From Octopus vulgaris (Eukaryota): 64,000 nucleotides of DNA. A model generated the notes under the pieces. That model ran no database searches, was not told where the DNA came from, and saw only the letters and a list, made by a program, of their open reading frames with translations. Each line of letters begins with the position of its first letter. The stretch's first letter is position 1. The stretch lies in the NCBI GenBank assembly GCA_951406725.2, contig OX597817.1, positions 60,450,001 to 60,514,000 of the forward strand. Reading direction: 5' to 3'. Shown here in pieces: positions 1-64,000 of this stretch. Made by a program: the position numbers and the translations under genes.

Positions 1-137
1 TTTACTTGATCTTTACTTGCCAATTGTCATTCTAATTTTAACCTTCCTATGATATGCAATTTTCAAGATGGTGTAATTTGATTGTTCATTTTGATTCGAT
101 AGCAGGTGGGTTTTTTTCTAATATTTCATGTGTAAGC

Positions 138-196
<59 letters not shown>

Positions 197-295
197 CATT
201 GAAGGACGCATCTTTCGATTTACAATCTAATATAGTAGAACATTTAGTATATGTCTGTATGTGTATATATATATATCTGTGTATGTATATATATA

Positions 296-910
296 TATTG
301 CCTGTTATATACATTATATTATTATCTTTATAATTTACTTCCATCTTTACTTTTTAATTGTCACTTTAATTTTAACTTTCCTATGATATACAATTTTCAA
401 GATGGTGTAATTTGGTTGTTCATTTTGAACCGATCAAAGGTTTTTTTTCAAATATTTTATGTATAAGTCTGTGTATATATATGTAGTGGTATAAATATCA
501 ACACACAAAAATTTGTTTTTCTCCTCCATTTCCTCCCTTATTTTTATTTTTATTTTTATTTTTATTTTCCCTTTTCTCTTTTTGTCTCTCTCTCCTTCTC
601 CAAACACACAGAGACACACACACACACACGCACACAAACACACACGGACACACAGAGACACACACACACACCTCCACAAAACGATCATACAAAGTAGAAG
701 AGTTCTTAGACCCCAAATGGCATTTGACCATCCTCAAAATCATAAAAGGTGTAATTTATGGCCTGCCTACCCACCAACACACACTCAGTGACACCAAAAT
801 GGACAAAAAGCTAAAATTCTTAGAACTCCCTTGGGGGTCCAGCAGGCCAAAGGAAATCTTTCTTCTTCTTCCCTCTCCCTTCCCCTCTTTCTCTTTAGCC
901 TCAGATACAA

Positions 911-956
<46 letters not shown>

Positions 957-1245
957 ATACTCACATGTTCTCTCTCTCACTTCCTCCTCATCCACTTCAC
1001 CCTCTTGTACTGTCTTGTCCCTCCTCACTACTACCAAACTCTATAAAATGATTAAATTCCCCACAAAGGAATTATTTTGATTTGATAACCCCACTAGAAA
1101 GGGAGAAAGCGCTAATAATCTGAATGATATGATCTGAAAATGATATGATATATATATGTAAAAAATGTAATATATAAATAAATATCTATAAATATGAACC
1201 ATCCGATCTTCTGATTACCTCATTTCTTCTAATATATAATACCTG
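296..1245. repeat. ~950-bp dispersed repeat, copy 1 (copy 2 at ~8836-9756; partial third copy at 1-137)
   Basis: Shared blocks in the same order, e.g. CTTTCCTATGATATACAATTTTCAAGATGGTGTAATTTGG, GGGAGAAAGCGCTAAT and AAATATGAACCATCCGATC. Confidence 0.85.
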
Positions 1246-1656
1246 TACATCATCTCTAAACCTTCCAATATATATATATATATATAAGTATGTGTGTGTA
1301 CGTGTTCGAATAGCAGAGTGTTACACCTGTTAATTAACCAAAGCATGATTAGTTATACTTTGGTCAATTATTAAAGGCGTCCTTTGCCAATTAAAGGCAT
1401 AAATATTAAATTAGTATATTATAATCTTCACAGAGTGAACGAATCAATACGCATGACCAGCCTTTACAGTACTTTCCATTCAAAAGCCGTTTGTTCCCAT
1501 TATTCTTTGTATTTGATTCTTTGCATTCTTTACCGCCAACTCCCCGAATACATACCAAACATTCTGCCTCATTAATGGATTAGCATCCATCATACCAACA
1601 CCATCATGCTACATACAGCGGCGAAATGTACATATTATAACACTGTAGCGTTTTAT

Positions 1657-1771
1657 GTAACCTGATGAGGTTTCTTCTGCATTGTGGAGTGCATTTGATT
1701 CCATTATATCGTTTCCTACCCACAAGGGAGCAGTGCAGATGTAAGCCGAAACGATTGTCGTGCTAAATAAA
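1657..1771 (+). ncRNA. Type I hammerhead ribozyme motif (Penelope-like), long stem II
   Basis: CTGATGA 1662-1668; stem II GGTTT/AAGCC and TCTGCATTG/CAGTGCAGA; GAAAC-GATT-GTC 1748-1759; weak stem I; AATAAA immediately downstream. Confidence 0.6.
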
Positions 1772-2097
1772 GCTTGCAGTACACTCCATCTTCCCTATTA
1801 ATTATTAAAAATATACCAAACGTGCACCGACGTAATCCTTACGTAGATCCTGCGACTAAAGTACAGGTGGCCGTATGGAGTGAACGTACTCCCAAGGCAC
1901 ACTACTAGGGACATATCAAAGACAGAGTTTGGATGCTATATTTTAAAGTTCCCTATCTAAACTTTAATTTTAAAGACAGCCTAACGGTCATTTTCATAGC
2001 ACTTTTTGATTGTCTTAATAAGTGACGAGATGCTGAAGCAGATTTCCGCCTCGACATCCGAAACTCAGAGTTTTATTATGACAACCGAATTGTCACA

Positions 2098-2157
<60 letters not shown>

Positions 2158-2232
2158 AACACATATACATATACATATACATCCATATATATACATATCT
2201 ATCTATCTATCTACATATGTGTATGTATGTAC

Positions 2233-2326
<94 letters not shown>

Positions 2327-2697
2327 TATCTATCTATCTACATATGTGTGTGTAAGTGGGCATGGGTGTATTTGTATGCATGTGTAAACAAACATTTTAG
2401 CATGTGAGTGGGTGAAGAGACACATGCGGAATATGCGTAATTCACCAGCTATTCCGTGTATAGTGGGATGTGTTTGTGCGCATGTGCGACATCGTAATCA
2501 TCGTACAATAACATAAACGACCTTCAAGAGAACTCGTCGGGAGACGTTAAGCAAGCAGGAGACTGGCAGCTGAAACAGGTGTAATTGTCAGTCGAACAGC
2601 GGAAGGTGATGCGCAGTCATAATATTGACACAGCAAATATTTGGTACCTGAGGGAGGAATAGATAAATAGTGAAAGAATTATATAATGCGCTCTCTC

Positions 2698-2755
<58 letters not shown>

Positions 2756-2913
2756 CATATTCATACATACACGCATGCATATATACATACATACACACAT
2801 ACATGCGTTCATGCATGCATATATACATGCATATATATATGTGTGTGTGAGCGTCTATGAGTGTGCGTGCTTGTGTAGTTATATATATATATATATTTGT
2901 ATATATATATGTA

Positions 2914-2974
<61 letters not shown>

Positions 2975-2992
2975 TATATATATATGTATATA

Positions 2993-3065
<73 letters not shown>

Positions 3066-3070
<5 letters not shown>

Positions 3071-3250
3071 TTCCTTCTCGAGCCACGCCTGGCTCATAAG
3101 GGCCGGTTTCCCGGTTTCCTTGGCGTATAGGTTCCCCACCTATACGGGACGCCGGTCCGTCGCAGGTGAGCTGCAAGATGCAGGAAGAAAGAACGAGAGA
3201 AAGTTGTCGCGAAAGAGTCAGCAGAAGTTCGCCATTACCTTCTGCCTGCA
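3066..3250 (-). mobile_element. 5'-truncated SINE: family C (tRNA-Arg type) middle joined to a family-D-like tail
   Basis: Minus strand CTGCTGACTCTTTCGCGACAACTTTCTCTC matches the middle of the 47663 SINE; the tail CTGCGACGGACCGGCGTCCCGT...GGAAACCGGG...CTTATGAGCC matches the tails at ~24440 and ~61585. Confidence 0.6.
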
Positions 3251-3304
3251 CAATATATATATGTCGGATTATGTATAAATACGTATGCGTAGTAAATAAT
3301 AATC

Positions 3305-3358
<54 letters not shown>

Positions 3359-4694
3359 GGGACAGCAAGACTATCAGGAGGGTTGTAAGCACTTGAAATA
3401 CTGGTAAAAATTGTGGATACCTAAGGTTACAGGTAGTAACCCACTATTCACATAATTCCTCTCAGGAATAGGACCGAACCTGAGCCAAACCAAAATAACA
3501 ATGTGTGGATATATATATACACATATATATAAGAAATAATTAAGATTTAGTTGAATTGGGTATTTAAGTTGAGGCACCAATTATGTACAGTATTGTCCGC
3601 ATAGCTCGAAGTTAGGTGAATACAATGCAAATAAGCAACATGGATGTCCAGGTATCAGCGCATTACGGCCGTTTCAAGCAGCTCCATTTAATCGATCAAT
3701 GCAAACATTACATCAATTTGAAATAACCTGCTCTCCTCGGACGCATACGACCATATAGATTTTCAACATACAGGATACTCCGTTATACTGTTTAGCAAAT
3801 TTTTCATCAGTAATTAAGCCTAAAAGAATTACATTTCTTCTTTTTGCTATTATTATAGCAGAAGGAATTTAGGGAGAGAATGCTTAAAGCCTATTATAAT
3901 TTAGAGTGGCAGAAGTGGGGGTGAAGGAAGAGGAATGGTGATATAGCTACATTTGTCTTTATCCTCATTACCTTCAAAAGACTCAATGCAGTAAGTAGTC
4001 TACTTCTCCTTAGAATTAAAACCATTGGCAATTGACAGTTAGGTTCTTGTTGTTGGTGATAAATTAATTAATGTCAGATACTCTTCCCTACCCCTGTTTC
4101 ACTATGACCATAAAATTAACCATACCTACATAGAAGAATGTCTCAGAAGATGCTAGCGAGATAATGATATATAGGGACGAGGTGATAACCAGAAAGAGGA
4201 CTTAACATATGATTATCAAATAAAAGGGGCCTAAAATGGAAAACAATGGAGGTCACAATGAGATCACAGTGTGGGAATTAAAAAGTACTGGAAGAAATGT
4301 GATATCAAAATATGAAAAATTTTGAAAAGAATTTAAGGAGTAAGATAAGAAGGATAGATAAAATAATCTAAGCCATAAAAGTGGGGGACTTTCATATAAA
4401 GCATAAACTTCATAATGCTTCTTCCTAGCAAATGTTCAGATGGTCATTCGTAAAACCATTCAACAATGAACCTATAATTAAATTTAAATATCATCCGAGT
4501 AGGTGTACCCATTTTCTATTGAACCAAAACCAAAGATTAAGGGCTAAAATATTTCTTTTGCAGGTAAACTTATTTAAAAACCTTGGAAAAATATATTTAC
4601 ATAAAAATTACCAACATTATGAAAAAATCTGAAAGGATATAAGAAGGTATAAAAAATACCACACATATATACATAAAAATATAATATATATATA

Positions 4695-4856
4695 GGCGTA
4701 GGAGTGGCTTTGTGGTAAGTAGCTTGCTGACCAACCACATGGTTCTAGGTTCAGTCCCACTGCGTGGCACCTTGGGCAAGTGACTTCTACTATAGCCTCG
4801 GGCCGACCAAAGCTTTGTGAGTAGATTTGGTAGACGGAAACTGAAAGAAGCCCGTC

Positions 4857-4857
<1 letters not shown>
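4695..4857 (+). mobile_element. SINE family A, head portion (tRNA-derived head plus CCTTGGGCAAG central motif)
   Basis: A-box-like TGGCTTTGTGG and B-box-like GGTTCAGTCCC; near-identical to copies at 37864, 45106 and 54443. Confidence 0.85.
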
Positions 4858-4902
<45 letters not shown>

Positions 4903-4944
4903 TTATAATAATAAGGGTTTTTTGTAACAAGTTGCTTAAGCCAT

Positions 4945-4979
<35 letters not shown>

Positions 4980-5246
4980 CGTGTATATATATGTATACAC
5001 GAGTAAGCACATAACTACAAAACAAAGTGGAGTAAAGTAGTACTCAAATACCGTTTGTCGAACGGGAGCGTGAAACTCCGAGTAACATATTTTTGCGATG
5101 TTTTTGTAGTTTTAATAAAAAAAACGTGTGTGTGTATGTATGTTTATGATCTTATATGAATCAAAACGAATCAGATGAACGCAGAAAATATATAGATGAC
5201 GAGGTATATATGTACTCTTGAATACATAGATATATACCCACAGGCA

Positions 5247-5335
<89 letters not shown>

Positions 5336-5960
5336 GTCTGTCTGTCTGTCTATTTATATATCTACGCACACATGTGTTTACGAATAGACTCGAGAGTGCA
5401 TACCATCAGATGCAGGTGCACAGCCCCACACACCCGTGGACGCAAATGTTATGTGTTGCTCCCGACAAAGTATGTCTACACGTTTTCCCATAAACACTCA
5501 CTTCTCCAACTGCAAGAAGAGAGGAGAAGAATGAAGTAAAATATTTAAATAAGAAAATACATAAAAATACATAAATAAGAACAAAATAATATACAAATAT
5601 CGGATTTCCCTCTACAGCCTAGCTTTATATTTTTTTAGGTGCGTATACCGTTCTCATATTAATTTGTTCGTGTATATATAAATTATGCGTAGTCTTCTGC
5701 ATGTATAATCGTACAACGATCATCTGTAAGACAAAAGTTCCAAATATTCGTGTTTATTTACGCATGATGTTTTGGTACAGCAAATAGTTTATATCGGTTG
5801 TGAATGTTTTTATTTTGTAATTGTTAAATATATTTCTGCGATGTTAACCATGTAAGGTTTTGTGTTGACTTAAATGGTTTGCAGGATGGTATATAATCAC
5901 TAGATTAAGACCAGGTGAAGTACTGCAGATTGTAAAGGGCGAAGCATAGAAAGTGAATTA

Positions 5961-6367
5961 TAATCTTTTCTACTCTAGGCACAAGGCCAGAAAGATTGGG
6001 GGAGCGGGGTAGTCGATTAGATCGACCCCAGTACGCGACTGGTACTTAATTTTATAGACCCCGAAAGGATGAAAGGCAAAGTCGACCTCAGCGGAATTTG
6101 AACTCAGAATGTAAAGACAGACGAAATACCTATTTCTATTTCTTTACTACCCACAAGGGGCTAAACACAGAGAGGACAAACAAGGACACACAAACGGATT
6201 AAGTCGATTATATCGACCCCAGTGCGTAACTGGTACTTAATTTATCGACTTCAAAAGGATGAAAGGTAAAGTTTACCTCGGCGGAATTTGAATTCAGAAC
6301 GTAAAGACAGACGAAATACCGCTAAGCGTTTTGCCCGGTGAGCTAACGACTCTGCCAGCTCACCGCC
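5961..6367 (-). mobile_element. SINE family B dimer (tRNA-like head, Deu/Nin-like domain; unit 1 has a Tx1-like tail, unit 2 has tail type 2)
   Basis: GGCGGTGAGCTGGCAGA head; GTCGACTTTGCCTTTCATCCTTTCGGGGTC domain present twice (one copy diverged); junction at 6130/6131. Confidence 0.85.
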
Positions 6368-6679
6368 TTAGAAAATGAATGAAACAGGATGAAATTGGCA
6401 GTAAAGGCCGTGTAAGTAATGCGATGAAAGAAACAAAAGACAACGACGATGAAAGTGAGTGAGCTTTGAAAGCACATATCAATTCTATGTTGATATCTCT
6501 TGTGTGAAACGTTACAAAAATAATAAAATAAAGATATTGTCTCGGAAACACGATAAAGTCAGGGCTTTCATCCCTTGGTGGAGACAAAGAAACCAATTGT
6601 AAAATTCAACAGAATCACTCGTAAAATGGGTATCTATTATATTTTCCCGTTAGGTAGATAGGAATCTGACGCTACTTTT

Positions 6680-6925
6680 GTTAGTAAATGCTTAAAGGAG
6701 AATCTGGATGAACTGGGGTTTTCAGAAAGAGATATCGACCGGCTGATACGTACATTACAAGTCCAATCTGTGAGTGGAACAGTAAAAATATGCAAGACTT
6801 TTCTCAAGTTCCAAATGTGAATTTATCTGTGTTAACTATATCCCAAAGATGGAGCCTTGTATCTTTGTTAGAAACCGGGTCTCTCCCCAGCGGAAGATTT
6901 ATAATAATTAAAAAATAGAAGAGAC
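6680..6925 (+). mobile_element. 3' end of an RLE-type (R4/Dong-like) non-LTR retrotransposon
   Basis: Translates [42 protein letters not shown], homologous to the C-terminus at ~15950-16033; 3' UTR ends at (CATA)n. Confidence 0.65.
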
Positions 6926-7613
6926 ATACATACATACACACACACATACATACATACATACATACATACATACATACATACATACATACATACATACATA
7001 CGTATTGGTGTATCTGTCTCTGTGAGCTCGTGAATATATCACTGCTTTACTGTGGATGTTATTAATAATTAACAATGAATCGTTGTAGACAAAGGAAAAT
7101 GAAGATTTCGGTAAACATTTGTTACAATATTTTCAATTTTGAAAGAGTTTAAAAGTTCTCATGTTGATAAATTTCTTTCAGGATGAAAGTACTTTTTTGC
7201 AATTCTGATATGTCCAGATTCTTTTGGCCTCCATTGCAGCACACATTTCTCCTCCATTACTCCTGCAGCCGACACGTTAAGTTGTAGACTACAAATATAT
7301 CCTCTTACGCGCTCAAGCAATGATATATGCTGTCAGTGATAGCAAAACAAAGCGCGATATGTTGCTAGATGTAACATAGAGATATCACTTTACTTTTCCG
7401 AGATAGATATTTGTTTGATGTTTGTCTCTCTCTCACGTATCTGTAACCAGCGGAATCAATTATGCGACATTTCTTCTAATCAGTATTATCATCATCAATG
7501 GTCGATTGCCGCCCATTGACGCCAAAGATCGGAGAATATCTTTGTTCTTTAAATGTAACTTAGAAGGAAAATGGTTCCTTATTCTATCTCTATCTTTCTC
7601 CCTTTACACACAC

Positions 7614-7646
<33 letters not shown>

Positions 7647-8656
7647 TGTATGTATGTATGTATGTATGTATGTATGTATGTATGTATGTATGTATGTATG
7701 TATGTATGCATGCATGTATGTATGTATATATATACATACATACATGTGTGTGAGTGTGTGTGTGTGTGTGTGTTCTCACTCTTATGAATGTGTTGGGGAT
7801 TCACTACTCCAAGTTGATGAAACCTTATACTATAGATTGTAGACCTTATTCTTTGAGTTCTATTCAAATTTTGTTATTAGCAGAGGAAAAAGACTGAAGA
7901 ATTTCTATTAGTTTGTATTAGGTTCAATTTCACTCGCAATGGCCCCTAATTTGGAGTGGGATGGAATTCAATTCACGAAACTCTCGAAACATCACGTGAA
8001 AATGAAACAGTTTCTTGTGTCCCAATGATTTAACTGAGCAAAGATTTAACGTTGCAGCTATTTCTTGTTCATTTACCTTTCTCTACAGACTTCTACTCAA
8101 ACGAATTCGCTAATTCATTACTGAAAATAAATATCCCTAGAATCTCATCTTTTTTGTATCTCTGAATCAAACCCCAATAGTAAACATTTTATCAAATTCT
8201 TCATGTGCTCAATCATTCTGTAGCTTTTCTGTATTTTCCCACGACTCCGTCGTTTACTCTAAAGCTTTCGACTTGCAAATCTTCAGACTAAACACCAAAC
8301 CTGCCAGTCTCAGACACTTTAACATGATTTCGAAGATTATGAGCAGGGCATCAATTCCTCTCGATAACCGATTCGAAAAAATCCGATCAGACATCATTTA
8401 TTAAATACCATTGGTAGAGATACAGATCAACTGTAGCGATATACTACGAATTATAATCCAGGAAATTATTTAAACTATGTTTGGCTAGCTATTACTCCAA
8501 GATAGATCATCCGTGTTTTTATTAAGAGGTTGGTGGATGGCACAGTCGGCGGAGCATCGGGAAGATTGCCTGCGGTCGTTGCCAGCAGCCCTTTACCTAT
8601 TCATTTCCCGAATACACTTTGTGGTGGAGAAATATACTATTACGTGCCATCCTATG

Positions 8657-8705
<49 letters not shown>

Positions 8706-8731
8706 TGTATATATATATATATACATATATG

Positions 8732-8779
<48 letters not shown>

Positions 8780-8835
8780 TATTTATATATATATATATCT
8801 GTGTATATATATATCTGTGTGTGTATAGATATGTG

Positions 8836-9427
8836 TATTGCCTGTTATATACATTATATTATATTATTATCTTTATAATTTACTTCCATCTTTACCTTTT
8901 AATTGTCACTTTAATTTTAACTTTCCTATGATATACAATTTTCAAGATGGTGTAATTTGGTTATTCATTTTGAACCGATAAAAAGGTTTTTTTCAAATAT
9001 TTTATGTATAAGTCTGTGTGTGTATATATATATGTATTGGTATAAATATCAACACACAAAAGTATTTTTTTCTTCTCCACTTCCTCCCTTATTTTTATTT
9101 ATTTTTTATTTATTTTTTTATATTTTATTTTTTATTTTTATATTTATTTTTATTTTTATCTTCCCTTTTCTCTTTCTTTCTCTCTCTCCTTCTCCAAACA
9201 CACAGATACACACACACACACACACACGCACACAAAAACACACACGGACACACACACACACATACACACCTCCACAAAATGATCATAGAAAGTGTGACCC
9301 CAAATGACATTTGTCCGGCCACGACACGAGACTGGACAGAGAGCAGAGCCAAAATTCTTAGAAAACCACAGGAGGTCCAGTAGGCCAACGGAATAACAAT
9401 ACTTCTTCTTCCCTATCAGATACAAAT

Positions 9428-9487
<60 letters not shown>

Positions 9488-9756
9488 ATACACACATGTT
9501 TTTTCTGTCTCACTTCCTCTTCACCCTTTTATACTGTCTTATTCCTCCCCACCACTACTACGAAACTATAAAATGTTCAAATTACCCACAAGGAATTGAT
9601 TTGATTTGAAAAGCCCACTCGATTGGGAGAAAGCGCTAATCCGAATGATATGATCTGAAGGATATGATATATATTAAAATGTAATATATAAATAAATATC
9701 TATAAATATGAACCATCCGATCTGATTACCTCATTTTTTCTAATATATAATACCTG
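8836..9756. repeat. ~920-bp dispersed repeat, copy 2 of 296-1245
   Basis: Same block order as copy 1 with many small indels; 9767-9860 repeats its 3' part again. Confidence 0.85.
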
Positions 9757-9874
9757 ATCATGGGGTGAGAAAGCGCTAATCCGAATGATATGATCTGAAT
9801 GATATGATATATATGTAAAAAATGTACTTTACCCAAACTATATAAATAAATATCTATAAATCAGTGAGAGCCAT

Positions 9875-10546
9875 CCAGTACCACGAAATTCAAAGTTTGA
9901 ATGAAAGTTTGTGTCACCAGCCCCTTCCACCCGCGTGTAGCAAGACAAAATGCTGCGGTCATTTACTGGGATAAAATATGGTTATCAGTAATAATAAAGG
10001 GTGAAATTAATTAATTAGGGATAATTATCAATTACACCAAGTAGATTTCGGCATGTAAAGCCCCATTCGAGGAAATTTAATATACAATTATTCATAAAGT
10101 TCCTGCGCCGATGAGAAAAGTTTGGGTAAGTAGAATTTTCTAATTCTTATGCTCTCTAAACTTGATCTCGAAACGTACGTCCGTAGTAACTTAAATTGAT
10201 GATAGATTGCCTCATTTCATTCTTTCTTTCTTACCTGTCTGTGTTTGCCTTTCAAGTGCTGTGTTTTTACTGTGATCCCCCTTTTAGTAGAAGGAATAGC
10301 TATATCTCTTTGACTCTTTTCTAAATTCGGTGTGTTGGTGAGGCAATTCGTTGCTAAACCTTAATTACTAGTATTACTTAAATTTTCCTTGAATGGGCTA
10401 ATCAAATCTCTGTGTATTGATTATCCTAAAATTAATTTCACCCTTTATTATTACTGATAACCATATTTTATCCAGTAAATGACCTTTGTCATGGAAGGGG
10501 CTGGTGACACAAACTTTCATTCAAACTTTGAATTTCGTGGTACTGG
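9875..10546. repeat. Long inverted repeat (arms ~9875-10085 and ~10376-10546)
   Basis: CCAGTACCACGAAATTCAAAGTTTGAATGAAAGTTTGTGTCACCAGCCCCTTCCA has its exact reverse complement at ~10492-10546; the GGTCATTTACTGG...GGGTGAAATTAATT block is also inverted. Confidence 0.9.
10103..10186 (+). ncRNA. Type I hammerhead-like motif with one core substitution (CCGATGA)
   Basis: Stem I CTGCG/CGTAG; core CCGATGA 10108-10114; long imperfect stem II (AAGTTTGG/CTAAACTT, AGAATT/AATTCT); GAAAC-GTAC-GTC with palindromic ACGTACGT. Confidence 0.55.
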
Positions 10547-11004
10547 TCATGCTTTCTGCTCGACACTGACCTAGTATCATCATTATTCATAATTGTAGTA
10601 TCCAATTCTTATGCCTAAAACTTGATCTCAATACGTCCGTATAACAAAATTGCATATATATATATATATATAGTAGAAGGAATATATATATATATTCGGT
10701 GTGTTGGTGAGGCAATTCGTTGCTAAACCCTTAATTACTTAGTATTACTTATATATATATAGATAGATATAGATATATACATACGTACATACATACATAC
10801 ATCTTCATATACACACATACACACACACACACATTATTATCTGCAGCTCTTGCTGGTCCATATCAGATATGCAATCTATATGGGTGTCTTTTCAGATCAT
10901 TGCTTGGTTTAAAAAGCCACATTAGATGCCATGATGGATCTAGGGTGTAAGTACAGGAGGTGGTTAAACTCTGCATAAGGAGTAGACAACCACCATGTAT
11001 GTAA

Positions 11005-11034
<30 letters not shown>

Positions 11035-11036
<2 letters not shown>

Positions 11037-11822
11037 GTCTTAAAAGTCACTGATGGCTTTCAATTTTTAATAACTTCCTTAACTTCACAAATAAATCGAA
11101 GTCAAGTTTTGCAACACCACTACATCACATATGAAAAATGACTTCGCTTAAATGGCAGCCATTTTCGGCTTCGCATACCCGTACTCTTTCCAAAACTTGC
11201 ACTATAATACCCTCAAAAGTTTCACACCCCACTTTGATTTCTCTATTGATGTTCTCATTCAGTTGCACCAGGGTCTCCGGTTTGTTGACGTAAACCCACT
11301 CTTTCAGCTATTCATGATTGAGACCTTATGGCGCCCGGCCATTCAAAGTAGACCTCACACATGGTTCCAGCAAGATGGGGCAACTGGTCATACTGCAAGA
11401 GAAACAATGTAGTTGCTATGGCAGTGCTTTGGAGAGAGAATAATTTCCCGCTACGGGAATGTCAACTGGCCTTCACGTTCCCCAGACTTGACTATCCCGT
11501 ATTTTTCCTTGTTGGGGATACCTGAAGATAAGGTTTACGTCAACAAACCGGAGACCCTGGTGCAACTGAAGGAGAACATCAATAGAGAAATCAAAGGAGT
11601 GGGGTCTGAATCTCTTGAGGGTGTTATGGTGCAAGTTCTGGAAAGAGTACGGGCGTGCGAAACCGAAAATGGCTGCCATCTAAGGAAAGTAGTTTGTCAT
11701 ATGCAAAGTAGTGGTGTTGAAAACTTTGACTTATGTATATTAATTTCCATTATGTTCTTTATATCAAAATGTTCTTTGTATCAAAATTTCATGCATTTAT
11801 TTGTGAAGTTTGGGACACCCTG
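11035..11822 (+). mobile_element. Foldback non-autonomous Tc1/mariner (DDxD mariner-like) element with a transposase 3' remnant
   Basis: WFQQDGATGHTARETM*...NWPSRSPDL...KVYVNKPETLVQLKENI at 11360-11700; right end GGGACACCCTG|TA; ~11100-11297 is the reverse complement of ~11532-11731. Confidence 0.85.
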
Positions 11823-12768
11823 TATATATGTTATATGGCTACAAAATATTGGGAAATAATAACCCGACTGTATTAGAAGGGTTAATGAGATCATTTGGCA
11901 ACAGAAAATAAGATCGTGGATTCAAGTCTGTGAGTTTAATTATCATATATAGAATTCACAAGTCCATTGCATCATTCTTAATCACACAACCCATTTGGTC
12001 CTTCACAACTTCGCTTTTATGTAGCAAACCAAACATAGCTAATCGCTTTCCATGTGATGAATATGAGAATATCAATCTAATATATCCGCAAATTTAGAGT
12101 TTTTACCCGCTGTTTTACACCACTGAGCTTTCGATGTTGTGTTGCCTGAGTGATTTGAGACGTATACATAATTGCAGTTGACATGGACCGGCGACTGACA
12201 TTTCAGGAATACATTTATCGGCATATTTCAAGATTAGAGAATTGGCAAAACTCGGCTGAAGAAAAATGTATTAGAGTCAATTGATTCGCTGTAAGGAGTG
12301 AAAATTTTAGTTTTAAATATTTTCCTTTCTTTTGAAGAACAAAAAAGCGGGTGCGATATAGAAGCTTTTATACCACCAATACAATTTGACGATCGTGTTA
12401 TTAAGCCCCTCTATATTACTTTCTCTATTTCTATCTTTCATTCCTGTAAAAGGCAAATGTCCAAAACATTGAATGTTCTTACCGTTTGCAGCAAACCAAC
12501 TCAATGTAATCCATTTCCTACGAAATCTTTTATTTACTCACTTCTTACCGACGCTGACCCTCCCGTCCACCGGTTTTCTTGCATTCTCGTTCTCATCTAG
12601 GACTTTATAGTCAACAATGTGCAATCGTCCCAATTCGTTGAATCGTATGTGTCCCATAATCAAAGGGGGTCTTCTTTAAACAGTAATGCAATTTTAAATG
12701 CTAATGTAACAAGATGTGTGTGTGTGTGTCCGTTCGTCCGCTTGTGTGCATAATGTATGTGTATTTAT

Positions 12769-12843
<75 letters not shown>

Positions 12844-13540
12844 TATACACATATATATATATATATATGTCTGTATCTCTGTCTCCCTTCTCTCTCCATC
12901 TCTCTCTCTCTCTCTCTTTATATATATATGCCTCTCTTTCTCTCTCTCTCTCTATATATATATATCGATGAATAAATAAGTAGATAGAGAAAGCTTTATA
13001 AACAACAGACGATTCCAAATTGGTGTGATCGTCTCCGTTTGATGTTCAGCTTGTAGTTCTGTCGGTTGACCGTTACAGAAGAACGTGAACAGTTAAAGAT
13101 CATTGTTATTATTATTATATTTATCATACGTAATGTCGGTATAACTTGATGCAATCCCGAAAAACTGGCTCACAACTCAGCATCATTAGATGGTGGCTGG
13201 CATAATGAGATAGGAGTTGTATTTGTATATTCAAAATGTTTCCCACAAACAAATTATAAATATAAGTGTGTCTGTGTATGTGTGTGTGTGTGCGTGCGTG
13301 TAGGTGCAGTTGCATGTTTAAAAATCTCTCTTTGCAAAGACACTCCATTTCACGTTGTTCCAGTCTACCCTATTGTAAATGAAGCGCCTTGCCTAAGGAT
13401 ACGACGCATCGCCCGATTTAGAAATTGAACTCACGACCTTTTCATCATAAACCGACAACCATTTGGCTACGCGCCTTTACTCAAATAGAACATGAACAAT
13501 ATCAACCAGTGCAACAACGACAACAACAACAGCAACAATA

Positions 13541-13599
<59 letters not shown>

Positions 13600-14109
13600 A
13601 CGAACAACAAAGCCAGCACCAACACGAGCACAAGCAGCACCTGTAACAACATCAACATCATTTACACCAAAAATTACAAAAAACAGAAATAAACATCGCG
13701 TGTATCCACATAGAAAAATACATTTCAGAGCAAATGTAGCATAACTAGAAAGCGAACGGTTCAGATTGAACGACGGATCCAATTCTTTTACATCGCAGCG
13801 CTGTTGTATTTAACAGAACAAATTTCAGCTCTTAGTAAAACGATTCGCTGTTTGTTTATTCTCCAAACAGCAATCATAATTTGTTATTATAATTTAATAC
13901 CCTTATTAGTTCGTAGTTCTTATATATGCGGTGGTTATGGATAACGTGTGACAAGCGTGGGGGAGGTGCATGGTTGGCTGTGTGTGTGTCTGTGAGAGCC
14001 AAATTCTAGAACAAAAGAAAAGCACGTATATTTTAACTAGCATCCGACATCATGATTGATGCTTTCGCATGTCATTATATTAAGTTTCACTGAAGTGCAC
14101 TCACACACG

Positions 14110-14180
<71 letters not shown>

Positions 14181-14364
14181 GAAATCTGATACATTCATGT
14201 ATACGTGTGCATAAATACGAATACAAATGCATAAACATCTACATACATAAAACATCTGCACATAGACATGCACACATGCACACACACATATATTTGTATA
14301 TATAGATATATGATTATATAAACACACATATGCGTATATATTTGTATATATATGTATATATATT

Positions 14365-14407
<43 letters not shown>

Positions 14408-14424
14408 TATATATACACACACAC

Positions 14425-14455
<31 letters not shown>

Positions 14456-14471
14456 CATATATATGTATATA

Positions 14472-14541
<70 letters not shown>

Positions 14542-14999
14542 CATACATACATATATATCTATAATAATAACGATAATGTTGAGAATTAGTTGGTGATTCA
14601 GTCCATTGTTACTCGAAGTTTGGCGCACGTAAGATATACGTGACATCATACTGACAAATATGGTGAATAAAGCAGTCTCGGCAAAGTTTCAGATAGGCTC
14701 ATTCTCATTGGCAAAGGTAGGTCACGTGGTCGAATATGTGAAAAGTCCAAGATATAACTGGTTCAACTGCTGTGGTTTAAGGGGGATATACCCAATTTAG
14801 ACTTATGGTCATTAAAGGACAACTATAATATGACACCTGTTAAATCTGATAGTGCTGGATTTCAATCAAAATTTCAGTTGATTCCGTCCAAGTGGAATAT
14901 CCTATGATGACAAAAAATTACTGATAATACCTCTGATTTCCCGCCTTGTAACATTGCTTAGTTAAAAGTTCTCAGCTGGACAAACACTTGCAGTTTTGT

Positions 15000-15325
15000 G
15001 GTCTATCGAAGCGTGAAATGGCTTGGAACATAAACCACTGCAAGTTGTCCAGAATGCTGTAGTCAGCATCTTTTGGAATTTCAGTGTTCAGACTAATCAA
15101 AAGATTCAGGTTAACCGAGTAGATGTCATTGGTGAAAAATCATGTTGAGAAGATATGGTTTTGATAAGATATTCCAGTCCCAACTGATAAAAACACATCT
15201 CTAAAAACCTTTTTGAGAAATTGAAAAATTCTTCTGATTTCAATTTCCAAGTCCTATGAAATTGAAATCAGAAGAATCTCAAAGCAACAGCATCACCTAT
15301 TGTTACTGGGTATCTTGGAATGATA
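15000..15325 (+). pseudogene. Decayed RLE endonuclease region of an R4/Dong-like LINE
   Basis: Frameshifted remnants EHKPLQVVQN..SIFWNFSVQTNQKIQVNRVDV..DIPVPTDKNTSLK..YEIEIRR..PIVTGYLGMI. Confidence 0.65.
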
Positions 15326-15339
15326 TCAAAATGACATAC

Positions 15340-16147
15340 ATACACAGAAGGGTTTGATGATGTCAAAAGCTTGGCATGCAGGAGCGACAAATTTATGACA
15401 TCCCACTTTGAAGGTTACATCGCTGCAATCCAAGAACAAGAGACCTCCATTAAGTATCTTGAGTATAAAAGGCAGAAAACGTTGACAGACAAGAAATGTA
15501 GACTTCGCGAGACCAAGACTGAAGACATAGACCTCATTATTGCCAAGTGTGGGAGAATGTCTTCCACATATTATCTTCCCACGAGGCATGATATGGTCTC
15601 CAGAACAGTTTGGAACAGGAGAGCAAGAAGAGAAAATACAAACAAAGATGACCATATTGAGAAAGATGGGCCAAAAGAATACTGGTGGAACTGGAAAATT
15701 GAATCAGCCACCGAGTTAAATTAATACGACCGACCAGATATTGTTGTGTGGGACCACGAAGGAAAGCTATATTCTGCTGTTGAAATTAACTGCTCTCTGG
15801 ACACGAATGTGGTTGGAAAAATACAAGAGAAAGAGGACGTCTGGGGATCATTGACCGGGAAGTTTCAAATCCAGTCTCCAAGACACATTTCCAGCTTCAT
15901 TCCTATTGTTATTGTAACAACGGGATACATACCCGTCTGGAGAAAAATATGGCTGAACTTGGGATCTTCGGGAGAGAATGCAAATCCTTAATTCATGTGT
16001 TAGGAGTCTGGGACAATAAAAATCTGCAAAACCTTCTTTAGATTTATGGGGTGATGGTTAAAACAAGATGGTTTCCTTCTCAACCGTGCTACCAAATAGG
16101 TGACCAGTCAGAATGGATTCTAGAATTAAATTGAGAAAAAGAAGCAC
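15340..16147 (+). mobile_element. 5'-truncated R4/Dong-like LINE (degenerate CCHC knuckle plus PD-(D/E)XK RLE), pseudogenised
   Basis: FEGYIAAIQEQE..KCRLRETKTEDIDLIIAKC..YLPTRHD..EYWWN..RPDIVVWDHEGK..VEINC..FIPIVI..KICKTF; ends at (CATA)n. Confidence 0.85.
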
Positions 16148-16175
16148 ATACGTACATACATACATATATACATAC

Positions 16176-16249
<74 letters not shown>

Positions 16250-16509
16250 GTGTGTATATATGCATAATTACTTATACATACCGTCATACATACACACACA
16301 CACACATGTATAGATATATATCTATATACACACACACAAATATATATGCACATATATATACATAAATATAAATATATATATATACACACATACATTCATA
16401 TGTATATATATATATATATATACATATGCATGTATATATACATATATATACATACATACATATACACATTTTGGTGGTAGAAATAAAATGTTGAAAATAC
16501 ACGAGTAGT

Positions 16510-16559
<50 letters not shown>

Positions 16560-16964
16560 GAGAGAGAGAGAGAGAGAGAGAAGAGAGAGAGAGGGAGAAA
16601 GAGAAAGAGAGAGAGATACCTCCCATGTCTAATATGGGGTTTTGAAATCCAACCAAAGAAGATAAGTTTCGGCTCATCTGCTGGGTGTGGCCTATTTTAG
16701 CTTGATTCTAGTTTATTTTACCTGTTGTGTTGTCATTGGTGTTGTTGTTGTTGCTGTCGGTGGTGGCGTGTTTGGTGTCGTTGTTGTTGTTTTAACTTTT
16801 AAAACAATTACCAAATCGATGGCGAAGAAAGAAATGTGGACGGAACACACAAGTAAATAAAACAACAGCGAATGGTGTTTCTCAAAAAATAACACGCAGG
16901 ATCGCGATTAAGCTTTCACTCTTTCTCTCTCTCTTTCTCTTTCTCTTCGTACAAACATACATAC

Positions 16965-17049
<85 letters not shown>

Positions 17050-17112
17050 CATATATATATATACATATATATTTATACGTACATATATACATACATGCAT
17101 ATATGTATTAAC

Positions 17113-17145
<33 letters not shown>

Positions 17146-18194
17146 CATACAAATACATGTATATGTGTATACATATATGTATATATTATATATATGCATA
17201 TATGTGTGTGTATATATAAACACACATCTATATACCTACATATGTGAATTATATGTATATATATGTATATATATGTGTATGTCCATATACATGTATATGT
17301 GCGCGTGTTCGCGTTTGTATATGCGCATATGTATGTATGTATGTATACGACGCGTTCTTTTTATAAGCCGTAACAATACTAGGAACGATGATGATAATGC
17401 TGATGGTCATGATGATGATGATGATGATAATAATAATAATAATAATAATGAGAAGAAGAAGAAGAAGATGAAGAAGAAAAAGAAATACGATTGTAGGAAA
17501 AAGTACCGAAGCAACAGCAACAACATCAAGAACAAGAACGAGAAACATGGACGAAAAGAAAACGCAAGAAATAATAAGCATGTTTGGAGTTGGCGAGGCA
17601 ACGGTGAAGCGGCCGTTGTATTTGAAACGTAATGCTGGTGTTGTAATAGACGTTTAGTCTCTTTTCTTTTTTTTTGAGCTTTTCCTTATTTTCTTTTTAC
17701 ATTGTTTTTGTTTTATTCTGCTTTTTAAGTCCAACCATATCTATCGTGTGCGATGAGCAACAGTATAACATTTCGATGCCGCATATGGCCTCTGAGTCTA
17801 AGTGTTTTCTATACTATCGGCTAGATTTCAGATGCTTCAATTTCGAGTCGGATGTTTCCAGCGTAATTATATCTCCTTTGACATGTGTTACGCATTGAAC
17901 GAGTAAAAAGAATTTATTGAAGAAGGTATGTGTGTATTTTGAGAGCGTGGATGACTGAAGGGTCGGCTGTTCATATTTTGTCAGCGGCGCTGCGCCAAGT
18001 CCACCGACGTGCATCTAGGTACACCATTTAGTAATAACACAATGAAATTAACCGGGGCTGATTCATAACCTTGCCGTGCTGAGTTCAATCCTAGTTGTAG
18101 GAAATGCTAGTAGCAACAATGTAATTTTCTGTAGAGGATTAGATTAGCAACCAACTATTTTAAGATTCAGCAAGCTTAAGATGGTGAAAGAAAG

Positions 18195-18455
18195 TAGCTT
18201 AGGGGATAAGATGTCACACTAACGATCATAACATCGTGGTTTCGATCCCGGACTGAGCGATAAGGTTATGTTCTTGAACAAAACGCTTCATTTCACATTG
18301 CTCCAGTCAACTCAGCTGTAAATGAGTTTCATTAATAACTGGAAAGTTAACTCTGAGACGGACTGGTGTCCCATCCTGGGGCAAGAAGTGCTGTCATCTC
18401 AGCCACTTATAAGTCATGGATACTTGGTTAAATTGCCGTGAGTCCAAGGACTGAT
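18195..18455 (+). mobile_element. SINE family D (old; Meta/MESC-like central domain), decayed
   Basis: GGTTTCGATCCC B-box, TTCTTGAACAAAACGCTTCATTTCACATTGCTCCAGTCAACTCAGCTGTAAATGAG, GACGGACTGGTGTCCCATCC; related copies at 20590, 24310, 59765, 60120 and 61460. Confidence 0.65.
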
Positions 18456-18554
18456 GATAGACCAGCCTAAGCTGAAGATAAGCATTGGTCTTATAGTTCT
18501 CTATGAAACTTAGAGTTGGTTGCATGTCAATAAACGAGAAATGTTATCCTAAAA

Positions 18555-20060
18555 GTCAACCGTCATAGTGTCTAACCAGAAGCACATCGAGCTGGTCGGC
18601 GAGACACTGAAAGACTACGAAGCAGTAACAGGAGCGGAAATCAACCAGGAAAAGTCAGTGAGCTTGCGGCTCGGCACCTAGAGAAGCAAGCCCATGCCGT
18701 CCGCCAGCGCCTCCGTCGTAGGACGCTGGACCGACGGTTCGGTCGAGTTGCTCGAGGTCTGGTTTGGTCAACACCCGTTAAAAGGAGGGCTGGGCATGCC
18801 GTGGTTGATGATGCGCAGACACGTGCTGAGACTGTGACATCTCCGGCTCTACGTAGACGACGGTGAACAGGTGTGGTCGCCGTTTGTGAAGCGCGCTTTT
18901 CCGCAACTCGTCTCCATGACCGAACTGCAGTCGTGGATCAAAAAGAGGCCGAGGAAGGGCGAATGGCACCACGAGTGTCGCGTTGCTCTCAAGCAACTCT
19001 GCCGTCCCGGGTCGACCTTGAGTGACTCCATCACAACCCAAGCATTCTATAGGAGATTAGTGGAGGGGAGGTACGACGACGAGCTCGGGGCGAACCTGGA
19101 CGTCGACGAGGAATACCTGACCCGCCTGTTCGGGACGACTTTCGGGCCAGGGCCCATGGACAACTTCCAGAGATCCCTGGCCTGGCAGTGCTACCGAGAA
19201 GCGCTACCCATTCGGGATAAGCTCTACAGACACAGCTCGAGAAACACGGGGCCGACCTACCCGAGATGCGGTCAGAGCGACGAAACCGTTCTGCACGCAC
19301 TCGTGCAGTGTCCAACAATTTCCAACCTGTGGGCTTATGTCGAACAACTGCTGTCACGTGTGGGACGAGTCGGTTTATCAGCTGAGTCTATCGTCAATAT
19401 TGTCACGCCTCCTTCCTTCAAACGGGAAGGAAGAGCTATTTTCATCATCCTTGTGGCTATGGCGAAAGAATGTATCTGGTGGACGCGTCTGAAAGGATTG
19501 GAGACAAACACTTTCCTCTCTGGTCAATCTCTCATCAACTTCTTCAAGTACCACTTGAAAAGGAAAGTGAGAGTAGAGAGGCAAGTTTTGTCTAGCGAAT
19601 GTTTTAAAAAAAGATAGGTGAATGTAGCAAGGATGATTGACGAAGCCACCTTGAGCATAATCCTGTGAACCCAGAAATTGAAAACAGAGGGTTACCCACT
19701 TGCAAACAAATGTGGTAACACATAACAATATTGACCGAGGTTACCGTGGTCTTTTCCGTAGGCTTTTCTTCCCACGGATAAACCTTATCTGCTTCCCCCT
19801 TTACACCGTACATTATGACACTGTGATACACGATCCCTATTGATCGTTTTTTTTCCTCTTCCCCTTTTTTCCTCTTTTTTCTTCTTTTTTCTTTTTTCTT
19901 TTCTTTTGTTTCTTTTCCTTTTTTTCTTTTTTTCTTTTTTCCCTTTTACGATCCTTTTGATCGAAAACCTACGCCACTTTTTTTTTCTCCCTCCAAAAGA
20001 AAAGCTCTACCTTGTAATTTGTCCCATCTGTGTGCAGCCTTGTGTAGCCAATAAAGAAAC
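18555..20060 (+). mobile_element. 5'-truncated Tx1-clade LINE, copy 1 (ORF2 C-terminal part, pseudogenised)
   Basis: HIELVGETLKDYEAVTGAEINQEKS..., GGLGMPW, zinc-finger remnant PRCGQSDETVLHALVQC. In-frame stops and a ~250-bp deletion at ~18768 relative to the 30279 copy. 3' UTR with AATAAA, followed by (ATCT)n. Confidence 0.9.
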
Positions 20061-20153
<93 letters not shown>

Positions 20154-20589
20154 CAACCGTGTTGTCCTTTAGATCTAGACAAGCGATCCAGTCGCATTGA
20201 ACACGACTTTTATTCCGACATAACGCAGGATGTGATGAAAACATAAAACCACGATTCGGCTACTTGTAGTAGGTCGACCAGACACGGAGAGGATCTTTTG
20301 GTGGTTCACATGCATTTTGCTGATATATTATGTAGAATTTGCCAATATTTCTTGGAGATAGGCCAAACGTCAGTTTTTATTTCATGTCACGAAGTTATTT
20401 AGAGAACCTAATAATGTTATCAATTTCATGCTAAAGGCTAGAGTGTGTTAACGTGCGAGTTCTTAGCAAACCAGTCACTTAGCTTTCGTTTAGATGTGGT
20501 CTGGGATGTTTGTGTAGGTGGCCGTACCAGTGCCTCGTAGATTTTACTTGAGCCAGCAGTTGTTTATCATCATCATCAACGCCTGCATA

Positions 20590-20862
20590 TTACTATCTCG
20601 AGTCCTAGGGGCCGTTACGCGGTTTCCATGGTATATAAGTAACCAAGACCACAACACCATCTCCATCCCCCACTGCCGCCGCCGCCGCCCTGAACCGGGC
20701 ACTAGTCCGTCGCCAGGTTATTCATTTCTAGCCGAGTCGAACCTCGACTATAGTGAAATGAAGTATTTTGTTCAGGATCACAACATACCACCAGGTCCTG
20801 GAATCGAAACCGCGACTTTGTGATTGTGAGTGAAAACCCCTAGCCACCAGGCCACGCCGCTT
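20590..20862 (-). mobile_element. SINE family D copy
   Basis: Minus-strand head GGCGTGGCCTGGTGGCTAGGG..GGTTTCGATTCC and tail CATGGAAACCG..CCTAGGACTCGAG. Confidence 0.65.
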
Positions 20863-21936
20863 CAGTTGTTGGGGACTGAAGTATTTTATAACTCAAAATT
20901 GCAAGAGTAATCTTTGGGTTGCAGTTTTCCCTATATTCTCGATGTGACATCAACCGGAAAGATGATCAGAGATTGCGAGGCCTAACATATTTAAAGATCT
21001 TGAAGCTTTTCCGGTGGCTGTTGTCCAAGACTCGAGGGGTTAAGGGAAAAGAACCTTTCTTTGATATGTGCAGCAGTGACTGTGTTTTTGATCTGATCAA
21101 AGAGAAAACATGATCAGGTTTCCATAACAACGCTCAAGAGATTCACGTTTCCCAGAAGAAAATAAGCTTTGGTGCATTGTGCGGATTTCGCAAGTCTTTG
21201 TATAGAGATGGAAGCGTTGTTAATGAAATTGAACGTGAAGTTGTACATTCATCGTTTTCGTAAGGATTTTGGTAGGTTTTGGCTCCAGACGAAGGAATCA
21301 GAAGATACATTGGTGCCAGCTGTAACCCCTTCTCGATTACTTTCAGTAACTCAGCTGAATGGTTGTGGTTCAGTCGAACACCTCAAAAACTTATATTCAC
21401 GGGGTTACAATTTATAAATGATGACAAAAAAAAAAAAGGATACGGGAGCATGTGCCAGCTGACAGGGGAGCCAGTCGAGGAGTTACCCACGGCATCAGAT
21501 CTTGTTTCTACCCGGTTGCGCAGAAACATTCACCATAATAAATTCTTTGTTTTTTTGCCTTTTGTTTAGCTAATTTTATAGTAACTTCTTGCTCTTGGAA
21601 TGCACCTGTGAGGTGCCAAAGATAGCATAAACACCTTGCCAATGCTTACAGACACAGTCCCCCCAAGTTTTATGGAACATACACATACAAACACTTTATT
21701 GGTATTCTGCATCTTTCTTCTGCTGGTAAAGTTAATTAATGAATGCTGTGTGGAGGAATTGAAGAACTCGTTGAACACTAGCGACACCAGCGGGATATTG
21801 TTGAAGCATTTATTTCTATGATCGATTGTTTAGCAGATTCTGTTATACGATACGACACTGATCTAAATCGCTTTCCTTCTAAACAAATAACCAATGTTAC
21901 CATTATTAACGAGTATCAATAGTAACATCGATTTAA

Positions 21937-22319
21937 GGCGGCGAGCTGGCAGAAACGTTAGCACGCCGGGCGAATTGCATAGCCGTATTTCGTCTGAGTT
22001 CAAATTCCGCCGAGGTCGACTTTGCCTTTCATCGTTTTCAGGGTCGATTAAATAACTACCTGTTACGCACTGAGGTCGATATGATCGACTTAATCCGTTT
22101 GTCTGTCCTTGTTTGTCCTCTCTGTGTTTAGCCCCTTGTGGGTAGTAAAGAAATAGGTATTTCGTCAGCCTTTATGTTATGAGTTCAAATTCCGCTAATC
22201 CTAACACTAACCCTTCAGGGTCGATAACTTAAGTACCAGTTGCGTACTGGGGTCGATCTAATCGGCTGGCTCCTCCTCCCCAAATTTCGGGCCTTGTGTC
22301 TAGAGTAGAAAAGAATATT
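21937..22319 (+). mobile_element. SINE family B dimer (Tx1-tailed unit plus tail-2 unit)
   Basis: Junction AAAGAAATA|GGTATTTCGTC at 22155/22156. Confidence 0.85.
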
Positions 22320-22331
22320 AACAACCATTTA

Positions 22332-22525
22332 AGGCAGCGAGTTGGCAGAATGGTTACCGCGCCGGGCGAAATGCATCTCCTCCGTCTTTACACACTGCGT
22401 TCAAATTCTGCCGCGGTCGACTTTGCCTTTCCTCCTTTCGGGGTCGATCAAATAAGTACCAGTTGAGCGCTGAGGTCAATGTAAATCACTTACCCTTCCT
22501 CCAAAAGTGCTGGCCTTGTGACAAA
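22332..22525 (+). mobile_element. SINE family B monomer (tail type 2)
   Basis: GGCAGCGAGTTGGCAGAA head and GTCGACTTTGCCTTTCCTCCTTTCGGGGTCGA domain. Confidence 0.8.
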
Positions 22526-22609
22526 ACTTGGAACCAATATTAACTCATTTGATATTGAGCCTTGCTCGTTTTGATATCAATGAAGCGCAATTCCTTTACA
22601 ATATTGTTA

Positions 22610-22890
22610 AGTGTCACAAACCTGTTTTTTTTTTATGGCGATCTTCCAAGAGTTACTGCTATCATAAAGGAGAGAAGACTGGAATCTTGTGGAGACTGGT
22701 TCCGTTGTAAGGATGAGGTTGTGAGTCAAATACTGTTGTTGGAATACAACCAACACACAAAAAGTGAGCCGGAAGTCAGGGCGTTTATTGATCAGCTTGT
22801 TGAAGACTGATCTACTGAAGGGTAACCGACCGAGGGTAATACAGGAAAGGGAATTCTGGACACAAGTGGTTGACGGTGTTCGTCTACAGA
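22610..22890 (+). mobile_element. 3' fragment of an RTE-clade LINE
   Basis: YGDLPRVTAIIKERRLESCGDWFRCKDEVVSQILLLE..FIDQLVED..EREFWTQVV resembles the RTE ORF C-terminus (RRLRFAGH..W..DR..W). Confidence 0.7.
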
Positions 22891-23332
22891 CAACACACAC
22901 GCATGCGTGCACACACACACACACACACACGCACACACACACACACACACATACACACACACACACACACGCACATCACAAGTGTTAGGACCAGTTCTAT
23001 AACCGAAATGCATTGTGGGATATTGTTTCATAATATATGACAAAGACTTGCGGTTGTTTTTCGTTCAGTAAATTTCGTGTAATCCACTTAGAACACTCTC
23101 TGCTTTCACAGAACTATTTGCAGAAAACATTTTCGTTGATATTTCGGTATTTGTAAGACTCACTGTGAGAAACAGGAGAGATAGAAGCACCATTGATATT
23201 GATATCGTTTGGAAGCAGTTTATCTAGATTCTGTTCGGAACGTTTTCTTCTGCCAAATTCCATCCCCAGAAAACACTTTTTATTAAACCCAGCTGCTTTA
23301 CTGAATTGCAAAGATTTCCAGTACAGATCGTC

Positions 23333-23370
<38 letters not shown>

Positions 23371-23450
23371 AGTGCATATATATGTATATTTGTATAGATA
23401 TATATGTATATTACTAGACTATGTTTGCGCATATGCGCGTATGTATGCTT

Positions 23451-23530
<80 letters not shown>

Positions 23531-23534
<4 letters not shown>

Positions 23535-23690
23535 AGAGTTTACGAAAAAAACAAAAGACGAAGACAGGTGGTGTACAATACAAACAGATGTATTAGTATA
23601 ACGCTCAGGAATAGAAAAAAGTCTTTTACGTTTCGAGCCTACGGTCTTCTACAGAAAGGGACACAGAAAAAACAAGGAGAGAAAAAAACA
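23531..23690 (-). mobile_element. Penelope-like terminal repeat fragment with a minimal hammerhead-like motif (23621-23660)
   Basis: Minus strand CTTT-CTGTAGA-A-GACC-GTAG-GCTC-GAAACGTA-AAAG; homologous over ~150 bp to 55120-55277. Confidence 0.6.
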
Positions 23691-23869
23691 TATATATGTG
23701 CCTTTATATGTGTGTTTGTGCACCATGTGTGTGAACCAGCAGTTGACAAGTCTAATGTTGTCTTCTTTATGAAACATCCTAAACACGTCCACCAAATATC
23801 CACCCTTATTTATATCCTTTGTCTTTCAAGCTTTCTCTACACATATGTGCGCACGTGGAATTTCATCTC

Positions 23870-24058
23870 TGACATGTTTCAGTCTGCGACCATGCTGGGG
23901 CACCGTTTCGAAGTCTTAAGTCCAACAAATCAACCCCAGTACTTATTTGTTAAATTCTGGTGCTGATTTCATCAGTATATTTTGCTGAACCGCTAAGTTA
24001 CGGGAACGTAAAGAAACCATTACCGGTTGTCAATCGTTGGGTAGAGAGGGACACAAAC
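23870..24058 (-). mobile_element. SINE family A, 3' half
   Basis: Reverse complement of TTGACAACCGGT..AACTTAGCGGTTCAGCAAA..GTGCCCCAGCATGGTCGCAGACTGAAAC. Confidence 0.7.
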
Positions 24059-24309
24059 CGAAGAGGTCTTCAAATCGGAGACATTTCCGTGGACTCTGTT
24101 AAAGACATTACAGGCTGACAGACAACGAAGTTAAACCAGGCGACGCATTTCTTCTGTTATCCAAGCAGCCCGTGGCAGGGTTTGAACACGGACCTGATAG
24201 ATGGAATAAATAGCACAAGATTACAAAGCAATGCCTTAACATTTCTGATAGCCCAACACTCTTCTTTATTCGTACCTTATTTCACCGACCCGGAAGGATA
24301 AAGGAAAAG

Positions 24310-24545
24310 GCACGTGCTCTAATGGTAAAGGTTTAGTGACAATCGGAAGAACGTTGTTTCGATTCTTGGAACATGCAGTGCACTATCTTCTTGAGCAAAC
24401 ATTTCATCTCACTTTAATTTCGTCCACTCAGTTACCCTACGATGGACCGATGCCCCGTCCAGGGGGAATGTTGTGATCTCGGTCACTCATACGCCATGGA
24501 AACCGAGCAAGTGGGCTTATGAGTTCTAGGACTCGAGGCAGTAAT
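24310..24545 (+). mobile_element. SINE family D copy
   Basis: TTCTTGAGCAAACATTTCATCTCAC..GATGGACCGATGCCCCGTCCAGGGG..CGCCATGGAAACCG..GGACTCGAG. Confidence 0.65.
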
Positions 24546-24665
24546 ATCCGGGGTTTGTTGTTGTTGTTGTTGATGATGATGATGATGATGATGATGACGA
24601 CGACGACGACGATGATGAAGATGATGATGTTGAGGATGATGATGATAATGATGATGATGATGATT

Positions 24666-24697
<32 letters not shown>

Positions 24698-25361
24698 ACT
24701 GATGATGATTATGATGTTTGGGATGCTGATGATGATGATGACGAAAGATAAGAGCCAGTTTGAACACTTAACACAAGATGTCAACCTTTCCAGGCATGAA
24801 ATAACGTGTCCAGTTCTTTATAACCCAACGGGTCTTTGTCATTGTCAAAATGCGATTCGAAAAGCATTCAGGCCACATTTATCTTCTGCTTTTAACGCGT
24901 TCAGCGACCACATCTTGGGACTCTCATTCACTCGATTGGTTGGGGAGAGATATTACGTTATTTACAAAACCTTCCTCCATTTTGTCAATAATCTTTCCCT
25001 CATTTCGTAACCTAAATCCATTAAAGAAAAGAATAAATAAGTAAATAAAATATGCACTTTTTATTTATTTTTATTTTGTTTTCTTTTTTCTTCTGTTTTT
25101 TTCTTTACTTTTTTTTTATTTTTTTTACCTTGTGCTTGTTTTCATCTCTCGGTCTTGCTAATGGTTGAAATTTCAAATATCTTGGGGAAACTTCAGCATC
25201 GTTCTCCAACAGCTTTCTCCAGCTGGATGTAAACATATTTTTACATCAAAGGGGAAAACGATACCAACAACAACAACGACAACAATAAAAACAAAGAACA
25301 ATAATAATAAAACCAAACAATAATAATAATGATGATGATGACGATGATAATGATGATAATG

Positions 25362-25418
<57 letters not shown>

Positions 25419-25654
25419 GTAGAGGGATTTCCTGTATCATTACACTTGGTCGTTTATTTTACATGTTAAAACTACAAGAACATGTTTCATTGTAGCGTGA
25501 TACAGCTGTTAATTTTGTAGCGCCTTGCGAAGAAGTTGTTATGATTTCTTAGTCTCTATTGTGCCAGAAGGAAGACCTCCATTGTTACGGCAAAACCTAT
25601 AACCAAGCGGTTAACATTTCATATTTGGTAGGAGTATCATTTGTGGTTGTATCT

Positions 25655-26072
25655 CTTATCTTTTGTTTCGTTGGACTGCGGCAATGCTGGAGCACCGCTT
25701 TGTAGCGTTTTAGTTGAATAATTCGACCCTAGTATTTATTTTTTTTTAAAGTTTGGTATTTATTCTATCGGTCTCTTTCGCCGAACTGCTAATTTACGGT
25801 CAAATAAAGAAACCAACATAGGTTGTCAAACGGTGGATAGGAACAAACAAACAAAAAGACACACAATCTGACACACATTTACACAAACACACACGCCCCC
25901 CACATATATATACGACGGGCTTCCACACCGTTTTCGTTTACCAAATCCATTCATAAGGCATTAGTTAATCCAGTGTTATTATAGAAGACACTTGGCCAAG
26001 ATGCCGTGCAGCTGGACTGAATCAGAAACCATGTGGATGTAAAGCAAACTTCTTAACCACTACAGCCATGCC
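25655..26072 (-). mobile_element. SINE family A, full-length diverged copy
   Basis: Head, internal CA/TA tract and 3' half are all present on the minus strand. Confidence 0.75.
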
Positions 26073-26339
26073 AATCTCCCCGGGTTCCACAAAACAGATT
26101 GGCAACCAGAAAAGTGCTGACGTTGATGTAATCGATTCGCGCTCTCCACTTCAAAATTAATGGCGTTAAATTAGAATCAATTTTTGGTGACCTGGCAGAA
26201 TCGTTATACTGTCGGAAAAAATGTCTTACCATATTTGTTTCGGCTCTTTACGCTCTGAGTTCAAATACCGCCGAAATCGAACTCACAACCTTAAGATTGT
26301 GAGCCAAATAGCTCTAACGACTAAATCACAAGCCCTCGC

Positions 26340-27290
26340 AAACCTAGTATTGTATTTGTGCCTCATGTCTTAGGCTCAAGGAACACAGGATGACCCGAGG
26401 CTGCAGCTGTTTGTAAACTCTTATATTGATATCTGAAGACCGCAAAGCAAGAGTTGAGCTGTACCCAAGTTGTGGAAGTGGATACAAAGACCATGAATCT
26501 GCTGGTCCAGGGCAAAAAGCCCTGCAATTATATCTGTGGTTGCAAGAAGTCCTTAAGATTCAAATTTTTGACTTTACAATAATTCTAACGGTAGAAACAA
26601 TTAGAGAATTATATATATATACATATATATAAGATGCCCCGCTGGTCCAAGAACAAAAGAGAACCATGATAAAAGTAGCAATAATTACAAAGAGTACACT
26701 CAATGAAAACAGAATATGAACATGAATAGCACCAGATGAAAAGCAGTTACTATATTGTTATAAGGTAAGCGGTAATCCATCAGTCAGAAACCCATAGAAA
26801 ATTCTTTACAAGTGAAGACAAGACAAAAATTAGTTTGTAATTTCACAAATGTACCGCAACTATTATAAGAAGGAAATTGGCTGAAAGTAAGAAAATTGAA
26901 TTAGACATAGACATCGAAATCAAAGAATTAGATTAATGTCACTTCAAATAGTTAGGAGTAGATGGAACTAATAAAATAGAATTACGAGAAATGAAAGACA
27001 AAATTAGAAATGCGTGCTACGGAACAGAATATAAAGAAACAAATAAAATAATTGAGATTCCACTTGTAAAAGAACAGCTTCAATACACTAAATTGGAAAT
27101 CAAGGAAATTGAAGGGTTTACACAGAACAACAAATAAACTCCTAACACGAATCCAGAATCAGGAGTCTGAAGCGGATGATGACAAAATATATCTAACCCC
27201 GTCAAAAAATCTACGACTGATCTGATACAAAAAGACTACAACAAAACAATAGGACAAAAAAAAAACCTCTATTTGGTAGCAAACGAAATA
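26340..27290 (+). pseudogene. Heavily decayed non-LTR retrotransposon remnant, possibly R4/Dong-like
   Basis: Broken motifs such as YCYKVSGNP and NWKSRKLK..NKLLT..DDKIYL resemble R4-clade N-terminal and post-RT regions; many stops. Confidence 0.4.
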
Positions 27291-27299
27291 AGTTTGACT

Positions 27300-27690
27300 T
27301 TTATCTTTTACTTCTCTCAGTAATTGGACTGCGGCCACGCTGGGGCACTGCCTTGAAGCATTTAGTCGAACAAGTCGACGCCAGTATTAAGTTTTAATGC
27401 TTGGTACTTATACTATCGGCCTCTATTTTGCCGAACCGCTTGGGTACTGGGGAAAGGGAAACGGACCAACACCGGTCGTTCGTCAACGGACGGTGGAAGA
27501 CAAACACTAACACAAAGACACACACAAGCATACACACACACGCACGCATACACACACACACTAACACACACACACATACACACACACACACACACACACA
27601 TACAATACTAAATCACTTACAAAGCATTGATCATTCCCGAGCTATAGTAGAAGTCGTTTATCCAAGACACCATGGGGATTGAACTTAAAT
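27300..27690 (-). mobile_element. SINE family A, diverged copy
   Basis: GACTGCGGCCACGCTGGGGCACTGCC..TTTGCCGAACCGCT..GCTATAGTAGAAG blocks. Confidence 0.7.
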
Positions 27691-27759
27691 TTCAGGTGAC
27701 TGCATAGCGAGCCAATGCAGATACAACATGTCCATAAATTATCTTTACCACCTCCACAA

Positions 27760-28240
27760 TTTATTGTATCCTATTAGAGTTGAGACGCATCGATCAATTT
27801 CTTGCAACCAGCAACACTTTGCCACCAAGATGGTGTGCCGCCCCATTGGGAGTTGAGCGCTTGAGTGTGTCTCAACAAAACTTTCTCAAACCGGCGAACT
27901 GGAAGAAGCGGTCCAGTCCCCTGGCCACCCACTTCGCCAGATATAACTCCCGTAGATTCTTATGGGGCTACATTAAAGACAGACTCTGACTTCAATGACC
28001 TGAAGGAAACAAATACACCAAGCCATACCCAATATTGATGAGGGTTTGCTCCAATGCACATTGACAGAATCCAAGTGCCGTCTAAATGTATCGCATGCAA
28101 CCAATGGATCCCCACATGCAAGTCTCCTGAGGTTTCAAATAAAACCTCATTTCTTTGTTTTCCAATAAACTTTGCTCAGTTAGCCTTAGTTTTCATTTTC
28201 TTTCTGAATTCTTCAAATTGTAAAGGTAATTTATGGACAC
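27760..28240 (+). pseudogene. Decayed mariner-like transposase 3' fragment
   Basis: QDGVPPHW..LNKTFSNRRTGRSGPVPWPPTSPDITP..FLWGYIKDRL across frameshifts; TIR-like TTATGGACAC at the end. Confidence 0.7.
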
Positions 28241-28291
28241 ACACACACACATCTATATATATATATATATAGCTCACCTCTTTCTCTTTCT

Positions 28292-28347
<56 letters not shown>

Positions 28348-29111
28348 ATACATCCATACATACACGCACGCACGCATACACACACACACACACACACATC
28401 TTATGTGTATGCATCTGACAAGGTGTGTCCCTGATGTATGCAAGTAATCTAACAAGAGATGGAATGTAGGTGAGAATCCTGTACGTTTGAAGTGATGGTT
28501 TTATTTTCAGTCTACCTACAGACGACATCTCAACGTTTAAACCGCCAACACAAAAAGTAATATATATATAAGAACAAAAAAAAAAAAAAAAAAAAGGCAA
28601 TACGTCAATAAAAGCAGTAAAAAAAAGAAAATCTGCTTAAGAAAAAATAATTTCGATGTGATGACGTCGGTGATAACGATGTCGATGCTGAGGTGAACGA
28701 GCAGGATAAGAACAATAAACGGGGAAAGGAAAAAGCTTTAAAACAAAAAAGAGGAAGAGTAGGGGGCAGTGGGTGGGTGAGGTGGGGGTAGAGTTTGCGG
28801 GGAACGTCTTGGTTATTGAGACGTCTTGTGTTCTCCTCGCACGCATAGTCGCGATGTGAGGTTCTGCAGTTCAGCTGCAGATGGCAATAAGATATTAAAA
28901 GCTTTCTTAAGCCTGCCTCTGAAAAAAATTGTTGTTGGTTTGCAGCCAAAGGAAAGACAAAGCCTGCCTCACACGTATCTGGTTTCGTTGTTTAGCACTA
29001 AACACAATACACTCGAGCGCACCATAGCACCAACCTTTGAGCTTCTTAGTTTTTACAGGTTAACACCTGTGCTATATATATATATGAATATATATATATA
29101 TATATATGCAT

Positions 29112-29219
<108 letters not shown>

Positions 29220-29456
29220 TGTATGTCTATATATATACATACACATACACACACATATATATATGCACACATGCATATACATACATACATACATATATAG
29301 TATATATAAATATATACACATTTATCTAACTTATATGATATATATGTATTATGTATATATGTATGTGTATGCATATATGCGTGTATATCTATATATGTAT
29401 ACGTACATTTATAAATGTATACACATGTATATAATAAATGCATGTGTGTATGTATA

Positions 29457-29516
<60 letters not shown>

Positions 29517-29783
29517 TATGTGTATGTGTATGTGTGTGTGTGTGTGTGCGTGTAGTACATGTATACATTATAATTTATGTGTTTATTTGTTTTATCTGGC
29601 CATAAATCAACGAAAAATCTCTCCATTTTTCTCCTTCTGTCTACAAATCATAATTCAACAGCTGTTGCGAACATTCTTTCTGTATTTCTACATCATAGAA
29701 GTGAAGATTTGTGGGTTGGTGAAGTTGTTGATAGGGTATCCAACAAACCGATGAGGGGCCGGCTTTTAGTATTTTATCATCAG

Positions 29784-29793
29784 ATTATTATTA

Positions 29794-29882
<89 letters not shown>
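29784..29882. repeat. (ATT)n microsatellite, the 3' tail or target of the Dong-like element
   Basis: About 33 ATT units. Confidence 0.95.
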
Positions 29883-30278
29883 GCCTTTGCACAGATTCTA
29901 ACACTGGAGATGTATTACAGTGTCAGCTGTTCACTACCAGTGAACTAAGCTAATACCCCTTATTTTTCGAGCATCATCCGGAGTATTCGAGTGGTTCCAA
30001 GCGGTGCTCTTTTCTGCAAGTGCTCCACCCTTATTGCAGCCCCTATTTGTTCCACGTACTTCTCGAGATTTTGGCTCACTGTTCCCAGGGCTCCGACAGT
30101 TATTGGTACTACTGCTACCTTTTTCATCGACCACAACCGCTTTACTTCCCAAGCTAACCTGTTCATATCTCTCGACTTTTCTTTCTTCCTTATCACACAC
30201 CTTGGTGTCAGCTGGGCATGCTATATCTATGATCCAGCATAGTTTGCTTTCTATCTCAATTCAGGCTATGTTCGGCTT
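29883..30278 (-). mobile_element. 5'-truncated R4/Dong-like LINE (RLE C-terminus plus 3' UTR)
   Basis: KPNIA*IEIESKLCWIIDIACPADTKVCDKEERKVERY..LAWEVKRLWSMKKVAVVPITVGALG..LQK..LGTTRILR; ends in (TAA)n on its own strand. Confidence 0.9.
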
Positions 30279-32455
30279 AAACAAGGGGGACGTTATAGGG
30301 AATTTCCGGCCCATCACTCTGCTCAATGCAGAGTTGAAGATTTTGGCCAAGGTGCTAGCCAAGAGATTGGCGCTTGTCGTGGACAAGCTGGTCGGCAAGA
30401 CGCAGACATGCGCCGTGCCGACCAGGTCGATACACGACAACCTCCATCTCATGCGCTACATCATAGAGAGGGCGGGTAACGACGCTGGCGCGGGTGGGGC
30501 TTTGATCAACTTGGATCAGAGTAAAGCCTTCGATAGGGTCGACCATCGGTACCTGGCAGCTGTCCTCAGGGCAGCCGGCTTCGGTCCAGTCTTCCGCGGG
30601 TGGATCGCTGCTTTATACAGCAACATCTGCTCGGTGATACGGGTGAACGGTCACCTTTCGGAACCGTTCGACATCTCGCGTTCGGTCCGCCAAGGATGCC
30701 CTCTCTCCTCCCTCTTGTACATTTTGACTCTCGAGCCATTACTGCGCAAGTTGGAGGCTTTGAGGGGTATCCCGCGCGATCTAGGAGGCGGAAACAGCGT
30801 GTCTGCTTATGCCGACGACGTCACCGTGGTGGTGTCGAGCCACAGGCACATTGGCCTGATTGGCGAGACGCTAAACCAGTACGAAGCGGTGACAGGGGCA
30901 AAGATTAACGCGGAAAAGTCCGTGGGCTTGCAACTGGGCACCTGGAGAGGCAAGCCCATGCCGTCCAACAGCGTCGTAGGGCGCTGGACAGACGGACCCG
31001 TTAAACTGCTCGGGGTCTGGTTCGGTCCGGACCTCCAGGTGGATAAGAACTGGGAAGAGGTGACGAGCAGGGTGGCACGTCTCACCCAGAAATGGGCCGA
31101 GAGGAAGCTGTCCCTGAAAGGTCGAGCGGAGGTGGCGAATGCGTACATCGCATCCGTCATCTATTACCGCTTGACCGTCGTCCCTTGTCCCGACCGCTGG
31201 TTGGCCAAGCTGGTACGTCTGCTCTTCGACTTTTTGTGGAAGGGTCAGGTGCCACTGGTCAGGCGATCCATCTGCTGTCAACGACCGCTGAACGGAGGCC
31301 TTGGAATGCCGTGGCTACTGTTGCGCAGACATGCGCTCAGGCTGCGGCATCTCAAGCGCTTCCTAGACGGTGAACAGGTGTGGTCGTCTTTTGTCAGACG
31401 CGATTTTCCGCAGCTCGTCTCTTTGACGGAACTGCAGACCTGGATCAAACGTAGACCGAGAAAGGGCGCTTGGCACCTCGAGTGCCGTCAAGCCCTCTCC
31501 GCCCTCCGCCAGGCGGGCAATGCGGTCGGTTACAGCTCCACTCTAGCGTTCTATAGAGGGTTAGTGGAGGAAAAATGCGACGACGTTCTCGGGGAAACTC
31601 TAGGCGTTGAAGATGACGAACTGTGCGGTCTGTTCGGGAGGACTTTCGGGCCGGGGCCGATGGATAATTTCCAGAGGTCTCTCGCTTGGCAGTGCTACCG
31701 AGGGGCTCTGCCTGTTCGAGATAAACTCTACCGGCACGGAAGTGCCGTCAGCCGGGCCTGCCCGAGGTGTTGCCAGGACGACGAAACCGTCCTGCACGCA
31801 CTCGTCCAGTGCCCGAGTATTGCTGAAATATGGGTTTATGTCGAACAGCTACTGTCACGTATAGGACGGATCCGACTATCGGCCGAATCCATAGTGAAGA
31901 TTGCCCCGCCGACCTCCTTTAACAAGGAGGGCGAGGCCGTTTTCTTGTGCCTAGTGGCTGTGGCGAAAGAGGTGGTGTAGTGGACTCGTTTGAAAGGGCT
32001 AAAGACAGACACTTTCCTCTTTGGTCAAGGCCTCATCAACTTTTTCAAGTTTCACTTGAAAAGGAAGATGAGGTTAGAGAGGAAAGTGCTGTCCGATAGC
32101 AAGTTTTATGAAAGGTGGGTGAATTGTGCGAGACTGGCCTGTATAAATGGACCAGTTCTCAGGTTTCGCCTGTGATTTCAAAGAAAAAGGTAATGTAAAA
32201 GGAGAAGAAAGGGGACTCTCTACACCCCTCTTTTTTTGACCAGGCTCCCGTTGGCTTTTGTAGGGTTTTTTCCACCAGGAACCTTTCGAAACGTCTCCCC
32301 CTTTTGGGAGTTTTTCATTGTTGAATTTTATAAGTTGTTATAAAGATTTTTACTCGATGTTTTTGAAAAACGGCAAAACCCTTTGTAACCTTTCGTCCTG
32401 TCTTGTCCATTTATGTAATCATGCGTGTCAGCCCTTGTGGCCAATAAAAAAGAAT
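30279..32455 (+). mobile_element. 5'-truncated Tx1-clade LINE, copy 2
   Basis: RT, zinc finger and 3' UTR ending GCCCTTGTGGCCAATAAAAAAGAA, followed by (ATT)n; GC-rich against the background. Confidence 0.93.
30280..32175 (+). pseudogene. Tx1-type ORF2: reverse transcriptase plus zf-RVT, lacking the APE domain, with one premature stop
   Basis: NFRPITLLN, LDQSKAFDRVDH, VRQGCPLS, AYADD, CPRC..ETVLHALVQC; TAG at 31978-31980 where copy 1 has TGG; the frame continues to 32175. Confidence 0.92.
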
Positions 32456-32457
32456 TG

Positions 32458-32610
<153 letters not shown>

Positions 32611-32918
32611 TTTTCAATTTTGTTGTATTTCTTACCGAGTATCTTCCCGACACCTAGGGTAAAGAAACTCACCGTATACATTGGTAGGCCATTAAAAGAA
32701 ATACACCAGGTTGTACATGTACAAAGTCGTGTGATAGAAAATATGGTGAAAAAAGACAGAGAAAAAGGTAAGAAAAATAAAAAAAATCAAAATTAAAAAG
32801 AGAAAGAAAATAAAAGAGAAAAATAATAAAATTCGCAGCGACAATGCTCTTCTCAATACGTGTGACGTAGCAGTTAAGACAATCTTTATTGCTATTATTA
32901 TTATTATTATTATTATTA

Positions 32919-33140
32919 GACGACGAGCTGGCAGACTCGTTAGCATGGCGAGTGAAATACTTAGCAGTGTTTCATCTGCCGCTACGTTCTGAGTTCAAAT
33001 TCAGACAAGGTCGATTTTTGCATTTCAACCTTTCGGGGTCGATAAATTAAGTACCAGTTAAGTACAGGGGTCGATGTGATCGATTGCGCTCCCTCTCCAC
33101 AAAATCCAGGTCTTCTATCTATAGTAGAAAGGATTATTAT
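32919..33140 (+). mobile_element. SINE family B monomer with an (ATT)n tail
   Basis: Head, Deu/Nin-like domain and tail 2 ending TAGTAGAAAGGATTATT. Confidence 0.8.
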
Positions 33141-33160
33141 CATTATTATTATCATCATCA

Positions 33161-33282
<122 letters not shown>

Positions 33283-33288
33283 ATTATT

Positions 33289-33597
33289 AGGCAGTGAGGT
33301 GGCAGAAACGTTAGCACGCCGAGCGAAATGTTTAGCGGTATTTCGTCTGTCGCTACGTTCTGAGTTTAAATTCCGCCGGAATCGACTTTGACTTTCATTC
33401 TTTCGGGGTCGATATATTTAGTACCAGTTGCGTACTTGGATCACTCTAGTCGACTGGCCCCCTTCCCCAAAATTTCAGGCCTTGTACTTATAACAGGATT
33501 ATTAATTAGACAGCGACATCATGGTAGAATCGTTAGTACATGGTATAAAATCCTAGAGGCATTTTTCTGAGTTCAAATGCTGTCGAGGTCGACTTTG

Positions 33598-33600
<3 letters not shown>
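33289..33600 (+). mobile_element. SINE family B monomer plus a following truncated copy
   Basis: GGCAGTGAGGTGGCAGAAACGTTAGCACGCCG...; a second head begins at ~33509. Confidence 0.8.
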
Positions 33601-33660
<60 letters not shown>

Positions 33661-33905
33661 TGTGTGCGAACGCACGCGCACGAAGAAGTGTGCAAAAGTA
33701 TATGTCTGTTTGTGTGTGTGTGTGTTTGTGTATCGGGAAATGAAGCTGGTAGGAATATTTAAACCGTAAAATGTCACATAAAATCTTCACTCAATAATTT
33801 ATTACTTGATGTCAAACATTTTGTCGCACTGTCTGCGACCAGGTCACTGACACGGTTCTATAGCACTCAAACAAGCTGCAAAAAGTTAAAAAAAAAGATT
33901 ATAGT

Positions 33906-33962
<57 letters not shown>

Positions 33963-33968
<6 letters not shown>

Positions 33969-34083
33969 CGATCACGTGACCGACCAGATCATCAGATTTT
34001 GCTACACATCGCTGGTCACAATGCTTCGCATTGTTTTAGCCTTCGAATGACGCCACCCCGCATGGCTAAGCGAGCAGGCCAAT
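33963..34083 (-). mobile_element. SINE family C tail (type 2) fragment
   Basis: Near-identical to 52220-52336. Confidence 0.8.
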
Positions 34084-34210
34084 ATATCTTGCAAACAACT
34101 TGCACATGCAAGTGCTACCAGTTAAAAGCTCCGTATATCGGAAGCTAGCAAGTGTATGGGGTCATCAGGAGAGAATGCGCGCCGTTTCGGGGCCTACCTC
34201 TCGACGGCAT

Positions 34211-34338
<128 letters not shown>

Positions 34339-34482
34339 GTTTGTCTGTATTTATCTGTGTCTATCTATCTATCTACCTATCCATCTCTCTATGTATCTAC
34401 ATGCATGTATATGTATATGTATATACAGATATATATTTTTCTCTGTGTCTGTGTGTCTGTGTGTCTGTCTGACTCTCTCTCA

Positions 34483-34533
<51 letters not shown>

Positions 34534-34676
34534 CACACGCATATATATATACACACGATCCTGCATATATATGTATTTAATCATAATGCAATGGAACTTT
34601 TAAGACAGATATTTGATATTTTGTCTGAATCAGTGTCTTGTCTAAGAATCAGGTTACCATGCGTTGTCTCAGATGA

Positions 34677-34707
<31 letters not shown>

Positions 34708-34926
34708 AGAGAGGGAGAGAGAGAGAGTGAGGGGGGACAGAAAGAGAGAGAGAGAAAGAGAGAGAGAGATGTAATACCGCCACACTGAAAATATGTAGGT
34801 TACGATGGGCAGAAGATGCGCTTTGGAACGGTGGCATAGAAATGGAAGCGGGGAAGAAAGTGGAGTGGCGCTGCTTGAGAGAAGCAAAAAGAAAAAAAAA
34901 TGAACTGAACACAGATGCGGTGGAGG

Positions 34927-34972
<46 letters not shown>

Positions 34973-35388
34973 GTATTTATGTTTGTGTGTATATGTGTGT
35001 GTATGTGTGCGTAAGTGTATGTGGGCGCTCTTTTGTATGCAGCTACGTGTGATCAGAGGCATAAGTGAACAGAAAAAAAAAATTGTTATTACGTATAACA
35101 CACACACAGGCACACACAGACAGACAGACAGACACACACACACACATGTACACACACTGCTATTTAGTGTTGTAAGCTCCACTTGTAAAGGTCTCATTTT
35201 CTTAGACTGTTAGAAGAGACACAGGCATCTCTCACCACTCTTTGTCTCTCGCTCACATAACGTTATCAAATATATATATATGTGGATTTATTCACGAACT
35301 TATATGTGCTGCACATAACGTTACCCCGGCGACCCCGCCACACACAGAAACACATACATACGTACATACGTAATACATACATAAGTAC

Positions 35389-35467
<79 letters not shown>

Positions 35468-35561
35468 TAAATATATATAATATAACATAATATAAATACT
35501 GTATATATATGCATATATAAATACATATATGTATATACACATATATATACACACACAAACG

Positions 35562-35668
<107 letters not shown>

Positions 35669-36721
35669 GTATATATTCATGTGTGCATACGTATATAAAT
35701 ATATGTATATTCGTGTATAGATAGATAGATTGATTGATTGATTAATAGATAGATAAATAGATAGGTAGATAGATAGAGTTTTATGTATACAAGTTTGAGA
35801 GTGTAGGAATGTATATGTGTGTGTGTGTGTGTATCTTCCTGCATGTATGGGCATCTATGTGTATGCACATTTGGTTGTTTTCTATGTATGTACCCATGTA
35901 ACTATGCATGTACATGTACGTTACACACAGATACAGACACAGACACACACACACACATACACATACACACATCTATATAATAGAGTTATTAGTAAGTTAT
36001 TAGTAAAGGATAATCAATCCGCGAAAATACTTTAAAAGCTCTTTTTTTTAGTACACCAATATTGTTTAGATTAGTAAAGAACACTTTCTTGTATTCTTGT
36101 AGCAGGGTCCCAGCTTATGGTTCATCACCGTTCTGTAATTGTTATTCCGTGGTTGTGTTCTAGTTATACTGGTCTTTACACCGACTGATATTCAAGACAA
36201 GGCATAAAATAATGGTCATTAGATATATTTCCTCTTTTATTGTGGTAAATGTAACTTACAGATGTTTCCAGTCGTCATCATAGGTTTACTCAATCGGCCA
36301 TTGATCGGTTGAGAAAAGTTGAACGGCCAAGAAAATTAAAGCTGCTTTCAACAGAGTCATTTCTGGTTATCCAGAAGCTGTAAGTCAAAATTTATTACAA
36401 TACAGAAATAGGCAATGACCATTATTTATGCCTGGTAATTGTATATATATATGTACACACACACACACACACAGGGTGGGTGACAAGTCACGAATAGGTA
36501 TGAAATTTTAATAAATTTTAAAATCATTTTTTATTAAGCGATTTTTTCTCACCTACCTTACGTCTATTCTACCCTCTCTCTCATCTCTCTCTCTCTCTCC
36601 CCCTCTCTCTCCCTTTATACATATATAAATATATAAGAATATTATTCTTAATAATTTACAGTAACATCGGTGGCTAGCATGCGTAAAAGAATCCTAATAA
36701 CTTTGCCTTTATATATATATA

Positions 36722-37108
36722 CTAGCAGTATCACCCGGTGTTGCTTGGGTTTGTTTCGACCCTTTAGAATTGGAATTTTTGAAAAGTAAATTTTGCATTA
36801 TGCAACTTGTTATTCTATTCAAGTGAACATTTTCCCAGTTGAAATACACCGAAAAATGATGACACAGCAGTCAAAAATCGTAAAAAATAGGGATTTTCAT
36901 AGAAAAAAAGCACCTTTTTGATGTAAATAATTTTTGGTGTTAACATGGTCCGATTTGAATTTTATCTCCTACAGAATGAAGAGCAAGCCTTCTTCTATCA
37001 TACTCTTAATTTTGGTCAACTTGCGCTGCAGGATCTCGAAGGAGATAGTGTTAGTTGAAGGCTACCAAACCTGCCACACACAGACAACTTCAGCTTTATA
37101 TATATAGA
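36722..37108 (-). mobile_element. Non-autonomous Helitron
   Basis: Minus strand starts A|TCTATATATATAAAGC and ends with the hairpin ACCCAAGCAACACCGGGT then CTAG|T; no target-site duplication. Confidence 0.85.
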
Positions 37109-37109
37109 T

Positions 37110-37831
37110 TTGCTACACATTACTTTCCATCCTTAATAATGAAACTTGGTAGATCCAAAAGTTAAACACACAGACACACACACAGATACACACACAGACA
37201 CACAAGTTGAGTTTTATATATATATAGATTTCTCAACGGGGATTTCAGGGTAGAGTTTCAGGCAGTCGCTGGCGATGTATCGTGATGATCAAAAATCCGG
37301 CCTGCTAAAATTTGGTTAAAGTGATTCAAACTGCAGACTCAACGCAAAATGGTCACATTTAATTCAAAGCGTTAAAAATGTTATGAAAACAATTGGTATG
37401 TGTTCACAAAGTCCAAACGATTAATACGAAAAAACCCTCCAGGCTACATCCCGAAAATTCATTTCTTTGCCGAATTTCTACAATGTTTACGGCGATCCGT
37501 TTTGATATCTTGATTTTTTATTTTTCATGCAATTTACGCATGCTTGCACGCGTGGTAAACACAGTTCACGTCAAACAGCTGACTGAGTAAAGTTCACTAT
37601 TCAATGCATGGGATAAGGCCTAAACAAACACATTATCGATTTTTGCACTTGCGAGATGAATTTCGGAAGAGAAATAGCGCAGTTCAATTTTCATTCGCCT
37701 AAACGTTAAGAGACCCATTTTTGGTGGTTCTACGATTTGTTGGCTAGGAGGAGATGTGCCGGGAAGTTAAACACACAGACACACACACAGATACACACAC
37801 AGACACACAAGTTGAGTTTTATATATATAGA
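37110..37831 (-). mobile_element. Two further Helitron 5' termini (at 37228 and 37831) stacked upstream of the first Helitron
   Basis: A ~70-bp block TC(TA)n-AAACTCAACTTGTGTGTCTG..TTTAACTT occurs at 37159-37228 and 37764-37831, differing only in TA count. Confidence 0.75.
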
Positions 37832-37863
37832 TATATATATTTATATACATATAATATAAATAT

Positions 37864-38190
37864 GGCGTAGATGTGTGGGAAGAAGCTTGCTTCCCAACCA
37901 TATGGTTCCGGGTTCAGTCCCAGTGCGTGACACCTTGGGCAAGTGTCTTCTGCTATAGTATCGGGCCTTGTGAGTGGATTTGGTAAATGGAAACTGAAAG
38001 AAGCCTGTGGTATATATATATATTTGTGTGTCTATGTTTGTCCTCCACCATCGCTTGACCACCGATGTCTGCGTAACTTAGCGGTTCGGCAAAAGACGCC
38101 AATGAAGTCCTGGGATCGATTTCTTCGAATAAAAGGCGGTGCTCCAGCATGGCCGCAGTCAAATGACTAAAACAAATAAAAGAATAAAAG
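37864..38190 (+). mobile_element. SINE family A, full-length copy
   Basis: Head, internal (TA)n and 3' end GGCGGTGCTCCAGCATGGCCGCAGTCAAATGAC..AAAAGAATAAAAG. Confidence 0.85.
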
Positions 38191-38362
38191 ACTATATACA
38201 TGATGCTGAAGTATTGTAAATATATAGCAAAAAATGTTACATGACTTTTGTAACCCTTAAGGGTCGATGCTGCTGTAGCTTGTAGCCCCAGGAAGACATC
38301 TCCTCTAGCTGGCTATTGACACACTATCTGTGCCCTATCAGTATTTGCGAAGGGAAGTCATC

Positions 38363-38830
38363 GTATGTATGTATATATGTATGTATGTATATATGTATGT
38401 GTGTATGTATGTATGTATGTATGTATGTATGTATGTATGTATGTATATGTACGTATGTATGTATGTATATATGTATGTATATGTACGTATGTATGTATGT
38501 ATATATGTATGTATGTATATGTATGTATGTATGTATGTATGTATATGTACGTATGTATGTGTGTATGTATGTATATATGTATGTATGTATATGTACGTAT
38601 GTATGTATGTATGTATGTATGTATGTATGTATGTATGTATGTATATGTACGTATGCATGTATGCATGTACGTATGTATGTATGTATGTATGTATGTATGT
38701 ATGTATGTATGTATGTATGTATGTATATGTACGTATGTATGTATATATATGTATGTATGCATGTATGTATGTATATACACGTATATATATATATATGTAC
38801 ACACAAACATATATGTATATATATGTATGT
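38363..38830. repeat. Compound (TATG)n microsatellite
   Basis: ~470 bp of TATG variants. Confidence 0.95.
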
Positions 38831-38931
38831 ATAACATATATGTGTATATATGTATGTATATATATATATATATACATATATGTGCATATATTATGCATAT
38901 ATTTGCAACATATTTACATTATGCATACAGG

Positions 38932-38976
<45 letters not shown>

Positions 38977-39486
38977 CATACACACACTTACACACATGCT
39001 TATCCATTTTAATACTCATTCGTACCCCTCTACACGTTTACAAAGCATATACAAACACTATTACTCCTGTGTGTGTGTGTATGTAAAGGGAGGGACGGGC
39101 AGGCAATGAGACGGGAGAGTGAGAGGAGTCATAGATAGGGAGAGGGAGAGGGAAGAGATTTGCCAAAAAGCAAAAAAAAACTACAGAATGTAATTATATG
39201 AAGAAGGTTAACGAAAACCCGTTTTATTTGTGGTGTCTGGGTAAAGAATCAATTTTGTGGACAATAATAAAGAGAAACGGGGTGAGGATTTCGTTGATGA
39301 CAATGTTGATCATAATGATGGTGATTAGGATGGTAATGATGATGATGATGATGTTGATGGTGATAATGGTGATGGTGATGTGAGTGATGGTCAGAAATTT
39401 GAGAAAAGAAAATGTATTTAAGATGATACTGAAAGTGTTATATGTAAAGTTTGTATGTATGTTCGTGTGTGTATGCGTGTGTAATT

Positions 39487-40151
39487 TTCATCTGTCTTGC
39501 CCGCCTAATTGGTTCTGGCGTTCGCTGAATTTTCCTCTAGAGAACATTCTTTGTAGTTTGATCGTTGGTGATCTATTTCTAGCATACGGCCGACTACCTA
39601 GCAGTCTTGCCCTTTCAATATACACATGTATTAGAATTTTCTCTGATTTTTCAGATTTTTTGTATGCTAGGCTACTGGTTTTAAATTAATATTAATTTAT
39701 CTCCCTCATTATTTAAATATTGAAATAAATACGTTCTCTAGATGGCAGCCCTAACCGCAGTAAATTATTTACTGCAGTTCTTCGCTTCAGGAATTTTTAG
39801 CGCGCCAGAACTAAGACATTTGAAATTTATCCCTAATGTAATCGGTAAAACTAAACACGTGTCTGTTTTGGCACAGAAAGCTGGGGGTTAGTTTTTCAAA
39901 TTGCATTTTGTCTGAACGATCGCGCTGACGAAACTACGGACATTTGAATTATGTAAGTAATTCTTTTGTTAATAGTTGAAACCGAGGTATGTGATTAATT
40001 CTGTTTTTTTTTATATAATTTTCATCTGTCTTGCCCGCCTAATTGGTTCTGGTGTTCGCTGAATTTTCCTCTAGAGAACATTCTTTGTAGTTTGATCGTT
40101 GGTGATCTATTTCTAGCATACGGCCGACTACCTAGCAGTATTGCCCTTTCA

Positions 40152-40154
<3 letters not shown>
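39487..40154. mobile_element. Small element with ~135-bp direct terminal repeats (39487-39620 and 40021-40154); related copy on the minus strand at 43255-43378
   Basis: TTCATCTGTCTTGCCCGCCTAATTGGTTCTGG...GCCCTTTCAATA occurs twice with ~2 mismatches. Confidence 0.75.
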
Positions 40155-40243
<89 letters not shown>

Positions 40244-40271
40244 ACACATATCATACAGAAACGCACACATA

Positions 40272-41868
40272 CTGTGGGGGACAAAAGAGTTTGCAGACCT
40301 ATTTTTTCTGAATTTCTTTATTAATTTTGCTTTATTTTTTAGTTTCACCTCTTCCATCATTTGCTGGTTGCCATTCTGTTTTTTTTCATTACTACATTTT
40401 ACGAAAAAACCCAGAATTTAATAATTGTTAAACATTTTCCTCTTTTCAGGTGAGCCAAAAGTTTATGCAGGTAACATAAATTTATTAATAATGGCTAAAG
40501 GAAAGATGTTGACAGATAGCGAGAAGGGTGAAATTGTTAAATTACTTGCTGCAAAGAAGTCTACATTAGAAATTTCAAAAAGTTTGAAACGAGATCATCG
40601 AACTGTGAAACGTTTCATTGACGGCAAAGATGGAAGAAAAAAGCACAAAAGTGGCAGAGCAAAGGTGACTTCACCACGAGATTTGAGAAAAATCAAGAGG
40701 AGTGTGCTAGCAAACCCACACAGCACAAGCAAAGCTATTTTCGACCATGCAGGAGTGTCTGACATCTCTAAAAGGACCCGAAATCGGATTTTGAAACAAA
40801 TAGCTGACCAGAGAACACCGACAAAATGTCCTCCTTTGAGTGATATCAACTGTCAGAAGCGACTAGCATGGGCCACTAAATATTTGAAAACCAATTTTCA
40901 AAATGTTCTCTGGACTGACGAGGCTAGAGCAACCCTCGACGGTCCCGACGGTTGGACCAAGGGATGGCTTCTTAAGGCAATAGCCCACGCTTGCGATTCA
41001 GACGTCAACAGGGCGGAGGGGGAGTGATGATTTGGGCTGGGATTATTGGAAGTGAGATTGTTGGTCCTTTTCTTGTCCCTGAAGGTGTCAAAATGAATTC
41101 TGTGAACTACTGCGAGTTTTTGGAAGAGAATTTATTGCCCTGGTTGAATTCACAAAATGATGCTGTTAACCAGAATCTCATTATTCAACAAGACAATGCC
41201 CCAAGCCATGCTTCTCGGTTCACAAAAGCTTGGCTTTCAGACCAGGGGATCTCTGGTGAACGTCTGATGGACTGACCACCAAAGAGCCCGGATTTGAATC
41301 CGATAGAGAACCTCTGGTCGATTCTGAAGAGGAAAGTTTACGAAAACGGGCATCAATTCAACAGTAAAAAAGATATTTGGGAGAGGATCAAGGAGGTATC
41401 TTCTGAAATCACACCTCAACAAGTGCATAAATTAACATCCTCTGTTGATAGGAGGCTGATGGATTTGATTAAGAATGAAGGAAAGCGTATAAAGGGTTAA
41501 ATTGTTTTATAAATTTGTATTGTTTTGTTAATTGTTATTTGAGCAATAACTGTTGTTTTCTTGTAATATGTTATCAATATATGGTACTATTATCATAATG
41601 ACACAATGTTTCAAATTATATTATGTTTAAAAATGTTATTTATTTCGAATAAATGAGTCTTGCAAACTCTTTTGGTCCATATTCCTTCCTGAAATTTTTT
41701 AAAAATCCATATTTTCCCCCCAGAATATGATTATTTGGTTTCTGTCTCTAGGAATTTACTTTATATATTTGCATATCGAACAATGAGTAACATAGTTATT
41801 ATATTGGAAAATATTGAAGCATAAATTTATCAATATATACAATTTGCAAACACTTTTGACCCCCACAG
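40272..41868 (+). mobile_element. Full-length Tc1-like DNA transposon, DD37E (TRT-like)
   Basis: TA duplications at 40270-40271 and 41869-41870; TIRs CTGTGGGGGACAAAAGAGTTTGCA / TGCAAACACTTTTGACCCCCACAG; transposase inside. Confidence 0.93.
40491..41500 (+). pseudogene. DD37E Tc1 transposase with two lesions
   Basis: MAKGKMLTDSEKGEI.. HTH region, WTDEARATLDGPDGW, QQDNAP, PPKSPDLNPIENLW; 37 residues between the second D and E; 1-bp frameshift at ~40976 and TGA at 41273-41275 in place of W. Confidence 0.9.
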
Positions 41869-42217
41869 TATATTGAGAGGCGGCGAGATGGAGAACCGAG
41901 ACGCTGAACTGTGTTTACATATCCTACAATCTTCTTGATATATAATGCATGGGATTAAGACAAATACTCCAGAATAAAGGTGGATTGCGCCACAGCTTTA
42001 ACTCTAATCCATTGCACGGGTGACTCCTCGCAAAATGTCTCTCAAGTTTAGGAAGCGTGCAGACATAGATTAAGCAAAAGACATTGATGCAATAACAGCT
42101 CTTTTTTTGTTTGTTTGTTATAAACCTGTGATGCAATTCCAGTTAACACTTCAGGGCAAAATGGGTAGAATCATATGCACGGAATCTGTTCCCTCTACCA
42201 TTGCTGTAAGCACATTC

Positions 42218-42616
42218 GTACATATACATACATGCCTATATTCATACATACATACATTCATACACACATAATAAATACATACATACACATACATACATAC
42301 ATACATACATAATACATAGACACATACACACATACACACATACATACATAAATACATACATACACACATACATACATACACACACATACATACATACACA
42401 TACACAGACATACATACACATATACATACATACACACATACATACATACACATACATATACACATACATACACACATACATACATACATACACACATAAT
42501 ACATACATACATACATACATAAATACATACATACATACATACACACACACATACACTCACACATACATACATACATACATACATACATACATACATACAT
42601 ACATACATACATACAT
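42218..42616. repeat. Compound (CATA)n microsatellite
   Basis: ~400 bp of CATA/CA variants. Confidence 0.95.
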
Positions 42617-43125
42617 AAAACAAAGAGTCTTCTTACTATTAATTTGTTTGTATTTACATTTTATTTTTGCCTGTCTGTTATAACCTCCTATGTTACTCAA
42701 ACGTCCGCTTCTTATTGCCTTCGCAATATTTGTGTTATCTTAGCCATATATATTTATATATGGTTGTATATAACGCATGTACATATGTGTGTTGCTAGAG
42801 TAGCACAAATATACATACATAATGTATATACCTGTCTGTATATATCTGCATATACGCATTTGTGTGCCGCTTTATGTTTTCTTGAATTCCTCACATAAGA
42901 GCAGCATTTTCTAACGAAGGGACAAAACTCTATCATAAGAATTTCGATGACAACTATAAATTTTTCGTATTGAATTTTTGAGTGTGCTATGGATAAGTAT
43001 CTATATACTGTATGTATATATATGTATGTATGTATTTATTTTATGTATACATTGATGGATGTGTGAATATTTGCATATATGAAACTGTGGGCTATATGCA
43101 TGGCTGCAGCTCTGAGCTGAAACTT

Positions 43126-43217
<92 letters not shown>

Positions 43218-43397
43218 ATATATTTATATATTTATATACATATAAGGGGGATGATCACTAAGTGGACATCCATTATGCTAGAGATAGACCCCATATGGTC
43301 TGACTACTAAGAAAAGATTGTTCTCAAGAAAATTCAGCAAACGCCAGAACCTAAGCGAGCAAGACAAATGAAAAGATACAAATTTATATATATATAA

Positions 43398-43453
<56 letters not shown>

Positions 43454-43805
43454 CATATATATATATATAGTTTCTGTGTTGGTGGTGTTTGGTGTTATTA
43501 ATTTCAGGCATGATGACATTAGCAAGATTCCGCGTAGTTTAAGATATATTTTGTAATCTGGTCTGAACAACGTCTCGTTGATAAGTAAAAGGTGTTTCTC
43601 CGATTTTCAACAAAAGTATAGCAACAGTTACAGAGTTTAGCTGCAGGAGTCGCTACAACTGTCGCAGCAAACGTTCAAAATGGTACTTCAGACAATTCTC
43701 TACGTCTTTGCTTTTGATGTTGACGGCGCCATCTATGTATATAGGTATGTATATATGAATGTATGTGCGGGCGTGTTCATGTATGTTTATATGTATGTAT
43801 ATATT

Positions 43806-43846
<41 letters not shown>

Positions 43847-44183
43847 GTATATATGTGTGTATGAATCTATGTATGTATCTATATTCACTCGTTAAAACCC
43901 TTTTTTCTTTCGATAATAGGAAATGTAATAACGGAATTGGTAAGTGTGAACATGAGTTCCACCCACATTAAACGGCTGCTGTAAACGTAGAATTATCTCG
44001 ACTTGATAAGATAACGTATGGCAGAGGCTGACACATAAAACGGTCAACCATTTATTGGAATGGAGCGAAGACATGTGGAATCAGCTGGCATGGCATGGAT
44101 ATGGAAGTAAAGACCTTTAGAATCAACGGCTGGCTTTAAAAGACATCAGTGTGGATGTGTTTAAGCTTGTCTTTGTGTGTGGA

Positions 44184-44215
<32 letters not shown>

Positions 44216-44418
44216 TACGTGTGTGCGTGTTTGTGTGTTTGTGTGTATGTATGCATGTGTGTAATGTTTGATAGTCAAGAATTTGGGTAAAAAAAATATC
44301 ACAATCTCATAATGATGCTAAATGTGGAGAGGTTTTGGAGAGGCAAAAAATTTCGGAAGAACAAAGCGGACAACAGCAATAACAACAGCAATGGCAACAA
44401 CAAAAATAACAACTACTG

Positions 44419-44481
<63 letters not shown>

Positions 44482-44639
44482 TCATCACCACCACCACCAC
44501 CACCACTGCAACTATAGTGAGCCAACAGGGGAGCCTTTTTCGTAGTCACTCCAAATGCTAAAAATAGCAGTTTATTTCATTCTACATTTTTAAAACAATG
44601 AAAGAAACATTTGAAAATGTAATCCAGAAAAATAGTAGC

Positions 44640-44810
44640 CAGGCGTGCCCTAGGGGCTGACTAAGGAGGAGATGGTTGGATAATATTCTTAATCTCAGTT
44701 GGTCGCATATGGAGACCGAGCCAGGAAGTGTAATGATGGGTGCTTTTGACCCCATGGAGGAAAGAGGACTCTTGCCCCCGTGACTCTCTCAGGAATAATG
44801 GGTGGGAGAA
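44640..44810 (+). mobile_element. RTE/Expander-like LINE 3' fragment
   Basis: PRG..RRRWLDNILNLSWSHMETEP..LLPP resembles the Expander C-terminus RPRGRPRTRW..LLPPRP. Confidence 0.55.
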
Positions 44811-45105
44811 AAAAGGTTGAATGGATATTTCTTAAACCATATCCTGTAATCTTTAAAGCCGAAGGACACACCGGAGAGTGTAGTCTTTGACTAAATATAA
44901 TTGAATAAAGAACGGATGATCAGGGTGGGAACGTGTTTAATTAAGTCTGCTGGATCAGAATTGGTCTAGAAGTAAACACCAACATCATCGATCGTAACAT
45001 CAACAAAAGCCCGTAATTGAAATCACCTGGTGATCATCAGTTAACGGTGTGAAACCGCGCTATGCATATAATGGTATAATCCGCCCCCACGCCATTTATT
45101 TTAAT

Positions 45106-45325
45106 ACTCTTTACTCTCTTTTACTCTTTTACTTGTTTCAGTCATTTTGACTGCGGCCATGCTGGAGCACTGCCTTTAGTCGAGCAAATCGACCCCGGGA
45201 CTTATTCTTTGTAAGCCCAGTGCTTATTCTATCGGTCTCTTTTGCCGAACCGCTAAGTGACGGGGACGTGAACACACCAGCATCGGTTGTCAAGCAATGC
45301 TAGGGGGACAAACACAGACACACAA

Positions 45326-45356
<31 letters not shown>

Positions 45357-45526
45357 CATATATACGACAGGCTTCTTTCAGTTTCCGTCTACCAAATCCA
45401 CTCACAAGGCATTGGTCGGTCCGGGGCTATAGCAGAAGACACTTGCCCAAGATGCCACGCAGTGGGACTGAACCCAGAACCATATGGTTGGTTAGCAAGC
45501 TACTTACCACACAGCCACTCCTGCGC
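45106..45526 (-). mobile_element. SINE family A, well-preserved full-length copy
   Basis: Complete head, internal (TA)/(TG) tract and (AAAAGAGT)n-like tail. Confidence 0.9.
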
Positions 45527-46259
45527 ATTTTTCTTCAAGAACTTTAACAAATCCTACAATAACGTGTTTCCCTTCATATAAGATATGCATCTATGAAGTG
45601 ACTTTGTTTTACAAGAGCGAGCAATGACTCAAACAGTTTCTTATAATCTCGCCATACAACAGATTTCGACGGTTTTGCTTTGCTTCCTTAAAAACAGCTT
45701 TGTTGGTGCTTCTTGCAACCTTGATGGTAGAGATAGTAGAGATCATTGATGTACTAAACTTGCTGACAAAAAATAAGGACTAAGATAAATAAATAAAACA
45801 ACAATGAACGTATTTATCTGACAACCCAACAGATATCCATACGCCATTTTTGCAGACTTCGCTACAAATGCTTATTGAGCAAGCAAGGATATACCTCATA
45901 AGTTAATGCTACGAATCATCTAACGTTTCGGATATTCCACCTGCTTCAGAGTGAAGGAATAAGAGCTTCCCGAACTTTATTCGTTTCCTTCGCTTCATTC
46001 TCTTTCCGAATGTAAGGTCGTCATGCGAAATACACACGCACTGATATTCTTTTTTCCTTTTAAATCTTAGAGTGAATTTAGAATACTTTTTATTTAGAAT
46101 ACTCTCTCAACACGTGTTACCTGCTTCTCTTCTGGTCTATGGTATTCAGCCCTTTAAGCTTTCTGTGAAACGATTACATCTTTTAAATTTGTAGAGTTCC
46201 TTCTTTTCATTCTTTGTAGTCCCTTACACCAAACAAAATTTCATTTACTTATTTATTGT

Positions 46260-46442
46260 AAAAAAACAAAAACAAAAAAATGCTTCGCTTGTCTCAGTAT
46301 ATTGTATAACCCTAGACTCCCATTTATATGCAACTAAGATGTATATAACTATATATACTCGCAGCATGGTTTTTTGGAATCTCATTTCGTAATGCTCGTT
46401 TCGTATGTATGAATGAGCCCTGGTGGCAAAATAAAAGAAAGA
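46260..46442 (+). mobile_element. Probable Tx1-like 3' UTR fragment
   Basis: Ends GAGCCCTGGTGGCAAAATAAAAGAAA, like the Tx1 3' ends at ~20040 and ~32430; followed by (CTA)n. Confidence 0.55.
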
Positions 46443-46443
46443 G

Positions 46444-46505
<62 letters not shown>

Positions 46506-46681
46506 GATGTTGTTGTTCAAAGACTTCACCTGTTTTTAATTATACATGTTAGTTCTGTTCTACGTGAAGTCAGTAAAAAGATACGTGTTTATGTTAGTTT
46601 TAGTGTTGTTATATGTAGGTTTTTGAATATCTTCATCATATTACCTACATGAATATGTGTGCATCTGGGTCTAAAGGCGTG

Positions 46682-46731
<50 letters not shown>

Positions 46732-46954
46732 TTTTGAATTTGTATATGTATGTATGTATCTTGAGTCAGTGTATGTAATATTCGTCTATTTTGTGTATAT
46801 TACGTATGCAGAGATTCATGCATATATATGTGCATATATATATGTATGTATGTATATATATATATATGTGTGTGTGTATATATATGTGTGTATGTATATA
46901 TACGTACATACATCTGCTTATATATCAATGTTATTTAACTACATGCTATATATT

Positions 46955-46999
<45 letters not shown>

Positions 47000-47047
47000 C
47001 TCTGTCAACCTAACAATCTATATAATGCACGTATATTTATATGAGAG

Positions 47048-47090
<43 letters not shown>

Positions 47091-47662
47091 AACAGTAAAG
47101 AGAAAGAGCCATATGCATTTAGTAAAGAAGTGCCAGCATGCAGCGAGTCTCGTCGCACACGTGCTTCGATCTGTGACTATTTATTCAAACCTTCTTACTC
47201 ATCTCTATTTACACAACAAATTATAAACAGGGCAACATTTTACGTGTCAAAAGCCTCCTCCACTAATGGACATTCCCTCACTCAACTTCACTCCCGGTGA
47301 TGCACTTTGGCTCCAATTTCCCTCCCTCCCCTCCCCTCCCCCTTCCTTTTTTTTTCACTTAATGTACTTTCATCCATTTCTTATTGTTGTTTCATTTTCC
47401 TATTTCTTTGCTAAGCTTTTCGATGTAGCTTTTATTTTCTTTCTATAGTCCAGGTCATTAGTTCTTGTTTACCTGGTGAACAGAGGCATATACATACCTA
47501 TCTATACCTACATCGCCAACAACTAACCGGCTTCTCCATCGGCACACCAATATTACAGCTCACCACCACCACCACCACCACCATCATCCCCACCCACTTG
47601 ATTACAACTACTACCACTCCCACTACCACCACCCGACTCCTGGAAAGCGTATTGTTGCACGG

Positions 47663-48042
47663 GGAGGTGCAATGGCCCAGTGGTTAGGGCAGCGGACTCG
47701 CGGTCATAGGATCGCGGTTTCGATTCCCAGACCGGGCGTTGTGAGTGTTTATTGAGCGAAAACACCTAAAGCTCCACGAGGCTCCGGCAGGGGATGGTGG
47801 TGATCCCTGCTGTACTCTTTCACCACGACTTTCTCTCACTCTTACTTCCTGTCTCTGTTGTACCTGTATTTCAAAGGGACGGCCTTGTCATTCTCTGTGT
47901 CACGCTGAATATCCCCGAGAACTACGTTGAGGATACACGTGTCTGTGGAGTGCTCAGCCACTTACACGTTAATTTCACGAGCAGGCTGTTCCGTTGATTC
48001 GGATCAACCGGAACCCTCGTCGTCGTAACCGACGGAGTGCTT
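47663..48042 (+). mobile_element. SINE family C (tRNA-Arg(TCG)-derived, octopus OR-type), tail type 1
   Basis: GGAGGTGCAATGGCCCAGTGGTTAGGGCAGCGGAC-TCG-CGGTC..GGTTTCGATTCCC with A and B boxes, followed by a non-tRNA body. Confidence 0.85.
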
Positions 48043-48112
48043 CCAGTCCATTGTTGCACGAAACCGCCACCATCACCACCCCACACATCGTTTTTGCGTT
48101 CGCAAATACAGT

Positions 48113-48271
48113 CGCGGGCATGGCAGTGTGGCTACGAAGCTTCTTTGGCTCACATGCATTTGCGTTCAGTCCCACGGCTTGGCATTTTAGACAAGAGTCT
48201 TTTAGTCTGGCTCTGGGTCGACCAATGCCTTGTGAGTCAATCTGGTGGATGGAAACTGTGTGGAAACTCGT

Positions 48272-48272
<1 letters not shown>
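48113..48272 (+). mobile_element. SINE family A head, diverged
   Basis: GGCATGGCAGTGTGG..GTTCAGTCCCAC..GACCAATGCCTTGTGAG..GGAAACTG. Confidence 0.65.
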
Positions 48273-48338
<66 letters not shown>

Positions 48339-48483
48339 ATATATATGTGTGTGTGTGGATATACGATGACGGATTAACTGACCGAAAGTTCGAAGTCACT
48401 GTCAACAATATTCTTGGGGAATAATAAAACTGCACTCCACGAAAATTGTTTTTATTATACTTAACCATTCAAAACAAGCAACC

Positions 48484-48525
<42 letters not shown>

Positions 48526-48530
48526 GCACG

Positions 48531-48600
<70 letters not shown>

Positions 48601-48629
48601 CATATATGTGAGTGTATGTTTGCGCATAT

Positions 48630-49050
48630 GTTGTGGTAGCCCCCGTCTGGGAATTTCAGTTTTGAGGAGTGTGGAACAACCCCCAAAGCCACTACTGTTT
48701 TACACAGACCCTCTTACCCGGATTAGTAGCTCCTGTCAAGATGGCAGCTATGGAGGGATTAGTGTATTAGGGCTTGAGATTATCTATGCGCCTGAAGACT
48801 GGATCCTGTAGACTCTGCGGATGAAAGGTTCTTTGTTGAACGGAGGAGACAGCTGCAGAGATGAAGATGAGGCAAGACATCTGGGTCATCCACTTCACCC
48901 GTCTCCATTCTCAGTCGTCTTGACCTTGTCTGGCCACAGGATTAAAGATGGTCAAGGAATTAGGAGTGAGACTGACGAAGCGCAGCTCATTTTCTTGAAG
49001 GACGTCTAGATGGTCCTTGTCGTTCCGACAGACGAACATGAGGATGATGC
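48630..49050 (+). mobile_element. Probable RTE LINE 5' region with a Ceph-domain-like motif
   Basis: TTTGAGGAGTGTGGAACAACCCC..GCCACTACT..CTCTTACCCGGATTAGTAGCTCCTGTCAAGATGGCAGCTATGG resembles the cephalopod Ceph domain as I recall it. Confidence 0.4.
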
Positions 49051-49059
49051 CCCCTTCAC

Positions 49060-49238
49060 TGTCTAACAATCGGTGTTGGCTTGTTTACGTCCCCCGATTC
49101 GGTTAAAGAGACCGATAGAACAAGTACCAGATTTATCTAAATAAATACTGGGGTCGACTGTTGGACTCCATCCTTAAACACGATGCCCAAGCATGGTCGC
49201 ATTCCAGTGATTGAAACGGATAAAAGTTATCAACGACG

Positions 49239-49274
<36 letters not shown>

Positions 49275-49880
49275 GAGTCATTATTTAGCGGCCGAGGTAA
49301 GAACCATCATGAATCCAACAGCTGGTCGCACTCGCTAATTCCTTTAACTAAGAACAATTATACAAATGTGGAGGAGGCAATACTTGGTCGATATTTTGAT
49401 ATCATTTACTGAAAAAGGATAAAAGACAATGTCGACTTGAAAAGCATTTGAACTCAGAGCGTAAAGTGTCATATCTAAATGACACTTTACATAGACGCAG
49501 GCATCGCTTTGCAAGCTCAAAGTTCCAGGTTCAGTCCCACTGCTTGGCGCCTCCTCGGACAAATATCTTCTACTATAGAACCGGGCTAAACAATGCCTTC
49601 TGAATGAATTTTGTAAACGGAAACTGTGTTAAAGCCGGTGATATCTATTTGTATTTTTGAGCGTGTTTTTGTATTTGTGTTTGTCCCCGCCGCTGCTTGA
49701 AACCGGTGTTGCTTTGTTTACGTCTCCGTATTTTAGCAGTTCAGCAAATGAAAATCGATAGAATAAGTGCCATGTTTGAAAATAATAGGGCCGATTTGTT
49801 CGGCTACAGCCGTTTAAGTAGGTGCCCCAGCATGACCGCAGTCCAATGACTATAGCAATTAAAACATAAAATATAAAAGG
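49060..49880 (+). mobile_element. Cluster of decayed SINEs (family A at 49060-49230 and 49510-49880; family B fragment on the minus strand at ~49370-49465)
   Basis: Diagnostic family A and B blocks. Confidence 0.65.
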
Positions 49881-50256
49881 CGGGTAACAGCGTGGTAGAA
49901 ACGCTTCGGTGCCGGATTAAATGTGAGTGTCGGATTAAATGCTTTCTTACATTGAATTTGTGAACTTTAGGGGCGAATGAGAGTACTTAGATCCTTTTTC
50001 ACAAAATATACGACCCAGCAGCACCGAGAAGGAAACGAAATACCAGCACGAAGTGATTTTTGTGAGAAACGCATGCGAATGTCCAGAATTGATATCACGA
50101 AACGTTCACTTCAATCTATTTTCAGTTTCTTTTCATTTGTATTTCAGAGAGATTAAGTCGTGTTTTTTAAGCAATTGTAACCGGTGGAATATCTTGATAA
50201 AAATGTTAATAACCTTTTTCTTTTATCCATGATAACGTTCCCAAAATAGTTTCTTA

Positions 50257-50314
<58 letters not shown>

Positions 50315-50896
50315 ATAAATATTTTATATATAAAGAACGTGAAATACAGGAAGGGACAAACACGGAACACAGACAAATCATTCGAAGCCTTCAATCTTCA
50401 GTCAGACACCGAATCATCATAGCAAATTTCGGCTGTTCAATTCTGATATTTGCTCCAACTCGGCCAGCCCCAAGAAAAAAAAATAAGCTGTAAGCATTAG
50501 ATTTCTTGGTAGAAGACAGGAATGTGAACGCACGAGACGGATGTAAATACGAGAGACGAAAACGAAATTGAAAACGGTAACGGTTAAACAAAATATAATA
50601 TAACGGTGGTTGTCATACGACTTTAGACCAAATGAGACAAAAACAACAACAACATAGCAGCTGGCGTAGAAATAATTACCTTTTCGGTAGAGGGGACAAA
50701 TACAGATGTTGGCGAGATACGATCGCCAACGAAATGGTGGAGAAGCAGCAGGTTGCAGGGGAGAGAGAGAAAGAGAGACAGAGAGAGAGAGGGAATCAAA
50801 GAGGGTGGAAGGCAGGGGACAGAATCAGTCAGAGACCAAGAGAAAAAGAGAGAGAAGGGATTGAGGAGGATGGGAGGAAGAGGGGGGAAGAAAATA

Positions 50897-50953
<57 letters not shown>

Positions 50954-52219
50954 ATATATATATATACGCATGTCTGTCTGTCTGCCTGTATATATCTATA
51001 TCTATATATATCTATATATATATTATATATTGTTTTATATATATATATACATACAAATTTAAAGCATACACAGTAAAAGAGAACTCAATATCATATGAAA
51101 TGGAAAGTTCGAGAACAAAGCAGTTCCTCTACTCTTTCCACGAGTCGCTGTCTTTTATATACTGACAAAAGGCCGTAATACTGAACAGATGTAAAGCTTC
51201 GTCTCACTACTTAAATACACGATCGGAATTTTTGGGCAGATGCCGCCACTTTCACAAATATTTATGAAAATGTTGGCAACCTGCAACACCAGCAGATATC
51301 TGCAAAACTCTTCTTTTTTTTTTTTGGAGATGCAAATGTCAGGATCTCCCATATTTCTGTATACACACTTACGTCAGTTGTGGAATTGCAAACATTCTAA
51401 TTTTACCCATTTATTACCAGTTCATACAGTATATAAGACCAGCCATCCGCCCATCTTTGGCTTGACTTGAAACTCAGCTATATTACTTTAAACAACACAG
51501 TAAGAGGTAACATAACATGTCAGTTGTAAGGAAAATAACCTCAACAAATTAGCCACAGGTTTTTCCTCTTTTGCGTTATTATATGCAAGACAGTAAGTAG
51601 CCACTCACTCAATTGCGGTTTCATAGATTCGAGATTCAACGGATAACTATCTATAAGATGTAACGGATGAGTATCCATGAGATTTTTATGCTATTCAATT
51701 GGTGAATCTATAAGTAACAAATATATCCATCACGTAAAGTATAATTACTCTGTTCTCAGGACGGATCAGTTGTAACGATATACGAATAGCACATTCCAAC
51801 AGTTTCAAATCAGCGTATGTCTTCGGCTTTTTAGGGGCCACGTTTCTGAGGCGTACATTGTGATAGAGAAAATAAGGGCTGTGTAAAGACTAACTTCGTG
51901 TAGATGGCTGATATCCCTTCTATTTCGAGGTCATACTTCTGTCCAGAGTTACCTCTCTTTGGGTTTTCCCCATTGATAACGGCCAAAGAGCTAGAAACGC
52001 GCCTGGGAATCCGACAGTAGGCAACACTAGAACGATATGGTATTTTTATACATTTTTACATAAAGAAAGGGTTTTCTGCAGTGAATTTGCCTTTCGAAGT
52101 TCAAATATATGACAAACATATTTTAAATAAACCTAAAGTTCGCTTATGCCTAAACATTGCTTCGCATTGATATTACTGTACTCTATATATATATATATAT
52201 ACACACACACATATTTATC

Positions 52220-52507
52220 TCATGATCACATGACCGACCAGACCATCAGATGTTGTTACACATCGCTGGTCACAATGCGTTCGCATTGTTTTAGCCTTTG
52301 AATGACGCCACCCCGCTGGCTAAGCGAGCAGGCCAACAGAAGAAAGAGTGGTGAAAGAGTACAGCAGAGATCACCACCCCCTGCCGGAGCGTCGTGGAGC
52401 TTTTAGGTGTTTCCGCTCAATAAACACTCACAACGCCCGGCCTGGGAATCGAAACCGCGATCCTACGACCGCGAGTCCGCTGCCCTAACCACTGAGCCAT
52501 TGCACCT

Positions 52508-52509
<2 letters not shown>
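52220..52509 (-). mobile_element. SINE family C (tRNA-Arg-derived), tail type 2
   Basis: First ~160 nt near-identical to the 47663 copy, then a different 3' part shared with 33963-34083. Confidence 0.85.
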
Positions 52510-52564
<55 letters not shown>

Positions 52565-52903
52565 CATACATACATACATATATAGATACTTACATGCATA
52601 CATACACACATATATGTATGTGGGTGTGTGTATTTTTGTGTGTGTGTGTATGTGGAGAGGGAGAGAATGATAAGTAGTAAGAGAGACGGACGTATGTATG
52701 TATGTTTCGTATGCACCCGTAATGAGTGTGGGGAGAGTTTGTAAAGTGCTTTTATGTTGAAAGAAACGCATTTTAAATTCTCATGAGGAACTGAACTGAA
52801 AACCCCAAAATAAAAGAAAAGGAACATCATGGACATTTTAGTGTGAGGCAACGTGAAGTAAAAGCAGGCATTTCAAATTTGTTGAGTAATTTGTGCGGTT
52901 CAG

Positions 52904-52958
<55 letters not shown>

Positions 52959-53103
52959 CTCTACTTACTTATTTATCTATCTGTCTATCTGTCTGTCCTC
53001 CTCTGTGTGTGTATATATAAATATATATTACATAATATATTATATAATATATTTATGATATGTATATGCATATGTCACTATCATCTATCTATATACATAG
53101 ACA

Positions 53104-53179
<76 letters not shown>

Positions 53180-53260
53180 CGCGTGTTTGTGTGTGTATCT
53201 ACTGCCAAATTTATGCTTATTTTCCAGCTATATACATATCATACATTCATATATACATTC

Positions 53261-53298
<38 letters not shown>

Positions 53299-53316
53299 TT
53301 TCACAACACAAAGGCA

Positions 53317-53416
<100 letters not shown>

Positions 53417-53939
53417 TAAGTAGATTGATGTAAGGGACTAGAGTGAAAGTGAGAGAAAAGAAAAGAGAGGAAAGGTGAAAGAGGGTTTGTGAAAGTCGCA
53501 GATTTTGGAATGATACGATAGAAAAAGCGGTGTCAAGTAGAAGTGTAGGTTGAAACGACATGTCAGGAGCGGGTGAAAAAATGCATAATTTAAAATTGAA
53601 GAGATAACGATGAGTTGCTGAGATAGGCTTGTAGAGACGAGGGGGTCATGCTATATATGTGTTGGCACTGGAAGGGAAGTTCAGTAAGGATAGCAGAAAA
53701 GTTAAGGAGGGTTTGAAGCACACTCCAATATCTTAAAAGCCCTGATATTTGGTAGGATAAAAAAATGAAAATAAGAGCCTACCTATTTGGCTTAGCTCCT
53801 CTCCGCCTCCCTCTCTTCCTCTCCCCTCCTCTCTCTCTCTCTCTCTCTGTTTCTTTCACTTCCAGAAGAAACGTGCTGAAAGAAATCCACGTAATCCTGT
53901 GAAATGTTGAGTCGTGATTTAAACAAAATCAGCTGTAAA

Positions 53940-54565
53940 TGGGCATGGCCGTGCGGTTAAGAACTTTGCAATGTAGTTTGAGTGGTTTGGGTTCAATCTC
54001 ATTACGCGGAACCTAGGTCAAGTGTCATTTACTACAGCACCAGACCGACTAATGCCTTATGAGAGATTTCGGCAGACAGAGACTTCGCGGAAGCCCGTCG
54101 TGTGTGTACATATATATACACATACACAGACATACACGCGTATACACACACACACACACACACACACATATATTGTTTACGAGCATCCTTTGAAAATTTT
54201 ATGTAAAGATTTCTTTTTCAGTCTATTATTTATTGCTATATCTGCTTCGAGTTCAACCGTGAAAATGCGCGTGCGCATGTGTGCGAGCGTGCATGCGCGT
54301 GTGCGTGTGTGTGTATTGTGTCTGTCCCCTCACTGTTGGACAACCGGTGCTGGGTAATTTACATCGCCGTAACTTATCCATTCGACTAGAGATTCCGACA
54401 GATTCACCACGCTTCAAAAATAAAAAAAATAAAAAACAATATAGGCGCAGGTTCCGGGTTCAGTCCCACTGCGTGGCATGTTGGGCAAGTGTCTTCTACT
54501 ATAGCCTCGGGCCGACCAAAGCCTTGTGAGTGGATTTGGTAGACGGAAACTGAAAGAAGCCTGTC
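53940..54565 (+). mobile_element. Two SINE family A copies (old 53940-54420; young head 54443-54565)
   Basis: Family A head and 3' blocks. Confidence 0.75.
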
Positions 54566-54784
54566 CCCTTCCCTCTGCTCCCTCACTCCCCTTCTCTCTC
54601 ACCCTCTCCCTCTTTCCTCCTTCCTCCTCCCCTCCTCCTCCCCTTCCTCTCTCTCCCCCTCCTCTCCTCCCCCTCCCCCTCTTCTCCTCTCTCCACACTA
54701 CACCACACGACTTTACACATCACATCATATATGATGTGCCATACTAATACATACACCAACTAATACATACTAATACATACTAAT

Positions 54785-54955
54785 ACATACTAATACATAC
54801 ACCAACCCTATACATACACACGTCCAGACCTCTCATACGCACTAATACTCTCTCATACACACACACACACACACACACACTCTTATACATACTAATACAT
54901 ACACCAACCCTATACATACACACGTCCAGACCTCTCATACGCACTAATACTCTCT

Positions 54956-54996
<41 letters not shown>

Positions 54997-54998
54997 AT
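54785..54998. repeat. Tandem duplication of a ~100-bp unit
   Basis: CATACTAATACATACACCAACCCTATACATACACACGTCCAGACCTCTCATACGCACTAATACTCTCTCATA(CA)n occurs twice. Confidence 0.9.
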
Positions 54999-55119
54999 GT
55001 TGGAGCTGGTCACTCAACCCTATTATCTCCCCTAATTTCGCTCTCGCGTCTCATGTTTGATCTTTGACTTCTGGCCGAAATCAGATCGCCATGTTGGTTC
55101 GTTAGTTACTGCACGCATT

Positions 55120-55277
55120 TTTTTTCTCTCCTTCTTTCTGTGTTTTTTTTCTCTCTGTGTATCTTTCTGTTGAAGAGCGTAGGCTCGAAACGTTAAAGAC
55201 TTGTTTTATTTATATTTCCTGAGCGCCATACTAATACAATTGTTTGTTTGTTTTCCACCTGCCTTCGTCTTTTGTCT
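55120..55277 (+). mobile_element. Penelope-like terminal repeat fragment with a minimal hammerhead-like motif (55162-55199)
   Basis: TCTTT-CTGTTGA-A-GAGC-GTAG-GCTC-GAAACGTT-AAAGA. Confidence 0.6.
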
Positions 55278-55296
55278 ATTTTCATAAAGCTTCCCG

Positions 55297-55363
<67 letters not shown>

Positions 55364-55369
55364 TGTATT

Positions 55370-55690
55370 TGTGTGTCTGTGTTTGTCCCCCTAGCATTAC
55401 TTGACAACCGATGCTGGTGTGTTTATGTCCCCGTTACTTAGCGGTTCGGCAAAAGAGACTCATAGAATAAGTACTGGGCTTACAAAAATAATAAGTCCCG
55501 GTGTCGAGCTGCTCGATTAAAGGCGGTGCTCCAGCATGGCCGCAGTCAAATGACTGAAACAAGTAAAAGAGTAAAAGAGTAAAAGAGAGACATAATTATT
55601 GGGATTTGATTTCTTCGACCGAAACGCTTCAAGACTGTGCCCCAGCATGGCCACAGTCCAATAACTGAAACAATCGATATATAAAACATA
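55370..55690 (+). mobile_element. SINE family A 3' half plus a duplicated tail
   Basis: TTTGTCCCCCTAGCATTACTTGACAACCGATGCTGG..CCAGCATGGCCGCAGTCAAATGACTGAAAC. Confidence 0.85.
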
Positions 55691-56007
55691 AAGATATAAA
55701 AAAAAACACAAATGTTTTAAGAATTTCTTCGATAGGCAAGAACTGTGCCGTTTGTAGGTCACATGCAATATTTGGAATAAAGATTATCGGCAAAGATAAG
55801 AGAGTCTTTTTTTTTGTCTGTTTTTGTGTCTCATTAATTTTATGCTTTCAACAAACGTTTTTTGCTGGAAATTTCGTGGGTTTTGTTTAGATATTTTCAG
55901 CGATTTTAGTTTGCGATTATTAACGGAGTAAAAGAATCAACGGTGAAGAAGTCTTTTATATATTTTAAAAATTTCTTTTATCGTTTGATATTTCTTTCAA
56001 GACTTAG

Positions 56008-56598
56008 AGCGGCGAGCTGGCAGAATCGTTAGCACGCCGGGCGAAATGCTTAGCGGTATTTCGTCTGTCGCTACGTTGTGAGTTCAAATTCCGCCGAGGT
56101 CGACTTTGCCTTTCATCCTTTCGGGGTCGATAAATTAAGTACCAGTTACGCACTGGGGTCGATGTAATCGACCTAATACCTATGTCTGTCCTTGTTTGTC
56201 CCCTCTGTGTTTAGCCCCTTGTGGGTAATAAAGAAATAGAAATAGGTATTTCGTCTGCCGTTTCGTTCTGAGTTAAAATTCCGCCGAGGTCGACTTTGCC
56301 TTTCATCCTTTCGGGGTCGATTAACTAAGTACCAGTTACGCACTGGGGTCGATATAATCGACTTAATCCGTTTGTCTAGCCTTGTTTGTCCTCTCTGTGT
56401 TTAGCCCCTTGTGGGTAGTAAAGAAATAGGTATTTCCTCTGACGTTACGTTCTGAATTAAAATTCCGCCGAGGTCGACTTTGCCTTTCATCCTTTCGGGG
56501 TCGATAAATTAAGTACCAGTTACGCACTGGGGTCGATATAATCGACTTAATCCGTTTGTCTGTCCTTGTTTGTCCCCCTTGTGGGTAGTAAAGAAATA
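56008..56598 (+). mobile_element. SINE family B trimer, all three units with Tx1-like tails
   Basis: Junctions GAAATA|GGTATTTC at 56244/56245 and 56428/56429; repeat units ~170-185 bp. Confidence 0.9.
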
Positions 56599-57165
56599 TA
56601 TTTAAAATAACAATAATGAATTTTGTCCATATTTTCCGTTCATTACATATGCAACTCAATACACACACACGTTTGTGCATATATATGATTACATAAACAA
56701 ATAGACATAATCTACTCCCACAATTCTATAGAAAGATATATCTTGTAATGAATGCATAGCGTTGAATGACCATTTCAGGGCCACCACGTACTATTATCAA
56801 CAGTGAGAGAAATGTCATGCTTCGAACAGCTGTCACAGCTCACTGTACTTAAAAGAAACATAACTTACTTAAACAACCGCCATCTTTCTAGAGTCACAAA
56901 CGCAAATATTGAAATACTCTATGGACAACAGAGTAATTCTATCCCACGACGAACGAGAGATGATAGAGTGCATTATCCTAGAATATGGTAAACTGCAAAT
57001 CGCAACAGAATCCAATTTACATTTTCATCTTTTATTTTATGCAAACCAATAAAATAAGTCCAAATATGAACTGAAATTTATTTAACCGATTCCATCATTG
57101 TTCATCCTTTGTCGCTAAATTCGTGAATTTATGCCTAAATAAATAATTATCCGTAGGGAGAATAA

Positions 57166-57540
57166 AGCTGGCAGAAACGTTAGCATGCCGGGCAAAATGC
57201 TTAGCGGTATTTCGTCTGCCGTTACGTTCTGAGTTTAAATTCTGCCGAGGTCGACTTTGCCTTTCATCCTTTCGGGGTCGATTAAATAAGAACCAGTTAC
57301 GCACTGGGGTCGATATAATCGATTTAATCCGTTTGTTTGTCCTCTCTGTGTTTAATCCCTTGTGGACTAAAGAAGTAGGTATTTCATCTGTCTTTACGCT
57401 CTGAGTTCAAATTCCGCTGAGGTTAGCTTTGACTTTCATCCTTTCGGGGTCGATAACATAAGTACTAGTGATGTACTGTGGTTGATGTAATCGACTTACC
57501 CCTTCCCCCCAAATTTCAGCCCTTGCAGATAAGGATTATT
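57166..57540 (+). mobile_element. SINE family B dimer
   Basis: Junction AGAAGTA|GGTATTTCATC at ~57377; the second unit has tail 2. Confidence 0.85.
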
Positions 57541-58478
57541 AGCGGGGGTGGGGGATCGACGGAGGCGAAAAGCAGCAGAGCGTCTAACGATTTTGTCAAC
57601 CCACTGCCCTTCAAACATGTATTTTTACAAAAATGCTCAATATTGAGTTATCGAGCTTCAAGCAGTTCTATATTGATTTTAAAATTGCACGTTGCATTAA
57701 TGAAGGAGAGTGCTGTTTGTCACAGGTTGCCAACAAACACATCGTTGGTTTATTAAATTTGCGACGGCAATTGTGACAAAGGGTTTTCGGTGTCATCTGT
57801 ATAAAACAAAGGGATTTTTCTCGGTATTGGTCTCGCCGAAGGGACACACAGACACACATTTACTATTGACAGGGGTGATCTGGGAAAAATTTTGTTGCTA
57901 TTTGCAACAGGTCCAGCGACAATGTAATGACTTCATTGTTATAAGAAGCCAACAAAGAATTGAAACCGAGTCGCAGTGTCAACTCGACCAAAGTTCATCT
58001 TTCTCCTACCCAACACCCGTCTCCTCCGAACATCCTCCTCTTCCTTCTTCACGACAGCAAACTACACGACGTTATCTTGCGTCGCTGCCCACAACATTGT
58101 TTATATATTTCGTTCTGTTTCGTTACCAAGAAATTAGCTTTCAGTGGGCCGTACGTCAGTCGGAGTTGTCTTAAAGTTTATAATATATAACTTTGGTGCC
58201 TGTTTTTTGCGTTAATGTCCATAGTTAAGCGATTTTCAAACACTGGCGCGTGAAACATAACACTGCGTATGATAAATCAACATTGTCTTCTTCACATCCT
58301 CAAATATATTCTCAATCTCTCCTTTCTCTCGTCTGTCCATCAGGCCATCTTTTCATTCGTTGCTTCGTTCCTTCGTTCGTCAAGCCAGGCAGTAACCCTC
58401 TACCCTCAATCTCTATCATTCGCCTAACGCCCTCTCTTACTTTCTATCTCTCTAGCCATCATCCATGCCAACCAACCA

Positions 58479-58576
<98 letters not shown>

Positions 58577-58989
58577 CATGTTGCTGCGCTTATTGTTGTG
58601 GTTGTCCCCCCCCTATATCAGCCATTACCAAGCATATTTATACCAGACCCTTCTCTTAGAAATACTTTACACAGATTCTGGGACTGCAATATTCAAAACT
58701 TCTTTCCCCATTTGTTTTTAATATGGCATAGTGTGATTTGAGGGAGATTTAGTTGCTATTTCTTGTAGGTCGAGCGGCTATGAAAGTGTTGTTGCTGTTA
58801 TTGTTGAGGTGGTTCTTTAGGCTTGTATCAGTCCTAGACAAGCAAACTTTTACCCTTTCATTTACAGTTTATATATATTCTAAGGCTACGATATTCAGAA
58901 CTATTCCCCTTTTTGAATGCAGTGGGTGTGATTTGAGGTTGATTTAGCTATTATTTCTTGCAGAAATAGCAGCGAAATCTCCTGAGAGC

Positions 58990-59350
58990 AACCTTCTATT
59001 ATAGGCATGGGCCAACCAATGCCTTGTGAATGGATTTGATAGATGGAAACTGAAAGAATTCCATCATATATGTGGGCTTGTGTGAATGTGTGTGGTTGTG
59101 TATGTGTGTGTGCGTGTGCGTGCGTGAGTGTGTATTTGCGTTTGTACCTGTCCACCATCACTGTTTGACAAGCGGTGCTGGTTTGTTTACGTCCCTATAA
59201 CCTTAGAGTCCCTATAACAAAAGAGAAAACGATAGAGAAGATACCAGACTTTGAAAAACAAATGAGAACTGAATCCAATTTGTTCAACTAAGCCTCTTAA
59301 GGCGCTTACCCCAGCGTGGCCGCAGTCCTGTCACCGAAACAAGTAAAAAA
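58990..59350 (+). mobile_element. SINE family A, 5'-truncated diverged copy
   Basis: GGGCCAACCAATGCCTTGTGAATGGATTTG..CCCAGCGTGGCCGCAGTC. Confidence 0.7.
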
Positions 59351-59687
59351 TAGAAGGTACATACTCAAATGATTTACAGGTTCACAAGTAAATATGAGCA
59401 ACGACCTCTCGTTGAAAAAAAGAGGCAGGAACTTTTGAAGGGGTTCGGTTGGAAGTAGGACTCAATGCAATCTTATAATTTGCCGCGTTTAGAAGCTTAC
59501 AAGAAGAGAGAAATAATTACGTGCGTCAGTGTAACAGGTACGATTCGCTTCTGGTTGGTGAGGTAAGAGGATGTAATGTCTGGCAGGTTTGCTTCCTATT
59601 TCTAGCCGGTCTCATGTCCCCGTAACTTGCTCTTTCGTTGGTTCGTAAATCCTCCTCCTCCTCCTCCTCCTCCTCATCATCATCATC

Positions 59688-59754
<67 letters not shown>

Positions 59755-59764
59755 GCAACCCCCG

Positions 59765-60057
59765 GTACATTACTGTCTCGAGTCCTAGGACACAGAGGGC
59801 CAGTCACCCGGTTTCCATGGTGCGTAAGTGACTGTGATCACACGGACCACATTGAAGGGGACGCCGGGCCTTTGAGGAGTGACACCTTTTATAACTGAAG
59901 GGAACGGAGCAATAGGAAACGAAATGTTTTGGTCAAAGATATCACGCACTACATGGTCTGGGAATCGAAACCTCGGTCTTGAAATCGTTGGTGCAACACC
60001 CTAATGGTTAGGTCACGCGCCTTCGACACATACGTTTCTTGTAAAATGGAGAAATGC

Positions 60058-60092
<35 letters not shown>

Positions 60093-60340
60093 AAGAGAGA
60101 GAGAGAGAATCTTTTGTTTTGTGTCTTAGGACTTATGGAGCCAGTTACCCAGTTATGAGGCTGAGATCACAACGTTGGCCTTGAAGAGGGCGCCAAGCCT
60201 GTCTGTTGTAAAGTTACTCATTCACAACTGAGTAGTAAACCGGAAGAACTTACGGTCAAAATGTATCATCGCCCAGTCCGGGAAATGAAACCACGATCTT
60301 ACGATCATGAGCGCCACACCGTGAACATAAGGCCCACGAA
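59765..60340 (-). mobile_element. Two SINE family D copies (59765-60022 and 60120-60340)
   Basis: CTCGAGTCCTAGG..CCGGTTTCCATGG..GGGAATCGAAACC blocks. Confidence 0.6.
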
Positions 60341-60558
60341 CCGATGCAGAATAAGGATCGTAACAAAGCTTTTTACTCATGTGTGATTTTTGTTCTTAAT
60401 TTTCTCTTTTTGTGATGTTTAAAAGAATAGTGGGGGGAGGGGAGAGGGCCATTTTTGGGCGGTGGTGGGAGTTAAGGAGAAATAAATAAATGAAATATTT
60501 GCACAAGTGACATCAAATAATAAACAGTTTTAAGGGAAACCTTATTTCTCATGCCCCC

Positions 60559-60654
60559 CTTCTTTCTTCTTCTTCTTCTTCTTCTTCTTCTTCTTCTTCT
60601 TCTTCTTCTTCTTCTTCTTCTTCTTCTTCTTCTTCTTCTTCTTCTTCTTCTTCT

Positions 60655-60734
<80 letters not shown>

Positions 60735-60795
60735 TTCTTCTTCTTCTCTTCTTCTTCTTCTTCTTCTTCTTCTCTTCTTCTTCTTCTTTTTCTTC
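60559..60795. repeat. (CTT)n / (GAA)n microsatellite
   Basis: About 75 mostly pure CTT units. Confidence 0.95.
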
Positions 60796-61046
60796 ATTGT
60801 TTCTATCATTATTAAGTAACCGATTGCGTTCTTTTGTTTTTGGAAGCTGATACCAGAGCCTCGTATTTCCCCACTCCACCTCCTCCTCCTCTTCCTCCTC
60901 CTCCTCCTCATCATCATCATCATCGTCATTGTAATTGTCATCTTCTCCTCCCCACCGTCCTTCCCCATCCTCCTCAGCGTCGTCATGATCTTCATCATTA
61001 TCATCAGCGTCGTCATCCATGCCATAATAAATTCGATAATTTGTGT

Positions 61047-61084
<38 letters not shown>

Positions 61085-61459
61085 TAGAGAGAGAGAGAGG
61101 GAGGGGGAGCGATTGTTGTCCCAGCATTGGGCTCGTACTTCTCTTATCAACCCCGAAAGAGTGAAATGCAAAGTTGACCCCAAGCTACAAAGACACGGGC
61201 ATTTTATCCACAACTCCGCTAATCGATCTCCTTATACGGGACCATCTCACAGGACAAGAAATACTGTCTGCCAGGCGGCCATGACTTCCTAATAAATAAC
61301 AGGACAAATTATAGAAGCTACTCTAAGAAGAGAAGATGGGAAGACGCTCTGGAGTGAAATTGGGAACACGATATCCAGGCTGGAGACAGACGTGAGAAGG
61401 AAGTTTCTGCGGGGAACTTGTCCATAATTTCTATCTCAGATTGCTGTTCATGTGATATC

Positions 61460-61685
61460 CCGTGAGCTAGTGGTGAGGGCGTTGCATTTTTGATAGCAAG
61501 ACCATGGTTTCGATCTCGACATCGGGAGTAAAATACTTCGTTTCACACTCGTCCAGTCCCACCAGTTGTAAATGAATAACTCTGCAAAGGACTGGCGTCC
61601 CGTCCAGGGGAGATGTGATCTCGGTCACTTATTCGCCACAGAAACCGTGGGGTAACCGATCACACGAGTCATAGAACTCGAGACC
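61460..61685 (+). mobile_element. SINE family D copy
   Basis: GGTTTCGATC..GGACTGGCGTCCCGTCCAGGGG..CGCCACAGAAACCG..GAACTCGAG. Confidence 0.65.
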
Positions 61686-62813
61686 ATATTCAGGATTGTT
61701 TTTTTATTCCTGCTCATAGAGTTAAAAATGAATTGAGAAATTTATTGAGTAAAATTTTGGTTCTTAGGGTTTTCGCGTGAAACCCCTTCGAGAATTCGCC
61801 TGTCATTGAGACCTGAATAGGTTTTCTTCTTTTGATATCTTAAGTGTTGAAATGAAATCGTTTAGGAGGTTGTCTTCTACAGCAACTTGTCTACAACAGC
61901 GGAACTGAAGACAAAACAATGGTTGAAGAACACAAAAGGGTAACACGAGACTCTAAGGTAAAACAACAACAACAACAGCAGAAGCAACAGCAACAACAAC
62001 AACAACAACAACAGCAACAACAAAAACAACAACAGCAATTACAACTACAAAAATGACAGCAGCAACAATAACTACAACAGAAGGAGAGATTTTAGAAAAG
62101 AAGAAAAATGATGGCAATGATGATGATGATGATGATGTTGATGATGAAGATGGTGATGATAAAGAAGGAGGAGGAGGAGGGAGATGAAAGTAAGAATAAG
62201 TGGAAGATGAAGACCACAGATGTTCAACTAAAAGTAAAATGAACAAGAATCAAGAGGTACCACCACTACCACCATCGCATCTACTACTACTACTACTACG
62301 ACTACTAGTCGTGATAATTGTGATAGTAGAGAAAGATAATGGTAAATATGATGTTGATGATGATGATGATGTTGATGATGGTAAGGAGTAACGTTGATTT
62401 ATTGACTTGGTTAAATTCGATGGAATCTTAAAGAAAAAATCACACACACAACCCCCTCCCCCACAAAAACACAAAATAAACACAAAGAAAACATAAACAA
62501 AAGAAGTAAACGTAAAAACAATAAAAACTCCTACCCTAACCACCCGCTTTCCCTACCAAATGACAAAGCATAACAGAAGAAAGAAAAGAAGAAGAAAAAC
62601 AAAAGCTAGAAGAGGATGTCTAAGAGAAGAAGAGCAAGGCAAGGAATGTTGTGTTGGCAAATTTCTTATTTTGGCATCGAGAATTCTTGTGTTGTAATGG
62701 ACAAATTCTGACAAAGAAGAGACGAAGAACTACAACTTGTGTAAGTTAGAAAGAGACATCGATGCTACAGCCTCGCTCTGAGAATGTAAAAGAACATCTC
62801 TTTGTTGTTGTTG

Positions 62814-62845
<32 letters not shown>

Positions 62846-63116
62846 GGTGGTGGTGATGGTGGTGATGGTGGGGGTTGTGGGAGAGAGTGGTGGTGGTGGT
62901 GATGGTGATGGTGCAGTCGGCTTTTGCTATTGTTTTGTAGGCTATTGAGGGGGGTGGGTGGGCTGAAGGTGATGACGTTGATGTTGATGATGATGATGGT
63001 GATGATGATGGTCGTGGTGGTGGTGGTGGTGGTGATATTATTGTTGGTGTTGTTGCTGTTGTTATCAGTGATATCGTTGTAAGCTTTCTTTGTCATTTTT
63101 TGCAAATTCTTTTGCG

Positions 63117-63580
63117 ATACATACATACACACATACATACATACATACAAACACACACATACATACATACATACATAAATACATACACACATACATACAT
63201 GCAAACACACATACATACATAAATACACACATACATACATACATACACACACATACATACATACATACATACATACACATACATACATACATACATACAT
63301 ACATACATACATACACACACACACATACATACATACATACACACACATACATACATACATACATACACACACACATACATACATACATACATACACACAC
63401 ATACATACATACATACACATACATACATACATACAAACATTCTCATACATACATACATACATACATACATACATACATACACAGCCATACACATACATAC
63501 ATACATAATACATACACACACATACATATATACATACACATACACATACGTACATACATATATACATACATACTCAAACA
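63117..63580. repeat. Compound (CATA)n microsatellite
   Basis: ~460 bp of CATA/CA variants. Confidence 0.95.
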
Positions 63581-64000
63581 CACACATATTCATATACACG
63601 CACACTTACATACGATCACACGTGTACAGCATAGGTATGTACCCACATTCGTACATATATACGCTCACGTGAATAGCATAGAGATATACAGACCTTCGTT
63701 TATGCATACACACACATATTATGAGCAAAGACAGAAAGAGAAAGATCGCAGGAAAAAGAGAGGGGGAAAGAGTGAAGGAGAGAGAAGGGGATAGAGATGG
63801 GTGTAGGGGTTGGGAGAGGGAGATGAACCATGAATTTCAAAATAGACAAAGAAAGAAGGGGAAAATGAGAAAACAGAAAATAGAATAAGAGAGAAAAGAG
63901 AAGAGATAGATAGATAGATAGATAGAGAGAGAGAGTGAGTGAAGAGAGTGGGGGTGGAGAAATATTTGGAAAGTAAGAAATTAAGAAGAAAAATAAAAGG

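Follow-up and report, generated by a model that had tools for sequence, protein, structure and literature searches.

Targeted LINEs use rRNA, snRNA and tRNA loci, microsatellites or unrelated transposons as insertion sites. Several described systems resemble the octopus arrays reported here. In the crocodilian SINEU-3/Tx1-Mar system, both a SINE and Tx1 LINEs insert at one target in another transposon with a duplication of about 16 bp, and tandem copies arise by sequential insertion, according to the accessible text of Kojima 2015 (PMC4494074). The same text summarises Tx1L, found in Tx1D, and Keno, Kibi and Koshi, all APE-type LINEs with a fixed target. For R1 of the melanogaster group, the accessible portion of PMC2718515 describes transcripts carrying upstream target sequence, which lead either to precise 5' junctions or to a duplication of about 14 bp together with a duplicated upstream target. 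Squamate SINE-derived satellites (PMC10702118) and blood-clam SINE multimers (PMC11481361) appear, in the available parts of those articles, with the head present once, truncated repeated units and long homogeneous arrays; TRIM/Cassandra/Helenus arrays are likewise derived from small RNAs and can look like repeat-spacer-repeat (PMC10886601, available in part). The available text of PMC13282606 reports L1-Tx1 and tRNA-Deu families in an octopus and does not contain the term 'nested', and that of PMC4758252 supplies domain background only.

The trimer and related copies in the window

The window, by which we mean the whole 64,000-nucleotide stretch of Octopus vulgaris DNA analysed (contig OX597817.1, positions 60,450,001 to 60,514,000), contains a trimeric SINE array, three dimers (57166, 21937 and 5961) and three monomers (22332, 32919 and 33289), all located where a preliminary description had placed them. 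The arrays share one plan, a single head of about 50 bp followed by 184-bp units that each start with GGTATTTCGTC. The window also holds two LINE fragments with 3' ends resembling the Tx1-like tail of these SINEs (tail 1).

56006..56054, + strand: SINE head, tRNA-like 5' part, one per array, with an A-box-like motif at 56018-56029
56055..56244, + strand: trimer unit 1, with target site GGTATTTCGTC, a B-box-like motif at 56080-56092, core, and tail 1 of the TAA subtype plus an extra GAAATA
56245..56428, + strand: trimer unit 2, core and tail 1 of the TAG subtype
56429..56598, + strand: trimer unit 3, core and tail 1 of the TAG subtype with a 14-bp tail deletion
57166..57545, + strand: heterodimer of head, tail-1 unit and older tail-2 acceptor, joint AGAAGTA/GGTATTTCATC at 57378
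21935..22320, + strand: heterodimer with a diverged tail-2 acceptor, joint at 22156
5961..6370, - strand: heterodimer with a tail-2 acceptor, joint at 6130 with an extra GAAATA
22332..22550, + strand: monomer with an older non-tail-1 end, site empty and decayed
32919..33130, + strand: monomer of the tail-2 type, site empty
33289..33500, + strand: monomer of the tail-2 type, intact empty site at 33337
18560..20061, + strand: 5'-truncated L1/Tx1-like LINE, 3' end resembling tail 1 (zf-RVT, E 1.6e-5)
30270..32452, + strand: 5'-truncated L1/Tx1-like LINE with a related tail, within (ATT)n (RVT_1, zf-RVT)

The joint sits between the A-box-like and B-box-like motifs, which are putative Pol III promoter boxes by consensus; in the SINE head, ARAGORN gave 0 tRNA matches and Rfam no match. 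The element is short, non-coding, dispersed and abundant (114 core units per 664 kb of unselected DNA), and it has its 3' tail in common with LINEs, as tRNA-derived SINEs do. Variable target duplications flank 24 of 62 tail-1 monomers (0 in the control). These outer duplications track the type of the terminal unit, being found in 19 of 61 tail-1 multimers and, for tail-2 ends, in 11 of 71 monomers and 9 of 48 heterodimers (controls 0-1). The core may be akin to the Deu/Nin-domain SINE superfamily, whose mark is a conserved central Nin/Deu domain.

The trimer units open with GGTATTTC at 56055, 56245 and 56429, the array ends at 56598, and the extra GAAATA sits at joint 1. Unit 1 differs by 8.5% from unit 2 and by 6.0% from unit 3, and in its tail diagnostics as well. 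Units 2 and 3 are 4.0% apart and share a rare A at core position 31 that is present in 6 of 469 tail-1 units. Judged from their sequences, these two are likely local duplicates of one another, so that the locus likely records one local duplication and one independent addition. A local unequal crossover as the origin of the trimer, which the preliminary description had set against its own proposal, would suit units 2 and 3 and is unlikely for the distinct unit 1. No outer duplication was recognised around the window trimer. Four of 24 sequencing runs were compared with the trimer, and the repeat swamps the signal; contigs cover the 3' flank joint in 4/4 and none spans the array, and neither a unit count nor an empty/filled polymorphism emerged from them.

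All three dimers in the window consist of a tail-1 unit joined to a tail-2 unit, and the three monomers end in a non-tail-1 tail. Compared with the core of trimer unit 1, the tail-1 unit and the acceptor show 92% and 85% identity in the heterodimer at 57166, and 89% and 78% in that at 21935. Both LINE fragments were rejected as members of a SINE-targeting family, since (TATC)n comes right after the 3' end of the first and the second is inserted in (ATT)n. Elsewhere in the window, a second dispersed short repeat family carries CTTAGCGGTTCGGCAAAAGA at 23997, 38077, 45257 and 55437, and a 200-aa frame at 40425-41027 (+) looks, by eye, like a Tc1/mariner transposase fragment.

The joint across the genome and the LINE that shares it

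We searched the whole 2.8-Gb genome for an exact 20-mer spanning tail 1 and GGTATTTCGTC, with the reversed sequence as control. The joint occurs 39,269 times (control 0), in keeping with the earlier proposal that every multimer is joined at the same internal head position; exact tail-1 ends number 106,845. When the spacer was left free, 29,248 joins fell at the site ±2 (spacing 22-26), 431 were shorter and 1,805 longer, contrary to the scattered junction positions that had been named as evidence against targeting. Among the shorter-spaced joins listed, most do begin at the site, with a deletion following, and most of the longer-spaced ones listed also begin there and carry an extra GAAATA. In the first 100 longer-spaced joins listed, about 17 fall, by eye, in the head about 33 bases upstream, where the SINE has a minor second joining site, AGAAAC (loci L004 and L130). 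This minor site fits the CAA tail subtype, which prefers AGAA. Tail 2 followed by the site gave just 4 matches at 2 loci genome-wide, against 39,269 for tail 1, which agrees with the first description of tail-2 units as terminal; 664 kb of unselected DNA contain the tail-2 motif used for the search 3 times. Site specificity of the SINE is partial, with about one third of tail ends at the site: 6 of 18 in unselected DNA, 4 of these 18 being LINE tails, and 13 of 37 where loci had been selected by tail.

Besides the seamless joints there are nested insertions, in which the site and 0-14 further bases are followed by a new head; this pattern has 148 exact matches genome-wide, a count obtained at a different stringency from the tens of thousands of seamless joints. 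Most of the 30 nested loci read begin with the old head or tail and a 14-19-bp duplicate of the site; a complete new SINE comes next, and a second occurrence of the site leads into what is left of the old copy. The duplication is about 16 bp long, and head-flanked as well as tail-flanked sites are used. In 18 informative nested arrays, the left duplicate is nearer to the acceptor in 14 and to the inserted copy in 3, with 1 tie (p=0.013). Target duplications, mostly of 13-19 bp, also accompany off-target tail-1 insertions, whose pre-insertion copies start with a GGTAT-like sequence (G16 G16 T19 A17 T15 of 27; 27 of 134 were anchored). Five such insertions (L129, L132, L134, L135 and L143) lie at GGTAC, GGCAT or GGTAT in apparently one other repeat family. 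Tandem runs of a 64-69-bp unit of head plus site, a minisatellite built from the nested form, were also seen at G000:C10:17996023-17996504 (8 copies listed) and C13:69036077-69036321 (4 listed).

A LINE joined to the SINE site eluded several searches. A pattern for the partner LINE matched 39 times, with nothing but SINE variants in the 30 loci read; several tail-sharing families, none of them joined to the SINE site, came up among the best zf-RVT hits (30 loci and 20 regions); and a clear LINE was absent among the first 100 listed of 3,225 matches to a negative pattern. A later pattern search exposed such a LINE in 7 of 30 loci. Retrieved by its own tail, it lies at the SINE site in 25 of 30 loci read (26 with L341, by eye), the remaining copies being in a near-identical site in other DNA (2) or elsewhere (2). 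The check called for in the preliminary description, for LINE 3' ends joined to the site, turned up an L1/Tx1-like LINE at the same base. Its exact tail has 43 matches genome-wide, a small and decayed subfamily, and the copies vary in length and acceptor. The full-length form is about 5 kb, with ORF1 and an ORF2 of APE-RT-zinc type, all copies being decayed; by tblastn they match intact sister ORF1 and ORF2 over their length. The sister ORF2 carries Exo_endo_phos, RVT_1 and zf-RVT, a set that recurs in homologs, and has L1 ORF2p as its best PDB match (E 4e-26). By its predicted domain content and its sequence-specific target with duplication, the partner LINE classes as L1/Tx1-like.

The 5'-intact LINE copies L341, L348 and L356 have SINE and a duplicated site upstream, and L341 retains a 17-bp outer duplication around SINE, LINE and SINE remainder. 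Against insertion of the LINE into SINE copies, where the 5' boundary of a site-joined LINE is in view, 16 of 21 have neither SINE head nor duplication upstream, and only 5 of these 16 abut another repeat. The LINE carries a CAA-subtype tail, whereas among SINE donors 215 of 256 internal units are TAG or TAA and 6 are CAA, which makes this LINE a relative of the driver rather than the proven driver. Many L1/Tx1-like families in the genome end in a tail-1-like tail, and several have a fixed target of their own, with sister families using (ATT)n, (GATA)n and other fixed sites. Among further observations on these LINEs, loci L211-L213 and L219 (G000:C2:73,044,000-73,069,000) form a head-to-tail stack of five copies of about 5.4 kb, in three of which a 1140-aa ORF2 is open; behind each copy comes a target starting GGAAGCGACACC that also flanks L214-L218 and L220. 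Another tail-sharing family (L223, L225 and L205) has a fixed site starting GAAATTCGGCAAAG. Two more non-SINE 3' ends, unlike the LINE studied here, lie at the SINE site in L324 and in L330 around 1500.

Proposed insertion into older copies and its alternatives

We favour the reading, at a probability of roughly 0.75, that the arrays form when the endonuclease and reverse transcriptase of an L1/Tx1-like LINE insert tail-1 SINE RNA into older genomic copies of that SINE superfamily at GGTATTTCGTC. The preliminary description had suggested a Tx1 enzyme inserting the SINE into its own head; the site duplications, older and diverse acceptors, unclustered units and a LINE at the same base argue for this, and the specificity proved only partial. 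Unit relationships were examined in a catalogue of 481 arrays from all loci fetched, in which most multimers had been picked through the exact-joint pattern. In 32 heterodimers with one acceptor subtype, divergence from the respective majority amounts to 0.069 for the acceptor and 0.033 for the first unit (p=6e-5); for 16 monomers of this tail-2 subtype the value is 0.086 (p=0.13). Hidden subfamily structure could inflate the acceptor divergence. Tail-1/tail-1 arrays show a weak age gap at most (n=56; 0.032 vs 0.038, p=0.11), and among 7 old-type acceptors it does not reach significance (p=0.125). Tail-2 acceptors include several tail types and vary widely (mean pairwise distance 0.18, minimum 0.059), and they show no correlation with their first unit.

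In the favoured mechanism, the bottom strand would be nicked just before GGTAT and reverse transcription would start from the tail-1 end, followed by a top-strand cut about 16 nt downstream. The cDNA, having the same head and site, would usually anneal to the acceptor head and partly replace it, giving the seamless form head-(core-tail1)n-core-tail; in a small minority of cases it would fail to anneal and leave old head, duplication and new head. Promoter spacing and site would be regenerated at both ends, so that insertion could repeat, with local duplication extending long arrays further. Copies with tail 2 were likely mobilised by other LINEs and would serve only as acceptors.

Heads of heterodimers bear on the annealing step. 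Seamless dimers were expected to keep the old head and the first 16 bases, and mostly do not; the model was therefore revised to include conversion reaching into the head. The proximal head of heterodimers derives mostly from the incoming copy, which would require conversion to extend upstream of the site. A tail-1-specific head variant occurs in 11 of 48 tail-1/tail-2 heterodimers vs 0 of 71 tail-2 monomers, and T at head position -29 is present in 20 of 48 heterodimers, between tail-1 (13/64) and tail-2 (58/71). These mosaics fit cDNA annealing to a homologous old head with partial replacement, and they fit template jumping too. Another head variant, GCGTAGC/CG, changes the first target base from G to C (for example in L117 and L297); 17 of 64 tail-1 monomers have it, as do 9 of 23 new heads in nested arrays. 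By eye, C is the starting base of just 1 among the first 100 listed acceptors, the variant being avoided or overwritten; no core or tail base linked to it was found. We tentatively entertain, at somewhat below even odds, a closed LINE-SINE loop in which the SINE is both passenger and landing pad, insertions regenerate the Pol III promoter and two sites, and the G-to-C variant would be an escape allele in a contest between copies.

As to what aims the insertion, the tail end GAAATA is indeed the reverse complement of TATTTC in the site, as originally pointed out. Such pairing was rejected as a sufficient aiming device because this end is shared by LINE families whose insertion sites vary. Endonuclease preference is our first choice, and RNA pairing may help. 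A stronger role for RNA, in which genomic insertion would be aimed mainly by pairing of the 3' end of a read-through RNA (tail plus GGUAUUUC...) with the nicked primer and not by the endonuclease, is compatible with the favoured reading and has been proposed likewise for R1 (accessible text of PMC2718515). Read-through RNA was copied at 2 of 36 truncated joints (L027 and L030), where the outer duplication comes directly after 26-29 bases of the next core, and tail subtype tracks the first target bases, GGTA following TAG in 17 of 61 and TAA in 9 of 16 cases and AGAA following CAA in 14 of 42. We nevertheless regard aiming mainly by RNA as unlikely: off-target sites gave no sign of RNA-templated overwriting (n=27; 3 vs 5 discordant bases), the LINE uses the GGTA site despite its CAA-type tail, and each of the sister LINE families has a fixed target of its own.

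Template jumping at the RNA level, which the preliminary description had offered as its alternative, would have the reverse transcriptase copy SINE RNA up to the site and jump to the 3' end of a tail-1 SINE or LINE RNA, the chimera being inserted once. It would account for tail-1-type heads on heterodimers, outer duplications of the terminal unit's type and headless LINE-core chimeras. It is nonetheless quite improbable, as acceptors have roughly double the divergence of donors and resemble genomic monomers, nested copies and full-length LINEs bear site duplications that match the acceptor, and no outer duplication was found around headless LINE-core units.

In the last alternative, a small number of composite masters would be the main origin of the arrays, through copying of their read-through RNA and through unequal crossover or slippage along the route of SINE-derived satellites. 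Adjacent tail-1 units differ by 0.097 (dimers) and 0.091 (trimers), compared with 0.104 for units of different arrays. Homogenised duplicates within a locus are a mark of SINE-derived satellites; adjacent pairs closer than the between-array 5th percentile make up 65% in arrays of at least four units, but just 21% in dimers and 27% in trimers. In a tree of 125 units from 56 arrays, first/later labels change 42 times (40.9±3.0 in 300 shuffles), and Mantel tests gave no correlation between unit 1 and unit 2 (p 0.07 and 0.67). Position labels thus fall at random on the tree, and with acceptors about twice as diverged, the common descent from one composite master that had been posed as the counter-case did not emerge; a single-master dimeric SINE was rejected on the same lack of clustering and correlation. 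The rare base common to trimer units 2 and 3, the read-through copies L027 and L030 and the lack of any visible run of four T in the window's SINE units speak for composite masters, but as the main source they are scarcely credible, for the many acceptor types, the fixed joint at 29,248 places and the LINE would go unexplained. This route is contradicted as the main source and stands as a secondary process, long arrays (at least four units) and trimer units 2 and 3 owing much to local duplication.

Significance and comparison with known systems

If insertion into older copies is correct, the LINE has as its safe haven the very SINE that it mobilises, and target abundance becomes a product of the system. 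It would also mean that dispersed SINEs can become tandem arrays by a path beginning with targeted insertion and not with crossover. The natural junctions, tens of thousands in number, would offer statistics on 5'-junction repair in target-primed reverse transcription. For annotation, such dimers, with units of different ages, would be mis-called composite subfamilies. In the literature covered we found no report of a self-targeting SINE; Repbase/Dfam, subscription papers and supplements lie outside that scope and may describe the target.

The octopus system departs from each of its described counterparts, as far as the accessible parts of the sources go. TRIM/Cassandra/Helenus are LTR elements with 4-5 bp duplications (PMC10886601), in contrast to 13-19 bp and a LINE-like tail in octopus; a TRIM reading of the arrays was rejected on the duplication length and on the position of the single head outside the repeat. 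The squamate satellites (PMC10702118) and clam multimers (PMC11481361) are attributed to duplication or recombination and have variable units, whereas the short octopus arrays join independent copies of different ages at one base. R1 is autonomous and targets 28S rDNA (PMC2718515); in octopus, homology between element and target exists because the two are one family. For Tx1L, Keno, Kibi and Koshi, the accessible text of PMC4494074 does not describe a passenger SINE that doubles as the target. The target of SINEU-3/Tx1-Mar is an unrelated Mariner (same source), while that in octopus lies inside the SINE itself, and the octopus joints are mostly seamless and headless, with the site regenerated at each insertion. 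LINE-SINE self-targeting would be a variation on Tx1-type transposon targeting in which the target lies within the mobilised SINE.
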